Below, one piece after another: positions 1 through 64,000 of a stretch of 64,000 bases of DNA. The stretch is taken from positions 1 through 64,000 of the forward strand of contig JBEKTQ010000011.1 in NCBI GenBank assembly GCA_049515895.1. Direction: 5' to 3'. The notes under the pieces were generated by a model. That model did not search any database. It worked only from the letters and a program-made list of their open reading frames with translations, and was not told where the DNA came from. Positions within the stretch are counted from its first letter, which is position 1, and each line of letters opens with the position of its first letter. The translations under genes and the position numbers were made by a program. The DNA comes from Candidatus Bathyarchaeia archaeon (lineage in GTDB: Archaea; Thermoproteota; Bathyarchaeia; Bathyarchaeales; Bathycorpusculaceae).

Positions 1-1130
1 AGCAGTGCAAAAACACGATCAGCTGCAAGTTGTGCTCGGAGTCTTAAGAGGTCGCTTCGTGTTTCTCGCACAGTTTTGTTGGTTATTGGCACAATATCGT
101 TTTCCATGTATTGACTTAGAAGACCCATCAGATCGTCAATCATTTGCAATTTTACTGTTTCGTCTTTTTTCTTGGGTTGCATTCTCTTGTTTAGTTCATT
201 GAGTTCACAATAATCGTTCTTCAGTAGTTTTTCCTTGTCTAGCCGAGTTCCATAGTGCTCCAAAGAATCACAAATCTGACAGACGCCGTCGTCAATCTTC
301 TTCAGCTCAGAATTTGCAGAATTGAGTTTTGATCTTTCTTTGAAAAGGCCACGAAATATGTTCACGTCGTTCTTGTCCTTTATTTGATCGTACTTTTTCT
401 TTCTTTCGTTATACTCGGAGACTATTTGTTTCTCGTCGCTTAGAAGCTTGATTTTTTCTCTAGTTTTATTCTTCAACTCCAATTGCAATAATTTTTTTGA
501 AAGCTCTTTATGTTCGGCTTTTTGGCTTTCAATTTTCTCCTCACAGTCTTTAATTTCTTTAAGTTCGGCTCTTTCTTTTTTCTTGAAATTACGAAATTCC
601 TCAATATCTCGTAGGCGTTCGGTAATAGAGCTTTGAAGTGTACCCACTCCTTTCTCTAGTTCGTTGAAGTATTTAGAAAGTTTTCCAATGCTTGCGTTTA
701 CGACTTTCTTAGGATCATCTTCTGTAAGAAAAACAACGTCAAATTTTCTATTTATTGTATCTAAATCTACTGGTTTCGAATTTAACCAACATCTTGCATT
801 TTGCCCTTTTGTTCTCTCAATCTTTAACTCTATATGTTCTGGCTTTTCAGAACTAATTCTGAAGCGATATTCAAGAGTAGAGTTTTGGTTTAGGTTCTGA
901 AGTTTTTGTTTCAGTGCGGGTTTTGTTTCCAAATCCTTTTCGTGGTCAAGGTAACCTACTGCCAATGCTAAACAGTTAAGTAGGGTAGTTTTTCCTGAGC
1001 CATTTCGCCCCTCAATTTCGATAAGATTTCCATCTATTTTGTTTTCAACATTTGCTGGAGGAAAGGAAAAAGGCTTGTCTCCTTCTCTATGATAGCCGCG
1101 TTCTGAGTAGTTCATATTAAACTCAAACAA
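1..1130 (-). CDS. SMC/Rad50/SbcC-like coiled-coil ABC ATPase, N-terminal 376 aa (3' end beyond window; absent from ORF track)
   Basis: Hand translation from TTG at 1130 is open to the window edge. N-terminal Walker A IEIEGRNGSGKTTLLNCLALA, then a long K/E-rich coiled coil and a CQIC (CxxC) motif at about aa 284-287. Confidence 0.85.
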   Translation of the reverse strand, partial: MFEFNMNYSERGYHREGDKPFSFPPANVENKIDGNLIEIEGRNGSGKTTLLNCLALAVGYLDHEKDLETKPALKQKLQNLNQNSTLEYRFRISSEKPEHIELKIERTKGQNARCWLNSKPVDLDTINRKFDVVFLTEDDPKKVVNASIGKLSKYFNELEKGVGTLQSSITERLRDIEEFRNFKKKERAELKEIKDCEEKIESQKAEHKELSKKLLQLELKNKTREKIKLLSDEKQIVSEYNERKKKYDQIKDKNDVNIFRGLFKERSKLNSANSELKKIDDGVCQICDSLEHYGTRLDKEKLLKNDYCELNELNKRMQPKKKDETVKLQMIDDLMGLLSQYMENDIVPITNKTVRETRSDLLRLRAQLAADRVFAL

Positions 1131-1265
1131 TCATTCATTCTCCAGCAACAATTCCATCTTTTGGTCGGTCGTGAGTTCGTCATCCCATACTGCTTCAAGC
1201 AATTTCAGCTCTTTTTCTGAAACCAATTTTTTCAGGAGTTCCTCGGCATATAGTTTTGATTTCAG
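1131..1265 (-). CDS. Unannotated 44-aa acidic helical protein (MKSKLYAEELLKKLVSEKELKLLEAVWDDELTTDQKMELLLENE)
   Basis: Exactly fills the herA-SMC gap. The putative CTG start overlaps the herA TGA (CTGA) after a GGGGTG SD-like motif, and its TGA abuts the SMC TTG. The start codon is non-canonical. Confidence 0.6.
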   Translation of the reverse strand: MKSKLYAEELLKKLVSEKELKLLEAVWDDELTTDQKMELLLENE

Positions 1266-2836
1266 GTTTTCACCCCCATTAGAGAAATAGGAAACTTCAC
1301 AAATCGGGCCTGCGGCAGAGCAACGCTGGATATCGCGGCAAAACCATTCTCCAACGAAGACAATTCAATTGAAAAATCTTTTAGGCCAAACTTGCTTCCA
1401 ACATTTCCAAGCGACCTAAAAAAGATCCGCGTATTAACAATAGATTTCAGTCCGTTTGGCAGGTCCTCTGGATTTTGCGAAGCAAATATGACTCCTATTC
1501 TTTCTGATCTACCCATTCTAGCAATCGCGCTTAACTCTTCTAGCGCTTGCACCGAGGCACTCGAGCCATAAAATTGATGAACCTCATCAATCACTATTAA
1601 AACGGGCAAGTCTGAATATTGCCCTAAAACAGCTTTGGACTCATAAATCCTTGACAAAAGATGTCGGAGCAAAACTGCTCCAAATATAGTTGTGTCCTTG
1701 TTTGAAAGATCTATGACGGAGAGTTTGCTTGGAACCATGATGTTGTCTTCTTTGATTGCCAAGCAATCGGCCTCTTGATTGTCGAAATAATCTCTTGCAC
1801 TGTCTAGAGATCTTAGTATAGCTCCACAAGTACCCGAATGTATCGGAATCTCACTTTCTTCCCCAGCTTGGGAAATTGTAGGGAAGACGTACTGGTTTTC
1901 TTTTGTCGCCCTGTTTGTAAACCAGGCTACAAAATTGCGGAAAGTAATCTCTTCGTTGGTTTTTTCCTTCCAATATCTAAATATGGATGGTAAAGCTTCT
2001 GCCGCACGATCAGTCACGTTTTGAAGAACACCGAGAAGAGAATTTGGCTCTAGATCGCGTGTCCTAAGTGTAATTGATCTCACTTTGTCTCGATTAACGC
2101 CTTCCTTGTGTTTCTGCTTTGAAGCAGGAATGTAAATGTTGAATTCGCTGTCAGTCTCTTTTGTAAGATTGAGAGATGCCCACTCTTCTTGACTTTGTTT
2201 CTTCAGATTTTCTTTTTTAATAACTGTCGGCTGATCCATTGTTAACAAGTCAATGCCTTTCACGTTCACAGCCAAGACTGCTCCTTTTTCATGTTCAATA
2301 AACCTTTCAATCATGTACTTCATTGCTACTGTTTTTCCCGATCCAGTCTGACCGCAAATCATTGTTTGTAGATACAACGAATCAAAAGGAATTCTGACGT
2401 AAATAAGTCGTCCCTTGTCATCCTTAAGTACTGCATTCTGGGTTAGGAAACTTGTGGCAAGGAAAACCCCATAGCCCTCCTTTGAAGTAAATATTTCATC
2501 GATTTCCTCCTGTGTTGTGCGTCTGGCCTTTTCATTTGGCTTAATATGGCTAAACATGCCGTCTGATCGCAATGGGAATTGACGCAGTTCTTTTGCCAGG
2601 AGTATGTTCTTGCATTCCTGATCTTGTTTCAATAAGGGAAGTTCCGTATCAACAATAAGAGGCGATGGCTCAAAAAGCGACTTGGAGTACGATTTTTCCA
2701 CAGATAATATATGTTTCACGTTGGTTTCATCAACAATAGTCAAATACGAACCAACTGGCAAAATCGCATCTATCCCTTTTGACGACACTAGTTTAACGAA
2801 TTCATTTTCTGTTCCAGATACAATCCACATTTTCAT
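1262..2836 (-). CDS. herA: HerA/FtsK-superfamily ATPase (HerA-like DNA translocase)
   Basis: Walker A GQTGSGKT, Walker B IVIDEVH, HerA-type ARMGRSERIGVIFASQ motif and an N-terminal barrel-like region. ATGA overlap with the upstream nuclease gene. Confidence 0.88.
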   Translation of the reverse strand: MKMWIVSGTENEFVKLVSSKGIDAILPVGSYLTIVDETNVKHILSVEKSYSKSLFEPSPLIVDTELPLLKQDQECKNILLAKELRQFPLRSDGMFSHIKPNEKARRTTQEEIDEIFTSKEGYGVFLATSFLTQNAVLKDDKGRLIYVRIPFDSLYLQTMICGQTGSGKTVAMKYMIERFIEHEKGAVLAVNVKGIDLLTMDQPTVIKKENLKKQSQEEWASLNLTKETDSEFNIYIPASKQKHKEGVNRDKVRSITLRTRDLEPNSLLGVLQNVTDRAAEALPSIFRYWKEKTNEEITFRNFVAWFTNRATKENQYVFPTISQAGEESEIPIHSGTCGAILRSLDSARDYFDNQEADCLAIKEDNIMVPSKLSVIDLSNKDTTIFGAVLLRHLLSRIYESKAVLGQYSDLPVLIVIDEVHQFYGSSASVQALEELSAIARMGRSERIGVIFASQNPEDLPNGLKSIVNTRIFFRSLGNVGSKFGLKDFSIELSSLENGFAAISSVALPQARFVKFPISLMGVKT

Positions 2837-3834
2837 CCAAACCTGATTTGATTTATTGTTGGCCTAAATCCAAGTCTATTTAATAAAACAGGTATGTTGA
2901 GAATTCTTATACCCTCGCGGGCGTATTTCTCGGCAATTGCTATGGGACGAACTTGGGGATTTGAGCGGTCTCCTTGTACTAAATAAAAATATGCTAAGAG
3001 GCTCATCAAGGAAGGCATTACGGAATAGTACTTTTCGTAAGTTTCAGGATGCATTTCGAGTCTCTCAGGGAAACCATAAAGTGCTTTCATATAGGTGAAT
3101 ACTTTTGAATGTCTACTTACGAGTTCTTCAGTGTATCTAAAAAAGGGAGATCTACTTCCTGAGTTTAGTCTGCAAGCGGCCCAATGAAAATCGCTGTTAT
3201 ATTCTTCTGAGAGTCTCTTGTTAGCGGCAATAACTAGTTTGCTGTCAGAATTCTTTACAAAGTAAAGTGGTATGCAGCCTTTTTCTCGAAGTTCTTGGTC
3301 CATTTTTTCGATGTAGCCTGATACGTTCCCGCCAAGCAAAGGTCCGTCTATTAGGATGATTGAATGGGGTTCAACGCTAGCAAGTATTGACCCAGTTTTA
3401 GCATTTGTTAGTATAAGGTTGCGCTCTTCAGCGGTGTTTTCGGCGTAGTGTATGTCCTCACTCGCTGAGTTTTTGAATTTTTTCATTCCCGTCAAAAAGT
3501 AGGGCGAAACAGACAAGTTGAAACAATATTCGTTTTCGATTTTGATTGTTGAGGAGCTGCAAAACAAGAGATCCCCCTCCAATGCTCTGTAATCTTGAAC
3601 GCTTTCGTCGTACGCGAAAATGTTCCACTCCTTCATCAGCTCGTTGCATTCAGGCTTAATCTCGTGAGTTTCTTCAAAACTCTCTAAGCAACTTACTGTT
3701 GAACTAAAATTCGATGAGAGATCGGGAATTTGCGAAGAGAGTTCTGATGGAATAAATGATACAAATTTTGTAGCTTTTTTGCTGATATTTTCCAGCCTTA
3801 TTTTGATTCTACTCAAGTCGAGGCTACTTTTCAC
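2833..3834 (-). CDS. nurA: NurA-like nuclease (RNase H-like fold)
   Basis: NurA-type motifs FAYDES, IILIDGPL, FVKNS and C-terminal PIAIAEKYAR; lies immediately upstream of herA. Confidence 0.78.
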   Translation of the reverse strand: MKSSLDLSRIKIRLENISKKATKFVSFIPSELSSQIPDLSSNFSSTVSCLESFEETHEIKPECNELMKEWNIFAYDESVQDYRALEGDLLFCSSSTIKIENEYCFNLSVSPYFLTGMKKFKNSASEDIHYAENTAEERNLILTNAKTGSILASVEPHSIILIDGPLLGGNVSGYIEKMDQELREKGCIPLYFVKNSDSKLVIAANKRLSEEYNSDFHWAACRLNSGSRSPFFRYTEELVSRHSKVFTYMKALYGFPERLEMHPETYEKYYSVMPSLMSLLAYFYLVQGDRSNPQVRPIAIAEKYAREGIRILNIPVLLNRLGFRPTINQIRFG

Positions 3835-3915
3835 GTGTTTTGTTTCCTCTACTCGTTATCTCTGTGGATGAGACTTCTATGAATTGCCTCGTCGAGAAGT
3901 GTACATTATTAATAT

Positions 3916-4830
3916 TTAATGCTTGCTCATTGTAAATACATCTTGAAAATTGAAAGTCTGGTTATCATTTGAATCTTGGTATCGATGGGGTATAAAATTT
4001 GATATTAAAAGTTCCTTCCCTCTTGCAGGCTTATTGTTACCCGCATTATTCATGCCATATTGCAATTCCCAAGGATGTAAATGTACGTCTTCTGCGAAAT
4101 CAAATAAACTTCGAATTGCTTCCGAATCATCATAAGTGATTAGCCATTTATGTTTACACTGTTTAACATTATTTGCAAATTCAACGTGATCAAAAGATTT
4201 GTTTAAATCGCCGTTTATTCCATAAAGAGCTTTTCTTTTTGTCTTCAGATAAGGCGGATCCAGAAATACAAAAACCCTTTTTCCTTCTTTTGCAAGCATT
4301 TCTTCATAGCTTTGATTAGTTATCTCAACATCTTGTAGAAGAGCTGATATCGGTCTGAGTTTTTCCATGTTTGATACAGTGAATCTCTTTTTAAAGGACT
4401 CATCGGAATAGCCCCCAGAATCTACTGTTCCTGAATAAGTTATCCGATTAAGCACATAGAATCTTACTGCTCGGTGAAATTCGTCTCTATCTTTTAGTGC
4501 GCAAGCAAGTTCTTCGTAGAGTATTCTGCCATTTCCGTAAGAGTTTCTTATTTTACTTATTTCAATTAACATTTCGTCAACATTTTTCTTCAAGGTGTCC
4601 CAGAAGCAAAACAAGTCGTAGTTAAGGTCGTTGATTTTGAATTTGGCTTCGGGTCTAATTTGTTTTAGATAAATAAATACTGAACCGCCCCCAACAAAGG
4701 GTTCTCGATATTCGGAAAAATCGAGGGTCATGAAAGGGTGAATTTTATTAAGAGCCTTTGATTTTCCTCCAGGATACCGTAATGGGCTTGTAATTTTTTT
4801 TGGATCACGGGCTCTCATAGTATCACTCAC
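3916..4830 (-). CDS. D12-class N6-adenine DNA methyltransferase (Dam-like)
   Basis: SPLRYPGGKS, EPFVGGGSV (motif I), FLDPPY (motif IV), KWLITYD and ELLISNF. Confidence 0.93.
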   Translation of the reverse strand: MSDTMRARDPKKITSPLRYPGGKSKALNKIHPFMTLDFSEYREPFVGGGSVFIYLKQIRPEAKFKINDLNYDLFCFWDTLKKNVDEMLIEISKIRNSYGNGRILYEELACALKDRDEFHRAVRFYVLNRITYSGTVDSGGYSDESFKKRFTVSNMEKLRPISALLQDVEITNQSYEEMLAKEGKRVFVFLDPPYLKTKRKALYGINGDLNKSFDHVEFANNVKQCKHKWLITYDDSEAIRSLFDFAEDVHLHPWELQYGMNNAGNNKPARGKELLISNFIPHRYQDSNDNQTFNFQDVFTMSKH

Positions 4831-4907
4831 AATTTAATAAAAAGAACTTGACTTAAATTCTTTGATTTCCGTCATTGGAAAAAAATATACTTTTCTTTCT
4901 TTAAAGG

Positions 4908-6783
4908 TTAAACATCTTTTTCTATTCTTGATTTGAAGAATCTTTCTGAATCTTTGTCCATGAAATAAATATAGCATCCTTTCATGCCTCGCGATAGCAA
5001 TACTCGATAGGTGTTTTTTACTAGTGCTGTGAAGTTGTCTTTGGATCTTTTTACTACGTTATCTGCGGAGTTTTCAGCGTGACCTTTCCATGTTTGTTCG
5101 TCAAAGCTGTAAACAAGATCGTTTCCAAATATCACTCCGGCGTAGTCGAATTCGAATCCTTGTGCTGTGTATACGCAGCCTATCTGGTTTATTCCGCTCG
5201 GGTCATGTGCCCATAGATTTGATTTTGGGATTCCTTGGGCTAATATTCTTGCTTCGGGTTTGGCATTCCATGGTCTGTGATAATTACCGATGACTACATC
5301 ATCTTTGAGAGCGCCCTCAGAATCGGGGTTTGACCATGGCCAACAGAAGCCAGCTGTAATTCTTCCGGTATAACCTGTGCTGACTTTGGTTCTTACCGCG
5401 ATTTCAAGATCTTCGGGGCTGCCAAATACCTTCAAATCGAACTCTTCATGCTGATCCCAAATAATGTTGGCAGTCCGTTTGATTCCTAACGTATTGTTCA
5501 CCCAGTTTACAAAGGCATCTGAGCCATTGCAACGGAACTGGGCTTCTAACTCGTATTCAAAAACTTTGCAATTGTTTTTTGCGGCGTATTCCTTGATATA
5601 ATTAACTGAGCCGATTTCTCCCGGTCGTACTACCTGGTCATCATCAATGAAGAACGCAGAAACTTTAGAGGCATTTAACAATTCTTCAATTTGTGGAACA
5701 TCTGATCTCTCAGCTTTGGGAGTGAATCTATTGAAGGATGTTTCTCTGAGCCGGTGGGCTTCATCAGCGATTAGAACATCTATGGCGTTGTTTTCTGCAT
5801 CGGTGTAGCTGTTAAAATACTTGAATTGGGCTGCTCCTCGTGATTTTATTATCCTTCTCAGAGTCTCAGTGAAGGCACGTGATCCAGTTGCATATTGGGC
5901 GTTGTACCCTTTCAATAGCAAGTCAGCCATGAGGTTGATGGCGATGACTGACTTACCTGTTCCTGGGCCTCCTTTGATTATGATGACGGTTCTTTGCTTG
6001 TCGTGAAACCCAGTTTTAGCGCAGGAAAAAACTTTGTCGTAAACAACCTGTTGCTCATCCAACAGGATGTATTCCGTCATCCCCCTGATCACGTTGCCCA
6101 CGTGATCCATCAGCTTCTTGCTGGGTCTATACTTGCTCACTTCAATTCGTTTGAGTACATCTACTCCGTTGCCCATCTCAAGCTTCGTAGTCAAATACCT
6201 TGATAACTTCGGGACATCATCGGCGGTGAAAAGAGGGGAACTGGAAAGAGCATCCCAAAATTTCTCTGAGAACAAAATGTCTTCCGAATAGAGGCTATAG
6301 TTGTGCAGGTAGGCGCAGGCGTTGAGGATGACGGGGTTGGGTTCCTCGTAAAAAGCGGTGTGAGTATCTTTCAAATATCGTTTGTATTGTCTTACCTGAA
6401 CGGAGGGATGCAAAAGTTCCCTTCTGCCACCTACCCAGGTGATAACTTCATTTTTTCCAGGTGCATCTTCGCAGTGGTCCCCACTGTTTCAACTCAATGA
6501 TGACAGCGTTATCTTTGGCATTGGAATCTCGCCCACAAATTAAACAATCCAGCCTCTTAGACGTCATAGGTAATTGATATTCGAGCATTATCCCCTGATC
6601 GGTTAGTTTTGCGTGCTCAAAAACCATTGAAACTGCCCGCAATGAGTTTCTCCACGAATTCAACTCGCTATGAGAGGGATAATGTCTAAAGTAACCAAAG
6701 AAGGCAAGTCTAAGTTTCTCGGCTATTTGGTTCTGAACGGTGTCTTCGAGAAATTGCTGTGAAGTTCCCGCGAACAACCTCAA
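4908..6783 (-). pseudogene. DUF2075 / Schlafen group-3-like nuclease-helicase, split by a +1 frameshift
   Basis: The N-part (6448-6783) has a PD-(D/E)xK-like RLDCLI...IIELKQW segment. The C-part (4908-6413) has Walker A GGPGTGKS, DEAH and YTAQGFEFDY. Removing one G from the G4 run at 6479-6482 gives one 624-aa ORF. It may be a sequencing error. Confidence 0.8.
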
Positions 6784-7001
6784 GCTAATGCCTCATAAAC
6801 AGGTAATGACCTTTCATCCTTTAAGCTTATCAACCAAGTTTCCGTTCAAGCAAGCGAAATGCTCTTTTTAAACTAAGCTGGCGCATTACTAATGATGCAA
6901 AATTTTCAAGTTTTACCTAGACATTGAAATCTTGATAAATATCTATATATGGCTGTTGTTCAGAATGTTTTGGGTAGAAATGGTATTGTTGGTGGGTGCA
7001 T

Positions 7002-7397
7002 ATGAGTAAACCTGTTGATGTCGGAGAGTTGCGGGTTGGCGGTTACATGATGATTGAGGGCGAACCGTGTCGCATAGTTGACATCGCCAAGTCTAAGCCT
7101 GGAAAACACGGGTCAGCCAAAGCCAGAATCGTTGCGATAGGCGTGTTTGATAAGCAGAAGCGGCAGTTCGTTAAGCCAGTTGACCTTGGCGCGGAAGTGC
7201 CAATAATCGATAAGAGGGCGGGACAGGTTTTCGCTGTGAGTCCATCCGGGATACAAATTATGGATTTGGAAACCTACGAGTACATAGACGCACCCTATCC
7301 CGAAGAGGAAGAAGTTCCCAAAGCCAAGTTAACACCCGGTACAGAAATCGAATACTGGAAAATACTGGGCAGAGTAAAAATCGTAAGGGCAAAGTAA
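7002..7397 (+). CDS. eif5a: Translation factor aIF-5A
   Basis: Hypusine motif KPGKHGSAKAR; TATA-like box at about 6936-6950. Confidence 0.97.
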   Translation: MSKPVDVGELRVGGYMMIEGEPCRIVDIAKSKPGKHGSAKARIVAIGVFDKQKRQFVKPVDLGAEVPIIDKRAGQVFAVSPSGIQIMDLETYEYIDAPYPEEEEVPKAKLTPGTEIEYWKILGRVKIVRAK

Positions 7398-7457
7398 GCA
7401 AGCGCCCGGCGCTTTATTCTCTTTTAATCATTATTTTAAAATTGATTTTGAAGCTTT

Positions 7458-7658
7458 TTAGCCCCACCAATTCCAATCAAGCATCTTGAAAACTACATAC
7501 AATGCCATAAGAATTATGCCCCAGCTCAAAGCAATGCCCCCGATTGCAAGAACCATGTTATTGTGCACGTTAGTGTAAATTAGCCAAGCACTTAAGGCAG
7601 TTAAACCGACAAGCAATAGAAAGAAGCTTCCGGCGTGAATTACACGTTCTCCGCTCAA
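7458..7658 (-). CDS. Small 2-TM membrane protein
   Basis: Two hydrophobic helices; GGTG SD-like motif upstream. Confidence 0.65.
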   Translation of the reverse strand: MSGERVIHAGSFFLLLVGLTALSAWLIYTNVHNNMVLAIGGIALSWGIILMALYVVFKMLDWNWWG

Positions 7659-7927
7659 CCGCTAACACCTTAATGGTGATATGTGCTCGTTGGTTGCTTA
7701 AAGATTTTTCATTAATGTTTATTTTCCAGTTGGCTCTTTTTTAGGTGAAGCCAATGATGCATGAAGAGCCGTCTGAATCGTGAAGAACAAACAATATGGG
7801 GAAACTGAGGCTTCACAACACGCAAACTAAGTAAAAGTGACTACTCTTAGTTGCTGTGGTTCTGCAGTCACAAGTTTTTAAATTCTCGAATCTTTCATGT
7901 GTAAGGCAGGAATTGGAGATTGATATT

Positions 7928-8245
7928 ATGCCGCAATACGCCTTAATTGGAACTCATCCTCCTAACGTGTGCCCAATGTCCAACAAAGCAGCAAGAGAGA
8001 TGGCTAAGAAAGCCTACGAACAGCTTCCGTCGCTCTGCAAGAAACTTAACGTGAAACTTCTCTTAGACCTTCACCTTGACCCCAACCACAAAGCTTTCAT
8101 GCTGTTTGAAGCCCCTTCTGCGGAAGCTGTGAGGGATCTTGTGACGATGGCTGGGTTCTTGTACTTTTTAGACTTCGATTTCCACCTCGTCACTCCCATA
8201 TCGGAAGTATTGAAACTTGCGGATAAGATGCCAACAATATACTAA
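7928..8245 (+). CDS. Hypothetical protein, GYD/DUF3303-like ferredoxin-fold
   Basis: GGAG SD before ATG 7928; HPPNVCP and FEAPSAEAV motifs; T-rich terminator follows. Confidence 0.65.
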   Translation: MPQYALIGTHPPNVCPMSNKAAREMAKKAYEQLPSLCKKLNVKLLLDLHLDPNHKAFMLFEAPSAEAVRDLVTMAGFLYFLDFDFHLVTPISEVLKLADKMPTIY

Positions 8246-8358
8246 GGACCAAAAAACCAACAACTCCCTCTTTTTCTTTTTGTTCAATTAGTCTGAATTC
8301 GTTTTTCTGGCAATAGCTCGAACAATTTTTTTGGAAGAGCTATATCTTTTGCAAAACC

Positions 8359-8595
8359 TCAACAAAGCGTGTAAATCATCAAATAATCCTTGCCACGGTC
8401 TATTCTTAATTTATGGCTCTTAACATAATCGTCTAACTCATTAAAACATGATTGCTTAGCCAAAGCTGAGTCAGCCAGAACTACGTAGCCCTCTGTTTCA
8501 CTGTCACAAATACCCCACTCTTCAAATCCCTTGTATATTTTTGGACGGCAGGCGGGAAATTTCTTGGAGAACTCTATAGCTTCAGCAAAATCCAT
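8359..8595 (-). CDS. Hypothetical protein
   Basis: 78-aa ATG ORF with plausible composition; no family recognised. Confidence 0.55.
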   Translation of the reverse strand: MDFAEAIEFSKKFPACRPKIYKGFEEWGICDSETEGYVVLADSALAKQSCFNELDDYVKSHKLRIDRGKDYLMIYTLC

Positions 8596-8653
8596 GCGAA
8601 TTAGCCCAATTTACTTGATACATTGGCAAAAGGGCACAAAAAAGAGAAAAAGC

Positions 8654-8827
8654 CTATAGTTTTTCTGGGGCGCAGAGGTTTTCCGCTTTGGCCGCTGTTC
8701 GCATGCAGCCTTTGCAGATGTACTTCGCGTCTTTCACGAGTGGCTTTATCTTCTCTATTGGGGCTTTGTCCTCTACCATTTTGCAGAGGTGTTTTTCATG
8801 TCCTGGATGAGGTTGAGCTTTCGACAA
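8654..8827 (-). CDS. Unannotated 57-aa His/Cys metal-binding small protein (MSKAQPHPGHEKHLCKMVEDKAPIEKIKPLVKDAKYICKGCMRTAAKAENLCAPEKL)
   Basis: AGGTG SD, TTG start, HLC...CxxC...LC pattern and T-rich terminator; below the ORF-track cutoff. Confidence 0.75.
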   Translation of the reverse strand: MSKAQPHPGHEKHLCKMVEDKAPIEKIKPLVKDAKYICKGCMRTAAKAENLCAPEKL

Positions 8828-9007
8828 AACTTACACCTTAACTAATGGCGTCATGATGTTAGATATACTATTGTGATTGTACCCACGCAATAACAGAGTT
8901 TAAATCGTTATTTTTCGCGCTTTGGCTTATCGCAATATTATGCGTCAAAGACTGTTGGAAAAATGTTCTGGTGAAAGCGGTGTCATGGGTTACTTTTCTC
9001 TTGCTGC

Positions 9008-9376
9008 TCAGATGTCAATGAATAAGTCGTTGTCGTCCACTTTCAGTTCGTAAGTTCGTAAGCTACTGCGTGTTCCGGAGATTGCTCTTCCTGTTGTTAC
9101 ATCGAAGCTTGAAAAATGGCGAGGGCAGGTAACAATTGAGTTATTCAGAGTACCATTGGACAACACAGCACTCATATGGGGGCATCTATCGCCGACGGCA
9201 TAGAACTTGCCTTCAACGTTAGCAATAAGTATCTCTGTTCCATCAACTTCCACATGCATCATCTTGCCTACCGTAATATCGGTTGTTTTGGCAACTTTCA
9301 CAAAAGTCGCAGTGCGTTCCCATGCTTCAATTACCGCAGAAAAATCTACTTGTTTCGGAATATTTTCTGTTGCCAT
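9008..9376 (-). CDS. Rieske [2Fe-2S] ferredoxin
   Basis: CPH...CPRH Rieske ligands. Confidence 0.92.
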   Translation of the reverse strand: MATENIPKQVDFSAVIEAWERTATFVKVAKTTDITVGKMMHVEVDGTEILIANVEGKFYAVGDRCPHMSAVLSNGTLNNSIVTCPRHFSSFDVTTGRAISGTRSSLRTYELKVDDNDLFIDI

Positions 9377-9767
9377 AGCCGAGCACTACCTAAACAGCAT
9401 GTTTAAGCTAGATAAATTAAATTTATGAATTATATGTTCATAATAATCTTGGCGTTGGATGTACTTAGTAAGTTGTCAACCGATAAGTAATAGCCACTTG
9501 GAAAAGTCTTATCAACCTTGAGGTGACAGAACCCCAACGTGTAAAGTCGTCTATTGTTAATACAATTTTTGCGAACAGCAAAAATATCACCCGAAAAATT
9601 AACAGTGAAGATCTATCGCCAGAAAGTTAAAAGAACTTATTAGTGCAATCTCGGAAGCAAACCAGCCAACCTGACATAAAAGTTGTCTTTTCAATTCTGT
9701 TTCTAAACGGGGTAGTTGTGTTCAGTATTCTAAATTCATAACTAACTTATTATCAAATCATTAGTAT

Positions 9768-12494
9768 TTGGCTTGTGGGGCATGGATAATACAAACCCTC
9801 AACCAGAATAGAATAGTTGTAGAAGTCCCTGATTTAGCGGCTTCAAACAAAAAGAGCGTTATTCGAGTTTTACATGTTGACGACGACTCCTCTATACTAG
9901 AGATTTCAAAACTGATTATGATGGATATGGATGCCAGCCTTGAGTTTGACAACGCCATCTGCGTTGATGAAGCCTTCAAAAAACTATCAACTGGGCAGTA
10001 TGATGTTGTGATTTCTGATTATGAGATGCCCCAAAAAAATGGCCTGCAGTTTCTAAAAGAGTTGCGTGAGGGAAAAAACGAGATTCCGTTTATATTATTC
10101 ACAGGTAAAGGTAGAGAAGAAGTTGTTATCCAGGCTCTAAATTTAGGTGCAGACCACTACGTTAACAAGCAGGGTTCGCCTGAAACAGTCTACAGTGAAT
10201 TGGCACATTTGGTTTCTTCAGCAGTTGAAAAATCCCGCGCTAAGCTTAGAAATGAAAATGATTCCTTGGCGCTTCATAATGTTCGTGATGCCATAGTTTC
10301 GTCGGACGCAAACTTCATAATTACCTCGTGGAACAAAGCCGCAGAAGAATTATTCGGGTTTGGTTCTGATGAAGTGCTACAGAAAAATGTGGATGATGTT
10401 TTCGAAAAAATAGAAGTAGAGCCAACCTACGACGAATTAATGCGGCAGTTGAAGACTACTGGTCAATTTCAAGGAGAAGTAGTTTACCAGAACAAAAATA
10501 GGCAAAAACGAAATGGCGATCTCCACATAGCCTCAATTGTATCCGAAAATGGCAAATATCTTGGCAACGTAGCTGTTTGCAGCGACATAACTGAACGCAA
10601 GAGAACTGAAAAGGCATTAATTGAAAGCGAGGCAAATTACAAAAACTTGATCAATGGCATGAATGATTCTGCTTGGGTCATTGATCTTGACGGAAACTTT
10701 GTTTATGTAAACGTCGCCGCTGCTAAGTCATTGGGCTATTCCAAAGAAGAGTTGTTGTCTATGGGAGTCAAAGGCATTGACAAGCATCTGAGCCCAGAGC
10801 AAATCAAAAATCTTGTTAGCGCCATGGCAGTTGTCAAGAATCGGGTTTTTGAAACAGTTCATACCAAAAAGGATGGGAAGGAAATTCCAGTGGAGATCAG
10901 CTCCAGTTTGATAACCTTCCAAGGAAAGCAAGCAGTTTTAAGCATTGCCAGAAACATTTCTGAACGCAAAAACGCCCAAGATGCTCTCAGACAAGAGCGT
11001 GATATGCTTGAATCAGTTACAGCAGCGAGCGGTGCTGGCCTGGTAATTGTCAGTAAAGACTACCGCGTGCAATGGGCAAACGAATTCATAAAACGCTATA
11101 AAGGTGACACAATAGGCAAATTATGCTATGCAACGCTCAACAGTTTAGACTCACCTTGCCATGATTGTGGTGTAGCAAAAATTTTTGCAGGGAAAACACT
11201 TCTTGACTCTCATGAATATTTCTCTACGACTGTTGATGGCAACCCATATTGGGTTGAAATTGTCGCTACGCCCATTACAGATGAGAATGGAAACGTCATA
11301 TCTGCAGTGGAGATTGCCGTAGATATAACTGAACGCAAAAAAGCCGAGGACAAACTGCGTGAGAGCCAGTACTTAACCCAAAAAATACTCGATTGCTCTC
11401 CTAACCTTATTTACATATACGATTTACTGGATAAGAGAAACGTTTACACCAATAGAGAGTTGCCTAATTTCTTAGGGTATACTCCTGAACAGGTCAAGTC
11501 GATGGGTTCCGAGTTGTTTGCCAACATTCTGCATCCTGACGACGCCGAAGTCGTGGCTAAGCATCATGCCCTTTTCGTGAATGCACCCAATAATGCAACT
11601 TTTGATGTTGAGTACAGAATGAAAAACTCAAGTGGAGAATGGCAATGGCTACGCAGCCGCGACACATTGTTTGCTCGCACTAAAGAAGGCTTAGGAAAAC
11701 AAATTCTTGGTATATGCGAAGATATCACTGAAGGCAAAAAAGCTGAAGAAGAAGTGAACCAAATGATGGATCAGTTGGTATTGGTTAACGAAAAATTGGG
11801 TGTTGTGGGAGGCTTAACTAGACATGATGCCCGAAACAAGCTTTCAGTAATAAATGGTTCTACATATTTGCTCAAAAAGAAACATAGTGACCAAGCAGAT
11901 GTCGTGGAGACGCTAAACAGGATTGAGCAAGCGATTAAGGAGATTGTCAAGATTTTTGATTTCGCCAAAATATATGAACAAATCGGCGCGGAAGAACTGA
12001 CTTACATTAAGGTGGGCGAGAAATTAAATGAAGCAAGGGCTCTTTTTTCGGGGCCTATTCCAACGATAACTAATGAATGCCACGGGTTAACAGTGCTGGC
12101 GGACCCGTTTCTGAGGCAGCTGTTTTTTAATTTTATTGATAACACAAGGAAATACGGTGAAAAAACCATAACAATAAGAGTATACTTCGAAAAGGCTGAT
12201 GAAGACTGCTTAAAGTTGGTCTATGAGGATGACGGTGTTGGCGTGCCTTTCGAGAATAAGCAGCGTCTCTTTAACGAAGGCTTTAGCACAGGCGGTAGCA
12301 CAGGCTTCGGACTATTTCTTACCAAGAAAATGATAGATGTCTATGGCTGGACAATAACCGAAGAAGGTGAACCTGGCAAAGGAGCCAAATTCACTATAAC
12401 CATTCCAAAACTAAACAAAAACGGAAAAGAAAACTATCAAATCGTACCTCAAGCGAATAGTGTCATAAATTTGCCGAACCCAACAAATGGCTAA
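9768..12494 (+). CDS. Hybrid sensor histidine kinase (REC - multiple PAS - HATPase)
   Basis: REC VLHVDDD...SDYEMP...FTGKG; about four PAS/PAC repeats (DITERK); H-box RHDARNKL; N box NFIDNT; G boxes DDGVG and GFGL. The start may lie further downstream. Confidence 0.93.
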   Translation: MACGAWIIQTLNQNRIVVEVPDLAASNKKSVIRVLHVDDDSSILEISKLIMMDMDASLEFDNAICVDEAFKKLSTGQYDVVISDYEMPQKNGLQFLKELREGKNEIPFILFTGKGREEVVIQALNLGADHYVNKQGSPETVYSELAHLVSSAVEKSRAKLRNENDSLALHNVRDAIVSSDANFIITSWNKAAEELFGFGSDEVLQKNVDDVFEKIEVEPTYDELMRQLKTTGQFQGEVVYQNKNRQKRNGDLHIASIVSENGKYLGNVAVCSDITERKRTEKALIESEANYKNLINGMNDSAWVIDLDGNFVYVNVAAAKSLGYSKEELLSMGVKGIDKHLSPEQIKNLVSAMAVVKNRVFETVHTKKDGKEIPVEISSSLITFQGKQAVLSIARNISERKNAQDALRQERDMLESVTAASGAGLVIVSKDYRVQWANEFIKRYKGDTIGKLCYATLNSLDSPCHDCGVAKIFAGKTLLDSHEYFSTTVDGNPYWVEIVATPITDENGNVISAVEIAVDITERKKAEDKLRESQYLTQKILDCSPNLIYIYDLLDKRNVYTNRELPNFLGYTPEQVKSMGSELFANILHPDDAEVVAKHHALFVNAPNNATFDVEYRMKNSSGEWQWLRSRDTLFARTKEGLGKQILGICEDITEGKKAEEEVNQMMDQLVLVNEKLGVVGGLTRHDARNKLSVINGSTYLLKKKHSDQADVVETLNRIEQAIKEIVKIFDFAKIYEQIGAEELTYIKVGEKLNEARALFSGPIPTITNECHGLTVLADPFLRQLFFNFIDNTRKYGEKTITIRVYFEKADEDCLKLVYEDDGVGVPFENKQRLFNEGFSTGGSTGFGLFLTKKMIDVYGWTITEEGEPGKGAKFTITIPKLNKNGKENYQIVPQANSVINLPNPTNG

Positions 12495-12641
12495 CCAGCT
12501 TTTTTCTCTTTCCGGGTGAACTAATTGGAAAAAAACAAGGGCCCTCTCCAGTATCAGGGATGTTTTCTGTTTCTCTTGGTTTCCCATGGTGGTTTGGTTT
12601 GTGAGCGTGGGAACCCCTATAAGCAACTTATGACACGCGTC

Positions 12642-12776
12642 ATGGTTATGTTATCTCGTGATTGTGACGGATGCGAAAGACAACTTTCTGAATGTAAACG
12701 CCGCTTTGCCCAAGTTTGTTTAGGCGAGAAAGTTTATTGTCCGGACGGCACAGCCCATCTAGTTGACTGCGAATAG
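12642..12776 (+). CDS. Small Cys-rich protein (about 44 aa)
   Basis: CDGC...C...C...YCPDG...H..DC; TATA-like CTATAAG about 20 nt upstream, so probably leaderless. Confidence 0.55.
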   Translation: MVMLSRDCDGCERQLSECKRRFAQVCLGEKVYCPDGTAHLVDCE

Positions 12777-12917
12777 TTAAAGTCAAAGAATAAGGCTATT
12801 CTCCGAAGACTCTTCATCTTATTGGACATTGTAAATTAGGCCAATTAGTTGCCGTTTCTACTCGTAACTATGACTTCTTGGATTGTTTTTCACTCTTTGT
12901 CAAAGCGATTTTTCAGT

Positions 12918-13253
12918 TTAGGCGAATACGAAACCGATGATTACGCCTATTATGAATCCGATGCTTACCGGTAGTATGCCTATGATGAGTGCTCCGTATT
13001 GATACACAATGGGGCCGTATTGAGTGGCGTAATTTTTCAACTCACTCAGACTTAAGCCGAAAAAGCCGAAATAAGCTGCCACGAATAATACGATTGCAGC
13101 TACAATTGCGATCTTTAGGAATGAATGGATTAGAAATCCTACAATCAATCCGACGACAAATATTATTATCATAATTACATATGGTGGCAAGCCACCAATG
13201 CTTCCAGAAGTGATAAAATGAAATACTTGATCTATCGCGCCCAAAATCTGCAA
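12918..13253 (-). CDS. Small multi-TM membrane protein (FUN14-like)
   Basis: GAAGGAG SD before TTG 13253; three hydrophobic helices with Gly-rich GFIIG. Confidence 0.65.
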   Translation of the reverse strand: MQILGAIDQVFHFITSGSIGGLPPYVIMIIIFVVGLIVGFLIHSFLKIAIVAAIVLFVAAYFGFFGLSLSELKNYATQYGPIVYQYGALIIGILPVSIGFIIGVIIGFVFA

Positions 13254-13396
13254 CTCCTTCGTTAATTCTATGAAATGTAAAATGGCTATTAATATTTTCC
13301 GCTTTATATTCTCTTTTAGTTGTGGTTGCTGTCTGGCAATCACATAATCTTAAACCGCAAAAACTATTTATAATCAATTCAAAGAATGTGTAAAAA

Positions 13397-14023
13397 TTGG
13401 TAGGTATTATCCCTAGTGAAGTTTTTAGAGATTTGTTGGCGTACTATAAGAATGCCGGCTTGAACGTAGAACTTTTGGAGACAGACAATCCACAAACGAT
13501 ACCTGGAGAAAAGTCCATAAAGGTAGGCGGAAGAAAATTCGACCTAGTAATTCTCAAATACGCCGGTGGAAGCATCGGAGCGGGCAGAGGATACACAGTC
13601 GGTCCCACGATAGGTTACCAACGTGAAAGCCTTGGACCTACAAACATCAATTTTAATTACGTCGTCAAGGGCATCGGCAATATGAATGAAAACGACCTAA
13701 AGGCTCAAGTTAAAGAGAAAACCGAGGGTTTCATTTCCAAGAAACTTGTTGATATTCATTGGGAAGGAGGACTGCTGGCAGGACAATTGAACGGCGATCT
13801 CGAACTGAAGAACATGATTATGAAGTCAAGTGTTGTACCGTTAAAGGTTGAACCCGACAAAAAGAACAATTGTGTACATATAATCAACGAGAAAGGAATC
13901 AGAATAATCATAACGCGGTCAGGAATCATAATCCAGAAAGCTGAGACGAGAGCCGAAAACTTTCCCCCAATCGAAATCCTTGACGTAATCGACAAGATAG
14001 CTACCTACGTGAAATCCGTCTAA
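13397..14023 (+). CDS. Hypothetical protein
   Basis: 208-aa ORF with a TTTATAA box upstream. Confidence 0.7.
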   Translation: MVGIIPSEVFRDLLAYYKNAGLNVELLETDNPQTIPGEKSIKVGGRKFDLVILKYAGGSIGAGRGYTVGPTIGYQRESLGPTNINFNYVVKGIGNMNENDLKAQVKEKTEGFISKKLVDIHWEGGLLAGQLNGDLELKNMIMKSSVVPLKVEPDKKNNCVHIINEKGIRIIITRSGIIIQKAETRAENFPPIEILDVIDKIATYVKSV

Positions 14024-14169
14024 AAACGATAAATTCCAAAAACAAAACGCGCTTGGATGTATACGCAGAATACGAAACCCCGTTTCTCAAATAAGCTTTC
14101 GAATTTAGGGACAAGGCAGCGCGCATGCCAGTGTGTTGCTAATTTAGCTTTTTTGTGTTTAGTTTCTGC

Positions 14170-14731
14170 TCATCTTGCGAGTAAGGTTATGGACCGGGCT
14201 TTTTCTACCCTGTTTAACCGAAATGCAGCAACTGCGTTGAGTAGCATAGCGATCATGCATAACAATGCATGAACAGTGATCCTTTCTATACTCCTGACCC
14301 AATGCTTCTCCAAACATAGCTGTTCTTTGAGCCTAGAATTAACCCGCTCAACCGAAGACCTCAACTTGTAAAGCCGCTTCTCGCCAGTTGGTCCATGAGT
14401 TCTGAAAAACCGGTCCACTCTCAACAGGCCTTTCTTCTCTCGCCGCTGATTTGCTGGAAAAGGAATCTCCGCCCTAACGCCCTTGGAGGAAGCCAGATCC
14501 CTCAGGTTTTTGCTAGAATATTGCGAATCGACAACAAGCAGTCTCACACGACCTTTGGCTGCTTTTAAACCCTTTTCAAGAAGTGCAGGAGCATGTTTCT
14601 TCTCATTATCATTAGCTGAAGCAACGATAACTGCTATAGGCAACTCAGATTTCGCGTCCACCGCAATGTGCAGCTTGTAGCCCAACTCGTAAGTTTTGCC
14701 GTTCCTGCCCACCCTAGCTTCAGGATCGGCA
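14170..14731 (-). pseudogene. Transposase C-terminal half (second D and E of DDE)
   Basis: GYKLHIAVD, LVVDSQY and YKLRSSVERVNSRLK; homology stops at 14731. Confidence 0.88.
14634..14731. repeat. 98-bp perfect direct repeat, copy 1 (copy 2 at 16449-16546)
   Basis: ctataggcaactcag...caggatcggca is identical at both positions. Confidence 0.93.
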
Positions 14732-14899
14732 GCGCGCGCGCTATGCCCGTGTTGCGGAGAATGGGAAGACCTGACTGAGCACCATGTCAAGTCTTTTGAA
14801 AAGAAGCTTACGGTATGTACAGAGAAATCATGTTTGAAGCATAGCCAAGCGCAATCTTTATATTCTGTTCTAACGATTAGAACCGTTGGAACTGATAGA

Positions 14900-15196
14900 A
14901 TGCCGAAAAAACGCAAAACCCACATTGACATGCGAGAACTAAGCGACATATACAAGAAATTCAAAGACGCCCTCGTAAAAGTGCAACATGAAGTAATCGG
15001 CAGCGCATCCTTAATCAGTTTGTCGGCATTAATGGCTGAATTAGGATATGGTGGCTTAACAAGCAGTGCATACACGGCAGTTGCGGGAGCAGTAATATCT
15101 TTGGCTGGCTTGTTTGGGTATGAAGTAATCTTAATCGGCAAAAACTATTATCTCAAAAAAAAACGTGTGTATTTAGCTCATATTCGTCATCAATAA
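14900..15196 (+). CDS. Hypothetical membrane protein (IS passenger)
   Basis: ATG 14900, basic N-terminus and two hydrophobic segments; the upstream in-frame part is chimeric with the IS. Confidence 0.5.
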   Translation: MPKKRKTHIDMRELSDIYKKFKDALVKVQHEVIGSASLISLSALMAELGYGGLTSSAYTAVAGAVISLAGLFGYEVILIGKNYYLKKKRVYLAHIRHQ

Positions 15197-15344
15197 CTTG
15201 GAAACAGGCTTAAAACGTGAAAAGGAGACCCTTTTGGGCTTGGACTCCACGTTCAACGAACACTGAAAGAGCACTAATTATGGGAGAATCAATGTCATGA
15301 GTTAAATACATACAAACGCGCGCGCTAAAAACAGGAGGCAAAAA

Positions 15345-15473
15345 ATGTTGAATTTAACGGAAGAAAGGTGTTTCTTGGCAAGAGAGGAACACATTGAGTC
15401 ATGTCGTAAGTGTTACGGGTGTGTTGGTTGTCCTGTCTACCAAGCAAAACTCCTTAAAGTATCTGAAAATTGA
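15345..15473 (+). CDS. Unannotated 42-aa Cys-rich protein (CRKCYGCVGCP)
   Basis: Strong AGGAGG SD, ATG start and TTAAATA box upstream. Confidence 0.6.
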   Translation: MLNLTEERCFLAREEHIESCRKCYGCVGCPVYQAKLLKVSEN

Positions 15474-15518
15474 TACGAAGTTTATTGGTCACCCGTTTGG
15501 GTGACAGGAGTGATATAT

Positions 15519-15719
15519 ATGAAGCTTAATAAAAAAGGAATTGCGGTGCTGGTAACAAGCTTGACTATTGCTGTTTCTTACGTTTCTGTACAAGCCAACG
15601 TTATTGGGAGTACACTATTCTTTGGAATCGCTTTCTTTACTATTGCTGGGTATTTTGTTATGCTTTTCCATTTTGTGGTCAGTTCTGCAAATTCAGACCA
15701 AGATGGAGGCTTTTTATGA
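15519..15719 (+). CDS. Small 2-TM membrane protein (IS passenger)
   Basis: AGGAGTG SD; ATGA overlap with the downstream GT2 gene. Confidence 0.65.
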   Translation: MKLNKKGIAVLVTSLTIAVSYVSVQANVIGSTLFFGIAFFTIAGYFVMLFHFVVSSANSDQDGGFL

Positions 15720-16408
15720 CTGAAATTCGCTCAAGTGTCTCAGTGGTTATTGCAACGCTTAATGAAGAAGAAGGAATAGGGCCAACTATTGGTGAGCTGC
15801 AAAAAGTTCTGGATAATCCCTATTTGGTTGTTGTGGATGGCAACAGCGTTGACAGAACCATTGAAATAGCGAAGAATATGGGTGCAGATGTTTTATTGCA
15901 AGAGAGGATTGGAAAAGGAGACGCGATGTTTCAGGGTTTCCAAAATCTAAGCTCAAAAGTGCCCTTTGTTGTTTTTACTGATGCTGATTTCACTTATCCT
16001 GCTGAGTATGTTCCGAAAATGGTTGAGATTTTAGAGCAAAACCCTGACGTGGGCATGGTTATTGGAAACAGGTTTAAAGGCGAAAATAATTTAAGTAAGT
16101 CAGTAACAAACCCATTTTACTTAGGTAACAAGATGCTGGCGCTTGCCCAGTTGGTAATGAACGGTGTTAAGCTTAATGATCCTCTGTCTGGTCTGCGTGT
16201 TGTTAGAAGTGAAATACTCGAAGGCTGGAGACCCAAGAGCAAAGGCTTCGACGTGGAAGCTGAAATGAACGCGATTGTTGGGCGTAAAGGTTACCGAATT
16301 GTTGAAATCCCAGTTGATTACCGGATTAGGCTGGGCGAGAAAAAGCTTAAGCTCCGACATGGCTTGGGGATAATGAAGAGAATTCTCGTCGAAAGTTTAA
16401 AATTTTAG
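15716..16408 (+). CDS. GT2 glycosyltransferase (DPM/DPG synthase-like)
   Basis: VVIATLNEE, VVDGNSVDRT, DAD motif, DPLSG and FDVEAE. Confidence 0.92.
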   Translation: MTEIRSSVSVVIATLNEEEGIGPTIGELQKVLDNPYLVVVDGNSVDRTIEIAKNMGADVLLQERIGKGDAMFQGFQNLSSKVPFVVFTDADFTYPAEYVPKMVEILEQNPDVGMVIGNRFKGENNLSKSVTNPFYLGNKMLALAQLVMNGVKLNDPLSGLRVVRSEILEGWRPKSKGFDVEAEMNAIVGRKGYRIVEIPVDYRIRLGEKKLKLRHGLGIMKRILVESLKF

Positions 16409-16413
16409 CGCGC

Positions 16414-16447
16414 CAGTGTGTTGCTAATTTAGCTTTTTTGTGTTTAG
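16414..16447. repeat. Internal duplicate of the IS right end (34 bp, identical to 14129-14162)
   Basis: cagtgtgttgctaatttagcttttttgtgtttag occurs at both sites; the internal copy is preceded by GCGCGC. Confidence 0.9.
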
Positions 16448-16995
16448 ACTATAGGCAACTCAGATTTCGCGTCCACCGCAATGTGCAGCTTGTAGCCCAA
16501 CTCGTAAGTTTTGCCGTTCCTGCCCACCCTAGCTTCAGGATCGGCACCTCCGCGACTGTTTTCATGAGGATCGCGTTTGCTGTAGGCTTTGATGAAAGTG
16601 GCATCCATAACTATGGTCTTGCCAATAATCAATTCGCCCTTAAGCAGTTCATCGACTAAACTGTTCATTATTCGCTCGAGCCTTTCTACTCCGACGCGAT
16701 TCCTAAACCTCGTCATCTGTGAAGGATGATACGGCTTCTGCTCAGCTTCAATATCGCAGACCTCTCGCAAATCTTGATCATACCACAGCCGTCCATACAA
16801 TTCTCTGTCGCTTGGAATCTGCTTAACCCTCTTCACAATCAACGCTTTGAAAATGCCAATCGGCTTCCTAGCAGGCCTGCCAGCGCCTTCCTGATGGTAA
16901 GCTTCAGACACAACCGCCTCTATGTCATCCAAGTTCAAACTACGCAAAATGGAGCAAGAACATTCATTCTCCTCCATACTATACTGGTTATTCAA
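16444..16995 (-). pseudogene. Transposase N-terminal half (DUF772/InsH-N-like domain plus first D)
   Basis: GAGRP, SDREL, HPSQMTRFRNR and IVMDATFI; truncated after ELPI by fusion to the IS end. Confidence 0.88.
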
Positions 16996-17246
16996 TCGAG
17001 TAAAAATTGTTTAAACAAGAAAATGTCAATCCAAATAATTTAGCAACGGGCTGATGCGCGTTCCGAAATTGATCAAAAATGGTTTTTATTACTTTTTACT
17101 CTGTTAACCTGTACCTAATTCTCTTTGAAGTCCAATTGAATAAAATCTGATAAAGATCACAAAAGGGCGCGCAGTTTGATAGAAAAAGTTCAAAAGAAAA
17201 GCATTAACAAAAATGAACATACTCAGGAAAAAAAGAAGGGGGCTGG

Positions 17247-17642
17247 CTATTTCCACGCCCAGGCCTTGAGACTGTAGTTTCCCTCCTCGTCTGATTCGCG
17301 CTCCCAAACCCCGACGATCTTGTTGAGGCTTGCGAGTTTCGTCGAACTTGTCATGAAATAAGCGGCGCCCCTAGCGCTTTGTTTCCAGCCCTTACCAGTA
17401 GACCAGCCTATTCCATTTACCTTCACCATTACAACTTCTCCCTCTGCCGTAATTATGGTGGCGTTCCCTTCCACCATCAGTACTCCGTTAGGCATCCACA
17501 TTAAAACACCAGTGTTCATCACTGTGGCTTCTTTTCCCATAATATTGCCCGACCCAGAATCCGAACCCTCCATTTTTCCTTCAGCAAGAACCCGTATTCC
17601 CGTGGTTTTCCCTTTAAATTCACCTATTAATTCACCAATCAA
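17247..17642 (-). CDS. Hypothetical beta-rich protein
   Basis: 131-aa Gly-rich ORF with GAGGTG SD and a T-rich terminator. Confidence 0.75.
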   Translation of the reverse strand: MIGELIGEFKGKTTGIRVLAEGKMEGSDSGSGNIMGKEATVMNTGVLMWMPNGVLMVEGNATIITAEGEVVMVKVNGIGWSTGKGWKQSARGAAYFMTSSTKLASLNKIVGVWERESDEEGNYSLKAWAWK

Positions 17643-17808
17643 TTCACATTCACCTCAAAACAAAGAAATTCGTTCAAATTTATTACAATATGTGACTGAA
17701 AGCTAGCAGTCACAACAGCCAACATCGCCCAAGGGAGTGCGAGACTCAAATAATTACGAATTTATCAATTTAGGAACACGCATGCGTATTGAAAGAGCAA
17801 GCACCAGG

Positions 17809-18249
17809 TTATTGTTGTTCTGCTCTTTGCTTCAGCGCCTTATTCATTTCCTCAAATCCCCGCTGGGTATCTCGTAACAAGCTCCGAGCGAAAGGGACGA
17901 AGAGACCTGTGAACTTCTCTCGCTGGATAAACTTGACAGAGTTTTCACTTGAAGGCTCAATAATAAGAGCGTGTTCCCCGTCGAACAACCAAGGCAGATA
18001 AAGCCGTCCCAGCCAGCGCAGCTCATGGTTTGGGTCAACCTTCAGCACTTTAGGTCGGAACGTCATCCCTTTAGTCCCAGAAGGTTGAATTAACACTTCG
18101 AGTCTTGCTCAAACCTTGATTTCTCCGGTTGCCCGCCGAATGAAAGGGTTCCATCCTGGGAAATCCGCAAAATCGGTGATTAACTCCCATAATCGTTTGG
18201 CGGAAGAATTAATCAGTATTTCACTTGTGAGTTGCTTCGAGAATACCAA
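17809..18249 (-). pseudogene. SRPBCC/polyketide-cyclase-family protein with an internal nonsense codon
   Basis: EILINSSAKRLWELITDFADFPGWNPFI...IKV*ARLEV...ELRWLG...FDGEH; in-frame TGA at 18109-18111. Confidence 0.8.
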
Positions 18250-18311
18250 ACGAAAACCACCAATTTGTAATATCCAGAGTAATTATATAACCGTAGCTTG
18301 CGCAGACATTG

Positions 18312-18638
18312 TTACCTGATTTGGTCACAGAAGCCTTGGAGCAAACCCTTAACTTCAGGATCTTTTGCAGCTTCTCTTCCCAAATCGGCAAGTTGACCCT
18401 CGGTAAGGTATAGCGGCTTTGGAATCAGTTTTCCAGTGTTATCGCAATATCCGAATCTAAGGTTAATTTGGCCTTTATGTTCGTCATCTGTAAATTTCAA
18501 GACTTGAATCACTGGTGACCAAGTTTTGTAGTCTACTCTTATTTCGCGGGTTACAACCCCATGCCCGTTTATGTTAAAATCAAAAAACTTACCAACATTA
18601 GAATTTCTTGCTGCCATTTTCAAATCCACCAAAAGCAC
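18312..18638 (-). CDS. Hypothetical protein
   Basis: About 100-aa ORF; the likely start is the ATG of MAARN. Confidence 0.6.
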   Translation of the reverse strand: MLLVDLKMAARNSNVGKFFDFNINGHGVVTREIRVDYKTWSPVIQVLKFTDDEHKGQINLRFGYCDNTGKLIPKPLYLTEGQLADLGREAAKDPEVKGLLQGFCDQIR

Positions 18639-18698
18639 TTCAGTGTCTTAACCTGTTAAGCCTTTCGATTAATCGCACAGTCAATTTTTAATTTACAG

Positions 18699-19544
18699 TC
18701 AACTGAGTTTCCTCGAAATGTCTGCACGCAAAAAGTAAGCTACAGCGATGCCTACTGCCACGAGCGTGTAAGCGAGCAGGATTTCAATCGAAAGGCCAAT
18801 CGTGGGAACAACCGCAGTAGCATTGAGAAAGCGAAGACTAGATATGAAGGTAGGAAGCCTCGGGAACGCGTACTGAATCGGAAGCGAGCTCGCGGGAGAA
18901 GTCGGCAGATAAATCTGAACGGTCTTGTAGATTGACTTGTTTGTGAGGTTATAAATCAGAGCAAGGAATTCGCTTATGATGAAACTTGAGAAGAAAACGG
19001 TCGAGGAGAAAATGTATGCAAGCGAAGATCTTCTTATCAGCTCGCCAAGCATGAACGCGAGAGAATAGAAAACTAGAGAAGAGAAGGCCTGGGCTAAGAA
19101 GAGTCCGGGAATTAAACCTAAGCTGTTTTGAGCACCGAAAAATGTGAATGCTGAGGCAACGGATAGGAAAATATCAAAGGCAAGTATGGCGAGGAAAAGG
19201 ATGTACCCTCCTAGAAACTTGCCTGCGAAATAGTCGATTCGTCTCACAGGCTTTGAGAGCAGCAGCTCTGCCGTTCCCTGCTCGTACTCTTCTGACATCG
19301 CTCCAGCCGCTATTAGGATTGCCGTGAAGTTCAAGAAGAGCGGTCCAGCGATGAAGACACCCGCGATCCAGATATAGGGGTCAGCAACACTTGAAATTAG
19401 GGTGGTGCCCGCAGTGGATAGGGCGTAGTATGGGACTACGCCGAGAAGAATCGTGAAGGCGACTAGTGCTAAGACCTTCTTTCGCGCTATCGCCCGCCTG
19501 ATCTCGTATTGTGCGAACGTGTAGATTACTTCAGGACGACTCAA
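18699..19544 (-). CDS. ABC-2 type transporter permease
   Basis: Six TMs; EEYEQGTAELLLSKPVRR...GKFLG motif. Confidence 0.9.
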   Translation of the reverse strand: MSRPEVIYTFAQYEIRRAIARKKVLALVAFTILLGVVPYYALSTAGTTLISSVADPYIWIAGVFIAGPLFLNFTAILIAAGAMSEEYEQGTAELLLSKPVRRIDYFAGKFLGGYILFLAILAFDIFLSVASAFTFFGAQNSLGLIPGLFLAQAFSSLVFYSLAFMLGELIRRSSLAYIFSSTVFFSSFIISEFLALIYNLTNKSIYKTVQIYLPTSPASSLPIQYAFPRLPTFISSLRFLNATAVVPTIGLSIEILLAYTLVAVGIAVAYFLRADISRKLS

Positions 19545-20563
19545 AGCTTACCGCCCTCCTTCCCTTGGAGCGCTTCAATGTATGCCCGCTCAAGCATGTT
19601 TTCGCCTTGTTTAATCGAGTAGAGTTTGGCACCGGAATTCACGATCAGCTCAGAGATTAAAGGTCTGATATCTTCATTTTGCCCGCGGACCGTGATTTCA
19701 ACAACACTTAGATCCTCGCTGTTTTTTCTGTCAACAGGATTAATCTCGAAAACCCCCGGTATCTCTTTCAACCGTTGAAGTGTGTCTGGGGGTAGTGGGC
19801 TAGTTTCTAGAAGAATAAGCGAGTAGTTTAGCACTTTCTGAATTACTTCATTTACTGATCCCTGAAAGAGGATGTGCCCCCTGTGGACAATTGCGACAGA
19901 GGTGCAGAGAGCTTCTACTTCGCTCATAATGTGCGAGGACATGAAGACAGTTCCTTTGCCTTCGGATGCGAATTCTCTGAATAAATCCCTGAAGTGAGCA
20001 ACCCCCGCAGGATCCAAACCGATCATGGGTTCGTCTAGAACCAGAATTTCAGGTGAGCCGATTAACGCTTGAGCAACGCTGAGCCGCTGAACCATCCCCT
20101 TGCTAAGTTTGCCAACCTTCGTATCCGAGTACTCATGCAATCCGACTAACTCAAGAACTCTGCTGATTTCGTCACGTCGAAATTGCATGTTTGCAAAGCC
20201 AGGGAGCTCGTGCGAAATGAGATTAAGAAGTTCGCGGGGCGTAAGGAAGGTCTGTATGTTAGGCAACTCGGGAGAATACGCCACATTCCTTAAGGCTTCT
20301 ACATGCTTTAAGATCGGGTCATAACCGTTAATTTTGACGTAGCCCGAAGTTGTTCGGATAAGACCCAACATAAGCCTGATGCACGTGGTCTTGCCCGATC
20401 CGTTGGGACCAAGAAAACCCACAATCTCTCCTTTCTTGATATTAAAGTTTGCAGGGCCAATCCTTTTCTTGTTGCCGTAGTCCTTAACCGCTTCGTGGAA
20501 TTCGATTACTACAGGAGAATTAGACTCGTTCGCTTCGACCACAAACATCTCTCTAGGAAACAA
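19541..20563 (-). CDS. ABC exporter ATP-binding subunit
   Basis: GPNGSGKT, LSKGM signature, LVLDEP and SSH. Confidence 0.95.
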   Translation of the reverse strand: MFPREMFVVEANESNSPVVIEFHEAVKDYGNKKRIGPANFNIKKGEIVGFLGPNGSGKTTCIRLMLGLIRTTSGYVKINGYDPILKHVEALRNVAYSPELPNIQTFLTPRELLNLISHELPGFANMQFRRDEISRVLELVGLHEYSDTKVGKLSKGMVQRLSVAQALIGSPEILVLDEPMIGLDPAGVAHFRDLFREFASEGKGTVFMSSHIMSEVEALCTSVAIVHRGHILFQGSVNEVIQKVLNYSLILLETSPLPPDTLQRLKEIPGVFEINPVDRKNSEDLSVVEITVRGQNEDIRPLISELIVNSGAKLYSIKQGENMLERAYIEALQGKEGGKL

Positions 20564-20587
20564 TCATCGATTCTTGTAAAAGTCGTG

Positions 20588-21391
20588 TTAGTCGACCCAA
20601 TAAGAAGGGTTCTTTTCTCTGTCTTTCTCGTTCTCGTCGCCGCTTCTCTGCTGTCCCTCTGTTTCATTATCCGGAGAAGAATTGGGGTCGCTCCTATGCT
20701 TCACCCTTTTGAAAACTGCGGGAACAGCGAATGCTATCGCCACAATTACTCCGACACCAAGCATCGAGGCGCCCAATGTGTTTACATTATCTGGCGGATC
20801 GGTAAGAGGAAGGTTTGTGGACAAGAGCTTCGCGTTGACCGAGGTCGTTCCGTTTATCATGAATTGGAAGGAATCGACGAGGCCAGAAGGCATGCTTACG
20901 ATATTGCCGCTGGCGGAGACTGAATTCCCGTTTGTGGAGTTTGTTGCCGATAAAGAGACTTGGTAGTTTGTCGCCTGATAGCTCTCGTTGCCGAAAATGA
21001 CCTGGCTGCCACCGGCATTGGTGATACTTGCTGAGATTGAGATACCTCTAACTTGATAGGAGAAAGACTGGTTTGTTAGTCCTGGAAGATAGGGGAAGAT
21101 CTCTGGGAGAGAACTGGAATTCACGTCTTTTGAATAACTGAAATTTAGCATGTTTGAGGAGAGCGCCACCGTGAGCGCGACAAATCCACTTTGTCCTGTG
21201 GACTGTGCAGATTCTGTTACATTAACGGTCTTCATCGTGGAAGAGCTGCCTTGGCTACCTATCGTAATGCTGTATTGAACATAACCCGAGGTAGGTGTTG
21301 CTGCAAAAGCCAAGTTGGGTGCTGCTCCAACCATGAACATTAACATCGCAATTAAAATCAAAGTGAAGAATGAAAAACGCATTTCTGTCAC
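20588..21391 (-). CDS. Secreted, membrane-anchored Ser/Thr/Asn-rich protein
   Basis: Signal peptide, many NxS/T sequons, C-terminal TM and a charged tail. Confidence 0.8.
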   Translation of the reverse strand: MTEMRFSFFTLILIAMLMFMVGAAPNLAFAATPTSGYVQYSITIGSQGSSSTMKTVNVTESAQSTGQSGFVALTVALSSNMLNFSYSKDVNSSSLPEIFPYLPGLTNQSFSYQVRGISISASITNAGGSQVIFGNESYQATNYQVSLSATNSTNGNSVSASGNIVSMPSGLVDSFQFMINGTTSVNAKLLSTNLPLTDPPDNVNTLGASMLGVGVIVAIAFAVPAVFKRVKHRSDPNSSPDNETEGQQRSGDENEKDREKNPSYWVD

Positions 21392-21776
21392 CGTATGTAC
21401 TCTCGGTTGATAATCATAGCCTTCGGTCGAATAAAAGAATTATGCAAAACACCCTGCAATATCCGTGGAATGGCGCGTCTTCAAGGTTTTCCGTTTTACA
21501 CTCCTAAATTATTAAAATCCATAAAGTCACTCGCTCTATTCTATTTCTCAAGATGCTTAGAAATTAGAAAATTGGTACGGCTTTGCTTGAAGGATGGTAC
21601 CATTGCCAAATTAAGGTGGCGACTTTTTTTGAATAGCCATATCGGGGTAGTTTTTTGAATACTTGATCTGATTTCTGGCTGCTTGGTTGAGGCATATCTT
21701 CTTTTTTGTCCGAGTTTAATTTAAACTCTGTGGATTCTAACTAAAACTTGTAGATATGTACAACAGAAATACAAAA

Positions 21777-21869
21777 TCATAGGTGTCCAGCGAGGATACC
21801 CGCTATAATTGAACCTATGAAAAGCACGATAATGGCGATAACTAAGATTTTTTTAGTTAAAGACTTCAT
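21777..21869 (-). CDS. 30-aa single-TM peptide (MKSLTKKILVIAIIVLFIGSIIAGILAGHL)
   Basis: GGAGAG SD, ATG start, basic N-terminus and hydrophobic helix. Confidence 0.45.
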   Translation of the reverse strand: MKSLTKKILVIAIIVLFIGSIIAGILAGHL

Positions 21870-22135
21870 TTGATGCGTCTCTCTCCGAAGTCATGAGCTT
21901 GTTCTTACCTTATATTAGCATTTGCCGTTTATCCCTTTGGGTGTGCAGGCTGGTTTGTCCCGAATAATTTAGTAATGCAATAGAGCTCGCATTCTCTAAG
22001 CGAGTCCAAGCTTCAAAGCGGTTAGTTCCCGAAGACACAGTACAGCATAACCATCAATCTGCGACATACTTAGGCGACGAAGAATTGTAAATATTTTCAC
22101 AAGGTTTTTTAGCGTCAAACTTTATGGTTTTGCTG

Positions 22136-22210
22136 CGGGAGAGGGGAATTGCTATTTTGGATGCTATTCTGCTCCAATTGATGCAATATTTATTGAAGGT
22201 ACCTCTTCCG
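22136..22210 (+). promoter_or_regulatory. Putative structured 5' leader (long hairpin) of the beta-propeller gene
   Basis: Nested complementary segments CGGGAGAGG/CCTCTTCCG, ATTGC/GCAAT and TTGGA/TCCAA; TATA-like TTTTTTAG at about 22105-22112; AGGAG SD downstream. Confidence 0.5.
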
Positions 22211-22239
22211 AAAAACAAAATTTAGGAGAAAAAAGAAAA

Positions 22240-24888
22240 ATGCAAAAACTAAAAGGAAAAACTATAGCTATAGCAATCGGAATACTTTTAACATTTTCAA
22301 TGTTGACTTCAATGATGTTAATTCCAAGTGCTAAAGCTCACTCGCCACCGTTTAACATACAAACCTATGCCTTCGTTAACGTTGCACCTGACCCAGCAGG
22401 CGTCGGCCAAACGGTTACTGTCGGCTTCTGGATCGACCAGCCGCCACCAACAGCAAACGGACCCTACGGCGACAGATGGCAAAACATAACAGTAAAGGTC
22501 ACGAAACCTGATGGGAACTCTGAAACGCTAGGACCCTTTGTGACTGACGACACAGGAGGAACAAATACACTTTTCACGCCCAGCGAAGTTGGCAACTACA
22601 CTTTCCAAATGATATTTCCAGGACAAACGCTATTAGGTTCTAATCCAGCTCCAACAGGAACCAGTAACGCGGTATGGGTAGGAGACTACTATGAACCCAG
22701 CACTAGCAATGTGTACACATTAACGGTGCAACAGCAGCCAGCATCAGGTTCTTCTGTAACTCCGCTTCCAACCAACTATTGGCAGACTCCAGTTACTGCT
22801 CTTAACGCAAATCTATGGTACACAATTACTGGAAGTTGGCTGGGGTTCGGTGCATCGACGTTCGCGACAACGGGAATGTACAATTTCAGCGGCAACTATA
22901 ATCCATATACATTAGCGCCAAAAACCGCACACATCATCTGGACAAAACCTGAAGCTTTCGGAGGCTTATTAGGAGGAGAATTTGGCGGAACTGAAACAAG
23001 CAACTACTACTCTACATCACAGTATGAGCCAAAGTTTGCGCCAGTAATAATAAACGGCATCCTATACTATACATCGTATCCGGGAAGTTCAAACTACCCG
23101 GCAGGTATAGTTGCAGTAAACTTGTATTCAGGACAGACACTTTTCACCATAAACACTACCTTGGCCTTGAGATGCGGTCAAATACTTGACTACCAATCAC
23201 CGAACCAATACGGAGGCTTCGCATACCTGTGGACAACCGGGACACTCCCAGGAATGACGGGTGTCACTGGAACCCAATGGAACATGTATGATGCCACTAC
23301 CGGGAACTATGTTTTAAGCGTTGTAAACGGTACATCTATGTCTCTAACAGAAGATTCAGGGGGAGACTTGATCGGCTACTACGTCAACGCCACAGTTGGC
23401 TCGCAAATAGTCAACGGCCAGAAGGTCACTAATCCTGCAGGCGGAGTTCTATTGGAAGAATGGAACTCCACAAGATGCGTTATTAATAGCTTCTACGGCG
23501 CCTCTGCTGCCGGTTGGGAATGGCGACCTACATTAAATGGCAAGGCCCTCTTCTCAAATGGATTGACGTGGGCAGTTCCGTTACCCACCTCCATAAACGG
23601 TGCACCCATTGGGACTCTTGGCCTAAGTTCAATCAACAGCGGCGTAATACTCATGAGCTATTCAAATGCCACCGGCCAGTCTGTCACTTCAGGGCAACCA
23701 TACTTCCAACCAGGATGGATAGTCTTTGCGGGCTTAAGTTCAAGCACAGGACAACTGCTATGGATAGCGAATCAAACACAGGTAGCGTGGACTAGACCAG
23801 TTTACGCGCAAGATGCCGGAAGCGGTGTTTACGTGGTATTCAGTCCAGAGGACGGCAGCTGTGTCGGCTACAGCCTCTTAACTGGAAAACAATTATGGAC
23901 ACTTAGGCTTCCTGTTACGAATTCGTATGATTCTTTCAGCTATCAATACGTTCCCGCGAACGGCGTAATCTATGCATGGGGCTTAGGAGGAGACGTTTGG
24001 GCAATCAATGTTGCAACAGGAACACTCTTGTGGCATACAACTACTCTTCAAATAACCGGATCTTCAGGGGCGCAAACTCCATATGGTGTATGGCCTCTTT
24101 GGACTTTCACTGACGGTGCAGTCGCTGACGGAGAACTATTCATTCCTGAAGGTCACATGTACAGTCCACCGCTATTCCACGGAGCTCAACAACTAGCCTT
24201 GAACATCACTACTGGTCAGTCAATTTGGAGCATTTCAGCCTTTGACGTTACAAGTGCACCTGCCATCGCATACGGCATAGCGACAACAATTAATGCATAT
24301 GATAACCAGATCTACGCTTGGGGCATGGGACCAAGCAAGACCACCGTTACCGCTCCTAACGTAGGCGTTACCACATCCACACCAATAACCATAACAGGCT
24401 CGGTCACAGACATTTCCGCCGGCGCACAGCAACAAGCAGTCGCAGCGAACTTCCCTAACGGGTTGCCCTGCGTTTCTGACGCAAGCATGACCCAGTTTAT
24501 GGAAGCAGTGTACGAGCAGCAGCCAATGCCCACCAACCTAACAGGCGTTCCGGTCACGCTATACGTCTTGGATTCAAACGGCAACTACAGGTCAATCGGC
24601 ACCACCACAACCAACGCTCACGGAACCTACGGCTTAACATGGAAACCTGACATACCCGGCAACTACACCGTAACCGCCACATTTGCAGGCACAAACGCAT
24701 ACTACGGATCTTCCGCTTCAACCGCCTTCTACGCAAGCGCTGCAGCACCAACACCCGCACCAACCGCAACACCGCTCAGCTTAGCCTCAACTCAAAACGA
24801 CATAATGTACGTAGGCATCGCAATCATAATTGTGATAGTCATAATCGGCGCTCTAATACTAGTGACGCTCAACAGAAAAAGACCATAA
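22240..24888 (+). CDS. Secreted PQQ-like beta-propeller repeat protein with Ig-like ends and a C-terminal TM anchor
   Basis: Signal peptide; repeated TGxxLW/GxxY motifs; Thr/Pro linker, TM and basic tail (NRKRP). Confidence 0.88.
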   Translation: MQKLKGKTIAIAIGILLTFSMLTSMMLIPSAKAHSPPFNIQTYAFVNVAPDPAGVGQTVTVGFWIDQPPPTANGPYGDRWQNITVKVTKPDGNSETLGPFVTDDTGGTNTLFTPSEVGNYTFQMIFPGQTLLGSNPAPTGTSNAVWVGDYYEPSTSNVYTLTVQQQPASGSSVTPLPTNYWQTPVTALNANLWYTITGSWLGFGASTFATTGMYNFSGNYNPYTLAPKTAHIIWTKPEAFGGLLGGEFGGTETSNYYSTSQYEPKFAPVIINGILYYTSYPGSSNYPAGIVAVNLYSGQTLFTINTTLALRCGQILDYQSPNQYGGFAYLWTTGTLPGMTGVTGTQWNMYDATTGNYVLSVVNGTSMSLTEDSGGDLIGYYVNATVGSQIVNGQKVTNPAGGVLLEEWNSTRCVINSFYGASAAGWEWRPTLNGKALFSNGLTWAVPLPTSINGAPIGTLGLSSINSGVILMSYSNATGQSVTSGQPYFQPGWIVFAGLSSSTGQLLWIANQTQVAWTRPVYAQDAGSGVYVVFSPEDGSCVGYSLLTGKQLWTLRLPVTNSYDSFSYQYVPANGVIYAWGLGGDVWAINVATGTLLWHTTTLQITGSSGAQTPYGVWPLWTFTDGAVADGELFIPEGHMYSPPLFHGAQQLALNITTGQSIWSISAFDVTSAPAIAYGIATTINAYDNQIYAWGMGPSKTTVTAPNVGVTTSTPITITGSVTDISAGAQQQAVAANFPNGLPCVSDASMTQFMEAVYEQQPMPTNLTGVPVTLYVLDSNGNYRSIGTTTTNAHGTYGLTWKPDIPGNYTVTATFAGTNAYYGSSASTAFYASAAAPTPAPTATPLSLASTQNDIMYVGIAIIIVIVIIGALILVTLNRKRP

Positions 24889-25098
24889 GCCAAAACAAAT
24901 CATCTCTCCTTTTTCTATTTTCTGAGAACAAAAATCTGAGACCAAAAAGCCCGTACGACATCTTATTCGCCCTCAAATGTTTTTTGAACCTTTTTTTTGA
25001 CTATGGTTAAAAAAAAGGTATTTCTAAGGAATCCCGTTTGGTTCTCGACAAAAAAACTGGGAGACAATTGTGGAAAATTTTTAGGCGCTAGTCTGGGT

Positions 25099-25932
25099 TC
25101 AATTTGGAGCTGTGTATGTTGCATAAACCGCCATCAAGTTGGTATCTGAACCACTTGGAGCGATGGGGTCAGGCAAAGCTGGAAAGCTAATTTCATCTTC
25201 ATACCAGCGGCATGTTGAAGGACCAGCTTCATAATAATAAGTATGTGTTCCAGTACTACACGCAAATCCGATGAAGTATGTTCCGGCAGGTAATGTTACA
25301 GGGGTTGTTACATTAGATGTCCACCACTGTAAATTGGAACCTTCCGAAATTTGTTGACCCACTACAACTGGGCTATATGGTACGCCATTACTACTGTTGT
25401 AGATAACGCCTTCATAACTTGCCCCGCCAGTTTCATATCCATACCAGCTGATTGAAGTAATTGACTCTGGTTGACTTAGTGTAAACCCGCCAGAAACTTT
25501 GACACTTGAATTATAAACCGTCTCAAGAGTTGTGTAAGCTGCGTTGCCAAATGGATTTGTGGGAGAAGGAGTTGGAGAAGGAGTTGGAGTAGGTGTTGCT
25601 GTGGGTGTGGGAGTAGGTGTCGAAGTTGGAGTGGGTGATGGAGTTGGTGTAGGTGTTGGTGATGGTGTTGGCGTCGAGGTTGGTGCTAAAGTTGGGGTTG
25701 GAGTCGGAGTTAGTTGAGTAGTTAAGATAGCAGGTGTAGCTGAAGGTGACGGTTGAGGAGTTTGGGTGGATGTATCTGTTATGGTTGGGGTCGGCGATGG
25801 CCCTGTGGCTACTTCCGTGTTTTGGGTAATTACCCCGATGCTGGCTATAGCCAGGATACCTGATAACACCATAAGGCTAATGGCTGCTATGGTGGAATAC
25901 TTTTTTCTTAGCATTGTCTTTTGACTTCCCAA
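25099..25932 (-). CDS. Membrane-anchored or secreted protein with a Pro/Thr linker and C-terminal beta domain
   Basis: N-terminal TM and a (TP)n repeat at about 25560-25720. Confidence 0.75.
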
Positions 25933-26203
25933 TTTTTTTGGATGTTATTATTTAGGCTAATTTTTGATGTTTGCTAATTATTCATGGATTATTCTATAAG
26001 CATTATGAATCCAAGATCAAGCTTCAGAAAAAGATATTTTGCTTGCTTATGAGCGAAGTTGGAGACGCATTCTTATTGAGTTTCTTAACTGACTGTCATT
26101 GAAGAGTCTGGAAAGCCTTTTATAGTATTTTGCAGCAAACCTACTAAGCGGTGGCTTGCATGTATCATTGCGCGGCCATAAAATGAAAGGCTAGGGAATA
26201 TAT

Positions 26204-27397
26204 ATGAAAGTCAAAGTTTGGAAGCTTTTGGGTTTGGCACTTATTGCGATTTTTGCTTTTTCATCGGCCCATTCGGTCTATGGCCTTGGAGTAATCGCCA
26301 CGATACCGGTGGGTAACCCCGGCACCTATTCTCCTTATGATTATGGCGCAGCTTATGATTCTGTCAAAGGCGAAGTATTCGTTACCAATGAAGGCGTCGC
26401 CACGGTCTCGGTTATATCGGACAAGACTAATACTGTGGTCGCAACCGTGCCCGTTAGATTCTCTCCAGGCGCTATAGCTTATGATTCCAGTAAAGGCGAG
26501 ATGTTCGTAGCCAATGGTGGCCCCAGCACGACTCTCGGTACCGTTTCGGTCATATCGGACAGCACAAATGCTGTGGTTGCAAACGTGACCGTGGGAACCG
26601 ATCCTGTAGGGATAGCTTACGATTCAAATAAAGGCGAGATTTTCGTAACAAATTCTGGCGACATCCCTCCCGACGTCTCGGTTATATCTGACAGTTCCGA
26701 TGCCGTGGTTGCAAACATAAGCTTGGGAGTAACCGGGTACAACCCGATCGCAGGCATAGCATATGATTCAAGCAACGGCGAGATATTCGTGGCAATGCAG
26801 GGTCTCGACACGGTCTCGGTTATATCGGACAGCGCCAACGCTGTGGTTGCAACCGTGGACTTGCAAAACGGCGTGGGCCGAGGCGTAGCTTATGGCGTAG
26901 CTTATGATCTTGGCAAGAGCGAGATATTCGTGACTAATGCCGGCGTCAACGCGGTTTCGGTTATTTCGGCCACTTCTAACTCCGTTGTTGCAAACATAAC
27001 CGTGGGAAACACTCCTGAAGGCTTAGCTCATGATTCTTACACGGGTCAGATCTTCGTATCCAATACTGTCGATGGCACAGTCTCCATTATATCAGATAGC
27101 ACCAATGCCGTGGTTGACACCGTCACCGTGGGAAACGGTCCCTTTGGCGTAGCTTACGATTCTGGGAAGGATGAGATATTCGTGACAAATGCTGGCGAGA
27201 GCACAGTCTCAGTAATATCTGAAGGTTCTGGTCCGTCTGCTACTACTAGCCCAACTTCGGCTGCTTCTGCAAGCCCAACTGTACCAGAGTTCAGCAGTGC
27301 AATGCTCGTTTCAGTAGGGGCTGCAATGGTGGTTGTGACCTTATGTGCGACCGCTATTGGCAGGAAAAAAGTCGCAAATACTCCGAAAGTAACGTAG
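26204..27397 (+). CDS. YVTN/YncE-type beta-propeller surface protein with PEF-CTERM-like sorting signal
   Basis: About seven repeats of AYDSxKGEIFVTN...TVSVISD; C-terminal VPEF followed by a TM and RKK. Confidence 0.9.
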   Translation: MKVKVWKLLGLALIAIFAFSSAHSVYGLGVIATIPVGNPGTYSPYDYGAAYDSVKGEVFVTNEGVATVSVISDKTNTVVATVPVRFSPGAIAYDSSKGEMFVANGGPSTTLGTVSVISDSTNAVVANVTVGTDPVGIAYDSNKGEIFVTNSGDIPPDVSVISDSSDAVVANISLGVTGYNPIAGIAYDSSNGEIFVAMQGLDTVSVISDSANAVVATVDLQNGVGRGVAYGVAYDLGKSEIFVTNAGVNAVSVISATSNSVVANITVGNTPEGLAHDSYTGQIFVSNTVDGTVSIISDSTNAVVDTVTVGNGPFGVAYDSGKDEIFVTNAGESTVSVISEGSGPSATTSPTSAASASPTVPEFSSAMLVSVGAAMVVVTLCATAIGRKKVANTPKVT

Positions 27398-27678
27398 ACG
27401 AAACTCTGTCTGATAAAATTGAGGCTGTGAAGTCTAAAAGCTTCCAAACTTTAGTTTTCACAAACATTACCCCTTCCTTGTCCAAAACGGAGATCTCAAA
27501 AAGATTTAGAGCTTTAATTCTCTCGCTTGCTTCAAATTTAATTAATTTGCGACCCACAAAAGAGGGGAAAAAATCAGCCCAAACAGCAAACCAGTTGATG
27601 GTTTGTTTTGCATAAGAATAGTGGGATGCAAGGTTTTTTAAATGTGGAATGTCAAATCGTAGAATGGTGCAAGTATAA

Positions 27679-27867
27679 GTGCCATCGGTTAAAAACGTGA
27701 AAAAGAAGACTGAGGAAGACGCAAAGAAGGTAGCCGCAGGCGCAAAGAAAGTTGGCGTGAAAGCTGTTGTGGAAGCCAAGAAAGTTGGTAAGGACGCAAA
27801 GAAAGTTGGCGGAAAAGTGGCTGCGGAAACAGAAAAAGTAGCTGGAAAGGTAAAGAAGAAACTTTAG
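27679..27867 (+). CDS. 62-aa Lys/Ala/Val-rich basic repeat protein (AKKV repeats)
   Basis: TTTTTAAA box upstream, repeated gcaaagaa(a/g)gt units and a T-rich terminator. Confidence 0.7.
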   Translation: MPSVKNVKKKTEEDAKKVAAGAKKVGVKAVVEAKKVGKDAKKVGGKVAAETEKVAGKVKKKL

Positions 27868-27959
27868 ATAAGAATAAAGCTTTGCCAGTAATTTTCCCTT
27901 TTTCCTTTTATCGCTAAGGAAATGAGCCAAGGGCAGGATTATTATATCAGCAAGCCAGC

Positions 27960-28520
27960 CGACAAGATGACTTGTAAATGACGGCCGGGGCTAGACCCAA
28001 CCGGGACGGTTGCAACGAAGGCGCAGTTGCTGTCGGAGATGACGGAAAAACCATGACCGAAACGGAGTTGGCCACGTACACTTCGCCGTTAGCAGCATCA
28101 CAAGCTACACCTAAGGATCGCTTCCGACACTAACTGTCGTAGTCACATGATTTGTGCTATTCGATATCACTGAAACAGAGCGGGAATACGCGTTAGCCAC
28201 AAAATCTCGCCTTTTCCAAAATGGTTAGCGACGGATGAAGCTGGAAGTTCCGACAGATACTGTCGCAACAACCTTGTTAGTGTTGTAAGATATAATTGAA
28301 ATGGAGTTGTCGCTTTAGTTTGCCACAAAGATCTTACCTTTGTTCGAATCATAAATATCCCTGTAACGATGTCGTTCCGACAGTCACTTTTGCGACCCTG
28401 GATTAGTTGCTGACGGACAGCACCGAGACCGTGCTAGCGGCGGAGTTGACTACGAATATTTTGCTTTTGGCTGAATCTTAAGCGACACCCCGGTAGGAGC
28501 CTCCAACCGTTATCATGGAG
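27960..28520 (-). pseudogene. Degraded YVTN beta-propeller paralog fragments
   Basis: The minus strand gives broken repeats such as YDSNKGKIFVAN*...ISIISYNTNKVVATVSVG and TVSVLS, with stops and frameshifts; boundaries are approximate. Confidence 0.65.
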
Positions 28521-28635
28521 GTAACTGAAAACTCGCTGACTTGCCGCATTAATCTGTATTCTTGATTCATAAAAATTATACTTATAGGCAATCTTTCTTT
28601 ATCAGCAAAACCCTGCCTTGCAATTGTAAGTTGAA

Positions 28636-28845
28636 GTGGAAGGGAGTTTGGCTGAAATGAGAACTCTGAAGTCTACGAGTGAAATTCGAGCGTTTCTACT
28701 TAAGGCTAAGATGGATTTTGAGTCGGTGGAGAATAAGGCGTTGAACGATTATTTGCCGAAAGTTTTTCTCAGCTGCCCATTTACGGGCGAGTTGTGCACG
28801 GCAAAACAATGCGTTGAATGTGAGTGCTCAAAAAAGCTAAAGTAA
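28636..28845 (+). CDS. Small protein with a C-terminal Cys cluster (CPFTGELC...CVECEC)
   Basis: GGGAG SD-like motif; five Cys in 18 aa; start uncertain (28636, 28648 or 28657). Confidence 0.55.
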   Translation: MEGSLAEMRTLKSTSEIRAFLLKAKMDFESVENKALNDYLPKVFLSCPFTGELCTAKQCVECECSKKLK

Positions 28846-28970
28846 ATGAAGCCAAAACGGAAAGCTAAAACCTGAGCCAATTCGTGGAAAAGGTTTGGGC
28901 TAAAATAATCAAGGGGTTCCAGGCGCGCCGGAAAATGTGGCCGCCGCCCCAACTCTTTTCCATGTTGGCT

Positions 28971-29033
28971 TAGGGGAGATTTAAGGAGATTTTGGGAGAA
29001 TTTGGGAGATTTGGGGAGATTTTGGGAGATTTT
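28971..29033. repeat. Six tandem 10-bp units, consensus TTTGGGAGAT
   Basis: taggggagat ttaaggagat tttgggagaa tttgggagat ttggggagat tttgggagat; intergenic between convergent genes. Confidence 0.9.
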
Positions 29034-29136
29034 TAGACGCAACCTGCAGCCCATCCAAGCTCTGTTGCAAGAAAGCAGCCCATTTCACAAAGAACAATTT
29101 CTCCGCCTTCCCCGCAGCCCTTTCAGACCTAAACAG

Positions 29137-30000
29137 TCATTTTTTGGCGGCCAGCGCGCGTCTTTGGAGGAGTGCGTTTACGGCGTCTATGAGGGCTTCG
29201 CAGGCGAACCAGCGGTCTTCGCGGGAGCCGTCGGTTTCGAGGATTTCAATGTTTTTCTGGCTGTCACGCAGCTGCTCGGTGACTGGCTGCCGCTTTGCTT
29301 CGTACTCGCCTCGGAGCCGCTGTTGGGCTTCGGTGAAGTCAAGCATGGCTAATTCAAGCTCTCGCTGCGCGGTGGTCAGTTCCTGGGTTGTCTCGATCTC
29401 TTTCTGTTCCCTGTCCTTCTTGGAGACGCCCCGCAGGAGACCGGTTTTCATATGGACAATCTCGTCCAGCTCTTTTTTGAGGTCGTCAATGTTGCTGTAC
29501 AGATGCTTGGTTACGCGGTTTTTCTGCACTTTAATCTCCCTTATCTTAGCTGCGTATTCGGCGTTGATTCGTTCAAGAAGATTCCTGCTGCTCGCCAGGT
29601 TCTGGGCGGCCTCATCGATCGAAGCCTCCTTACGACGCCTTTCCTCAAGCTCAACCTTGACAGCGGAAAGTATCTGCAAACGCTCCGCCACGAATTCGTC
29701 ATCCGTAGCCACGTTCGGATTCGATTCAAACTCGGACAAAACCTCTTCAAGATCCAGCAGCCAACGGTCGAAATGCTCACAAAAAGGGGAAGAACCAAAC
29801 TTCTGGCTTCCCAGAGTACGCAGATGCTGAAGGGTTTTGTCGGAAACCTCCCTAGCGGAGGCAACATGCTTCTCCTCCGGCGCGGAATCGCCAGCAGATC
29901 GGTGACTGCCTCCCCTATCTTTCTCCCTGCCATACGGCGGCTTGTACCCTCGACCAGAGGTGCGAGGCGACTTCGTAGGTGACCCGGATCCCATGAACAA
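29137..30000 (-). CDS. Coiled-coil hypothetical protein
   Basis: E/K/R-rich heptads, disordered basic N-terminus and LGSQKFG...HFDRW motif. Confidence 0.75.
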   Translation of the reverse strand: MFMGSGSPTKSPRTSGRGYKPPYGREKDRGGSHRSAGDSAPEEKHVASAREVSDKTLQHLRTLGSQKFGSSPFCEHFDRWLLDLEEVLSEFESNPNVATDDEFVAERLQILSAVKVELEERRRKEASIDEAAQNLASSRNLLERINAEYAAKIREIKVQKNRVTKHLYSNIDDLKKELDEIVHMKTGLLRGVSKKDREQKEIETTQELTTAQRELELAMLDFTEAQQRLRGEYEAKRQPVTEQLRDSQKNIEILETDGSREDRWFACEALIDAVNALLQRRALAAKK

Positions 30001-30121
30001 AATCTATCACGCATTAAGTATTTTAAGAAAACGTCTAATTTCCGTTGAACCGCACATATCCTAACAATTAGCATGAAAAGTCTTTTATTGAAAACCAGAA
30101 TACAAATTCGTGGGTGCAGTT

Positions 30122-30601
30122 ATGAAAAGTCTGGTTGTGTATTATTCTAGGACCGGTAACGCCAAATTCGTTGCTGAAACAGTCGCGGCTGAGCTTGGAT
30201 CTGACATCGAAGAAGTCGTGGACCTGAAGAAACGCGGGGGCAAGCTGGGTTGGGTGTCGGCGGGTCGCGACGCGTCAGGTGGAAAGTGTACTCAGATCGC
30301 TCCAACAACCAAAGATCCTAAAGATTATGATCTTGTCATCGTTGGGACTCCAGTTTGGGCTTGGGGTCCAAGCTGCGCAATAAGAACCTACTTGGGCAAT
30401 CATGACCTTTCGGGGAAAAGGGTGGCCCTGTTCTTTACGCTTGACAATAATCTGCGTCAAGCAGTGGAGAGAACCAAGGCTCTGATGCCTAATTCACTGT
30501 TTGCAGGCGAACTCGCCTTGAAGAAAGCTTTAGAAAACAAGGAAGAAACCGAAGAGGAAATTGCCGCCTGGTGCAACACCCTAAAAACAGCTCAGCCATG
30601 A
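30122..30601 (+). CDS. Flavodoxin
   Basis: VVYYSRTGNA and YDLVIVGTPVWAW. Confidence 0.92.
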   Translation: MKSLVVYYSRTGNAKFVAETVAAELGSDIEEVVDLKKRGGKLGWVSAGRDASGGKCTQIAPTTKDPKDYDLVIVGTPVWAWGPSCAIRTYLGNHDLSGKRVALFFTLDNNLRQAVERTKALMPNSLFAGELALKKALENKEETEEEIAAWCNTLKTAQP

Positions 30602-30809
30602 TTCTTCTACATAAGGCAGCGCCAAGTTAACGCTCATGGCTGTTCCCAAATCATTTTGCTCATGTATCCGATACTTCTCGCTTATTGATTGTTTATGTAT
30701 ACGGTTGCATGAACCATTTGAAGCCTGGTCGCAATTTATGATTCTCCCCAATCTCTTCTCAGGAAAGTTAACCTTATCAAGCAGGAGAACAATTAATTAT
30801 TGACCATCT

Positions 30810-31307
30810 ATGAAAGCGTACATGACTCTTTCCTGCAAAAAGGGTGCTTTTAACACGGTCTTGGATGATTTAATAAAATTGAATCTTTCCAAGAAAGACG
30901 TCTTCTTACTTTTTGGTCCAGTTGACATTCTCGTCCAATTGCGCTTCAAAGACATTGACGAATTCATCAATAAATGGTTCAACCCAATTAGAACGATAAC
31001 TCCTCAAGAACCGATGATTGAGAAAACGCAAACTCTTATCGTCATTTCAGAAGGCAAACCATTCACTGAGGAGCCATATGCTTTCCTGTTCCTCAACACT
31101 CAGCCCAGGAACCTTGAACAGGTCCAACGAGAGCTTCAAAGGATCCCTAACGTTCTGTCGGCTGACACGGTCTTCGGACCCTATGACGTTATATGCGCTA
31201 TTAGAGCAAACGACAAGGAAGACCTAAAAAGAGTTATTTCTCAAATACAAAATGAAGTCTCAAATATCCAGGGAACAGTAACCGCAATCGTCGCTTCGCT
31301 ATACTAA
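30810..31307 (+). CDS. Tandem Lrp/AsnC ligand-binding (RAM) domain protein without HTH
   Basis: Two FGPxD motifs (LFGPVDI and VFGPYDV). Confidence 0.85.
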   Translation: MKAYMTLSCKKGAFNTVLDDLIKLNLSKKDVFLLFGPVDILVQLRFKDIDEFINKWFNPIRTITPQEPMIEKTQTLIVISEGKPFTEEPYAFLFLNTQPRNLEQVQRELQRIPNVLSADTVFGPYDVICAIRANDKEDLKRVISQIQNEVSNIQGTVTAIVASLY

Positions 31308-31433
31308 GCTCTACGACTTTTTCAGCCCACACTCCAACAAAAAGGCAGGCTAACTTACTACGAACTAATAAATCAGGACCACACATGCGCGCATATTTGC
31401 ATTCTAAAAAACAAAAAAAAAGGGAGATAGAGA

Positions 31434-32273
31434 TTATTTTGCGTAAGCCTCGACGATATCGCGTGCTGTTATAATTCCTACGAACTTGTCGTCTTTGACG
31501 ATTGGCAATCTCCTAATGTGCTTTAACGCCATTGTTGCAGCAGCTCTGTGAACGCTTGTGCCGGCAGGAATCGTGATTAGAGGTCGGGAGCATTCTGGTC
31601 CTACCTGTACAAACAACGCTCTTCCTTTGGCCAAGAAAGATGTGAGCAAATCCCGTTCAGTGAAAATCCCATATGGCTCTCCTTTCTGGGTAATTATGAC
31701 GCTGCCGATGCGCTGTCTACCCATCATGCCGCCTATGCTGATAACGGATGTTTCTTCGGGAGCAGTGACAAGTTCTCTGGTCATGAAGTCATCAACTTTG
31801 GCCTCGGTTTCAGGTACCTCAGGCAAACTCTTGATTAGATCCGAAGCAGTTATGATTCCTACAAGAGTTCCAGCGTCAAACACCGCAAGTCTACTTTTCT
31901 TATTAATCATCAGCTGGGCAACTTCTTTTATCTGAGCCGTGACGGAAACACCAGATAGTGGATATGACATCACATCCTCCACTTTTTCATCCCTTAGAAA
32001 CAGGCCAAGCGCTAGAACCTTACTTAACAAATCGCGTTCAGTAACTATCCCTACAGGCGTTCGGTACTTCTCCACAATTAGACTGCCAACATGCTTTTCA
32101 CCCATGACACGAGCCGCTTCATTGAGCAGAGTTTCTGGAGTTGTGGTCACGACATTTTGGCTCATTAACTCCTTCGCCATTCGATAACGCGGCAAGTTCC
32201 GCTTATACTGCTCATAGGCATTATCGACTACACCCGGCAACGTCCTTCTGGATTCTTCTTGAGGTGTCGCCAA
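31434..32273 (-). CDS. Four-CBS-domain protein
   Basis: Repeated GIVTERD, GIITASD, GIFTERD and GIITARD. Confidence 0.93.
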   Translation of the reverse strand: MATPQEESRRTLPGVVDNAYEQYKRNLPRYRMAKELMSQNVVTTTPETLLNEAARVMGEKHVGSLIVEKYRTPVGIVTERDLLSKVLALGLFLRDEKVEDVMSYPLSGVSVTAQIKEVAQLMINKKSRLAVFDAGTLVGIITASDLIKSLPEVPETEAKVDDFMTRELVTAPEETSVISIGGMMGRQRIGSVIITQKGEPYGIFTERDLLTSFLAKGRALFVQVGPECSRPLITIPAGTSVHRAAATMALKHIRRLPIVKDDKFVGIITARDIVEAYAK

Positions 32274-32488
32274 AAAAATCCCTCAAGATAAAGAATGGAC
32301 GAAAGGCCTAATTAAGCTTCCACATAACATTATCATGCTGACTTGAAATGCACAATTGAAATTACAATCCGATGAAGAATGCTGTCTGATTTCAAAAGAA
32401 CATGCCTATACGAAAAATCAGACTTTTTTTGGTCGTCATCCTCGACGATGAAAGCGAGAGTGCATTTCCTTTTCTGATATCTGAGATT

Positions 32489-32725
32489 TTAGTCTCTTTT
32501 CATGTAGTCAAGAATGGTGTGCCTCGTCAAGAACATCAAGTAGGTTGCCGCATAAAACATGCAGAAAAACTCTATTGAAGAAGTTACACGATTAACCTCT
32601 ATGCCATAAAAGGCTCCTGAAATGTTTACGTTGTAGAAAACAAGTAGCCCAAGAAAAACTGCACCTGCTAAGCATGACAGCCCAATTCCGTGAAACAAGA
32701 TTCTTAAAACTATCCCAATTTTCAT
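32489..32725 (-). CDS. Small 2-TM membrane protein
   Basis: Two hydrophobic helices with a FYGIE loop. Confidence 0.6.
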   Translation of the reverse strand: MKIGIVLRILFHGIGLSCLAGAVFLGLLVFYNVNISGAFYGIEVNRVTSSIEFFCMFYAATYLMFLTRHTILDYMKRD

Positions 32726-33050
32726 GATTTGTCCACATCCAGTTTCATAATCGTAACTGCCGGTTTCTCATCCGGAGTCAAGGCCGCAATTGCTGCTATC
32801 ACTTCCTTTCTCGAAGAGCCTTGCCTCCAAAAAACAATTGCACTATTTACTATAAAACCCTTGCATTATCGGTAATCTTGACTAACTCTTCATCACAACC
32901 CCTTTCACCTGAAACGCATCATTGTTAGACAAATGGTTCATAACTCAAGGCGCCTTGGAACCTTTAGAAACAATATTTTGGGGATGTTTTTGGTTTTCCA
33001 CCTGCAATATTTATCTAAAAGAACGCTGAATGTTAAGGCTGGAGACTTTA

Positions 33051-34403
33051 ATGGCGCTAGATAAGTTGGGTTCTTCTTTAACCGATGCTATAAAGAAACT
33101 GTTTAAAGCTGGTATAGTGGACGAAGCTACAGTGAAAGAACTCGTCCGCGACATACAGCGGGCGCTGCTTCAAGCAGACGTCAACGTCCAACTTGTCCTA
33201 GACATCTCCAAGCGCATAGAGGAACGCGCCCTAAAAGAGAAAGTTCCTCCCGGCATCTCAAGACGCGAGCACGTCATAAAAGTAGTCTATGAAGAGCTCA
33301 CCCGTTTCGTGGGCGACAAGCCTGTACCAATCAAAATGGAGCCAGGTAAAAGAAAAATCATCATGCTTGTCGGCATCCAAGGCTCAGGCAAAACCACGCA
33401 AGCATCCAAACTGGCAAGGTACTACCAGAAGAGAGGCTTAAAGCCCGCGCTGATCTGCGCTGACACTTATCGTCCAGGCGCATTTGCTCAACTTCAGCAA
33501 CTAGCAAACAGAATAAACATGCCTATTTACGGAGACATCAAATGCAAAGACCCAGTGAAAGTTGTCCGGGAAGGCTTAAAACAATTCATAGGTAAAGACC
33601 TCATAATCGTCGATACCGCAGGTAGGCACAAGGAGGAGAAAGACCTGATTAAAGAAATGAAGGATCTTGAGAAGAGCATCAAGCCCGACGAGGTCATAAT
33701 GGTTATCGATGGAACAATCGGTCAGCAAGCACTCATTCAAGCAAAAACATTTCACGAAGCAACACCCATAGGCGCAATCATAGTGACAAAGCTTGACGGC
33801 TCCTCGCGTGGCGGCGGTGCATTGTCAGCGGTTGCTGCAACAGGCGCCCCCATAAAGTTTATCGGTACAGGCGAAAAAATCGAAGACATTGAGCCTTTTA
33901 TTCCCTCACGTTTCGTCGGTAGACTCTTAGGCATGGGCGACTTAGAAACGCTTCTGGAAAAGGTACACGACGCCGAGATCAAAGTTCCAGAGAAGAAAGC
34001 TAAAGAAATCCTCAGCGGCAAATTCACCTTGACAGACATGTACGAGCAGTTCCAAGCAGTTAAAAAAATGGGGCCGTTCAGCAAAGTTCTTAAAATGCTG
34101 CCGGGCATGTCATCTGCTAACGTGCCGCAAGAAATGCTCAACTCGGCTGAGGGCCGCCTTGACAAATGGGGCGTTATAATTCAATCCATGACGCCTGAAG
34201 AAAGGGAAAACCCAAAACTGCTTAGCTCCTCAAGGGCAAGACGGGTGGCGCGCGGTTCGGGAACAGCTGAAAAAGACGTCAAAGATCTGCTCAAACAGTA
34301 CGTTATGATGCGCAAAATGCTAAAGATGATGAAACGCAAGAAAAAACTGCCCTTTGGGCTCGGCGGGAAAGGCGGCATGCCGGCTAACTTTCCAGTAGGC
34401 TAA
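33051..34403 (+). CDS. srp54: Signal recognition particle protein SRP54
   Basis: GIQGSGKTT, DTAGRH, TKLDG and Met-rich M domain. Confidence 0.98.
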   Translation: MALDKLGSSLTDAIKKLFKAGIVDEATVKELVRDIQRALLQADVNVQLVLDISKRIEERALKEKVPPGISRREHVIKVVYEELTRFVGDKPVPIKMEPGKRKIIMLVGIQGSGKTTQASKLARYYQKRGLKPALICADTYRPGAFAQLQQLANRINMPIYGDIKCKDPVKVVREGLKQFIGKDLIIVDTAGRHKEEKDLIKEMKDLEKSIKPDEVIMVIDGTIGQQALIQAKTFHEATPIGAIIVTKLDGSSRGGGALSAVAATGAPIKFIGTGEKIEDIEPFIPSRFVGRLLGMGDLETLLEKVHDAEIKVPEKKAKEILSGKFTLTDMYEQFQAVKKMGPFSKVLKMLPGMSSANVPQEMLNSAEGRLDKWGVIIQSMTPEERENPKLLSSSRARRVARGSGTAEKDVKDLLKQYVMMRKMLKMMKRKKKLPFGLGGKGGMPANFPVG

Positions 34404-34408
34404 GCGAC

Positions 34409-35743
34409 ATGGATGTTCTGGAAAAAGCGCTTGAACTTCTCAGCAAATATCCTCTTTGCGATCACTGTCTTGGCAGGCAATTCGCTTTGCTGGGGTATTG
34501 CATGGAAAACAACATTCGGGGTAGGGCGTTAAAAGTCACCTTAACGCTGCAAGCTAATGACCTTGCGAGAGAAGGCAACCCCAACGGCGTTCGGCAGCTT
34601 AAACTTTTGGCGGCCAATGGCTTTTCAAAAGAAGCTCAAGAAACCCTAAAGCATCTTAAAAAACGCGTCGCTAAAGTCTCCGATGAACCGAAGTGTTATC
34701 TCTGTGAAGGCAAATTCAAGCTTGTTGACAAGTTAACCGAGAAATCTGCAGCCGCCCTGCAGGGCTACGAATTTGCTACATACCTTGTGGGTATCGAGTT
34801 GCCTGTTAAGGTTGAGGAACGCGAAGACGAGTTTAAGGCTTCATTAAACCTTGGCTACAGCGAAAGTATCAAGCATGAATTCGGACGACTATTCGGCAAA
34901 GCCCTTGGTGTGTGCTCAGGCAAAGAGGCAGATTACTTAAAGCCTGACATAGTCGCAGTTATCAACCCTTTCCTTGAAAAAATTAGCATTCAAGTTAATC
35001 CTCTTTTCGTCGCTGGCAGATACCGTAAACTCGTAAGGGACATTCCGCAGTCGAAATGGTTCTGTTCAAGTTGCCGTGGAAAGGGGTGCCCGAAGTGCGG
35101 GGGAACCGGCAAACTGTATCCTGAATCGGTCGAGGAGTTGTCTTCCAAGCCACTGCTGGAAGCAGCTCAGGGTGAAAAAACCGCGTTTCATGCTTCTGGT
35201 CGCGAGGACATTGATGCTAGGATGCTGGGAAATGGACGCCCATTCGTTATCGAGATTTCAAGGCCAAAGAAACGGTTTATTGACTTGAAGGACATGGAAG
35301 CCAAAATCAACGAGGGCGCAACAGGGAAGGTTCAGGTTTCACGGTTACGTTTTGTCAACAAAGACGTGGTTAGGCGTCTCAAAAAAGGTGAGGGTTCGCA
35401 AAAAAAGTATCGACTACTGGCTGAGTTTGAAAAAGAGGTTTCTGAAGAGGATTTGTGCATATTGGAAGAAAAGCTCAGCGGTGTCTTGATCAGGCAGCAG
35501 ACGCCGCTTCGTGTTGTGCATAGAAGGGCGGATTTGATCCGAGAAAGGTACATATATAAGCTTAAAGTTAAGAAGGTGTCGCTTAAGAGGTCTCTGATGG
35601 AAATTCAATGTCAAGGCGGCCTCTACGTTAAAGAGTTGGTGTCTGGAGATGAAGGAAGAACAAACCCGAATGTTTCGGATCTGCTTGGAAACAGAGCGAA
35701 GACGCTTAAGCTTGACGTTTTAAGAGTTATGACGGATAATTAG
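34409..35743 (+). CDS. pus10: tRNA pseudouridine(54/55) synthase Pus10
   Basis: LCDHCLGRQF, FHASGREDIDARMLG and GGLYVKELVSGD. Confidence 0.96.
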   Translation: MDVLEKALELLSKYPLCDHCLGRQFALLGYCMENNIRGRALKVTLTLQANDLAREGNPNGVRQLKLLAANGFSKEAQETLKHLKKRVAKVSDEPKCYLCEGKFKLVDKLTEKSAAALQGYEFATYLVGIELPVKVEEREDEFKASLNLGYSESIKHEFGRLFGKALGVCSGKEADYLKPDIVAVINPFLEKISIQVNPLFVAGRYRKLVRDIPQSKWFCSSCRGKGCPKCGGTGKLYPESVEELSSKPLLEAAQGEKTAFHASGREDIDARMLGNGRPFVIEISRPKKRFIDLKDMEAKINEGATGKVQVSRLRFVNKDVVRRLKKGEGSQKKYRLLAEFEKEVSEEDLCILEEKLSGVLIRQQTPLRVVHRRADLIRERYIYKLKVKKVSLKRSLMEIQCQGGLYVKELVSGDEGRTNPNVSDLLGNRAKTLKLDVLRVMTDN

Positions 35744-35758
35744 CAAGGTGAAATTTGA

Positions 35759-36064
35759 ATGAGAGGTTCAAAAGGTTATTACGCTGGCACCCGCAGCCTG
35801 CTGAAAAAGCCAAATAGGGAAAAAGGAAAACCGAAAATCAGAAAGATTCTCCAAGCCTACCCGGCTGGTTCTCAAGTGATAATAAAGATGGATTCCAGTA
35901 CACAGAAGAGTATGCCGCATAAACGTTTCCACGGGAAAATAGGAACGGTTAAAGAAAAACGTGGCCGTGGGTATGTAGTTGTTGTGCCTCAAGGCAACAG
36001 CATCAAAGAAATAATCGTTCGCAGTGAACATTTAGAACCGTATATGGGCAGTGGAACAGAATGA
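35759..36064 (+). CDS. rpl21e: 50S ribosomal protein L21e
   Basis: MPHKRFHGKIG; conserved context. Confidence 0.97.
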   Translation: MRGSKGYYAGTRSLLKKPNREKGKPKIRKILQAYPAGSQVIIKMDSSTQKSMPHKRFHGKIGTVKEKRGRGYVVVVPQGNSIKEIIVRSEHLEPYMGSGTE

Positions 36065-36399
36065 GCAAAAGAGAAGTGAGCGAAAGCCGCTTGACGTTGC
36101 CGCAAGTGAAGAAACTTTTAGAAACCATAGGCGAAGAAAACTTGGATCAGTTTCAACGTCGAACGCTGGATTATGCGAACAAGTTCTCTAAGGTTGATCC
36201 TGTGAAGGCGGAAGAGCTCTTGCAGGTGCTTGTAAAGGAATACGAAATTGACGAGGCTGAGGCGATACAAATCATAAATTGCATGCCTGAATCAGTTGAC
36301 GAATTACGTGTTTTCTTAGCTGGTGGCCGGAAGATTATAGAGACCACAAAACTACGGGCAATCGTTGAACTTTTGAGTGAGAATAGGATTTTGAAGTAG
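36061..36399 (+). CDS. rpo4: RNA polymerase subunit Rpo4 (RpoF)
   Basis: TLDYANKFSK...IINCMPES; lies between rpl21e and DUF655. Confidence 0.92.
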   Translation: MSKREVSESRLTLPQVKKLLETIGEENLDQFQRRTLDYANKFSKVDPVKAEELLQVLVKEYEIDEAEAIQIINCMPESVDELRVFLAGGRKIIETTKLRAIVELLSENRILK

Positions 36400-36461
36400 C
36401 CTAGACGGCTAAGTATTTTTAAGCAGTAAGCACAATAAACTAATGGACTTAGTGACTACTA

Positions 36462-37028
36462 ATGGAAAAGCGGTATGAAGAGTACGCTTACGTACTAGAT
36501 TTCTTGTCACATGGTAAGCCTGGGTTCCGTCCAACTGGGCGAGCAGGCTACAGGGCAGGAGCATTAATCCAGTCTGTTGGGGAAGAATTCTTTACCCTTT
36601 TGGAGGCTTTGGTAAAGGAGGGTTTAATGTTGAAGCCAGGTGACCGAGTGTACGTAGGAAAAGATTCACGCTCGGAGGTTACATACATTATAGGACGCGT
36701 TAGTTTCGATGAATTGACCGCATCAGCCAAAGCGGAGCTTCCAAGTGTGATAAATCGCATTGTCCTGAACAGAGAGAAATGGTTTGTGAACTTCTTCAAT
36801 ACCGCGCGAGCAGTTACCCCTCGCATGCATGCTTTGGAACTTGTTCCTGGCATCGGCAAAAAGTACATGTGGCAAGTCATAAACGAACGAACCCGAAAGC
36901 CCTTCGAAAGTTTTGAAGACTTGCAGAAGCGAACTGAGCTGCCTAATCCTGTTAAATTGATTACTAAACGGGTTATGGAAGAACTTGAAGGTGACAGCAA
37001 GTATCGATTGTTCACGCGGGCGCAGTAA
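36462..37028 (+). CDS. DUF655 family putative RNA-binding protein
   Basis: EEYAYVLDF and RMHALELVPGIGKK (HhH). Confidence 0.93.
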   Translation: MEKRYEEYAYVLDFLSHGKPGFRPTGRAGYRAGALIQSVGEEFFTLLEALVKEGLMLKPGDRVYVGKDSRSEVTYIIGRVSFDELTASAKAELPSVINRIVLNREKWFVNFFNTARAVTPRMHALELVPGIGKKYMWQVINERTRKPFESFEDLQKRTELPNPVKLITKRVMEELEGDSKYRLFTRAQ

Positions 37029-37038
37029 GGCATAGCGG

Positions 37039-37857
37039 ATGAGTCTTGAAGAAACGAAGCGGTTGCTTCGAACCTATCGAATCTCCCCGAACAAACTTCT
37101 GGGACAAAATTTCATGGTTGAGCCCTCTATCTACAGCAAGCTGTGCGCTTATGCCTCGCTTGACTTTTCGGATGTGGTGTTGGATGCTGGAGCGGGCTTC
37201 GGTTCCTTAAGCCTTTTTCTCGCTGATAAGTGCAAGGCTGTAATTGCAGTCGAAAAAGACCCGCAAGTTGCATCGGCGCTTCGTGATCGGGTCAAAGGCA
37301 TTGGAAATGTGACAGTTTTAGAAGGAGATGTGTTGAAGGTTGTGTTGCCTGAATTTAATAAAGTCGTGGCGATCCCCCCTTATTGTATTTCCACTCATCT
37401 TGTAGCATGGCTTGTTGAACGCAAAATGGATTGCGCTGTGATTATTGTTCAAAAAGAATTCGCCAAGAAACTTAACGCTGCGCCAGGGAGCGGGGATTAT
37501 GGCTGGTTAACTGTCCAGATGTTCTTGCACGCAGAGGTTCAACTCTTTGACTCGGTTCCTAAAGGAATGTTTTTCCCTGAGCCGAAAGTTGATTCAGTAA
37601 TCGTTCGCATTAAGCCTTGGAACAAAAGACGTTTTGAATTGATGGACGAAAAGTTTTTCACGCAAGTTACTAAGTGGCTTTTTACTCAGCGTAACAAAAA
37701 GTTAAGTAAAGCACTTGCACCGTTTTTGAAGACTAACCTGCACCTAAGTAGACAAGAGGCGGAAAAGATAGCTGCTGCAATACCGTTTCATGATAAACGC
37801 CCAAGAGAGCTGACCCCTGAACAGTTTGGAGAATTAGCAAATGAAATCCGCCATTAA
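37039..37857 (+). CDS. rsmA: 16S rRNA dimethyladenosine transferase KsgA/Dim1
   Basis: LGQNF, DAGAGFG and FFPEPKVDS. Confidence 0.94.
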   Translation: MSLEETKRLLRTYRISPNKLLGQNFMVEPSIYSKLCAYASLDFSDVVLDAGAGFGSLSLFLADKCKAVIAVEKDPQVASALRDRVKGIGNVTVLEGDVLKVVLPEFNKVVAIPPYCISTHLVAWLVERKMDCAVIIVQKEFAKKLNAAPGSGDYGWLTVQMFLHAEVQLFDSVPKGMFFPEPKVDSVIVRIKPWNKRRFELMDEKFFTQVTKWLFTQRNKKLSKALAPFLKTNLHLSRQEAEKIAAAIPFHDKRPRELTPEQFGELANEIRH

Positions 37858-38455
37858 GAGAACGCACTTCAACAGACACATTTTTGATATCTCGGAAAAC
37901 GTTTACGAGCCAGCTGAGGACTCTTTTCTTTTTGCTGAAAATTTGGAAGTGAAAAAAGGCGAGCAAGTGCTCGATGTTGGTACTGGCTGTGGCATCCTTG
38001 GTATATTGGCGGCAGAAAAAGGTGCTGCAGTCCTCGCTGTTGACCCAAATCCCTATGCCATTCGTTGCGCAAGAGAAAATTCAAAGCTTAACAATGTGGA
38101 CGGCAAGATGGCTTTCCTCCAAGCTGACCTTTTTACGGCTTTGAATGAGAAAGTGAGGTTTGATTTGATCCTCTTTAACGCACCGTATCTTCCGGCAGAT
38201 TCGCAGGAAGCTGAAACTTGGATTGGACGCTCATGGGCTGGAGGCGCTAACGGACGCCAAGTTATCGACCGCTTTATTTTTCAAGTTCAACCACACCTGA
38301 AAACCGGCGGTCGGGTTCTTTTAATGCAATCGTCGCTTGCTAACGTTGAAGAGACAATTTGTAAATTTGGTGTGCATCAGCTGGCGGCCAGAGTTAAGGC
38401 GGAACGTAAACTTCCGTTCTTTGAGACTTTGGCTCTTATCGAAGCCAAGACTTAA
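37841..38455 (+). CDS. HemK2/PrmC-like release-factor Gln methyltransferase
   Basis: VYEPAEDSFL, DVGTGCG, FNAPY and WAGG. Confidence 0.92.
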   Translation: MKSAIKRTHFNRHIFDISENVYEPAEDSFLFAENLEVKKGEQVLDVGTGCGILGILAAEKGAAVLAVDPNPYAIRCARENSKLNNVDGKMAFLQADLFTALNEKVRFDLILFNAPYLPADSQEAETWIGRSWAGGANGRQVIDRFIFQVQPHLKTGGRVLLMQSSLANVEETICKFGVHQLAARVKAERKLPFFETLALIEAKT

Positions 38456-38527
38456 CCCTTACGCATTTGTTAGTCTGTGAAAAGCAAATAAAGGGTGTTG
38501 TGCATTGGTTATTTCGGTGATTGCAAT

Positions 38528-38857
38528 ATGACGATTTGGTTTTACGTTAAAACAAGCGATGATCCAAAAGTTGTCGGAGAAGTTGTATGCGCCTTTAATT
38601 TTGAGCAAGGCGAACATCCCCAGGACCAGTATTCTTGGCTTTTGGAGCCTGGCAGAGATGAGCCTGGCTACTGGGAAATCAGAGGAAAATACGCAGTTCT
38701 AAAAGACCTCACCGAAATCGGCATCGTTTACAGAATCGGCGATAGCATAGTTTTCGCGGAAATTGAGGATTACTTAGCACCTGATTTTCTAGATCCTCTG
38801 ATAACAAAATACGGTTTTGATAACGTGAAGTGGATCGTCGTTCCGGGAAGACGTTAA
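38528..38857 (+). CDS. Hypothetical protein
   Basis: GGTGA SD before ATG 38528; acidic/aromatic 109 aa. Confidence 0.7.
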   Translation: MTIWFYVKTSDDPKVVGEVVCAFNFEQGEHPQDQYSWLLEPGRDEPGYWEIRGKYAVLKDLTEIGIVYRIGDSIVFAEIEDYLAPDFLDPLITKYGFDNVKWIVVPGRR

Positions 38858-38880
38858 AACCACTTCTCACATTTTTTGCT

Positions 38881-39408
38881 TCAAATCGCGCGCAATTGCT
38901 TTGCCACCAAGAGAGCGGCTGCTCGAGCGATTATTGAGACACCTACTAGTATGATTATTGCCGCCCAGAATTGAAACCACATGTTTAGTTGCTGACTTTG
39001 GGCTAACGTGCTTTTCATATTTGCAAGGTTGCTTAACATATAGGCGGCGCCGAACCAGAAAACCACGCTTCCGACGGTTTGAGCTGTTCTTCTTATTCGA
39101 GACCCATTCGCAAGATGCATTGCTAAGACCAGGATTTCCAAGACCCCGATGCCTAACGCGAATTGAAAAACAGCCGAATAAACTCCAGTGTAGGCTGCGG
39201 GCATGGCTGGTGCCGGCAATTGAATTGTGGTGTTTGCAACGCGGGCGATTATGAAATCGTTACCGAAGTCTTTTATTTTTGGCCAAAGATTTTGGTTTAT
39301 TACAAAAACAATTCCGATCAAAATGAAGAATAAACCGGTGGAAACCGCAACTATTAATCTTTCCCCGAATAGTCTGCGACCCGAATAACCTGAAGTTTTT
39401 TCATTCAT
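38881..39408 (-). CDS. Four-TM membrane protein
   Basis: Hydrophobic helices. Confidence 0.75.
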   Translation of the reverse strand: MNEKTSGYSGRRLFGERLIVAVSTGLFFILIGIVFVINQNLWPKIKDFGNDFIIARVANTTIQLPAPAMPAAYTGVYSAVFQFALGIGVLEILVLAMHLANGSRIRRTAQTVGSVVFWFGAAYMLSNLANMKSTLAQSQQLNMWFQFWAAIIILVGVSIIARAAALLVAKQLRAI

Positions 39409-39517
39409 TTTTTGTCCCGTTTATTATTTCTGCTATTTTGGATTTAACTTTTGTTTTTTCCAATTCGGAAAGAGTGAATGTTTTATATACTATAACATTC
39501 TAAATGAAAAATACTGA

Positions 39518-39925
39518 GTGATTCCTATGTCGTATTGCCCAAAATGCGGTAATAAGGTGGACGAAACAATGGCTTTCTGCCCCCGATGCGGCGCTTCATT
39601 AAAGGCGGCCACCACATCGCAAGCTGATCAAACAACGCAAGGATACGGATATCGATATGAGCGGCACGAGAAAGATAACGAGAAAGCTGAAAAACATGGC
39701 GAAAAACACGAGAAGGCTGGAGGAGGCTACGGGTTCTTAGTTGCCGGTATCTTGATAGTCTTGTTAGGTTCGCTTGCATACATAAATGCTACCACCAACG
39801 TGTTCAGCGGCCTTAGTGGTCCAGTTGCCTCGGCGATTGTTTTAGTTGCAATTGGCATTCTAATATTGCTCGCAGGTCTCTACTACTATTCGAGAAGTAG
39901 ACGTAGAAATCCAGCTCCTACTTAA
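39518..39925 (+). CDS. Zinc-ribbon plus 2-TM membrane protein
   Basis: YCPKCG...FCPRCG, EKHEK repeats and two TMs. Confidence 0.85.
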   Translation: MIPMSYCPKCGNKVDETMAFCPRCGASLKAATTSQADQTTQGYGYRYERHEKDNEKAEKHGEKHEKAGGGYGFLVAGILIVLLGSLAYINATTNVFSGLSGPVASAIVLVAIGILILLAGLYYYSRSRRRNPAPT

Positions 39926-41058
39926 AGTTGCCAACCAAAAAGCAACCTGTAAAGCCTATGTTCGACAATCGTTGAAAGTCTTCGTCTTCCCAACACCCGA
40001 AAATAGTTCTTCCCAGCAGCCTCTATAAGGTCGCCGATGTCGTAGCGGGGTAGCATGGTTGATGAAATGATCAGCCGACCCCATTCGCCTCTTTTGAGCT
40101 CATGAAGCATTTTAGTTCCTTTTTTGGTCTGAACCTCGAAGAGGTAAGTGTCATAGTTTGGTGTTACATAAGGCAGATCATCAAGTTGCTGACCAAAAAC
40201 GCCTTCTGTTGCCGTGTACATTTCCACTATGGGTGCTAATCCGAAATATTTTCTAAGCAAAGGAGCGTACTTGAATTGAATTTTTGGTACGCTAGTGCAA
40301 AACAACGCCTTGAACTTCCATAAGTCTCCTGGCATTTTCTCGTGTTTCTTCTTGACGTACCTGGCGAAGGCCAAGATTACCGGCGTTACACCCATGGTCG
40401 CAGTAACATTATGGTCTAACGCTTTTTGATAGGCTAACTCGAATCTTCTCTCCCAATCAGCTTTGCCTATTCCAGAGCCAAGCTGGTCAATCTCTTCTTG
40501 ACGTGGGAGCAAGCTCACGCGATCAAACATCGGGTTTACTTTAGCGTAGGTTCCTGAACTGTAACCGTATGTCTCTTCCCTGTCTTGCGTTGTCATTCTG
40601 TGAACGCTAGAAGGAAAATTCAGGTTTAAAATGTCCCCGCTAAAGACGTCGAAATTCTCTGTTCTTACTGCATTATGCACTAGCGCTCTGGCTCCACAGG
40701 AAAATATTTGTTTTAGGTGAGTTTTGGTGGCGGGTAGGACTTTGGATGCCCCTGTTGAACCCCTAGTCATCACCCAGCATTCAGGCGACTCAGACAGGAG
40801 CGTTTGATATTTTCCTTCTCTGACTTTGGCTATGTAAGGCAATAGTTCTTGGTAATTCACTATGGGAAAACTTGATTGGTACTGAGTGATTCCGCTAATT
40901 TCGTTGGCTTGAAAAATGGCTCCATACTCGGTCTTGCCATATTCTTTCAGAAGCGTCAGAAGGACTTTTTCTTGGGCTTCTTGTGGGTTTTTCAGCGATT
41001 CGTACCACGGACCAATTATTGTCTGAAGGAGACTAAGACCGCTTTCGTCAATAGACAT
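39922..41058 (-). CDS. GH3-family (ANL superfamily) acyl-adenylate-forming protein, short form
   Basis: QEKVL...TEYG, TRGSTGASK P-loop, YTATEG and RYDIGDLI. Confidence 0.85.
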   Translation of the reverse strand: MSIDESGLSLLQTIIGPWYESLKNPQEAQEKVLLTLLKEYGKTEYGAIFQANEISGITQYQSSFPIVNYQELLPYIAKVREGKYQTLLSESPECWVMTRGSTGASKVLPATKTHLKQIFSCGARALVHNAVRTENFDVFSGDILNLNFPSSVHRMTTQDREETYGYSSGTYAKVNPMFDRVSLLPRQEEIDQLGSGIGKADWERRFELAYQKALDHNVTATMGVTPVILAFARYVKKKHEKMPGDLWKFKALFCTSVPKIQFKYAPLLRKYFGLAPIVEMYTATEGVFGQQLDDLPYVTPNYDTYLFEVQTKKGTKMLHELKRGEWGRLIISSTMLPRYDIGDLIEAAGKNYFRVLGRRRLSTIVEHRLYRLLFGWQL

Positions 41059-41249
41059 TGTCTGCTGCCTTTACTCAGAATATTTTTGTCTCCTCATATT
41101 TGTGATTTTTGTAAGTTTCTAAATTGGAAAAAGTCATCGGTTTCAGGCGGGTTATTTGATTCCAAACGAGAACGCTTGGGACTTTGCCTTTAGGCCTATT
41201 CCTGTCAGTCTAAGCTTACAAAGACTTGTACAATCCGTTGGGTGATCAC

Positions 41250-41735
41250 TTATTGCTTGTCGTATTTTTCCACTTCATTGTTTATAATGGTTAAGTCGAC
41301 ACATGCTTGCTTGAACATTTGTATTGTATCAGCATCGGCATGGTAGCGTTTTTCGCAAACAACCCGTTTTATGCCTGCGTTAATTATAATCATGGCGCAG
41401 GTTCGACATGGCGTCATTTTGCAGAAAAGTGTTGCTCCTTCAAGAGGTATCCCAAACCGTGCTGCTTGAATGATTGCGTTTTGCTCCGCGTGAAGCGTGC
41501 GAACACAGTGTTGGGTAACATTGTCGTTGCTGTCGAAGACTTTACGCATGTCATGGCCTATTTCGTCGCAATGGGGCAAACCAGCAGGAGCACCGACGTA
41601 CCCAGTGGTCATGATTCGTTTGTCTTTAACTATTACGCAACCGCTTCTTCCGCGGTCGCATGTTGCACGTCTAGCGACGGCTTCGCATAAGTCTAAAAAA
41701 TATCTATCCCAATTAGGTCTTGAATTGCTCTCCAA
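41250..41735 (-). CDS. dCMP deaminase / ComEB family
   Basis: RPNWDRYF, HAEQNA and PCRTC. Confidence 0.95.
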   Translation of the reverse strand: MESNSRPNWDRYFLDLCEAVARRATCDRGRSGCVIVKDKRIMTTGYVGAPAGLPHCDEIGHDMRKVFDSNDNVTQHCVRTLHAEQNAIIQAARFGIPLEGATLFCKMTPCRTCAMIIINAGIKRVVCEKRYHADADTIQMFKQACVDLTIINNEVEKYDKQ

Positions 41736-41799
41736 CTTTTTAGCCTCAAGCAGTTTTAGACAAATATCTCCTCATAACGAATTAATAAATTATCTGACA

Positions 41800-43104
41800 T
41801 TAAACCGTTAGTTTTTGGTAAATGTGGATTTCCCTGCCAACCTTATGGCGGTCGTCAACCTCAACCAAAGAATCAAGTTCCGACAACTCTTCAACTCCTT
41901 CCAGCTTCTCTGAAAACATTTCTTTAGCAAATGGCCGCACTCTCTTAAATCCAACGTCCTTAAGTCTCTCGTCTATAGGCATCGTCACAGCTTGCCCGGA
42001 ACGGGTTACAATATAAGGCGTCACAAGCACCAATCGCCCACCTGTTTTCAGCACTCGATAAGCTTCCTCCGCAAAGCCAAAATATAGGGGCTCAAGCTTT
42101 TGAATAATTTTTAAAGCGTAGGGCCCAGTTGGTACTTGTCGCAAGGCTGGACCTAAATCAGGCTCTGTCACTATGCAATCCACAGTCTCCTGCCCAATTT
42201 TCAGAGCCAACTTGCTTACGTCTCCCTGCAAGACCCTAAAGTCTGCGCCTTCAATGTTGTACTCTCTCTGCAGCCACTCAAGATTCTCGCTAGTCGCTTT
42301 TACGCACCACGAATTGGCATCGACACCAACGACTGCAGCCTTCGTTAGGAGCGCTTCTTGAAGAATTGTGCCTACGCCGCAGAATGGGTCAAGCAAAACT
42401 TTCTTTGACGTGCAGGCGGACAAGTTAACCATTATTCGGGCTAATCTTGGAGGCATCGCAAAGATTCTTCTCTGGTTAGGCTTGTAAATATCTCTTTTTT
42501 GGAACTCGAAGGGGTTGTGAACGGAGACCGTTGTTCCCACCCAAGTTTGCTCTCTGCCTACGCACAATAACACTTCTGCTTGGTTTTCAACCAGCTTTTT
42601 CTTTAGAACTTCAACATGACTTAGTTGCGGTAACCTTCTATCTTTCGAAAAACCCATGAACCTTGATTTCTTGCCACAACTGGCCAGTTCATCCTTCACG
42701 GTGCTTCCGATAAACCGCTGGATAACTCCAGATTGGGGGCGGAGGGTTTTGTCAGAGGCGTAGACGCTAACTCCGAAAAACACCTTCCTGGAAGACTTTG
42801 CCATTGCATCAACCAGACCGCTTGAGCCCAGCGCAGCGGCTATCTGTGACTGGGTTTGCTTGTTTCTTTCACAAAAAGCTTGCTTTGCAATCTGCGTTTC
42901 AAACTCTGTTTTTGCCAGGCCGATTTTTATTGTTCCGCCTAAATCTTCTATGGCTATGCTGATTTCTGGTTTTAGGTCGAGTGCAAAAAACTCTTTCGAA
43001 AAAAAATGTACATCAAACTTTATTTCTTTGGCATTAAGGTAAGCGAGAATCTCCGCTAGTGAAAGTTTCCAGTTTTTTCCGGAGATAAATAGTCTTGTTA
43101 GCAT
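41800..43104 (-). CDS. Trm11/TrmG10-like tRNA m2G methyltransferase
   Basis: PPRLARIMVNL, LDPFCGVGT and VTEP. Confidence 0.82.
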   Translation of the reverse strand: MLTRLFISGKNWKLSLAEILAYLNAKEIKFDVHFFSKEFFALDLKPEISIAIEDLGGTIKIGLAKTEFETQIAKQAFCERNKQTQSQIAAALGSSGLVDAMAKSSRKVFFGVSVYASDKTLRPQSGVIQRFIGSTVKDELASCGKKSRFMGFSKDRRLPQLSHVEVLKKKLVENQAEVLLCVGREQTWVGTTVSVHNPFEFQKRDIYKPNQRRIFAMPPRLARIMVNLSACTSKKVLLDPFCGVGTILQEALLTKAAVVGVDANSWCVKATSENLEWLQREYNIEGADFRVLQGDVSKLALKIGQETVDCIVTEPDLGPALRQVPTGPYALKIIQKLEPLYFGFAEEAYRVLKTGGRLVLVTPYIVTRSGQAVTMPIDERLKDVGFKRVRPFAKEMFSEKLEGVEELSELDSLVEVDDRHKVGREIHIYQKLTV

Positions 43105-43269
43105 TCGTTAATGAAAAAGTTAACTAAGTATATAAGAAATGGCGCGCTTTTTGTCAAGAAAGCCTTTCTAATGTAAATGATTATGCGTTAATATTAACGG
43201 AATTGTTAAGCTCGGATTTGCAAATCGTTTAAATACCGCTGGGAGCGTTAGCTAAAAAGGGATACTTTC

Positions 43270-43812
43270 ATGCATGCGCGAAATTACAGGCACGTGAAGA
43301 ACCGAGCGTACACACGAAAAGAATACGCTAGAGGTTTTCCGCCACCAAAAATAGTGAAATTCACCATGGGTGATACTAAGGCAACCTTTGAAATCCAGGG
43401 TCAGCTTATCGCTACGGAACGAGCTCAGATACGCCATAGTGCTTTGGAAGCAGCGCGCGTGGCTACAAACCGCGTCTTAATGGATAAACTCATAAATGAT
43501 TACCTCATGGTTGTTCATCCATATCCGCACATCATCCTGAGAGAAAACAAGATGATTTTCGGCGCTCACGCTGACCGACTCCAGCAGGGAATGAGACGTT
43601 CCTTCGGAACAGCGATTGGCACTGCGGCAAAGGTAGAGGTGGGGCAACCCATTATTACCGTCAAAGTGAAAGCTGGAGCTGAGGAAACAGCCAAAGAATC
43701 CCTTAAAAGAGGCAGCGCAAAACTTCCCATCCCTTGCAAGATAGTCATCTCCAAGATTGAAGCTTCTCCAGATGTAACTGAGAAGGAACAACCGGAGACG
43801 GAGACGCCTTGA
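43270..43812 (+). CDS. rpl10e: 50S ribosomal protein L10e (uL16)
   Basis: ALEAARV and LRENKMIFGAHADRLQQGMR. Confidence 0.98.
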   Translation: MHARNYRHVKNRAYTRKEYARGFPPPKIVKFTMGDTKATFEIQGQLIATERAQIRHSALEAARVATNRVLMDKLINDYLMVVHPYPHIILRENKMIFGAHADRLQQGMRRSFGTAIGTAAKVEVGQPIITVKVKAGAEETAKESLKRGSAKLPIPCKIVISKIEASPDVTEKEQPETETP

Positions 43813-46238
43813 GCGCAAAAGGGAAAGAACTGGTTTTATGGTTTGATGATGTAAGAAATACTGATGTTCATCTTGTTGGCGGAAAAAACGCCAGCCTCGG
43901 CGAAATGATTAGTGTAGGATTGCCTGTTCCTCCCGGTTTTGCGGTAACAGCTTATTCTTATGAAAAGTATATTCAAGAAAAGAACATAGCTGAGGAAATT
44001 TACAAAATAATAAATGAAACCGTTACAAACCCGAATGACCCCAAACAGTACGATGTAGCATCCAAAAAAATACGGGAACTTATCGAAAAAACTCCAATGC
44101 CTAAAGATATCGAAAATGCTATACGATCCGCCTATAAACAATTAAACCAGCGGCTCGAGCTGAAAGATGTTTTTGTTGCGGTACGGTCAAGCGCTACAGC
44201 CGAAGATTTGCCTGACGCGTCCTTTGCAGGTCAGCAGGAAACTTTCCTGAACGTTAAGGGACCCGATGACCTTATAGGCAAAGTAGTGAAGTGCTGGTCA
44301 AGTCTGTTTACGCCAAGAGCTATCTTTTATCGAACCGAGAAAGGCTTTGCGCATGAGAAAGTCTTCATAAGTGTTGGGGTTCAAAAAATGGTCAATTCTG
44401 GCTGTGCCGGCGTCATGTTTACCATAAACCCTGTTACCGGAGATCAAAATGAAATTGTTATTGAGGGTAACTATGGTTTAGGGGAAACAGTAGTTTCAGG
44501 CGTAGTTAACCCAGACGACTTTGTTATTGATAAGGCTACGTTGAAGATTAAGGATAGAAGAATTGCCCGTAAAACAATTGAATACATTCGTGATCCAACG
44601 ACAGGTAAAACGGTGCACTTAGACGTGCCAGTGGATAAGCAGAAAGTTACCTGCATAACCGATGAAGAAATCTCAACGCTTGCAAAACTCGCAAAGCGGA
44701 TTGAAGGTCATTATGGAAAACCCATGGATATTGAATGGGCAATTGACCAAGACCTGTCTTTTCCACAGAATATGTTCATAGTTCAAGCTCGTCCAGAAAC
44801 AGTTTGGGGTTCAAAAACAATGGAAACACCAGTTAAAGAACAAAATGTCCAAGAAGCCTTAAAAGTAGCAGTCAGAGGCATTTCGGCTGGAAGAAAAGGT
44901 TACGGCGCAGGCATGGCAAAAGTTGTCCTAAATACTGACGACGCAAACAAAATAATGCGCAAAGGAGATATTCTTGTGACAGGCATGACTGACCCTGACT
45001 TTGTGCCATTCATGAAAATGGCAAGTGCTATAGTAACCGACAAAGGGGGAGTCACGTCGCACGCAGCAATTGTGAGCCGCGAACTTAGCATTCCATGTGT
45101 GGTAGGTACAGAAACAGCTACTCAAGTAATGAAAACAGGTAAAGAATATACAGTGGATTCAAGAAACGGCATAGTTTACGAAGGCATAATGACCCAAGCC
45201 ATTCAACCGGCAGTCACATCAAATGGGCCAGCTATGGGTATGCAAGCAACAGAGACAGCTCCAGTAACTGCCACGAAAATATATATGAATTTAGGTGTTC
45301 CAGAAAAAATTGAAGATTACAAAAACCTACCCTTCGAAGGCATCGGATTGATGCGTATCGAATTCATTTTAGCCAGCGCAATAGGTCAGCACCCAATGAT
45401 GTTTGTCGAAACAGGTAAGAGCCAAGAATTCATAGACAAACTTGCCGAAGGCATGGCAACCGTTGCTCGAGCAATACAGCCTCGACCCGTTGTGGTGCGA
45501 TTAAGCGACTTTAAAACCAATGAGTACCGAGGCTTAAAAGGCGGAGAAAAATACGAAATAGTCGAAGAAAACCCAATGCTCGGTTGGAGAGGCTGCAGTC
45601 GATACATAAGCAAATGGTACGTCGAAGCCTTCCGGCTTGAATGCAAAGCCATCAAGAAATGCCGAACAGAATGGGGTCTTAAAAACGTCTATGCCATGCT
45701 TCCTATGGTTCGGACTCTTTGGGAAGCCAAGAAAGTCCTCGAAATTATGAAGGAAGAAGGTCTAGAGCGAACCCGCGACTTCAAAATATGGTTTATGGCT
45801 GAAACGCCGTCCATAGCAATAATGGCTGACGAATTCTCTAAGCTGGTCGACGGCTTCTCAATAGGCTCAAACGACATGACTCAAGGCATACTTATGATTG
45901 ACCGCGACTCCGAACGCTTAGGTCAAATGGGCTACTTCGACGAAAGAGACCCAGCTGTAAAAAGAATAATTGCACACCTCATCAAAGTGGCTCACGAAAA
46001 CGGATGTACTGTGTCAATCTGCGGTGAAGGGCCATCAAATCTTCCAGACTTCGCAGAATTCCTCGTTCGCGCGGGAATTGATAGCATTTCCGTAAACAAC
46101 GATGCTCTAGTAGTTACAAGAAAAAATGTTGCCAGTATAGAACAAAAGATAATTCTTGAACGGCTTGCTGAACAAGCCGCTATAGCTCGCGGTCAACCTC
46201 TTAAAAAGCCAACACAAGACTGGGAATGGCCACGCTAG
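43809..46238 (+). CDS. ppsA: Phosphoenolpyruvate synthase
   Basis: VGGKNASLGE, SFAGQQET, GGVTSHAAI and FSIGSND. Confidence 0.97.
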   Translation: MSAKGKELVLWFDDVRNTDVHLVGGKNASLGEMISVGLPVPPGFAVTAYSYEKYIQEKNIAEEIYKIINETVTNPNDPKQYDVASKKIRELIEKTPMPKDIENAIRSAYKQLNQRLELKDVFVAVRSSATAEDLPDASFAGQQETFLNVKGPDDLIGKVVKCWSSLFTPRAIFYRTEKGFAHEKVFISVGVQKMVNSGCAGVMFTINPVTGDQNEIVIEGNYGLGETVVSGVVNPDDFVIDKATLKIKDRRIARKTIEYIRDPTTGKTVHLDVPVDKQKVTCITDEEISTLAKLAKRIEGHYGKPMDIEWAIDQDLSFPQNMFIVQARPETVWGSKTMETPVKEQNVQEALKVAVRGISAGRKGYGAGMAKVVLNTDDANKIMRKGDILVTGMTDPDFVPFMKMASAIVTDKGGVTSHAAIVSRELSIPCVVGTETATQVMKTGKEYTVDSRNGIVYEGIMTQAIQPAVTSNGPAMGMQATETAPVTATKIYMNLGVPEKIEDYKNLPFEGIGLMRIEFILASAIGQHPMMFVETGKSQEFIDKLAEGMATVARAIQPRPVVVRLSDFKTNEYRGLKGGEKYEIVEENPMLGWRGCSRYISKWYVEAFRLECKAIKKCRTEWGLKNVYAMLPMVRTLWEAKKVLEIMKEEGLERTRDFKIWFMAETPSIAIMADEFSKLVDGFSIGSNDMTQGILMIDRDSERLGQMGYFDERDPAVKRIIAHLIKVAHENGCTVSICGEGPSNLPDFAEFLVRAGIDSISVNNDALVVTRKNVASIEQKIILERLAEQAAIARGQPLKKPTQDWEWPR

Positions 46239-46324
46239 CATCAAAAATTCTCAAGCAACTTTGTAGCCTTTGTTTTCTTTTCTCTTCAGTTTTCTTTTTT
46301 ACCTCCTCGCGGTCGGCGTAAAGT

Positions 46325-47326
46325 ATGAAAACGTTTGATTTTGAAGAAGAAAGAATAAAACGAGAGATTACGAAACTTGGCGCCAAACGGGTCCTACTTC
46401 AACTACCAGAAGGACTAAAACCTGACGGCCCACATCTAGCTGAAATTGTAGAGAAAGCTGGTGCCCTTCCCATAATTTCCGCTGACCCATGCTACGGCGC
46501 CTGCGACATCGCGATCGATGAAGCGGAAAGTTTGGGCGTGGATTTGATAGTGCATTTTGGGCACTCAAAACTTCTGGTTCATGAGAGGGTTCCGACAATT
46601 TGCATCGAGACAAGAGCAACCGCACCAGTCAATAAGGCTGTGGAGCAGGCCTTGCCACTTTTAAGTAATTACGTTAAAATCGGTTTAGCTACTTCAGTGC
46701 AGCATCTGCAAGCGCTAACCCAAGCCAGAGAAATCTTAACCAAAGCTGGAAAAACAGTGACAATCGGCGACAGCGGGCAAATGAGTTACCCCGGTCAAGT
46801 CTTGGGCTGCAATTACAGCAATGCTAAATCAATTGCGGATGAAGTGGATGCTTTTCTATTTATAGGCGGAGGCTTGTTCCATGCATTAGGCGTAGCATTG
46901 AACACTTCTAAACCAACCGTGGTTGCAGACCCATACGATAACAGGGCTTTCTCGATCGATGATGAAGCCCAGAAAATCATCAAGCAACGCTGGGCGAGCA
47001 TTGAAGAAGCCCGAAACGCAAAGAACTTCGGTGTCCTAATTGGCTTAAAGCCGGGGCAAAAAAAGATTGATCAAGCCTTGAGAATTAAGGATTTGGCGCA
47101 AAAGCACGGGGGGACTGCATTTCTGTTCGCCGCAAAGGAAATTACCCCAGAAACATTCTTGGAGTTTCCATCCATCGACGCATATGTTAACACAGCTTGC
47201 CCAAGAATAAGTCTAGATGCTCCGAGCAAGTTTTCAAAACCCGTTTTGACTGTTAACGAGTTTATGGTAGTTGTTGGCGAATCTTCATGGGAAAACATGC
47301 TCAAACAAGGATTATTCGAAAGCTAG
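46325..47326 (+). CDS. dph2: Diphthamide biosynthesis protein Dph2
   Basis: QLPEGLK, CYGACD, GQVLGC and TACPR. Confidence 0.96.
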   Translation: MKTFDFEEERIKREITKLGAKRVLLQLPEGLKPDGPHLAEIVEKAGALPIISADPCYGACDIAIDEAESLGVDLIVHFGHSKLLVHERVPTICIETRATAPVNKAVEQALPLLSNYVKIGLATSVQHLQALTQAREILTKAGKTVTIGDSGQMSYPGQVLGCNYSNAKSIADEVDAFLFIGGGLFHALGVALNTSKPTVVADPYDNRAFSIDDEAQKIIKQRWASIEEARNAKNFGVLIGLKPGQKKIDQALRIKDLAQKHGGTAFLFAAKEITPETFLEFPSIDAYVNTACPRISLDAPSKFSKPVLTVNEFMVVVGESSWENMLKQGLFES

Positions 47327-47988
47327 AGTTAGAGCGGTTTCTCTCAAAAATTGCTCCTCAGCCCTGTCCTCAATCCCATCTTGAACAATACACTATTTCA
47401 GAACCAGTTGCTGCAGCCACACTTTACCTCGCTGCCTACACAAATAACGATGTTATTGGAAAGGCTGTTTTGGATTTAGGCTGCGGAACAGGCAGGCTTT
47501 CCTTAGGCGCCGCATACATTGGAGCTGAGGAAGTTGTCGGTATTGACATCGATAAGCGAGCTATTGAATCTGCCATTGAAAACTCAAGGAAAGTCTGTTT
47601 GCCAGGGAAAATTCAATGGATCGTGGGCGACATCCAATCTGTTGTAGGCAGATTTGACACGGTCTTGCAGAATCCGCCTTTCGGAGTGCAAACTCGCGAA
47701 GCTGACAGGGCATTCTTAGTCAAAGCATTAGAGTCAGCAAATTCTGTTTACTCCCTTCACAACCATCCAGAAACCGATAATCGACTGATTAGGCAGCTCA
47801 AAGCAAGGGGCGGATTCTTGCAAGTTCAGCCATCTCCCTTCTTGGAAAGGTTTGTCACCAAACATGATGGCGCTGTAAAAGCGGTTTACGCAATGCTCAT
47901 GACGATTCCGCGACTTTTTGATTTCCATACAAAGACCAGACATGTTTTTATCGTTGACTTGTACGTGATTGAAGCGTCAAAACGTTAA
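47287..47988 (+). CDS. METTL5-like N6-adenine RNA methyltransferase
   Basis: LEQY, DLGCGTG and NPPFG. Confidence 0.92.
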   Translation: MGKHAQTRIIRKLELERFLSKIAPQPCPQSHLEQYTISEPVAAATLYLAAYTNNDVIGKAVLDLGCGTGRLSLGAAYIGAEEVVGIDIDKRAIESAIENSRKVCLPGKIQWIVGDIQSVVGRFDTVLQNPPFGVQTREADRAFLVKALESANSVYSLHNHPETDNRLIRQLKARGGFLQVQPSPFLERFVTKHDGAVKAVYAMLMTIPRLFDFHTKTRHVFIVDLYVIEASKR

Positions 47989-48132
47989 CAAATCTATAGG
48001 CAATCATCCCGGAATTAACTTGGTATATCAATCAAAAGGTTTATTGATAAGATTAGAAACTAAGCATATGCGTTTATCAAATAGCCCGTTCAACTTGTTT
48101 AAAAGTAAATAATGAGTAAAAGGGAAACTGTC

Positions 48133-48714
48133 ATGAGTCTAAAGTCACCTCAACAAAAAAGTGGTCATTTAGTTGTGCCTGGCGAACGCTTAGGCGTTAT
48201 TGAAGAATTTATTCCAGACTCGGGAACCTACGTTAAAGACGGCGTCATCTTTTCCAAAATTGTAGGTCGCTCATTGGTTGATCTACAGAACAAACGCGTT
48301 TCTGTTTACCCCGCATCTGAAGGCGCTGTCGTGCCGAAACTTTCAGGCACGATCTTGGGGCAAGTGGGTAATGCTCAATCCGACAACGTTTTGGTAAGGA
48401 TTTTTAAAGTGGGAAACAAAAAGATTTCAGGCGAGTTCGGCGGTATTCTTCACATTTCCGACGTTTCGGACAGATATGTCACATCGATGAACGACGTTTG
48501 CAAGCCTGGAGACATCATTAGGGCTAAGGTGATTAGTGAAAAAAACCGCATCTTCCACCTAACAACGAACGACAAGAATTTAGGAGTATTAGATGCTTTC
48601 TGCTCTCGATGCGGGAGCCTGCTTGAACCAGAACGATATGAACTGCGTTGTCCAAAATGCGGTAACATTGAAAGCCGTAAAATGGCCCCTGACTACGGGA
48701 AGGAAGCTCTATAA
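48133..48714 (+). CDS. csl4: Exosome RNA-binding subunit Csl4
   Basis: VVPGERLG, S1 domain PGDIIRAKV and a C-terminal zinc ribbon. Confidence 0.95.
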   Translation: MSLKSPQQKSGHLVVPGERLGVIEEFIPDSGTYVKDGVIFSKIVGRSLVDLQNKRVSVYPASEGAVVPKLSGTILGQVGNAQSDNVLVRIFKVGNKKISGEFGGILHISDVSDRYVTSMNDVCKPGDIIRAKVISEKNRIFHLTTNDKNLGVLDAFCSRCGSLLEPERYELRCPKCGNIESRKMAPDYGKEAL

Positions 48715-48730
48715 AGAGGATTGAGTCGGG

Positions 48731-49012
48731 TTGAAAATTAACGTTGTTAAGAAATCCGGGAACGAACTGAAAATAGAAATCGTAGGCGGAAGCCACGGGC
48801 TTTGCAACTTGCTAACAAAGCGACTCCTAGAGGATAAAACCGTGGACTTTGCAGGCTACGATGTGCCGCACCCTTTAGCTTCAAGTCCTAATATCTACCT
48901 AAGGATGAAGGGGAAAACTAAGCCCGAAGAAGCGTTGCTTAGAGCGGTTGAGAAAGTTCGAGGCGCGAACGACGCTTTCGCCAAAGAGCTAGACCGCGCT
49001 CTCAAAGCATAG
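48731..49012 (+). CDS. rpo11: RNA polymerase subunit Rpo11 (RpoL)
   Basis: HGLCNLL...FAGYDVPHPL; follows csl4. Confidence 0.95.
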   Translation: MKINVVKKSGNELKIEIVGGSHGLCNLLTKRLLEDKTVDFAGYDVPHPLASSPNIYLRMKGKTKPEEALLRAVEKVRGANDAFAKELDRALKA

Positions 49013-49170
49013 TTTGTATCCGTTTTTATTCTTTTCAGTGATTTCCCGCAAATTGAACAAGTTTCCTCGCTTTTTTCAGGGTGTTAACTGAGGCGATTTT
49101 CCCATTTTAGCGATTGAATTGTTTGGCGTGCAAGGGTCTGATTTTCTAGTTTTAGTTTAAAAGCGGAGTA

Positions 49171-49776
49171 GTGTATTATTTAGTTTCGGGGAATGTTTTG
49201 GAGCCACAAAGATTTCGAGTGATAAAACCTGAAATCCGGATCCTCGGAGTTGACGACGGCCATTTTGTTCCTCACACAGAGGGTATGGCTATTGTTGTGG
49301 GCGTTGTTTTCCGAGGTGGCAGTTCAGTCGACGGCGTCATGCATACTCATGTGGCAATAGACGGTTTCGACGCTAATGAAAAGTTAACTATTATGATTAA
49401 CAGTTCGCCTCATCGCAAACAGTTACGTTTGGTGATGTTAAATGGCATAACGTTTGCTGGCTTCAATGTCGTAGATATTAAAAGGCTCAACATTGACACA
49501 AAACTTCCTATTATTGCGCTAACCCGTGAAAAGCCCGATTTAGAAGCAGTTCGCAAAGCGCTAAGTAATTTGCCTAATAGCGAGGAGCGTTGGAACAAGG
49601 TTCTTGCCGCCGGCCAAATCCATGAATTGTGCTGCTTCGGCATAAAGATTTACATTGAGTTAGCTGGAATTTCATTGATTGATGCTAAAGAAATTATTGA
49701 GACGACTTCAACAAACAGCAGTTTCCCTGAACCGCTCCGCGTCGCGCATATTATCGCTTCTGGAGTTAGTCTCTGA
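49171..49776 (+). CDS. DUF99 family (endonuclease V-like fold)
   Basis: RILGVDDG, GITFAGFNVVD and PEPLRVAH; the true start is probably slightly downstream. Confidence 0.92.
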   Translation: MYYLVSGNVLEPQRFRVIKPEIRILGVDDGHFVPHTEGMAIVVGVVFRGGSSVDGVMHTHVAIDGFDANEKLTIMINSSPHRKQLRLVMLNGITFAGFNVVDIKRLNIDTKLPIIALTREKPDLEAVRKALSNLPNSEERWNKVLAAGQIHELCCFGIKIYIELAGISLIDAKEIIETTSTNSSFPEPLRVAHIIASGVSL

Positions 49777-49857
49777 ATTCGCGTGACTTGGAAAAGGTTT
49801 AAAAGGTACATTGCTAAGGGAATCAAAAACGGATGCGTATATTGGAGTTCGGGAAAT

Positions 49858-50208
49858 ATGGAATTCTGCCCTAAATGCGGTTCTCGTCTTGAGCCAAAGA
49901 AATCCAAGGCTGGGAAAGAGGCTTCTTTAGTTCTTGTTTGCCCTAAATGCGGATATAGAAAGCCAGAAGCTGGCGAAAAAATTGAAGTGGCACCGAAAGT
50001 TATCCAACATACCCCTCAACAATTTGTCGCCGTAATTGGAAAAGAAGAACAGAAACTCAGTACACTGCCGACCGTGCGAATTGAATGTCCAAGATGCGGA
50101 AATAACTCGGCTTATGTATGGCAGGTGCAAACCCGAGGCGCAGATGAATCTTCAACCCAGTTCCTACGCTGCACCAAATGCAGCTACACCTTCAGAGAAT
50201 ACAGCTAA
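49858..50208 (+). CDS. tfs: Transcription factor S
   Basis: Two zinc ribbons; QTRGADE catalytic motif. Confidence 0.96.
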   Translation: MEFCPKCGSRLEPKKSKAGKEASLVLVCPKCGYRKPEAGEKIEVAPKVIQHTPQQFVAVIGKEEQKLSTLPTVRIECPRCGNNSAYVWQVQTRGADESSTQFLRCTKCSYTFREYS

Positions 50209-50402
50209 AGGCTCTTTCGCCGTTTTTCCTTCTTTTATGGAACCTAATTAAGCACTCAAATTATTCCTCATTGATTTCTTGCTTTCTATGTTATCAAGCG
50301 CATTTTTTGGGGCTGGCGTATGGCAATTTTTATTAGCTAAAAGCGTAATCACAAGCTATATAACTTTACAGTAATATGCAATAGGCGAGGTAGAGAAGTA
50401 AC

Positions 50403-51158
50403 ATGTTCAAGCTTAAAGTGTCCGATGCTAAACTCCTAAGAGACATGGCTACAGCCATCTCAATCCTAGTTGACGAAGCGACCTTCAAAATCGATCCTGA
50501 AGGCATTAAACTTCGAGCCATGGATCCCTCTCGGGTAGCCATGATTGATTTTGAATGGCCAAAATCCATCTTTCAAGAATACACATCCACAGAACCAGCT
50601 AAAATATGCCTTAACATCAGCGAACTACTTAAACTTCTCAAACGCGCAGGAAAAGACGAGGCTGTGGAATTATCTCTCGACGACAAAACTGGACGGTTGC
50701 TGGTAACGATAACTGGTAAGTACAACAGAAACTTCACCATGCCAACCTTAGAAGCCTCAGAGGAAGAAGTGCCGACTCCAAAAATAACCTTCAATGTCAA
50801 AGCTAAAACCACAACACAAGGCTTAAGCCAAGCAATCGAAGACGCGCAGTTGGTAAGCGACCACGTTCGCATCGAAGCGGAACCCGAAAAGCTAACACTA
50901 AGCGCTTCAGGCGACCTAATGGGTGCAACCATAACTTTGCAGAAAGGCACAGATGCGCTGCTTGATTTGGAAGTTAAGGAAAACGCGAAAGCGACTTTCA
51001 GCTTAAGTTACCTGTCCGAAATCATAAAGGCCGCTTCAGCAACGTCGGAGATTGCAACGCTTGAATTCTCAACCGACATGCCAGTGAAAATAGACTTTCA
51101 GCAAACAAAAGAGGGAAAACTGACTTTCTTCTTAGCGCCAAGAATAGAAACCGAATAA
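50403..51158 (+). CDS. pcn: PCNA sliding clamp
   Basis: AMDPSRVAM and FFLAPRIE. Confidence 0.98.
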   Translation: MFKLKVSDAKLLRDMATAISILVDEATFKIDPEGIKLRAMDPSRVAMIDFEWPKSIFQEYTSTEPAKICLNISELLKLLKRAGKDEAVELSLDDKTGRLLVTITGKYNRNFTMPTLEASEEEVPTPKITFNVKAKTTTQGLSQAIEDAQLVSDHVRIEAEPEKLTLSASGDLMGATITLQKGTDALLDLEVKENAKATFSLSYLSEIIKAASATSEIATLEFSTDMPVKIDFQQTKEGKLTFFLAPRIETE

Positions 51159-51159
51159 C

Positions 51160-52206
51160 GTGACTGTATTGCAAGTTGAATCGGCGGGATTCACCAAGAG
51201 CGATTTGGCGAAATATCCTTTTTTAAAAGAAACCGCCGAGTACATTAAACCTTTAGGCTTGCAAATAGACGATCTGGCAAGCATGGGCACCGAGCTTGTA
51301 AAGCGTGCGGAAGAAAGAGTTAACGAAGCGTTAATTGACCGACGCATTACCCGAAACACAAAAAGAATGGAAATCGAAATCCCTTCCTTCCCGCTTGCGC
51401 TGCTGATTGTTATAGCAACCGAAAACACATTTATTAAAAAAAGGTACGCGTTGGCAGAGGCTAAGCAGGCATCCAGCGATTTGATTCTGGAGCAAAAAGA
51501 AAAAATCCTCAAAGTAGCTCGCGATTTTGATTGGAAAATAAAGTTCGCTAAGGAAAGCGCTGACTCACCTCTAGATTTTTTCATCAGTTTTGCAGATTAC
51601 TTAAGAAACTCAGCGCACCTGCATGATAAAAAGTGGAAATTAATCAACAGCATACTGTCCCATGGTAACGTTTACCTAAACAAAAGAGACGTCGTTAGGC
51701 TCCTGGAAGAAGAAATCCGCAGACGTATTGAGAAAAGATTGGACGTTAAACTGCAAAAGTGCCCAGAAGAACTGGGGATAATAGCTGAACGAGTGAAAAA
51801 ACTTGCTTCTGAAGTTATTGGAACGATGGAGACCGAAGAATTACCGAAAGTTGTTGTTCAATCGGCTTATCCACCCTGCGTTATGGTTCTGATGGAAACT
51901 GCCAAGTCGAATCATCACCTATCGCATATTGAACGGTTTACGTTAACCTCCTTCCTGGTTAACATCGGGCTGTCGTCTGAAAATGTGAATGAATTATTCA
52001 AAACCTTCTCGGATTACAATGAAAGGTTAACTCGCTACCAAATCGAACATATCGCGGGTGAAAGAGGTTCGGCAACACGTTACATTCCCCCTCAATGCTC
52101 CCTCCTGCAAACGCACGGAGTATGCAAAAACAGGGATGATTTGTGCCGCCGTATCTATCATCCGCTAAGGTATTATAAACTCAAGCAAAAGCTTGCTTTA
52201 CAATAA
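51160..52206 (+). CDS. priL: DNA primase large subunit
   Basis: AKYPF, YPPC, RYQIEHIAG and Fe-S Cys cluster with HPL. Confidence 0.95.
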   Translation: MTVLQVESAGFTKSDLAKYPFLKETAEYIKPLGLQIDDLASMGTELVKRAEERVNEALIDRRITRNTKRMEIEIPSFPLALLIVIATENTFIKKRYALAEAKQASSDLILEQKEKILKVARDFDWKIKFAKESADSPLDFFISFADYLRNSAHLHDKKWKLINSILSHGNVYLNKRDVVRLLEEEIRRRIEKRLDVKLQKCPEELGIIAERVKKLASEVIGTMETEELPKVVVQSAYPPCVMVLMETAKSNHHLSHIERFTLTSFLVNIGLSSENVNELFKTFSDYNERLTRYQIEHIAGERGSATRYIPPQCSLLQTHGVCKNRDDLCRRIYHPLRYYKLKQKLALQ

Positions 52207-52254
52207 TTGCTCAAGATTTATATGTTCACTTTAACTAAAGTGAGGTAGAGTCAT

Positions 52255-52998
52255 ATGCGTTATCAGTTAATTGGAGATGAGGTGCAGGACGCAGAAATCG
52301 GGGTAATCCTACCTACTTTTAGAGAAGCCGAAAATATTTCCAAATTAATTGATGACATCGAGAGCTTAAAGCTAAAAAGCACTATCCTCGTGATTGACGA
52401 CTCAAGCCCCGATAAAACAGCGGAAATCGTACAGGAGAAACAATGCAAATATAGCAACATCCTGCTTTGTCTTCGACCTAAAAAAAGCGGGTTAGGAACC
52501 GCAATAACCGATGGCTTTAAGTTCTTCTTGAACTCAAAGTCGTCTCCAAAATACATATTTACGATGGATGCTGACTACTCGCATAACCCCAAAGACATAC
52601 CGCAACTTCTGTCTACAATGATCGAAACTGAATGCGGAATAGTTATCGGCAGCAGGTACATCAAAGGCGGACATATTACAAATTGGCCTTTCACTAGAAA
52701 AATAATTAGCCGCGCTGCCAATTTCATAGCCAAGTTTTCACTCGGATTAAAACCCCACGATTGCACGAGCGGCTTCCGTTGTTACTCCGCAAAGTTTCTA
52801 AGCGCAACTATCAGCAACTTGCACAGCCACACTTACGAGATTCAAATAGAAACCATAAGGCAGGCTCATTTGAGGAAGTTCGACGTCAAGGAAAATCCAA
52901 TTTTATTCGTTAACCGAAAAAGCGGAAAATCCAAGTTAAGTTGGACTGAAATCCACAGCTATATTACTTACACTTTAAAGGCAATTTCACGTTCCTAA
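52255..52998 (+). CDS. Polyprenol/dolichol-phosphate mannose synthase-like GT2
   Basis: IDDSSPDKT, GLG, MDADYSH and DCTSGFRCY. Confidence 0.92.
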   Translation: MRYQLIGDEVQDAEIGVILPTFREAENISKLIDDIESLKLKSTILVIDDSSPDKTAEIVQEKQCKYSNILLCLRPKKSGLGTAITDGFKFFLNSKSSPKYIFTMDADYSHNPKDIPQLLSTMIETECGIVIGSRYIKGGHITNWPFTRKIISRAANFIAKFSLGLKPHDCTSGFRCYSAKFLSATISNLHSHTYEIQIETIRQAHLRKFDVKENPILFVNRKSGKSKLSWTEIHSYITYTLKAISRS

Positions 52999-53049
52999 GC
53001 TTTTCCTAAGTCAGATAGTGACCTTTTTTGTGTTAAGGTATATTACTAC

Positions 53050-54753
53050 ATGTTTGTAGCTCTAAATCATAGGCGAACATGCTTGGCTAAGCGCTCCAGC
53101 ACTTGGATTCTTCTTTTTTCAGCCATGCTTTTCATAGCGCTGAGCATAACCCTTGCTACAATTAGCCTATACCCAATTCCAATTAAAGGCAGCGTCCAAA
53201 CCCATGTCTTAATCAACGATACTTTCCAGTTGTCTCCCAACGAAACCTACAGGCAAGGTCTGGGTTCTTTTTACGGCGGCGAAAATATTACTATTAAAGT
53301 GCAGTCGTCCCCCTCATTCCAGAAAAACTTTTCACTCATGCTTCCCTTGTCAAATGACATTCTTTTAATTAAGACTGGCACGTCTTATAATTCCACCCAG
53401 CCAAACTTAACGTACTCATTCCTCGCAAGCCCTGACTATTACGATGCCGTTTTTACTTCTGCTTCGTCAAACTCTGGAACAATACATTTACAAGTGTTTG
53501 AGCAAAAACCAAAAACTTTCTACCAGAATTCGTGGCTAACTGAGCCCTCAGAAATATTGTTCATAGTAAGCTTGGTAGTAGCAATCCTGTTATTGTTAAA
53601 AATGGTTTTGTACAGCCTCCCGGTGCCTAACCATATTCCGTCAATAAGCAAGAAAGCCCGAAAATGGCTCTTAGCGCTACTCTTGTTCGGGTTGGTAGTT
53701 TGGCTTTTTATTCTTGCAATTAATTCAGGCCCTCTTGCAACTTTTGAAAACTGGTACACTGATAACGCTCGAGATTCTTATTCTTCTATTCTGTTTCTTA
53801 AAGATGGGTTTTCAGTTTTCAGTCAACCCTTAGGTAAACTTGCAAGCCTCGACAACTCAAACTACAAGTATGTAACGTGGCCACAAATGCCCCACCTATA
53901 CCCGCTAGGTAGCGTTCTGTTGTTCTTACCTTTCGGTGTACTTATCCAAAACGGCTTTAATTCAACCGTTTTATTTAAAATTGAAATAGCCTTGTTCTTG
54001 GTAGTTGCTACAGCGTGTGTTTATTTTTTCCTGAAGGTTTTCGTGAAGAAAGACATGACTTTGATTCTAAAGCTTCTTGGCGTTTACATCATATATGTAA
54101 CATTGGTAGCTTACGCAGCCGACGGTATGTTTGAATCAGTCGCTTTCCTTTTCGCCCTGTTCGCCGTATACATGTTCATAACTGAACGCTATGACTACTT
54201 TTTCTTACTTGTAACAATTTCAACGTTTTTCAAATATGAGGCAGCCATTTTTCTTTTTCCTCTAATCATTGTCGGCTTGATAAGACTTGTTCAGAAAAAC
54301 AACTTACGGCGCCTGTTGAAGAATAAAGCCATCGTAGCCGGCCTGATTCTTGGATTAGTAAGCATATTCACTGCTTACTTGAGTGCTCCTTACCTCCTGT
54401 CGGGAAACTCGCAATTGATTATGAATGGCATAAACGCTTTTTCATCTAACACTCATATCGCTTGGGTTAACCAGTCTTTCTTTGTTCTCCTAACGCTTGG
54501 AGCAACCATAAGCTACGCCGTCTACATGCTCAACAAAAACAGCCTTCTTTCTTTATCAGCGCTTTTTCTGCTTCTGCCAAGCTTCTTGATGCCTTACATC
54601 CAAAACTGGTATTTCCCCTTCATTTTTGTGTATGCGCTTATTCCCCAACAGAAAAAAGAGCTCAACGTAACCGTGTTCTGGCTGGGCTTCATGATTACTA
54701 TACTGGCGTATTCAGGAACCAATTTCCAGCTGCTCATCCAGTACTTCCACTAA
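53050..54753 (+). CDS. Multi-pass membrane protein, probable GT-C-fold glycosyltransferase with an extracellular N-terminal domain
   Basis: More than 10 TMs; loop WYTD...YPLG resembles GT87-type enzymes; adjacent to a DPM synthase. Confidence 0.6.
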   Translation: MFVALNHRRTCLAKRSSTWILLFSAMLFIALSITLATISLYPIPIKGSVQTHVLINDTFQLSPNETYRQGLGSFYGGENITIKVQSSPSFQKNFSLMLPLSNDILLIKTGTSYNSTQPNLTYSFLASPDYYDAVFTSASSNSGTIHLQVFEQKPKTFYQNSWLTEPSEILFIVSLVVAILLLLKMVLYSLPVPNHIPSISKKARKWLLALLLFGLVVWLFILAINSGPLATFENWYTDNARDSYSSILFLKDGFSVFSQPLGKLASLDNSNYKYVTWPQMPHLYPLGSVLLFLPFGVLIQNGFNSTVLFKIEIALFLVVATACVYFFLKVFVKKDMTLILKLLGVYIIYVTLVAYAADGMFESVAFLFALFAVYMFITERYDYFFLLVTISTFFKYEAAIFLFPLIIVGLIRLVQKNNLRRLLKNKAIVAGLILGLVSIFTAYLSAPYLLSGNSQLIMNGINAFSSNTHIAWVNQSFFVLLTLGATISYAVYMLNKNSLLSLSALFLLLPSFLMPYIQNWYFPFIFVYALIPQQKKELNVTVFWLGFMITILAYSGTNFQLLIQYFH

Positions 54754-54907
54754 ATCTTCCTAGGCAACGCTGCTAACCCCTTTTGGTTAGATGATGCATC
54801 AACCGTTGGTGCAACATGCAAATCAGCTCCTCTTCAGCGTACACAAATAAATTCATGCACATAATCAATATATCAACAGTTGTTGAGGTGGGGACTTGGA
54901 GGCTTCT

Positions 54908-56125
54908 ATGGATTTCGTTTTCCAAAAATTCTGCGAGTATTACAGAGACCCCTCCAACGTAATTCCCGCCCCGATTTTTGCTGAGCAGAGAGAATTCGGC
55001 TACCTGACGTTTAAAGAGCGGTTCATGGTCAGGCACAAACGATTCAGTGGCATAGCCAGCTTAAGGTCCGCTCTCATCCAAACAGTTCCATCCAACGTTT
55101 ACCATTCTTGTGCTTACTACGAAAACCCAAATTTTGACATGGACAAAAAAGGCTGGTTAGGAGCCGACCTGGTCTTCGACATAGACGCCGACCACATCCC
55201 GAGCCCCTGCAATAAAATTCACGATGAATTCATCTGCGCCAAATGCGGTTTCAGCGGCCGAGGCATAACCCCGGAAGTTTGCCCTGCCTGCGAAGGAACG
55301 AAATTCGCCACCAAAACGTGGCCCTGCGAACTCTGCATACAATCCGCCAGAGAAGAAACAGCCAAACTGGTCGACATGCTGAGCAATGATTTTGGTTTTT
55401 CCCTTGATGAGTTGCATGTGTTTTTTTCTGGGCACAGAGGATATCATGTGCATGTTGAAGATGAAGCTGTACGCTCGCTGGATGCTATGGCAAGAAAGGA
55501 AATAGTAGATTACGTCACAGGATTGGGCTTAGCCGCGCTTGATAAGGAATCACAAGAGAAGCGGGGAAGACGAAAGCAGAGCGCCAAAAAATTTAATTTG
55601 CATAATTTCGGCTGGAATAAGCGCCTTAAAACTGGCATGGAAAATTTTCTTCTAACTGCAACCAAAGACGACCTTAAAAACGCAGGCTTAAGGAATCCTG
55701 CTCTTTTGAAAAATAAAGACGCGATTATCAAACGGGCTATTACTGATGGTCGATGGGAAAGCATAAACGACGTTAGCATTCAGACTTGGCTCAAACTCGC
55801 CGCGTACGTGAAGGATTTGCAGTCGTCGAAGATCGACACCGTTGTCACCACGGATGTTCACCGTTTAATCAGGATGGCCGGTACCTTGCATGGGAAAACG
55901 GGATTAAAGAAAGTAGAGTTTCCAGCAAAAAACTTGCAGGATTTTGACCCGTTTTCTGGAGCGGTAGCTTTTAAAAAGGGGAACGTAAAAGTGTTGGTCT
56001 CTGATGCGCCAGAGTTCAAGATGGGCGGGCAAACGTTTGGTCCATACAGAAACGAGACCAAAGAGTTACCTGTTGCCGCGGCGGTCATGCTTATCTGCAA
56101 GGGACGGGCTAAGGTGGCAGACTAA
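54908..56125 (+). CDS. priS: DNA primase small (catalytic) subunit
   Basis: REFG, DLVFDIDAD, FSGHRGYH and D...RLIR...LHGKTG. Confidence 0.97.
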   Translation: MDFVFQKFCEYYRDPSNVIPAPIFAEQREFGYLTFKERFMVRHKRFSGIASLRSALIQTVPSNVYHSCAYYENPNFDMDKKGWLGADLVFDIDADHIPSPCNKIHDEFICAKCGFSGRGITPEVCPACEGTKFATKTWPCELCIQSAREETAKLVDMLSNDFGFSLDELHVFFSGHRGYHVHVEDEAVRSLDAMARKEIVDYVTGLGLAALDKESQEKRGRRKQSAKKFNLHNFGWNKRLKTGMENFLLTATKDDLKNAGLRNPALLKNKDAIIKRAITDGRWESINDVSIQTWLKLAAYVKDLQSSKIDTVVTTDVHRLIRMAGTLHGKTGLKKVEFPAKNLQDFDPFSGAVAFKKGNVKVLVSDAPEFKMGGQTFGPYRNETKELPVAAAVMLICKGRAKVAD

Positions 56126-56709
56126 TGTATAATGAACTTTACATGGCATGGCTAAGAGAAGTGGACGAGGATTCGCTCGGGGGCTTACCGCGTGATTTTT
56201 ACGTCAAAATAGCCGATTACCTAAAACGCATAAGGGAAGAAAACAGGCTGCCTGACAAAAAATCTGTAAAGGTAAGCTTGCTTGACCATGAAGCCAATAA
56301 CGTGGCACTCATGCTCGAAGAGTTGCTTTGGGCAAGATACAAAAAACTGTTGAAGAAAATCAGCCAAAACCAAACCTTGCCGTCTGAACTGCTAACGGTT
56401 GAAGAGGCGAAGATGTGTGAAAGCTTTGCAGCTTTCGCGGGTGCATACCAGAAGTTTACAAAGGACTTACTGCAAGGCCAAATAAGCCAAAGTGGTAGCC
56501 AAGCGCTTCGCCAAACCGAGACTAAAGCGGAAGTTGAAGTTAGTCATAAACGGGTGACGTTAAGGTTCATAAAGAATATTCCAGCGATTATGGGCGCCGA
56601 CATGAAATCTTATGGTCCTTTTCTGGTCGAGGACGTTGCTTCCGTGCCGGCTGAGAATGCCACCATTTTGGTTAAACAGGGTTTGGCGGTGTTGGTTGAG
56701 GTTTCTTAA
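56125..56709 (+). CDS. gins15: GINS15 (Gins51) subunit
   Basis: LPRDFY A-domain and C-terminal B-domain IMGADMKSYGPF...VPAENA; follows priS. Confidence 0.88.
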   Translation: MYNELYMAWLREVDEDSLGGLPRDFYVKIADYLKRIREENRLPDKKSVKVSLLDHEANNVALMLEELLWARYKKLLKKISQNQTLPSELLTVEEAKMCESFAAFAGAYQKFTKDLLQGQISQSGSQALRQTETKAEVEVSHKRVTLRFIKNIPAIMGADMKSYGPFLVEDVASVPAENATILVKQGLAVLVEVS

Positions 56710-57730
56710 GGGCTTTATCGGATTTTCCAATTTTTAGTTTTCGCCACAGACCTTGGGTAGCGAAAATGATTAGTGGATAACACATTATCCAAATTATCGA
56801 GTAGAGGGGGCCATAATAAAAGTGGAAATCTTGCACTTGTGTTGAGTTTACCCCATACTGCATGCCGATGTTGAAGATGGTGACTATCCTGAGCACGTTT
56901 ATGAAGTAGGTGACGACTACCCCAGTCGCAAAGTATCCTGCTTTAGCCTTCCAAGAGATGTGTATCTGCTGGAGAAACACTAAAACCACTGCCGTGAAAA
57001 TTAGGAAACTTTCGATGCCAGCGCAGGGCCAAGCAATTGAGAATTTAGCCGTTCCTAAGGGTCCCGTGGCTTGCAGGGTTGGCATCCCATTTACTGTCTT
57101 TAGGGAAGTGATGCATCCCATCCAGTTCAGTGTTTTAGCGGCAAGTATAGCGGTGGTCGGGACTAATATTTGAAATGGGGTAAATGCTCCGTAAGGAAAA
57201 ACGTTGTCGATGGTGTATATGACTCCAACTAACCCTGCAAATATTCCTGGCAAGGCTAGGCCAGCCAGACCTTTTTTGCCGAAATAGAATAACGCGATAA
57301 AACAGAAGAGAACTGAAAAAACGAGGTACTCAAGCGACAGCGGCATGGAATCGTAGAAGGCAACTCCTGCCTGCTGAGACCATTTTGCTATGGCACCGTT
57401 TAGTCCAAGATAATACTCAGAAATCACGTAAATTGTGGGAAGCAGCAACGCCACACTGAAAGCGACAAGCTTCGTAACACTTTGTTTATTCATTTTTGGT
57501 TTGAAGGTATCCCAGCTAAGGATAAATTCAAGTGCCACGAGCCAAATGAAGAATAGCTGGAAGGTTCTGCCCTTCCACATTAACTGAAAGGACGACTGAG
57601 CATTAACCTGAAGGTAAGGGTCAGAGGGGTTCAATATGAATAGCAAAGCCATTGGCACAGCAAATGCTATGAGTGGCAACAGCTTAGCAATGGCATCCGT
57701 GTGCTCACTTATTTTTGAAAAAACTTGCAT
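56672..57730 (-). CDS. Archaeosortase (thaumarchaeosortase-like)
   Basis: Multi-TM; catalytic IAWPCAGIES, NVLRI and FH; WKGR motif. Confidence 0.88.
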   Translation of the reverse strand: MQVFSKISEHTDAIAKLLPLIAFAVPMALLFILNPSDPYLQVNAQSSFQLMWKGRTFQLFFIWLVALEFILSWDTFKPKMNKQSVTKLVAFSVALLLPTIYVISEYYLGLNGAIAKWSQQAGVAFYDSMPLSLEYLVFSVLFCFIALFYFGKKGLAGLALPGIFAGLVGVIYTIDNVFPYGAFTPFQILVPTTAILAAKTLNWMGCITSLKTVNGMPTLQATGPLGTAKFSIAWPCAGIESFLIFTAVVLVFLQQIHISWKAKAGYFATGVVVTYFINVLRIVTIFNIGMQYGVNSTQVQDFHFYYGPLYSIIWIMCYPLIIFATQGLWRKLKIGKSDKALKKPQPTPPNPV

Positions 57731-57940
57731 TGCCGCATTACTCGCATGTACATAACCTTAAAATTGGGTTAGGTTTAAAAAGAATGTGCCTTTTCATAAA
57801 ACACCTGCATATCAAGCGATTGATGCAGAAAAACCAATCGGCCAGCAATGGTCCAATTCGGCTACGCTTTATTGCGGCGGAAAGGTGAAAAAGTATAAGA
57901 ATGCGGATGTTCCTTCTATGCAAAGCTGGTAGTGAATAAC

Positions 57941-58216
57941 GTGAATGTTCCTAAAGAGGTTAAAACCTACTGTCCAAAATGTAAAGTGCACCAAATTCAC
58001 ACCGTAACGCTTTACAAGCCAGGGAAGCGAAGAGCCCTAGCCAAGGGTGAACGCCACCATGAAAGAGAAAAGGAGGGTTATGGCGGACAAAAATATCCGT
58101 TGCAAAGGGAATTCGCGAAAACAACAAAAAAACAAACCCTGCGCCTTAAATGCAAGGTTTGCAATTACATGAGGCATAAAGACGGTATCCGTCTCAGAAA
58201 ATTAAATATACAATAA
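57941..58216 (+). CDS. rpl44e: 50S ribosomal protein L44e (eL42)
   Basis: TYCPKC, GYGGQ and AKTTKK. Confidence 0.97.
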
Positions 58217-58233
58217 TTATGGAGAGAAAAGAT

Positions 58234-58431
58234 ATGACTGAATGGAGTAAACTTATTCCGAAACCGCGAAGCATCTTCCTCAGAGTTAAATGCTCAAAAT
58301 GCGGCAATGAACAACTAGTCTTTAGCAATGCTGTTAACAAAGTAAACTGCAACGTGTGCGGAGTAACACTTGCTGAGCCAACTGGGGGAAGAGCAAAGAT
58401 TAATGGTGATGTGCAAGCCATTCTCGAATAG
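58234..58431 (+). CDS. rps27e: 30S ribosomal protein S27e
   Basis: [14 protein letters not shown]...C..CG...PTGG. Confidence 0.97.
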
Positions 58432-58445
58432 GGATGGCGAAATGA

Positions 58446-58637
58446 ATGGCTGAGCGTAAGCCCGAGTGGCCTGAAGCCGGCGACTTGGTTATTGTCACGG
58501 TAGAATCCGTCACCGATTATGGCGCTTACGTTAAATTTGACGAATTCGACAAACGTTGGTTGCTTCACACATCCCAAGACACTGTGACAACCGTCTCAAA
58601 AGCAGGCGGAGAAAGCACTTTCAGAAGGGAAAAATAA
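58446..58637 (+). pseudogene. eif2a: aIF2-alpha remnant: about 43 N-terminal aa fused in frame to about 20 C-terminal aa
   Basis: PEAGDLVIVTV...DYGAYVKFDEF (start of the S1 domain), then KAGG...FRREK*; occupies the canonical slot between rps27e and nop10. Confidence 0.85.
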
Positions 58638-58805
58638 TTGGTGTGGCAACTCCGCAAATGCGTAAACTGCAGCAAGTACACTCTGAAAAAAGATAGTTGC
58701 CCTTACTGCGGCGGACCCGTTAGGATTCCGCATCCAGCAAAGTTTTCCCCAGATGATAAATATCTTAAATACCGTATGGCAATGAAAAGGAGTTGTGCAG
58801 AATGA
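58638..58805 (+). CDS. nop10: H/ACA RNP protein Nop10 (55 aa; absent from ORF track)
   Basis: LRKCVNCSKYTLKKDSCPYCGG...PHPAKFSPDDKY; ATGA overlap with the next gene. Confidence 0.95.
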   Translation: MVWQLRKCVNCSKYTLKKDSCPYCGGPVRIPHPAKFSPDDKYLKYRMAMKRSCAE

Positions 58806-59572
58806 AAGAAACATACCTTAAACAGTTCGCTGAAATCCAGCCCAACAACCCGATTCTAATCGAAGGTCTCCCAGGATTGGGGCTTGTGGGCAAAATCGCA
58901 CTCCGCTACATGGTTAAACAATTGAAACCCAAAAAAGTAGCATATCTTTACTCGCCGCATTTTCCATACTTCGTCTTAGTCAACAAGAAGGGAAACGTTC
59001 GCCTCTTAAGGGGAGTATTTTACTATCATAAGAATCCAAATGGAAATGACTTGATTCTGTTCACAGGCGACAGCCAATCACAAACAATCGAAGGACAATA
59101 CGAAATCGCCGATCAAATTCTTGCCTTCTCAGAAAAGTACAACGTAAAAACAATCGCGACAATCGGCGGCTACCGAATGGAACCCACAGAAAAACCCAAA
59201 GTCTTTATCGCGGCAACATCTCAAGAAATCCTGGACAAAGCCCTACGCGCAGGCGCAACACTTAGCACTTCAGGAAGCCCCATCGTTGGAACAGCTGGAT
59301 TAATTCTTGGTCTAGCAAAATTCAAAAAAATAGGGGCTCTTTGCCTGCTCGGCGAAACGCGCGGTTACTTGCCTGACCCGCTCTCTGCAAAAAGCGTGCT
59401 TGAGGTCCTGAAGTCCACGTTTAACTTCGACTTAGACCTCGCGGGATTAGACGAGGAAATTGCTCGAGCTGAAACAATGGTGACTCGCCTCCAGCAGATC
59501 GAAGAGAAACGGGCTCTTGAAGCTGAACAAACCCGAAAAGAAGATGACAAAAAGACCACTTACATTTCTTAA
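58802..59572 (+). CDS. PAC2-family proteasome assembly chaperone
   Basis: IEGLPGLGLVGKIA, LYSPHFP and ETRGYLPDP; follows nop10. Confidence 0.93.
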   Translation: MKETYLKQFAEIQPNNPILIEGLPGLGLVGKIALRYMVKQLKPKKVAYLYSPHFPYFVLVNKKGNVRLLRGVFYYHKNPNGNDLILFTGDSQSQTIEGQYEIADQILAFSEKYNVKTIATIGGYRMEPTEKPKVFIAATSQEILDKALRAGATLSTSGSPIVGTAGLILGLAKFKKIGALCLLGETRGYLPDPLSAKSVLEVLKSTFNFDLDLAGLDEEIARAETMVTRLQQIEEKRALEAEQTRKEDDKKTTYIS

Positions 59573-59721
59573 GCCAAACTTTTCTTTATTACATCCACGA
59601 TTTTCTGTATGCTGTTTCGCGTCACGAAAGATGAAGCTTTGATAATGAGAGTCATCTGATTATTTCCGGCTTTATTCCTGTAATAATTAAGACTTGCTTC
59701 GTTGCTTGCTACGGTCCTTTT

Positions 59722-61758
59722 CTATGTTTTCTTTAGGCATCCTTCCCTTGGCTCGTAGATTGTTCCTTCACGTAGCAGTTGGCTTATCATGCGTTCGACT
59801 TCGCCTCTTGGAATCTTGTTTTTCGTTTCCAACTCGTTGACAAGAGCGTCTTTCTCAACTATTCCCGTCACCTTTTCCATACTCATCAGCGTCGATAGCA
59901 CAATGGAGAGCCTGTCTCGGATGCTTTTGGGTCTACCAGTCATTATCAAGTCAATATCCATCTTGTACGACGATAAGTCAATCCCGACTTCTTCCAGAGA
60001 TTTCCTCATGATGGAAATAGCAGCGCCCGCGTCTTCAGCAGTAACTTCCCTCCGTAGCGCCACCCGAGCTCGGGCTTCTGAAAGGCGAATAAGCGACTCA
60101 AGCTGGCGCGCAGTTATCGCCACGGGTGAGCCTTCTGTTTCGCTTGCTGAACGCATGGCTAAGTAAAAGTCGCTAAGCTGTTTTAACGCCTCGTCTGTAA
60201 GCACAGGCTTAATCCCCTTGGCGTAGCTGACATATTTCCGGAGCAACTCAGCATCAACTTGCGCCTCAACTGGGCTAGCTCCCCTTCGATGGAGCTCCAA
60301 AATGTGCCTAGACATTTTGCCATCAGACTCCTTGTTGGGCACGTCGCGAAGAACGAAAATTAAATCAAACCGTGAGAGAATGGTTACTGGCAACGGAACG
60401 TTCTCAGCAACGGTGCGGTTAGGCTCATATCTTCCCAAAGAAGGGTTAGCAGCTGCCAACACTGCCGTCCGAGCGTTTAATGTGGCGACAATTCCGCCTT
60501 TTGCAACCGAAACTGTGTGCTGTTCCATCGCCTCGTGGATAGCCACTCGGTCTTCAGGACGCATTTTGTCCATTTCGTCGATGCAAGCTATTCCTTTGTC
60601 AGCTAGCACCAAAGCGCCTGCTTCCAGACTCATGCTTCCGCCTTTCTCCCTTACTACTGCTGCGGTTAAGCCAGCGGCTGTGGTTCCCCTTCCCGAAGTG
60701 TACAGTCCACGGGGCGCTATTCTAGCCACGTACTGAAGAAGCTGCGATTTGGCGGTTCCGGGATCTCCAATGAGTAAGATGTTCGGTTCTCCTCTTATGC
60801 TTACATCGGGCAGAGTTTTTGAGACTCCCCCGAAGAGCAGGTACATTATTGCTTCTTTGATGTGTTCGTAGCCGAAGATTGAGGGTGCGATGGAATCCCT
60901 GATTTTCCTGTGCACCCACGGGTCTTTCGAAAGGGCGTGGATTTTTTCTTCTTCTTCAGGGGTAGGCGGAGAAGTTTCAGGTTCTTTGCCCAGCAATTCG
61001 ACTGAGTTAGCGTCAAGTTGAAGGATAAAAGTTCGAAGTTTTCCCATCCCCATCAGAGAAGGCGCGAAGGCATGCACAATGCCAACTATAGAAACGTGGT
61101 CTCCTGGTCTGGCAACGTCGACGATGTCGTCGCCCACTGTCTTCACGGCTAAAGTGCGCGGTAACTGCCCTGGCGGCAAGTCTTCGGGTTTTTCCTGTAA
61201 ACGCAGGTCTTGTGAGTCTATAAAGGTGGATTCTTCCTGGACGAATTCGAATGGGCCGTCTCTTCCGCAGTCAGGTGCAATGCATACGGCTGGCGCTTTC
61301 AGAAACTGCCCGGTTTGCTCGACCATGTTCATGGTTCCGCAACGTTTGCATTTGAATGCTCCTTGTAGAACCATGGGTCTCACAGGTGTGGCTCTCACAA
61401 CTATACCTTCAATCATTACAAGCTTGGTCATCTGTTTTGACCCGAGTTTTCGAAGTTGTTCCTTGCCGAGGAGCTGCACAATTCTTATGATTATCTTCTC
61501 TATTTTTTCGGCATATTCAGCGTCTTCTATGCGAAGTTGCTCATAAGCGCCTTTTCCAGCATGCTGCAAATACTCTTCAGGCCTGTTCAGCAGTTGTTCC
61601 GCGAGCGCTTGGTCGAAGCTGTAGAGTTCTTCAAAATCGATTGTTATCGAGTTTTTCCCGGTGATAGCTAACTGCCCGATTCTTTGACGGTACTTTTCCC
61701 TCTTAAAAAACTCCTGAAAACGCTGCTGAGGATCAATAGTTAATTGCTCGTTAGCCAT
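59722..61758 (-). CDS. mcm: MCM replicative helicase (no intein)
   Basis: Zn finger, GDPGTAKSQ, IDEMDKM, SRFD and ITARQLE. Confidence 0.98.
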   Translation of the reverse strand: MANEQLTIDPQQRFQEFFKREKYRQRIGQLAITGKNSITIDFEELYSFDQALAEQLLNRPEEYLQHAGKGAYEQLRIEDAEYAEKIEKIIIRIVQLLGKEQLRKLGSKQMTKLVMIEGIVVRATPVRPMVLQGAFKCKRCGTMNMVEQTGQFLKAPAVCIAPDCGRDGPFEFVQEESTFIDSQDLRLQEKPEDLPPGQLPRTLAVKTVGDDIVDVARPGDHVSIVGIVHAFAPSLMGMGKLRTFILQLDANSVELLGKEPETSPPTPEEEEKIHALSKDPWVHRKIRDSIAPSIFGYEHIKEAIMYLLFGGVSKTLPDVSIRGEPNILLIGDPGTAKSQLLQYVARIAPRGLYTSGRGTTAAGLTAAVVREKGGSMSLEAGALVLADKGIACIDEMDKMRPEDRVAIHEAMEQHTVSVAKGGIVATLNARTAVLAAANPSLGRYEPNRTVAENVPLPVTILSRFDLIFVLRDVPNKESDGKMSRHILELHRRGASPVEAQVDAELLRKYVSYAKGIKPVLTDEALKQLSDFYLAMRSASETEGSPVAITARQLESLIRLSEARARVALRREVTAEDAGAAISIMRKSLEEVGIDLSSYKMDIDLIMTGRPKSIRDRLSIVLSTLMSMEKVTGIVEKDALVNELETKNKIPRGEVERMISQLLREGTIYEPREGCLKKT

Positions 61759-61760
61759 CT

Positions 61761-62312
61761 TTACTTGTCACCCTCCGCTTCCAATATTTTGGCTTTCCAT
61801 TCAGAAATAATTTTGACAAGCTGCTCATAGAGGATTTTTTCTTCGTTTGACAGCTTTTTAATAACCTGTTCACTTTGTCCCGGCGCAGCAGAAAGCGCAA
61901 CGATCTTTTTCAGCCGGGAATTCACCACGTCTTTTGCGAGATGCTGCGTTTTTTGGTACTCGCTTATTTTTTCAGGCTGAGTGGCTTCTTGTTTTAGGAT
62001 CACAAGGTAGCGTCTAAGTTTAGGGTAGAAATCGTCTGGCAACTCGGAGATTTGCCCTGGAATCTGTACGCCTTCTCTCCACTGCACCTTAAACAGTTTA
62101 GTTGTGTCTAATATGTCCTCTTCGCGAAAATGAATCATTCCAGCGCTGCATAGCTCTTTTGCGACCCAAAAATAAACTTCATACTCGTTTCCCTCATCAA
62201 AGGGGCCAACCGTTAAACCTGCAAGCTTGATCTCAGGACAGTTCCTGTTAGCAACAATTCTGACTAGGGAGTTCTCGTAACAAAAATCCAACGTGCAAAT
62301 TTTAGCTGCCAA
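61761..62312 (-). CDS. gins23: GINS23 subunit
   Basis: B-domain first (GPF...YFWVA), LPDDFY and RLKKI...EE; directly upstream of mcm. Confidence 0.85.
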   Translation of the reverse strand: MAAKICTLDFCYENSLVRIVANRNCPEIKLAGLTVGPFDEGNEYEVYFWVAKELCSAGMIHFREEDILDTTKLFKVQWREGVQIPGQISELPDDFYPKLRRYLVILKQEATQPEKISEYQKTQHLAKDVVNSRLKKIVALSAAPGQSEQVIKKLSNEEKILYEQLVKIISEWKAKILEAEGDK

Positions 62313-62445
62313 ACCCTTCTTCCTCCCTCAGTCCCGATTACTTATCCCTTTGTGGGATTCAAGAGATATGCAGATAGCCGTTTTAAAGATTTTCATTCAA
62401 AAAACAAATACAAAAAGAAGGTCTCCGCAGCAATGAATAAGTGGT

Positions 62446-63696
62446 TTAAGGCCATAATCCAAGCGTTTTTATTGCGTTTGCCACCCTGCCGACTCCCAGC
62501 ATCAACGCTCCCGTGCGCATGTCGCTCTCTTCCCTCTCAGCCAGAGCGACTACGTCGTTGAAGGCTTTAGTCATTTTTTCCTCAAGTTTGCTGTTGACCG
62601 TTTCCAGCGTCCATTGCTCGCGCGTCAAGTTTTGCACCCACTCAAAGTAACTAACGGTCACTCCACCACTGTTAGCAAGTATGTCGGGGATTAAGCAAAT
62701 CTCTTTCTCATACAGTACTTTGTCCGCCTCAGGCGTTGTCGGTCCGTTCGCGGCTTCAGCAACCATTTTTGCCTTTATTTTGTCCGCGTTTTTACAGGTA
62801 ATCTGGTTCTCGAGCGCTGCTGGAATGAGTACGTCGCAGGGCAACTCGAGCAGTTCCGCGTTGGTTATGTTTTTGGATTCTTTGTAGTTTTGCACGGATC
62901 CAGTTTTTTCTTTGTGCGCTAGAACGTCTGGAATGTTTAATCCGTCTGACGCGTAGATGCCTCCAGTTGAGTCGCTGACAGCTATTACTTTGGCGCCTAT
63001 TTCTTGAGCTGCAGCCGCCGCGTGGTAACCGACGTTGCCAAAGCCTTGAATGGCTATCGGGGCGTTTTTGAGTTTAAGGCTGTTGTTTTCGGCAGCTTGT
63101 TTTACGCAGTGGATTACACCTCTTCCTGTAGCTTCGGTTCTGCCCCATGAACCGCCGATTTCAACTGGTTTGCCCGTGGCGCTTTCGGGTATGCTGTAGC
63201 CTTTCAGTTGGCTGTAAGTGTCCATTATCCAAGCCATGGTTTGTGCGTCAGTGTACATGTCCGGAGCGGGGATGTCGCGGTGCGGACCCAAATACTCAGC
63301 GATTAAGCTGACGTACCTTCTGGTCAACCGTTCAAGCTCATGCCTGCTCATCTTTTTTGTGTCGACAACTATGCCACCTTTGGCTCCTCCGAACGGAATG
63401 TTTGCGATGGCGCATTTCCAAGTCATTAACATCGCCAAAGCGGTAACATCGTCAATCGTGACGGTTGGACTGTAGCGCATCCCTCCCTTGAACGGTCCGC
63501 GTGCGTCCCAATGCTGAACTCGAACACCGCTGAAAACTCCGACGACCCCGTTATCCATGCGTATGTCGATGCTTACGCTGATCGATCGCTTTGGCAGGCT
63601 AAGCATCCTGCATATGCCTGGGTCTAATTGGAGTTTTTTGGTTGCCAGTTTAAGTTGGGATAATGCTACGTTTAATGTTGCATGTTCTTCAGCCAT
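62446..63696 (-). CDS. gdhA: Glutamate dehydrogenase (Glu/Leu/Phe/Val family)
   Basis: GPFKGG, GGAKGG, DIPAPD, GFGNVG and EAANGP. Confidence 0.96.
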   Translation of the reverse strand: MAEEHATLNVALSQLKLATKKLQLDPGICRMLSLPKRSISVSIDIRMDNGVVGVFSGVRVQHWDARGPFKGGMRYSPTVTIDDVTALAMLMTWKCAIANIPFGGAKGGIVVDTKKMSRHELERLTRRYVSLIAEYLGPHRDIPAPDMYTDAQTMAWIMDTYSQLKGYSIPESATGKPVEIGGSWGRTEATGRGVIHCVKQAAENNSLKLKNAPIAIQGFGNVGYHAAAAAQEIGAKVIAVSDSTGGIYASDGLNIPDVLAHKEKTGSVQNYKESKNITNAELLELPCDVLIPAALENQITCKNADKIKAKMVAEAANGPTTPEADKVLYEKEICLIPDILANSGGVTVSYFEWVQNLTREQWTLETVNSKLEEKMTKAFNDVVALAEREESDMRTGALMLGVGRVANAIKTLGLWP

Positions 63697-64000
63697 AAAA
63701 TCAAGCCTTCTGCAACAGTGTGTTAATCAGGAATAGCTAGATAAACTTGCCTTCGTTCATTTTTTGTGTGCTGGGTTGATGCTATCGTATACGGCTCTCT
63801 GGTGTGCTGTATAAATTGAAAAAGAGAATTTTTGTAGTTTTATTATTTAAATCAAATCAAAAGCATGTTGGTGCTGACTTATTTGAGTCCTTTATCACTG
63901 AATATTTCCAAGAAACCTTTCATTTTCCAGTAAGTATCCAAAAACTCTAAGCCGCGAGGCGTTGCGAAACAGAACGTTTGTTCCTCTGTACATCGGTGAA

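Follow-up and report, generated by a model that had tools for sequence, protein, structure and literature searches.

A NurA–HerA cassette with an SMC-like ATPase in a Bathyarchaeia genome, a candidate undescribed module against foreign DNA

At one end of a contig from a Candidatus Bathyarchaeia archaeon (JBEKTQ010000011.1), genes for a NurA-like nuclease, a HerA-like ATPase and an SMC-like ATPase lie beside a DNA methyltransferase (MTase). Are they a copy of the archaeal break-repair machinery, or an immune module built from repair proteins, as an initial annotation proposed? We analysed positions 1–64,000 of the contig, a stretch of 64,000 nucleotides called the window.

The cassette and its proteins

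The five ORFs share the minus strand and encode a D12-class (alpha) DNA amino-methyltransferase (3916..4830, 304 aa, FxGxG and DPPY motifs); NurA1, a divergent NurA-fold nuclease that matches NurA chains in Foldseek (2833..3834, 333 aa); HerA1, a divergent HerA-type hexameric ATPase/translocase with Walker A and B motifs (1262..2836, 524 aa); an acidic helical microprotein of 44 codons between herA and the ATPase gene (1131..1265); and the N-terminal 376 of 672 aa of an SMC-like ABC ATPase, with Walker A and a long coiled coil (1..1130). The co-orientation and junctions were all found as annotated, the latter read directly from the sequence: the nurA stop overlaps the herA start through ATGA, herA and the small ORF meet at CTGA, and the TGA of the small ORF abuts the TTG of the ATPase. 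The DNA had been called AT-rich, and GC is indeed lower at 1–6000 (0.389–0.395), but the difference from the rest of the window (0.40–0.50) is modest (whole contig, 0.44). The gene upstream in the window is a split SLFN-g3/DUF2075 helicase matching PADLOC PDC-S41.

The ATPase was described as short, but its ORF (1130..3 within the window) is open at the contig start. Contig C33 shares a 122-nt exact overlap with the window start, and the frame runs on there to 672 aa, adding the signature motif and Walker B (L003:1-1011); the joined protein aligns end to end with a 675-aa protein of locus L020. A tandem winged-helix protein of 308 aa (L003:1017-1943) and a 302-aa protein (L003:1922-2830) follow. 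The genes of the proposed five-gene unit stand as listed, but the cassette is larger, with the 308-aa candidate always after the ATPase. It spans the first 3.8 kb of the window and the first 1.9 kb of C33, and comprises a NurA-fold nuclease, a HerA ATPase, an acidic microprotein of ~45 aa, an SMC-like ABC ATPase of ~700 aa and a tandem winged-helix protein of ~300 aa.

NurA1 and HerA1 are divergent, as had been claimed. NurA1 scores below the Pfam NurA cut-off of 21 (18.7 bits, 1.3e-3), its profile found no PDB NurA by sequence, no PADLOC 2.0 model matches it, and at BLAST level neither protein resembles the repair NurA and HerA of the same genome. The top Foldseek matches of the NurA1 AF2 model (pLDDT 85.3) are NurA chains (7f6d_G, 1.1e-7; 2ygk_A, 5.6e-7; 1zup_A; 9x1m_G), and D76, D163, D215, H217 and E260 are the invariant acidic or histidine residues across 19 aligned sequences. 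HerA1 matches Pfam HerA_C (1.7e-13; 50.5 bits, cut-off 22), DUF87 (1e-8; 36 bits, cut-off 23.2) and the PADLOC HerA model 'Type III coevolved' (7.4e-19, residues 21-515), and its PDB sequence matches are HerA helicases only.

The ATPase matches Pfam AAA_23 (5.7e-7; 30.8 bits, cut-off 27), with SMC_N under its cut-off. Half of the label 'Rad50/SMC ATPase' survives: the protein is SMC-like, but Rad50 is ruled out, as conservation does not extend to the CxxC at residues 284-287 and there is no conserved zinc hook. The 308-aa model (pLDDT 91.5) adopts a tandem winged-helix fold that no PADLOC 2.0 model matches. Its best Foldseek matches, all weak and none at E ≤0.001, are chains of MukEF/MukBEF entries, led by 9gm7_D (E 6.7e-3, probability 0.54, TM 0.15). 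For the L020 pair, a contact between ATPase and 308-aa protein is predicted with a score of 0.57 (0.00 for the best of three controls), a range in which most passes are false unless the contact was already likely. In calibration, the mark was reached by 58/80 solved complexes and 2/110 mismatched pairs, and at scores ≤0.60 by only 7/80 solved complexes plus both mismatches. Between runs, at least 72% of contacts are shared, and partner pLDDT is at least 77. Given this score range and the Foldseek result, the 308-aa protein is a weak kleisin-like candidate and the contact a weakly supported prediction.

The 44-aa protein of the initial annotation has counterparts throughout: an ORF of 41–63 aa occupies the herA–SMC gap in 36/36 loci tested, and 35 of the 36 align with the window microprotein. 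At L026 the conserved peptide sits in a different frame from the ORF picked by the script. These alignments indicate that the tiny ORF is a genuine conserved gene, but in this genome it has no canonical start codon. Its first codon is CTG where homologues have ATG, with no ATG, GTG or TTG there, and the first canonical start (TTG) would yield 31 aa. The CTG does not stem from an assembly error, since the covering contigs of three runs agree (X1 record 5, X2 record 10, X3 record 13; 0 other letters each); X1 may be the sample from which the genome came. Because its microprotein lacks a canonical start, the window copy of the cassette may be impaired.

Distribution and relation to repair

With the NurA1 profile we collected 42 loci from archaea and bacteria. 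The full order NurA–HerA–SMC–308aa is present in 30; ten are cut off by the end of their contig, within or just past an earlier gene, and two are degenerate (L042, L060). As the order recurs in 42 independent loci, it is more than chance. Within the genus, NurA1 was found in 4/24 genomes (66, 58, 40 and 37% identity), and in 0/16 genomes from other genera of the order; relatives of 46–63% identity occur in Jordarchaeia, Heimdallarchaeia, Hodarchaeales and Micrarchaeia MAGs. The HerA phylogeny is not vertical: a tree of 38 rows requires seven switches between archaea and bacteria, at least four of them forced by well-supported branches. By this tree and these surveys the cassette is horizontally mobile between the two domains. 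Decaying copies (L022, L059, L060) and split genes (L021, L023, L031) are compatible with an accessory gene and also with a dispensable one.

The genome also carries a canonical mre11–rad50 pair on contig C21, with a central CxxC hook (CPLC) at residue 360 of 695, and a vertically inherited nurA–herA pair on C9, whose NurA is present in 15/24 same-genus and 13/16 other-genera genomes with identity dropping as kinship decreases. The cassette is therefore not housekeeping repair machinery, in agreement with the initial annotation. An mre11 does lie past position 1, as part of another complete, equally accessory set, mre11–sbcC(membrane hairpin)–nurA–herA, 2.5 kb farther along.

Could the cassette still be an accessory machine for double-strand-break repair or recombination, an alternative end-resection complex acquired by some lineages? 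The SMC-like ATPase would then take the role of Rad50, with the winged-helix and tiny proteins as adaptors replacing Mre11. The NurA fold, HerA family, overlapping nurA–herA genes and coiled-coil ABC ATPase are all shared with the archaeal HerA–Mre11–Rad50–NurA operon. NurA and HerA are of repair origin, the best structural matches of the NurA1 model are repair NurA proteins, bacterial HerA–NurA PDB pairs stem from repair studies (7f6d title), and the mre11–sbcC–nurA–herA set nearby is repair-like. We nevertheless regard this as unlikely. Unlike that operon, the cassette has no Mre11-type phosphoesterase, no conserved zinc hook and no BLAST-level likeness to the genome's repair proteins, and its inheritance is patchy, not vertical. 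Sequence versions differ between genomes of one genus, the HerA tree points to inter-domain transfer, the cassette's neighbours belong to restriction, DRT and PD-Lambda-5 systems, and a full vertical repair set is kept in the genome.

It is more improbable still that the cassette serves an integrated mobile element in DNA pumping, segregation or competitor exclusion, as a HerA/FtsK-type pump with an SMC–kleisin pair and the MTase as anti-restriction methylase. In tblastn searches it had 0 matches in 72,556 plasmid and 50,697 phage records, and 2.9 million viral contigs held one locus. No tRNA lies at its borders, and family scans of six window genes and ten C33 ORFs identified neither an integrase nor a relaxase nor a replication protein, and such families are missing from the 25 commonest of the 163 Pfam families matched by flanking ORFs, which is not an exclusion. 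Its mobile distribution and slightly lower GC would fit such an element, and HerA/FtsK ATPases and SMC-like pairs are known on mobile elements (PMC10853773).

Defence neighbours and the methyltransferase

The neighbourhood survey bears out the expectation that homologous cassettes lie among defence genes, often beside MTases. Among 135 flanking ORFs from 22 loci, MethyltransfD12 (13) and N6_N4_Mtase (5) are the commonest Pfam families, and ResIII, DUF3427, PLDc_2, AAA_15/21 and HNH_2 also occur. Direct neighbours include type IV methyl-directed restriction enzymes (L044, L050, L057; E ≤1e-218), PD-Lambda-5 (L020, L035, L058), a DRT UG5 reverse transcriptase (L030), HNH (L043), a GajB-like helicase (L026) and a type I MTase (L027).

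The window MTase is of the D12 class, as annotated (Pfam MethyltransfD12, 1.5e-36; PADLOC MTase_II, 1.1e-109). Its closest solved relative is M.CbeI (7m6b; E 2.9e-92, residues 15-280), which reportedly pairs with an ordinary restriction enzyme in its own organism. Since M.CbeI is described as an alpha-class N4-cytosine MTase (PMC8616854), the 'adenine' of the initial annotation is not secure. No recognisable Type II restriction enzyme accompanies the window MTase, again as stated: profile scans with restriction-enzyme models matched no cassette gene.

How tightly is methylation tied to the cassette? A DNA MTase that no other recognised system explains lies within 200 bp at 10/23 fully flanked loci, and at 8/23 no D12 or N6_N4 MTase occurs within 3.5 kb. 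The MTase is thus a frequent but optional partner, and methylation cannot be an obligatory part. It is quite possible, if somewhat short of an even chance, that the core is methylation-independent and the window MTase a mere defence-island neighbour, solitary or an R-M remnant. Three of the eight MTase-free loci are those with the type IV enzyme directly downstream, two MTase classes are seen, on either side and either strand, and the D12 MTase pairs with the PD-Lambda-5_A gene at L020, L035 and L058 and adjoins an MzaA-like gene at L025. M.CbeI itself is reported as required for transforming E. coli DNA into C. bescii (PMC8616854). Against this stands one MTase subfamily: at 9/42 loci, from different phyla, M.CbeI-like relatives 47–60% identical to the window MTase lie within 74 bp of the cassette. 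Such adjacency would be far above chance for a gene found a few times per genome, and at the five of these nine loci tested PADLOC recognised no partner on the far side of the MTase.

Known systems and a possible mode of action

The claim of an undescribed system holds against PADLOC 2.0, in which no named system matches, and we found no description of a NurA–HerA–microprotein–SMC–308aa cassette in the literature searched. Its closest parallels are partial. With SIR2-HerA and DUF4297-HerA it shares a HerA-family hexameric ATPase recruited to defence and coupled to an effector, and such entries are among the HerA1 PDB matches (8wiv, 8xau, 8ziq); however, their PADLOC HerA models match only residues ~350-475 of HerA1, the effector is NurA, and three more genes are conserved. 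Lamassu likewise combines effector genes, a small subunit and an SMC-like ATPase, and LmuB is the best PADLOC match of the ATPase (1e-9), but this match is limited to the P-loop region (residues 10-111), LmuA and LmuC have no PADLOC match, and a motor nuclease of two proteins would stand in place of the single effector domain.

Wadjet and MukBEF resemble the cassette in having, after an SMC-like ABC ATPase whose coiled coil is long, a winged-helix protein of ~300 aa, here with its weak MukEF/MukBEF matches and weakly predicted ATPase contact, and in the defence-island setting. The differences are substantial: PADLOC models for JetA, JetB and JetD gave no match above thresholds, the sole Jet match (JetC1, 7.1e-3) falls on the coiled-coil part of the ATPase, there is no Toprim nuclease or KITE (MukE/JetB) subunit, the ATPase has ~700 aa compared with ~1100–1500, and the effector is a HerA–NurA pair.

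The NurA1 model also matches chain G of 8wfd, an entry titled TdpAB (E 6.2e-5, TM 0.41), which occupies the position of NurA in the HerA–NurA entries 7f6d and 9x1m. A sequence search with HerA1 did not reach TdpA at E ≤0.01. To our knowledge, the microprotein, SMC-like ATPase and winged-helix protein have no counterpart in Tdp. TdpA is HerA-like, and modification reportedly halts the Tdp motor on self DNA. As in Tdp, a NurA/HerA-type pair here often accompanies a DNA-modification gene, but that gene is an optional methyltransferase, whereas TdpABC is a phosphorothioate-based restriction–modification system (An et al., Nat Chem Biol 2025, cited in PMC12914056).

On balance we lean, with reserve, towards an undescribed anti-foreign-DNA module with an SMC–kleisin-like sensor and a HerA–NurA degrader, defence being read from context. 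The conserved order, accessory and mobile spread, separateness from repair, defence-island setting, absence from plasmid and phage records, folds, predicted SMC–308aa contact and MTase link together suggest that the cassette probably destroys foreign DNA. An SMC-like dimer and its kleisin-like winged-helix partner would detect the ends or topology of invading DNA and recruit or license a HerA hexamer–NurA dimer, which would thread and degrade the DNA processively. In cassettes with an attached MTase, m6A or m4C marks on the host's own DNA may limit self-attack, as in restriction–modification.

Gene order across the contig junction

The window opens contig C11 of a 3.18 Mb genome assembled in 53 contigs, and its first genes all lie on the minus strand: a D12-class methyltransferase (304 aa, 4830..3916), NurA1 (333 aa, 3834..2833), the HerA-family ATPase HerA1 (524 aa, 2836..1262), a microprotein ORF of 44 codons (1265..1131) and an ABC ATPase ORF that is open at position 1 (1130..3). 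The sequence reads at the gene junctions as the initial annotation had described them, with an ATGA overlap between nurA and herA, a CTGA overlap joining herA to the small ORF, and a TGA followed directly by the TTG of the ATPase. The AT-richness ascribed to this DNA is modest, at a GC fraction of 0.39 in the cassette versus 0.40–0.50 in the remaining window, and the ATPase, described as short, is not. Contig C33 contains an exact match to window positions 1–122 on the opposite strand, no other contig has that stretch, and the frame runs on into C33 to a full length of 672 aa, where the encoded C terminus carries the signature motif and Walker B. The contig of an independent sequencing run (X2) continues 2063 nt beyond window position 1. 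A 308-aa gene starts six bases after the ATPase gene, and its end is overlapped by a 302-aa gene whose product matches a PARP-type zinc finger below threshold (20.8 bits, cut-off 39.3). This last gene follows the cassette only in the two nearest homologous loci, L021 and L023; matches of its profile upstream in these loci were disregarded as coiled-coil noise. Run X1 also has variant contigs (records 2, 4 and 7), about 7–10% different over parts of herA and of the ATPase gene (window 1–3000), which therefore represent a related strain or a cassette allele in the same peat sample.

The called genes of the window cluster comprise the methyltransferase, a DUF2075 helicase and the cassette. The absence of a recognisable restriction enzyme beside the methyltransferase holds, as no restriction enzyme model matched this cluster and the gaps measure 78 and 82 bp. 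The Schlafen-group-3/DUF2075 helicase gene (4908–6783, minus strand; Pfam 1.6e-87) is divided into two ORFs of 111 and 501 aa, which correspond to the N- and C-terminal portions of PDC-S41, a PADLOC candidate, and a fragment 86% identical to it adjoins the cassette in L021. Directly upstream of the methyltransferase, this split gene is probably a single-gene defence candidate that has been broken.

The microprotein ORF begins with CTG (window 1263–1265, minus strand), where its four closest homologues and most others have ATG. Contigs of three runs (X1, which may be the source sample of the genome, X2 and X3) cover the site identically, which rules out an error of assembly; either translation begins at a non-canonical or coupled start, or the microprotein is silenced in this copy. 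An ORF of 41–63 aa occupies the gap between herA and the ATPase gene in 36/36 loci tested, and 35 of these align with the window peptide. Gene callers would probably overlook this conserved protein of about 45 aa. In the window, microprotein and ATPase share a frame and are separated by a TGA; fusion through selenocysteine or read-through was rejected because the two ORFs overlap or differ in frame at other loci.

Cassette proteins and separate repair sets

NurA1 scores 18.7 bits against Pfam NurA (PF09376), under the cut-off of 21, and 17.9 bits in the genome search, and a precomputed PF09376 match is present in some of its homologues. Because a search of PDB sequences with the NurA1 profile found no NurA and returned a chance match only (E 0.81), a fold comparison was needed. 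The top Foldseek matches of the AF2 model (pLDDT 85.3) are NurA chains (7f6d_G, 1.1e-7; 2ygk_A, 5.6e-7; 1zup_A, 6.7e-7; 9x1m_G, 1.8e-5), and Endonuclease V and PIWI domains rank after them. NurA1 is accordingly modelled with an RNase H-like NurA fold. Residues D76, D163, D215, H217 and E260 are invariant across 19 sequences, with D76 placed on strand 71–84 and D163 on strand 158–163 of the model, and these acidic and histidine residues suggest that NurA1 may be an active nuclease. HerA1 exceeds both Pfam cut-offs for HerA (PF01935/PF05872), at 50.5 bits for HerA_C (cut-off 22) and 36 bits for DUF87 (cut-off 23.2), and its translation shows a P-loop (GSGKT) and a Walker B of the hydrophobic-DE type.

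For the third large protein, a Rad50/SMC ATPase had been proposed; the SMC-like ABC ATPase part of that assignment stands, and the Rad50 part was rejected. AAA_23 is the sole Pfam family above cut-off, the NCBIfam Rad50 score is 20.9 bits (cut-off 700), and the CQIC at residues 284–287, a CxxC, is conserved in none of 29 aligned homologues over 600 aa. Pfam scans found no metallophosphatase (Mre11) gene inside the cassette, and the ATPase profile met P-loop and coiled-coil matches only among PDB sequences. The 308-aa protein is modelled as a tandem winged helix (pLDDT 91.5). It has no match in Pfam, and its best ESM Atlas score (0.84) is under the meaningful level; the best Foldseek matches are chains from MukEF/MukBEF entries, weak at E 6.7e-3 and TM 0.15, with none at E ≤1e-3. 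A predicted contact between the ATPase and the 308-aa protein is weakly supported: the score is 0.57, compared with 0.00 for the highest-scoring of three controls, on a scale where the contact mark is reached by 58/80 solved complexes and 2/110 mismatches, and at ≤0.60 by 7/80 and both mismatches. At least 72% of the contacts are shared between runs, with a partner pLDDT of at least 77. The 308-aa family is rare yet diverse: 1.84 billion representatives at 50% identity include 452, 410 and 326 members at E ≤1e-3, 1e-10 and 1e-30, respectively, and the 150 members listed span 227–313 aa, mostly about 290–300.

That the cassette is not the housekeeping operon is borne out by separate canonical genes elsewhere in the genome, namely mre11 (401 aa) and rad50 (695 aa, CPLC at residue 360) on contig C21, and nurA (359 aa) and herA (530 aa) on contig C9. 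The C9 NurA has full-length matches of 69–84% identity in 15/24 genomes of the same genus and matches of 35–50% in 13/16 genomes from other genera of the order, a pattern of vertical descent. NurA1 occurs in 4/24 same-genus genomes (66, 58, 40 and 37% identity) and in 0/16 from other genera of the order. Neither NurA1 nor HerA1 has BLAST similarity to the other two nurA–herA sets of the genome (E above 0.01).

The second of these sets lies past position 1, where the initial annotation had considered that mre11 or a restriction enzyme might follow: an mre11-like gene is indeed found downstream, but within this separate set, and no restriction enzyme model matched the cassette genes on C33. Located on C33 (L003 3512–9334) after a 0.7-kb gap behind the 302-aa gene, about 2.5 kb beyond the cassette end, it consists of overlapping genes for an Mre11-like protein (361 aa), an SbcC/Rad50-like protein (753 aa), NurA2 (337 aa) and HerA2 (489 aa). 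NurA2 scores above the Pfam NurA cut-off (32.3 bits), and both it and HerA2 share about 30% identity with the housekeeping NurA–HerA pair. Across 40 related genomes NurA2 has no match above 36%; its matches are housekeeping genes, with no orthologue among them. The second set looks like another mobile, repair-derived module. Its SbcC-like protein has no CxxC and carries two central hydrophobic 19-mers at the hook position, which suggest a putative membrane hairpin; the feature is present in all 120 listed homologues (43–75% identical, some named Parvarchaeota and [Eubacterium] cellulosolvens). Just past this set, a 250-aa protein (L003 9973–10725) is matched by the PADLOC candidate PDC-S19 (1.2e-6) and adds to the defence character of the island. 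On contig C16 (70257–73761, minus strand), an SMC-like ATPase gene (679 aa) followed by genes of 275 and 213 aa resembles another module of an SMC with partners.

Distribution and neighbouring genes

Of 1801 candidates scored, 239 are relatives of NurA1 at E ≤1e-3; the 120 listed are 38–100% identical, some of them named from MAGs of Jordarchaeia, Heimdallarchaeia, Hodarchaeales and Micrarchaeia. A pattern scan limited to a single genome per species yielded 42 loci in archaea and bacteria, the latter including Chloroflexota, Bacillota, Bacteroidota, Ignavibacteriota, Cloacimonadota and others. In 41 of these herA follows nurA, and the remaining locus stops at a contig edge; ORF profile searches recovered the full order of NurA, HerA, ATPase and 308-aa protein in 30/42, with 10 ending at a contig edge and 2 degenerate. 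The HerA tree (38 rows) requires 7 changes between archaeal and bacterial labels, of which well-supported branches force at least 4, and the row nearest to the window is a Jordarchaeum record (76% identity). HerA is near-identical in L045 (a Methanococcoides record) and L048 (a Peribacteria record), with end-branch lengths of 0.013 and 0.006, so that either the gene was transferred very recently or one of the records contains a binning error. Plasmid and phage collections gave no tblastn match to the cassette, viral contigs contained one cassette locus, and the island is not flanked by a tRNA.

The flanks of 22 complete cassettes hold 162 ORFs of at least 150 aa within 5 kb. Among the 135 scanned, MethyltransfD12 (13) and N6_N4_Mtase (5) are the most frequent Pfam families, followed by SMC_N, ResIII, AAA_21 and DEAD (4–5 each) and DUF3427, PLDc_2 and AAA_15 (3 each). 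Type IV methyl-directed enzymes lie directly downstream of the cassette in L044, L050 and L057, and other neighbours are a DRT UG5 reverse transcriptase with an AbiLi/AriA-like ATPase (L030), an HNH gene (L043), a GajB-like helicase (L026), a type I methyltransferase (L027) and a type III-like helicase (L028). The D12 methyltransferase adjoins PD-Lambda-5_A in L020, L035 and L058, a separate neighbouring system, and an MzaA-like gene in L025.

The methyltransferase of the window has FxGxG and DPPY motifs, and its D12 class is secure. The adenine specificity initially assigned to it is not: it is near 7m6b (E 2.9e-92), described by its depositors as M.CbeI, an alpha-class N4-cytosine methyltransferase (PMC8616854), and the modified base is therefore not readable from sequence. 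Counts of its association with the cassette are based on 23 loci, those in which the cassette is complete and bordered by 2 kb or more to either side. A D12 methyltransferase lies within 200 bp in 10/23 and within 3.1 kb in four more, L026 has a beta-class methyltransferase only (at 1.2 kb), and 8/23 have neither class within 3.5 kb. When methyltransferases with PD-Lambda-5_A or an MzaA-like gene are left out, and a beta-class methyltransferase 4 bp from the L058 cassette is added, the loci with a methyltransferase within 200 bp that is unexplained by another recognised system are again 10/23. The subfamily of the window enzyme (47–60% identical) is found no more than 74 bp from the cassette in 9/42 loci, and the gene on its other side had no PADLOC match in the five of these nine loci tested. 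The proposed partnership thus survives in weaker form: the methyltransferase is a frequent, exchangeable and optional partner.

Relation to known systems and proposed function

The candidacy of the cassette as an undescribed system was checked with PADLOC 2.0, which gave no match for NurA1 or the 308-aa protein and only partial P-loop matches for the ATPase (LmuB, mad3, mad8, PtuA, DndD, PbeC). The LmuB match (1e-9) aligns ATPase residues 10–111 with positions 11–120 of a 1007-position profile, and neither LmuA nor LmuC of Lamassu was matched. From Wadjet/MukBEF, JetA, JetB (a KITE protein, compare MukE) and the Toprim nuclease JetD have no match to any cassette protein; the single Jet match is JetC1 (7.1e-3), on the coiled-coil part of the ATPase. 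MADS, a system of eight mad genes, is matched at the P-loop level only (mad3, 1.9e-8 for the ATPase; mad8, 1.1e-12 for HerA and 1.3e-6 for the ATPase). The window methyltransferase matches PD-Lambda-5_B (3.6e-35), with no A component at the window. For TdpABC, the NurA1 model also matches 8wfd_G, a chain of the TdpAB entry (E 6.2e-5), and a sequence search with HerA1 returned no Tdp chain.

Recognition of foreign DNA by SMC-type complexes is known from Wadjet and Lamassu and, separately, HerA-type motors are coupled to effectors in SIR2-HerA and TdpAB. A full-text literature search, with Krishnan et al. 2020 (PMC7544218), An et al. 2025 (Tdp) and supplements outside its range, returned no description of a NurA–HerA–SMC–winged-helix cassette. 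HerA and NurA appear among the 'Type III coevolved' accessory genes of Shah et al. (PMC6546367), passages of two comparative papers present HerA/FtsK 'capture' systems without NurA (PMC10853773, PMC12839542), and tdp is cited as a third phosphorothioate restriction–modification system (PMC12914056).

The best-supported reading, which genomic context and folds tip slightly in favour of, is that the cassette is an undescribed repair-derived defence system. It would combine known kinds of components: SMC-based sensors, HerA-coupled effectors and modification-linked HerA/NurA-like restriction. More tentatively, and with the balance leaning against it, it may represent a new restriction-like class of immunity common to archaea and bacteria, in which an SMC–kleisin-type sensor with an adaptor of about 45 aa directly loads a HerA–NurA motor nuclease onto foreign DNA, and an exchangeable m4C/m6A methyltransferase, where present, sets the self mark. 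Foreign DNA would be sensed, HerA–NurA loaded and self marked in such a scheme, and both halves of the break-repair apparatus of archaea would have been rebuilt into an immune machine. The cassette is testable through its bacterial copies in cultivated isolates, such as Neobacillus piezotolerans (L027) and Mucilaginibacter straminoryzae (L035). If confirmed, it would join SMC-type recognition and a HerA-type motor within one module, provide a clear example of double-strand-break repair parts re-used for defence, and reveal exchange between archaea, Asgard and Bathyarchaeia lineages included, and bacteria.

Follow-up and report, generated by a model that had tools for sequence, protein, structure and literature searches.

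In tIS, passenger genes are located beside the transposase, which is intact. Another arrangement is that of the mobile insertion cassettes (MICs), in which a passenger lies between inverted IS ends, accompanied by a duplication and by no working transposase; their definition and the history of MIC231 of Bacillus cereus are given in PMC3913671. In the stretch of archaeal DNA analysed here (the window, 64,000 nt), which belongs to a metagenome bin of 53 contigs, we found a 2.9-kb unit in which passenger genes are likewise enclosed by IS ends. Our analysis indicates that this unit is a real, one-off rearrangement of a common element and not a new gene-capture system, and that it represents a defective IS derivative which could possibly be mobilised in trans.

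The features of the unit and of its left flank are collected in Table 1. The outer end at 14129 reads CAGTGTGTTGCTAATTTAGC, and the other outer end, reverse-complemented from 17053, reads CAGCCCGTTGCTAAATTATT. Around these two ends we re-found the ATGC duplication that an earlier note on this DNA had described, which delimits a single IS-bounded unit. The duplication is set in the context GCGCGC-ATGC-GCG, and the atypical ATGC is present on both sides although GCGC is the normal flank of this IS family; taken alone, a match of 4 nt between flanks has a chance probability of 1 in 256. The perfect 98-bp repeat that the same note had seen in both transposase halves was also recovered, and a perfect repeat of this length cannot be due to chance. 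In addition, a perfect direct repeat of 36 nt (14127-14162 and 16412-16447) is made up of the 34-nt IS end and the GC that precedes it.

Table 1. Features of the 2.9-kb unit and its left flank (positions in the window)
Feature	Position	Strand	Remark
End of another, related IS type (~70 nt); in the flank, outside the element	14051..14119	.	ends ...GGGACAAGGCAG, then CGCGC
Target-site duplication, copy 1 (ATGC)	14125..14128	.	identical 4-mer after the other outer end
Transposase-distal 603 nt of the IS	14129..14731	-	matches intact copies colinearly, positions 1-603
98-nt direct repeat, copy 1	14634..14731	.	100% identity to copy 2
Passenger DNA, 1,682 nt	14732..16413	+	starts with (GC)5, finishes with TAGCGCGC; internal (GC)4 at 15318-15325
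orfA, 98 aa, hydrophobic C-terminus	14900..15196	+	orphan
orfB, 42 aa, Cys-rich	15345..15473	+	orphan
orfC, 66-72 aa, two hydrophobic stretches	15501..15719	+	stop overlaps GT2 start
GT2 glycosyltransferase, complete, 230 aa	15716..16408	+	PF00535, 6.1e-18
Inner, second 34-nt transposase-distal IS end	16414..16447	.	GCGC/CAG junction with the passenger
One additional A at the junction of the internal deletion	16448	.	separates the inner end from the repeat
98-nt direct repeat, copy 2	16449-16546		spacing from copy 1, 1815 nt
Transposase-proximal 605 nt of the IS	16449..17053	-	matches intact copies colinearly, positions 506-1110
Target-site duplication, copy 2 (ATGC)	17054..17057	.	

The transposase is divided between the two IS parts. 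Within the transposase-distal part lie the outer end of 34 nt (14129-14162) and, on the minus strand, the last 186 transposase codons (14173-14730), in which a Pfam search recognised the C-terminal part of DDE_Tnp_1 (PF01609, 3.3e-22). The transposase-proximal part comprises the second copy of the repeat, the N-terminal 183 codons (16447-16995, minus strand) and the outer end at 17053, and its translation matched DUF772 (PF05598, 4.5e-13) followed by the start of DDE_Tnp_1. The catalytic residues are separated in the same way, the N-half holding the first D of the DDE triad and the C-half its second D and its E; in the joined frame, DSQY is found at residue 223 and ERVNS at residue 283. The outer ends and the duplication are intact, and the unit contains no intact transposase, its frame being split by 1,815 nt. 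Because of this split the unit cannot move on its own, in agreement with its previous description as non-autonomous.

It had also been claimed that a deletion between the 98-nt repeats would give an in-frame element, and the arithmetic proved to be exact: removal of 1815 nt leaves an element of 1110 nt with a stop-free frame of 341 codons, or 336 codons when counted from a TTG at 16995. The restored frame is 90% identical, over 341 aa and without gaps, to the transposase of L037, which has an intact ORF of 336 aa with the same TTG start, and it also aligned without gaps to the intact ORFs (332-346 aa) of other peat Bathyarchaeia MAGs. At the nucleotide level, the joined element is colinear with 23 near-full-length copies in other Bathyarchaeia MAGs (alignments of 996-1,115 nt), nine of which span positions 1-1104 or more, with a best identity of 91.6%. 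The two IS pieces are exactly complementary, with no IS sequence lost between them.

With regard to the inner end, which the earlier note had presented as a 34-bp copy of the right end, a second perfect copy does exist, but the end concerned is the transposase-distal one. Its junction with the passenger, TTTTAGCGCGC/CAGTG (16413/16414), is an ordinary insertion junction of the IS family. The inner IS copy is devoid of IS positions 35-505, and the resulting deletion junction yields an ORF that ends in PIV-stop; matches spanning this junction were found neither in 119 other genus genomes nor elsewhere in the own genome. Together with the outer end at 17053, the inner end delimits a small stretch of 640 nt (16414-17053) with both terminal inverted repeats and no complete transposase, which had been regarded as MITE-like. 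Both ends are indeed present, but the flanks of this stretch do not match (GCGC on one side and ATGC on the other), there is no target-site duplication of its own, and in place of the multiple dispersed copies of a MITE, a further copy was seen neither in the own genome nor, by matches spanning the deletion junction, in the 119 other genus genomes.

Comparison of related copies revealed a marked target preference. The ends conform to CAG-NNN-GTTGCTAA(A/T)TTA in the window and in the 23 related copies, and GCGC was present at 21 of the 23 transposase-proximal and 20 of the 23 transposase-distal flanks (on both sides in 18 copies), compared with 106 of 4600 random 11-nt windows (2.3%). The same preference for GCGC flanks was observed in the own genome, where the other copies of the IS differ by at least 16%, and the loose ends of metagenome contigs read ...TAGCGCGC/IS/GCGCGCTA.... 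The family is large (931 protein clusters at E<=1e-20, typically of 330 aa); its relatives contain both DUF772 and DDE_Tnp_1, and some sources name them 'IS5 family transposase'. The order of the domains, with DUF772 ahead of DDE_Tnp_1, is that of the IS5/IS1182 type, as are the terminal inverted repeats with a short duplication. An intact paralogue (L001:11209-12192) scored below the NCBIfam cut-offs for both IS1182 (150.5 against 270 bits) and IS5_4 (122.9 against 140 bits), and the transposase halves of the window scored lower than this paralogue. We regard the element as an IS5/IS1182-like IS that is common in peat Bathyarchaeia and uses GCGC-type sites. To our knowledge, a strong preference for GCGC or (GC)n targets has not been described in the IS5/IS1182 families, and a literature search on IS elements of Bathyarchaeota found nothing.

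The passenger is single copy in the own genome apart from its last 274 nt, and its contig depth is approximately that of the flanks, as far as these rough values can tell. When compared with 40 relatives, only its GT2 part was found to have relatives in other species. The GT2 protein matched the AglJ model TIGR04182 (3.4e-39, 135 bits) below its cut-off of 325 bits, and NF041391 (1.3e-27) also below the cut-off, which suggests an AglJ-like or dolichyl-phosphate hexose transferase-like enzyme. Orthologues with 75-86% amino-acid identity are encoded in four genomes (G016, G007, G005, and G014), and in the last three they are located behind a DegT-type aminotransferase within glycosylation clusters; no match to the IS family was seen around these three among the best tblastx matches listed. 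Judging from these sequence comparisons, the passenger was most likely displaced from its original setting. The earlier view of the DNA between the halves as a passenger, alien to the IS and removed from its genomic context, was borne out.

The remaining passenger ORFs exist as noted before but are orphans, with no Pfam family found at E<=0.01. The best match of orfC at a lenient threshold was DUF6006 (E 0.16, 12 bits), below the cut-off of 26.3, and its interpretation as a conserved two-helix partner of GT2 was discarded, as it is not conserved upstream of the four GT2 orthologues. Upstream, the open frame of orfA continues across the IS/passenger junction as far as 14696; none of 100 other genus genomes was found to contain orfA. 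An HNH-like reading of this junction-crossing frame, based on the motif CPCCG...LTEHH, found no backing in Pfam, not even at E<=5, and was dropped. We also considered a cryptic IS end at the beginning of the block that might allow ISEcp1-style read-out; the sequence GCCCGTGTTGC at 14745-14755 is core-like but stands at the wrong distance from the junction, and this candidate was rejected. As for an internal GCGC target at the IS breakpoint, it is absent in the window copy, and close relatives have GGCGC there. We identified no donor locus of the passenger in the own genome, and its first ~1 kb had no relative in any search made. Contig C10 contains the final 274 nt of GT2 once more, with 97.4% identity, joined there to the truncated N-terminus of an unrelated protein family of ~470 aa; because of this fusion, we consider the C10 fragment to be another mosaic joint and not the source of the passenger.

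Positions 14070-14124 of the window, in the left flank, are 80% identical to the end of a full IS copy with a 307-aa transposase ORF (C10:118451-118397), and this IS type has numerous short matches in relatives. In G016, a full IS of the same type directly adjoins the orthologue of the right-flank gene, an arrangement that fits with the two flanks of the element having once been contiguous. Among 60 genus genomes, 25 have an orthologue of the right-flank gene, in rearranged neighbourhoods, and none has the left-flank ORF, which is an orphan; using synteny with the right-flank orthologues, no empty site was identified among these 60 genomes. The neighbours of the unit in the window encode a helicase, a PAS kinase, and an ABC transporter, with no glycosylation genes close by.

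Since the junctions recur in other assemblies and in metagenome runs, a misassembly is unlikely. A JGI contig matches window positions 5694-16376 at 99.97%, crosses the outer end and the 98-nt repeat, and reaches into the passenger. The IS/passenger junction is contained in Logan contigs from three runs, which belong to three studies (14702-16183 in X1 and X2, 14681-14832 in X3), and X3 additionally covers the junction between the passenger and the inner end (16093-16441). The PIV-stop ending was detected in four assemblies, in one of them with two amino-acid changes, and these four appear to represent the lineage of this locus; the N-half ORF with the deletion signature is found on a JGI contig of 123 kb, and an ENA contig of 26 kb likewise carries the PIV-stop ORF. 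Rough depths of the unique parts of the two IS halves were 42.2 and 51.1 in X2 (flanks 34-49) and 8.3 and 7.0 in X1 (flanks 8.1-9.4). One could still imagine that the site really holds an intact IS, that the GT2 block lies elsewhere, and that the repeats misled the assembler, given that the source is a metagenome bin with four contigs broken by related IS copies, and that all runs examined consist of k=31 contigs unable to bridge 98 nt. Nonetheless, we consider such an artefact highly improbable, as the three novel junctions hold sequence that no graph mis-join could make, a second assembly has the identical order of flank, end, IS half, repeat, and block, the unique IS parts are at single-copy depth within the roughness of the estimate, and the N-half signature is carried by the long JGI contig.

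The best explanation of the locus, with a probability of roughly one half, is the merger of a GT2 block and a damaged sister IS with a full resident copy. By a normal insertion, a sister copy would have come to lie immediately after the GT2 stop codon, giving rise to the TAGCGCGC/CAGTG junction, and would later have lost its positions 35-505, leaving the junction of terminal inverted repeat, A, and repeat. A fusion of the block and its damaged copy with a full copy would then have followed, through homology within the common 605 nt on one side and, on the other, through illegitimate joining between IS position 603 and the (GC)5 with which the block starts; in an equivalent form, two damaged copies flanking the block may have moved jointly as a composite. 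The 98-nt repeat would correspond to the overlap of a 3'-truncated and an internally deleted copy. As the inner junction is a canonical GCGC junction, the GT2 block most likely came attached to the sister, internally deleted IS. For the same junction, an ordinary one for the family, the merger is the simpler reading, and the 'gene capturing' activity that had been proposed found no support; active capture of the block is less likely. The 1,815 nt inserted consist of 1,682 nt of chromosomal DNA, with the complete AglJ-like GT2 gene and about 1 kb of orphan sequence, followed by the 34-nt end, one filler base, and the 98-nt IS duplication. Several observations count against the merger: the donor locus was not found in the own assembly, no independent element with the internal deletion turned up in 119 other genus genomes or elsewhere in the own genome, and no microhomology is evident at the illegitimate junction between IS position 603 and (GC)5. 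The perfect identity of both repeat pairs suits a duplication in a single event equally well.

Such a single event is a possible, if clearly less probable, origin of the locus. It would consist of a templated insertion into a resident IS, by MMBIR-type template switching or by abortive gap repair after excision, in which synthesis would exit the IS after position 603, copy the GT2 block with 34 nt of an adjacent IS end from a different locus, and re-enter at position 506; the three junctions and the 98-nt duplication would in this way arise together. In mechanism, this reading comes closest to 'gene capture', and it can be likened to the filler DNA in Ds and P-element derivatives and to Pack-type elements. 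The 100% identity of both repeat pairs, the exact complementarity of the pieces with no loss of IS sequence, the single filler base at the re-entry point, the intact outer duplication, and the beginning of the block within an open frame, where a breakpoint placed arbitrarily might well fall, are all in agreement with it. However, the template locus, a GT2 block beside an IS end, should remain and is absent from the assembly, the switch points have no visible microhomology, and, as a pre-existing IS copy beside GT2 is still required, templated insertion is not simpler than the merger. That the GT2 block is instead native, situated between two independent and separately damaged IS insertions whose ATGC match is coincidental, is decidedly unlikely. 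Truncated copies and solo ends of the family are common in relatives (partial matches at 7 of 32 loci, plus short end-only matches), and synteny does not speak against a native block because both the left-flank ORF and the initial ~1 kb of the block are orphan sequence. Yet independent insertions should have GCGC at each end, as in 21/23 and 20/23 of the flanks, and here the same atypical ATGC is found at both, with the copies in direct-repeat orientation; moreover, GT2 orthologues sit in glycosylation clusters elsewhere, glycosylation genes are absent nearby, and the overlap of the two fragments is 100% identical, against at least 16% difference for other genomic copies.

Regarding mobility, no second copy of the 2.9-kb unit was found in the own genome or in 40 relatives, and a search of JGI metagenome contigs with an exact 30-mer returned a sole contig, which is the same locus. 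Joints of the recombined form, the circle, or the empty site were absent from the k=31 contigs of four runs, which cannot bridge the 98-nt repeat, and block-to-flank depth ratios (0.7-0.8 in X1, about 1 in X2) are too imprecise to be of help. We infer that the unit could be moved in trans by related transposases encoded at other places in the genome, and that recombination between the 98-nt repeats would drop the GT2 block as a non-replicating circle of 1,815 nt and regenerate an autonomous IS. It is nevertheless unlikely that the unit is a working cargo carrier, moved in trans by resident GCGC-targeting transposases to spread the AglJ-like gene and provided with a one-way switch in its 98-nt repeat. 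If it were, an AglJ-like surface-glycosylation gene would be spread among peat Bathyarchaeia, and the switch would lose this gene and restore the autonomous IS in one step. The deletion-junction ORF variant with two amino-acid changes lies on a separate contig of 2.7 kb, and a freshwater-sediment run (X4, record 27, one low-depth contig) contains the GT2/IS-end junction, with the rest of the locus absent; both would be compatible with a history longer and wider than a single accident.

Although the unit opens no new mechanism, it is a clean natural case of an IS cutting up and re-dealing host genes in an uncultured archaeal lineage, the gene moved out of its cluster here being one for protein glycosylation. 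The case helps to define an abundant GCGC-preferring IS family of 931 protein clusters, undescribed as far as our literature search shows, and it provides a ready substrate for testing whether a dead IS can be revived via short-repeat recombination. It also carries a warning for annotation, as 'two transposase fragments plus a glycosyltransferase' may in fact be one element.

Finally, the locus can be set against the systems that it most resembles. As in the MICs (MIC231 and the qnrD/qnrS2 'mic'), a passenger lies within two inverted IS ends, a target-site duplication is present, and a working transposase is absent. The unit, however, retains both transposase halves around the passenger, as two fragments of 183 and 186 codons that jointly encode the whole protein, it has an extra internal end and the 98-nt duplication, and its host is an archaeon. 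Movement in trans by the cognate IS has been proposed or shown for MICs, whereas the 2.9-kb unit is known as one copy, the own genome, 40 relatives, and JGI contigs giving a single locus in place of more than one insertion. The unit shares with tIS the location of passenger genes within IS ends, but its passenger disrupts the transposase, which is intact in tIS. The underlying IS resembles the IS5 and IS1182 families in its DUF772 and DDE_Tnp_1 domains, its transposase of ~330 aa, its size of ~1.1 kb, its terminal inverted repeats, and its short duplication, and differs from them in that an intact paralogue scores under both curated NCBIfam cut-offs. Like composite transposons and IS-mediated mosaics, the unit has host DNA between direct-orientation copies of one IS, with a common duplication at the outer ends. 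In contrast to them, neither copy is complete, the left one being without positions 604-1110 and the right one without positions 35-505; the two are complementary deletion derivatives with an overlap of 98 nt, and the inner transposase-proximal end is missing altogether.

The sequence statements of the earlier note were all re-found. The outer ends of the IS-bounded unit of 2.9 kb (the element), at 14129 and 17053, are inverted repeats that match imperfectly and share the core CAG-NNN-GTTGCTAA(A/T)TTA, and the ATGC that had been read as a target duplication lies immediately outside both of them, within GCGCGC-ATGC-GCG. The 98-nt direct repeat that had been described is perfect, with a spacing of 1,815 nt, and a perfect 36-nt direct repeat is also present. 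Both outer ends and the target duplication are intact, and the element has no intact transposase; the catalytic triad is divided, with its first D in the N-half and its other two residues, D and E, in the C-half. The right-hand IS piece lacks positions 35-505 and contains one filler base, and the left-hand piece ends after position 603, where it is joined to (GC)5.

Features of the element and of related sequences (bare coordinates, window; G000, own genome; G016, related genome; C, contig; L001, L002 and L032, stretches of the contigs named)
Feature	Location	Size	Strand	Details
Transposase N-half	16447-16995		minus	DUF772 and start of DDE_Tnp_1
Transposase C-half	14173-14730		minus	Remainder of DDE_Tnp_1
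98-nt direct repeat	14634-14731; 16449-16546	98 nt
36-nt direct repeat	14127-14162; 16412-16447	36 nt
Passenger	14732-16413	1,682 nt		Starts (GC)5, ends TTTTAGCGCGC
Passenger orphan ORF		98 aa		Open frame extends back over IS/passenger junction
Passenger Cys-rich ORF		42 aa
Passenger hydrophobic ORF		66-72 aa
GT2 gene		230 aa		Complete; PF00535 match
(GC)n runs near element	14119, 14732, 15318, 16408, 17167
Chimeric ORF	L001 5117-5805 (G000:C10:114116-114804)	227 aa	minus	First 137 aa and last ~91 aa of different origin
Second, related IS type	14051-14124; L001 (G000:C10) 9398-10506; L032 (G016:C6) 7081-8190			Window: solo end of ~70 nt, directly left of element
Related IS copies at contig ends	G000 C26:1-706, C28:33367-34185, C34:1-271, C36:1-271			69-78% identical to element's IS
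Degenerate IS copy	L002 (G000:C45) 86-1180			82% identical to element's IS
Hydrophobic ORF	12918-13343	141 aa	minus	Just left of region; no Pfam family
Paralogue of 141-aa ORF	G000:C32:1010-1356			86% identical DNA

In-frame restoration held up as proposed: removing 1,815 nt in silico, from one repeat to the next, left 1,110 nt with a stop-free frame of 341 codons. The restored IS is colinear with 23 near-full-length copies from other Bathyarchaeia MAGs (alignments of 996-1,115 nt; 9/23 across positions 1-1104 or more; best identity 91.6%), and its frame aligns to the intact ORFs of related copies with zero gaps. An intact 336-aa ORF in another MAG (locus L037) has the same TTG start and shares 90% identity with the restored frame over 341 aa. 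The transposase family comprises 931 protein clusters (E<=1e-20), typically of 330 aa and labelled at source 'transposase' or 'IS5 family transposase'; by NCBIfam it is nearest to IS1182 and IS5, with a score below both curated cut-offs. All transposase relatives found are from Bathyarchaeia MAGs of peat or sediment, and the runs containing the window stretch are peat metagenomes. The genome bin that holds the window as contig C11 has 53 contigs and 3.18 Mb. Within it, a related IS copy on C10 encodes an intact transposase of 328 aa, and contigs C26, C28, C34 and C36 are broken by further related copies whose ends differ from those of the element at 2 to 4 of 24 nt. Since a break point is shared by C26 and C28 (about IS position 292) and another by C34 and C36 (position 271-272), two or more additional copies, probably complete, were not resolved in the assembly. 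A paralogous glycosylation cluster is also found on C36 and C28. The degenerate copy on C45 has its transposase frame in three pieces and its transposase-distal end replaced, and adjoins a corrinoid-protein/methyltransferase gene pair. At L041, in another MAG (CAVYHV010000017.1, about 3533-3550), an intact IS copy is followed by only GC and then a second IS end (CACTG/GC/CAGTGCGTT), which means abutting ends or a tandem insertion.

The genes claimed for the passenger DNA, a GT2 glycosyltransferase and small hydrophobic and Cys-rich ORFs, were re-found as ORFs. The GT2 gene, which resembles AglJ or dolichyl-phosphate hexose transferase with scores under the family cut-offs, is the sole part of the passenger with relatives in other species. 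Its orthologues show 86% aa identity in G016 and 75-80% in the related genomes G007, G005 and G014; in the latter three they lie behind a DegT-type aminotransferase, inside glycosylation clusters, and IS copies were absent from the best matches listed for these cluster stretches. The 98-aa orphan ORF was found in 0/100 other genomes of the genus. In X4, a freshwater sediment run, a 1,266-nt contig is 98.7% identical to passenger positions 15003-16267, and a single 151-nt contig of low depth is identical over 16317-16422, spanning the GT2 end and 9 nt of the IS end; the run did not cover the window flanks or the IS halves. This hints that a GT2/IS-end junction is present in another population.

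No glycosylation genes were found in the window's own neighbourhood, which contains a Schlafen-type helicase, a PAS histidine kinase and an ABC transporter. At its element-facing end the left flank carries ~70 nt from the tip of the second, related IS type, whose 307-aa transposase is nearest to IS1182/IS5, below cut-offs, and whose end reads ...GGGACAAG(G/C)CAG/CGCGC. Full copies are located on C10 and, in G016, directly beside the orthologue of the right-flank gene, and this adjacency gives modest support to the two flanks having once been adjacent. Of 40 relatives searched, 15 have DNA that matches the 141-aa hydrophobic ORF at 67-85% identity, including 8 at 79-85%.

Other assemblies bear on whether the element could be a misassembly. 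With 3 mismatches (99.97% identity), a JGI contig reproduces window 5694-16376, and its order of flank, outer end, IS half, repeat and passenger is the same. Logan contigs cover the IS/passenger junction in three runs, each from a separate study, and in one of these runs the passenger/inner-end junction as well. At the third junction (inner end, A, repeat) the N-half ORF ends in PIV-stop. Proteins of the present MAG, of a 26-kb ENA contig and of a 123-kb JGI contig share exactly this ending, and the protein of a 2.7-kb JGI contig has it with two amino acids changed. As the junctions recur in other assemblies and runs, and contig depths over the unique parts of each IS half are, roughly, similar to those of the flanks, a misassembly is very improbable; the element is confirmed as real. 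Nor are its outer ends what two independent IS insertions would give. Among the near-full-length relatives, GCGC occurs at the transposase-proximal flank in 21/23, at the distal flank in 20/23 and at both in 18/23 (background, 106/4,600 random 11-nt windows), with like flanks in own-genome copies and loose metagenome contig ends (...TAGCGCGC/IS/GCGCGCTA...). The ATGC flanks of the element are atypical for this GCGC-targeting family yet mutually identical, which is at odds with independent insertions and is how a genuine 4-nt duplication looks when the target is close to the consensus. GCGCGCGC is over-represented genome-wide (112 observed vs 18 expected from base composition), and GCGCGC sites are clustered, with five within 3 kb around the element vs about one per 5.6 kb genome-wide. 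The (GC)4 at 15318-15325 in the passenger, within the palindrome-like AAACGCGCGCGCTAAAA, may be an empty target or excision scar. A loose end near window 16446 in runs X1 and X2 belongs to another locus, with the same 34-nt IS end, 11 nt of IS and then (GC)4, a second internal-IS-to-GC-run joint resembling that at 14731/14732.

Active gene capture by a resident IS, as the earlier note had proposed, is opposed by the inner junction behind GT2. This junction, TTTTAGCGCGC/CAGTG, is an ordinary one for the family, and therefore an IS copy once inserted in the usual way immediately past the stop codon of GT2; the right-hand piece would be this copy or its descendant. Most simply, two IS copies would have merged, one side through homology in the 605 nt common to both and the other by an illegitimate join of the position 603 end to (GC)5, or, equivalently, a composite of two damaged copies that would have relocated here together. 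A single templated insertion, by template switching or abortive gap repair, yields the same picture and is our second choice; the data do not separate it from the merger because no donor locus for the passenger was found, its only other trace being the last 274 nt (window 16140-16413) on C10. That copy is 97.4% identical, and the homology breaks off precisely at the GCGC that, in the window, abuts the IS end. It encodes the last ~91 aa, the GT2 C-terminus, of a chimeric ORF. This ORF begins with 137 aa from a ~470-aa protein family, a truncated N-terminal piece that is 48% identical to proteins of G016. C10 was rejected as the source, and with the GT2 tail fused to a truncated unrelated gene it represents another mosaic joint.

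The earlier interpretation stands in part, as regards a defective IS derivative with displaced genes, and is not supported as regards capture activity. The ends of the element could be substrates for related transposases encoded elsewhere in the genome, and the 98-nt repeats, by recombining, would recreate a whole IS and release the block as a 1,815-nt circle. No second copy of the 2.9-kb unit was found in the own genome, in 40 relatives or, by exact 30-mer match, in JGI contigs other than that of this locus, and no dispersed copy of the 640-nt right-hand unit (16414-17053) in the own genome and 119 other genomes of the genus; joints marking reversion or an empty site were not seen in metagenome contigs, an insensitive test. 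The element is a stable, defective IS derivative with displaced host genes, and is unlikely to be a cargo carrier that is active and has a switch to restore itself.

A literature search on Bathyarchaeota insertion sequences gave nothing on such elements, judged by the papers as listed. As its transposase is broken, the element is not a tIS in the sense of PMC7986276, and with no whole IS copy on either side it does not make a standard composite transposon. The definition of a mobile insertion cassette and the history of MIC231 are given in PMC3913671; by that definition, the element is like such a cassette in having IS ends and a duplication around cargo without a working transposase. Unlike a cassette, it is known from a single locus only, still has the two halves of the transposase gene, and contains one additional IS end inside it as well as the duplicated 98 nt.
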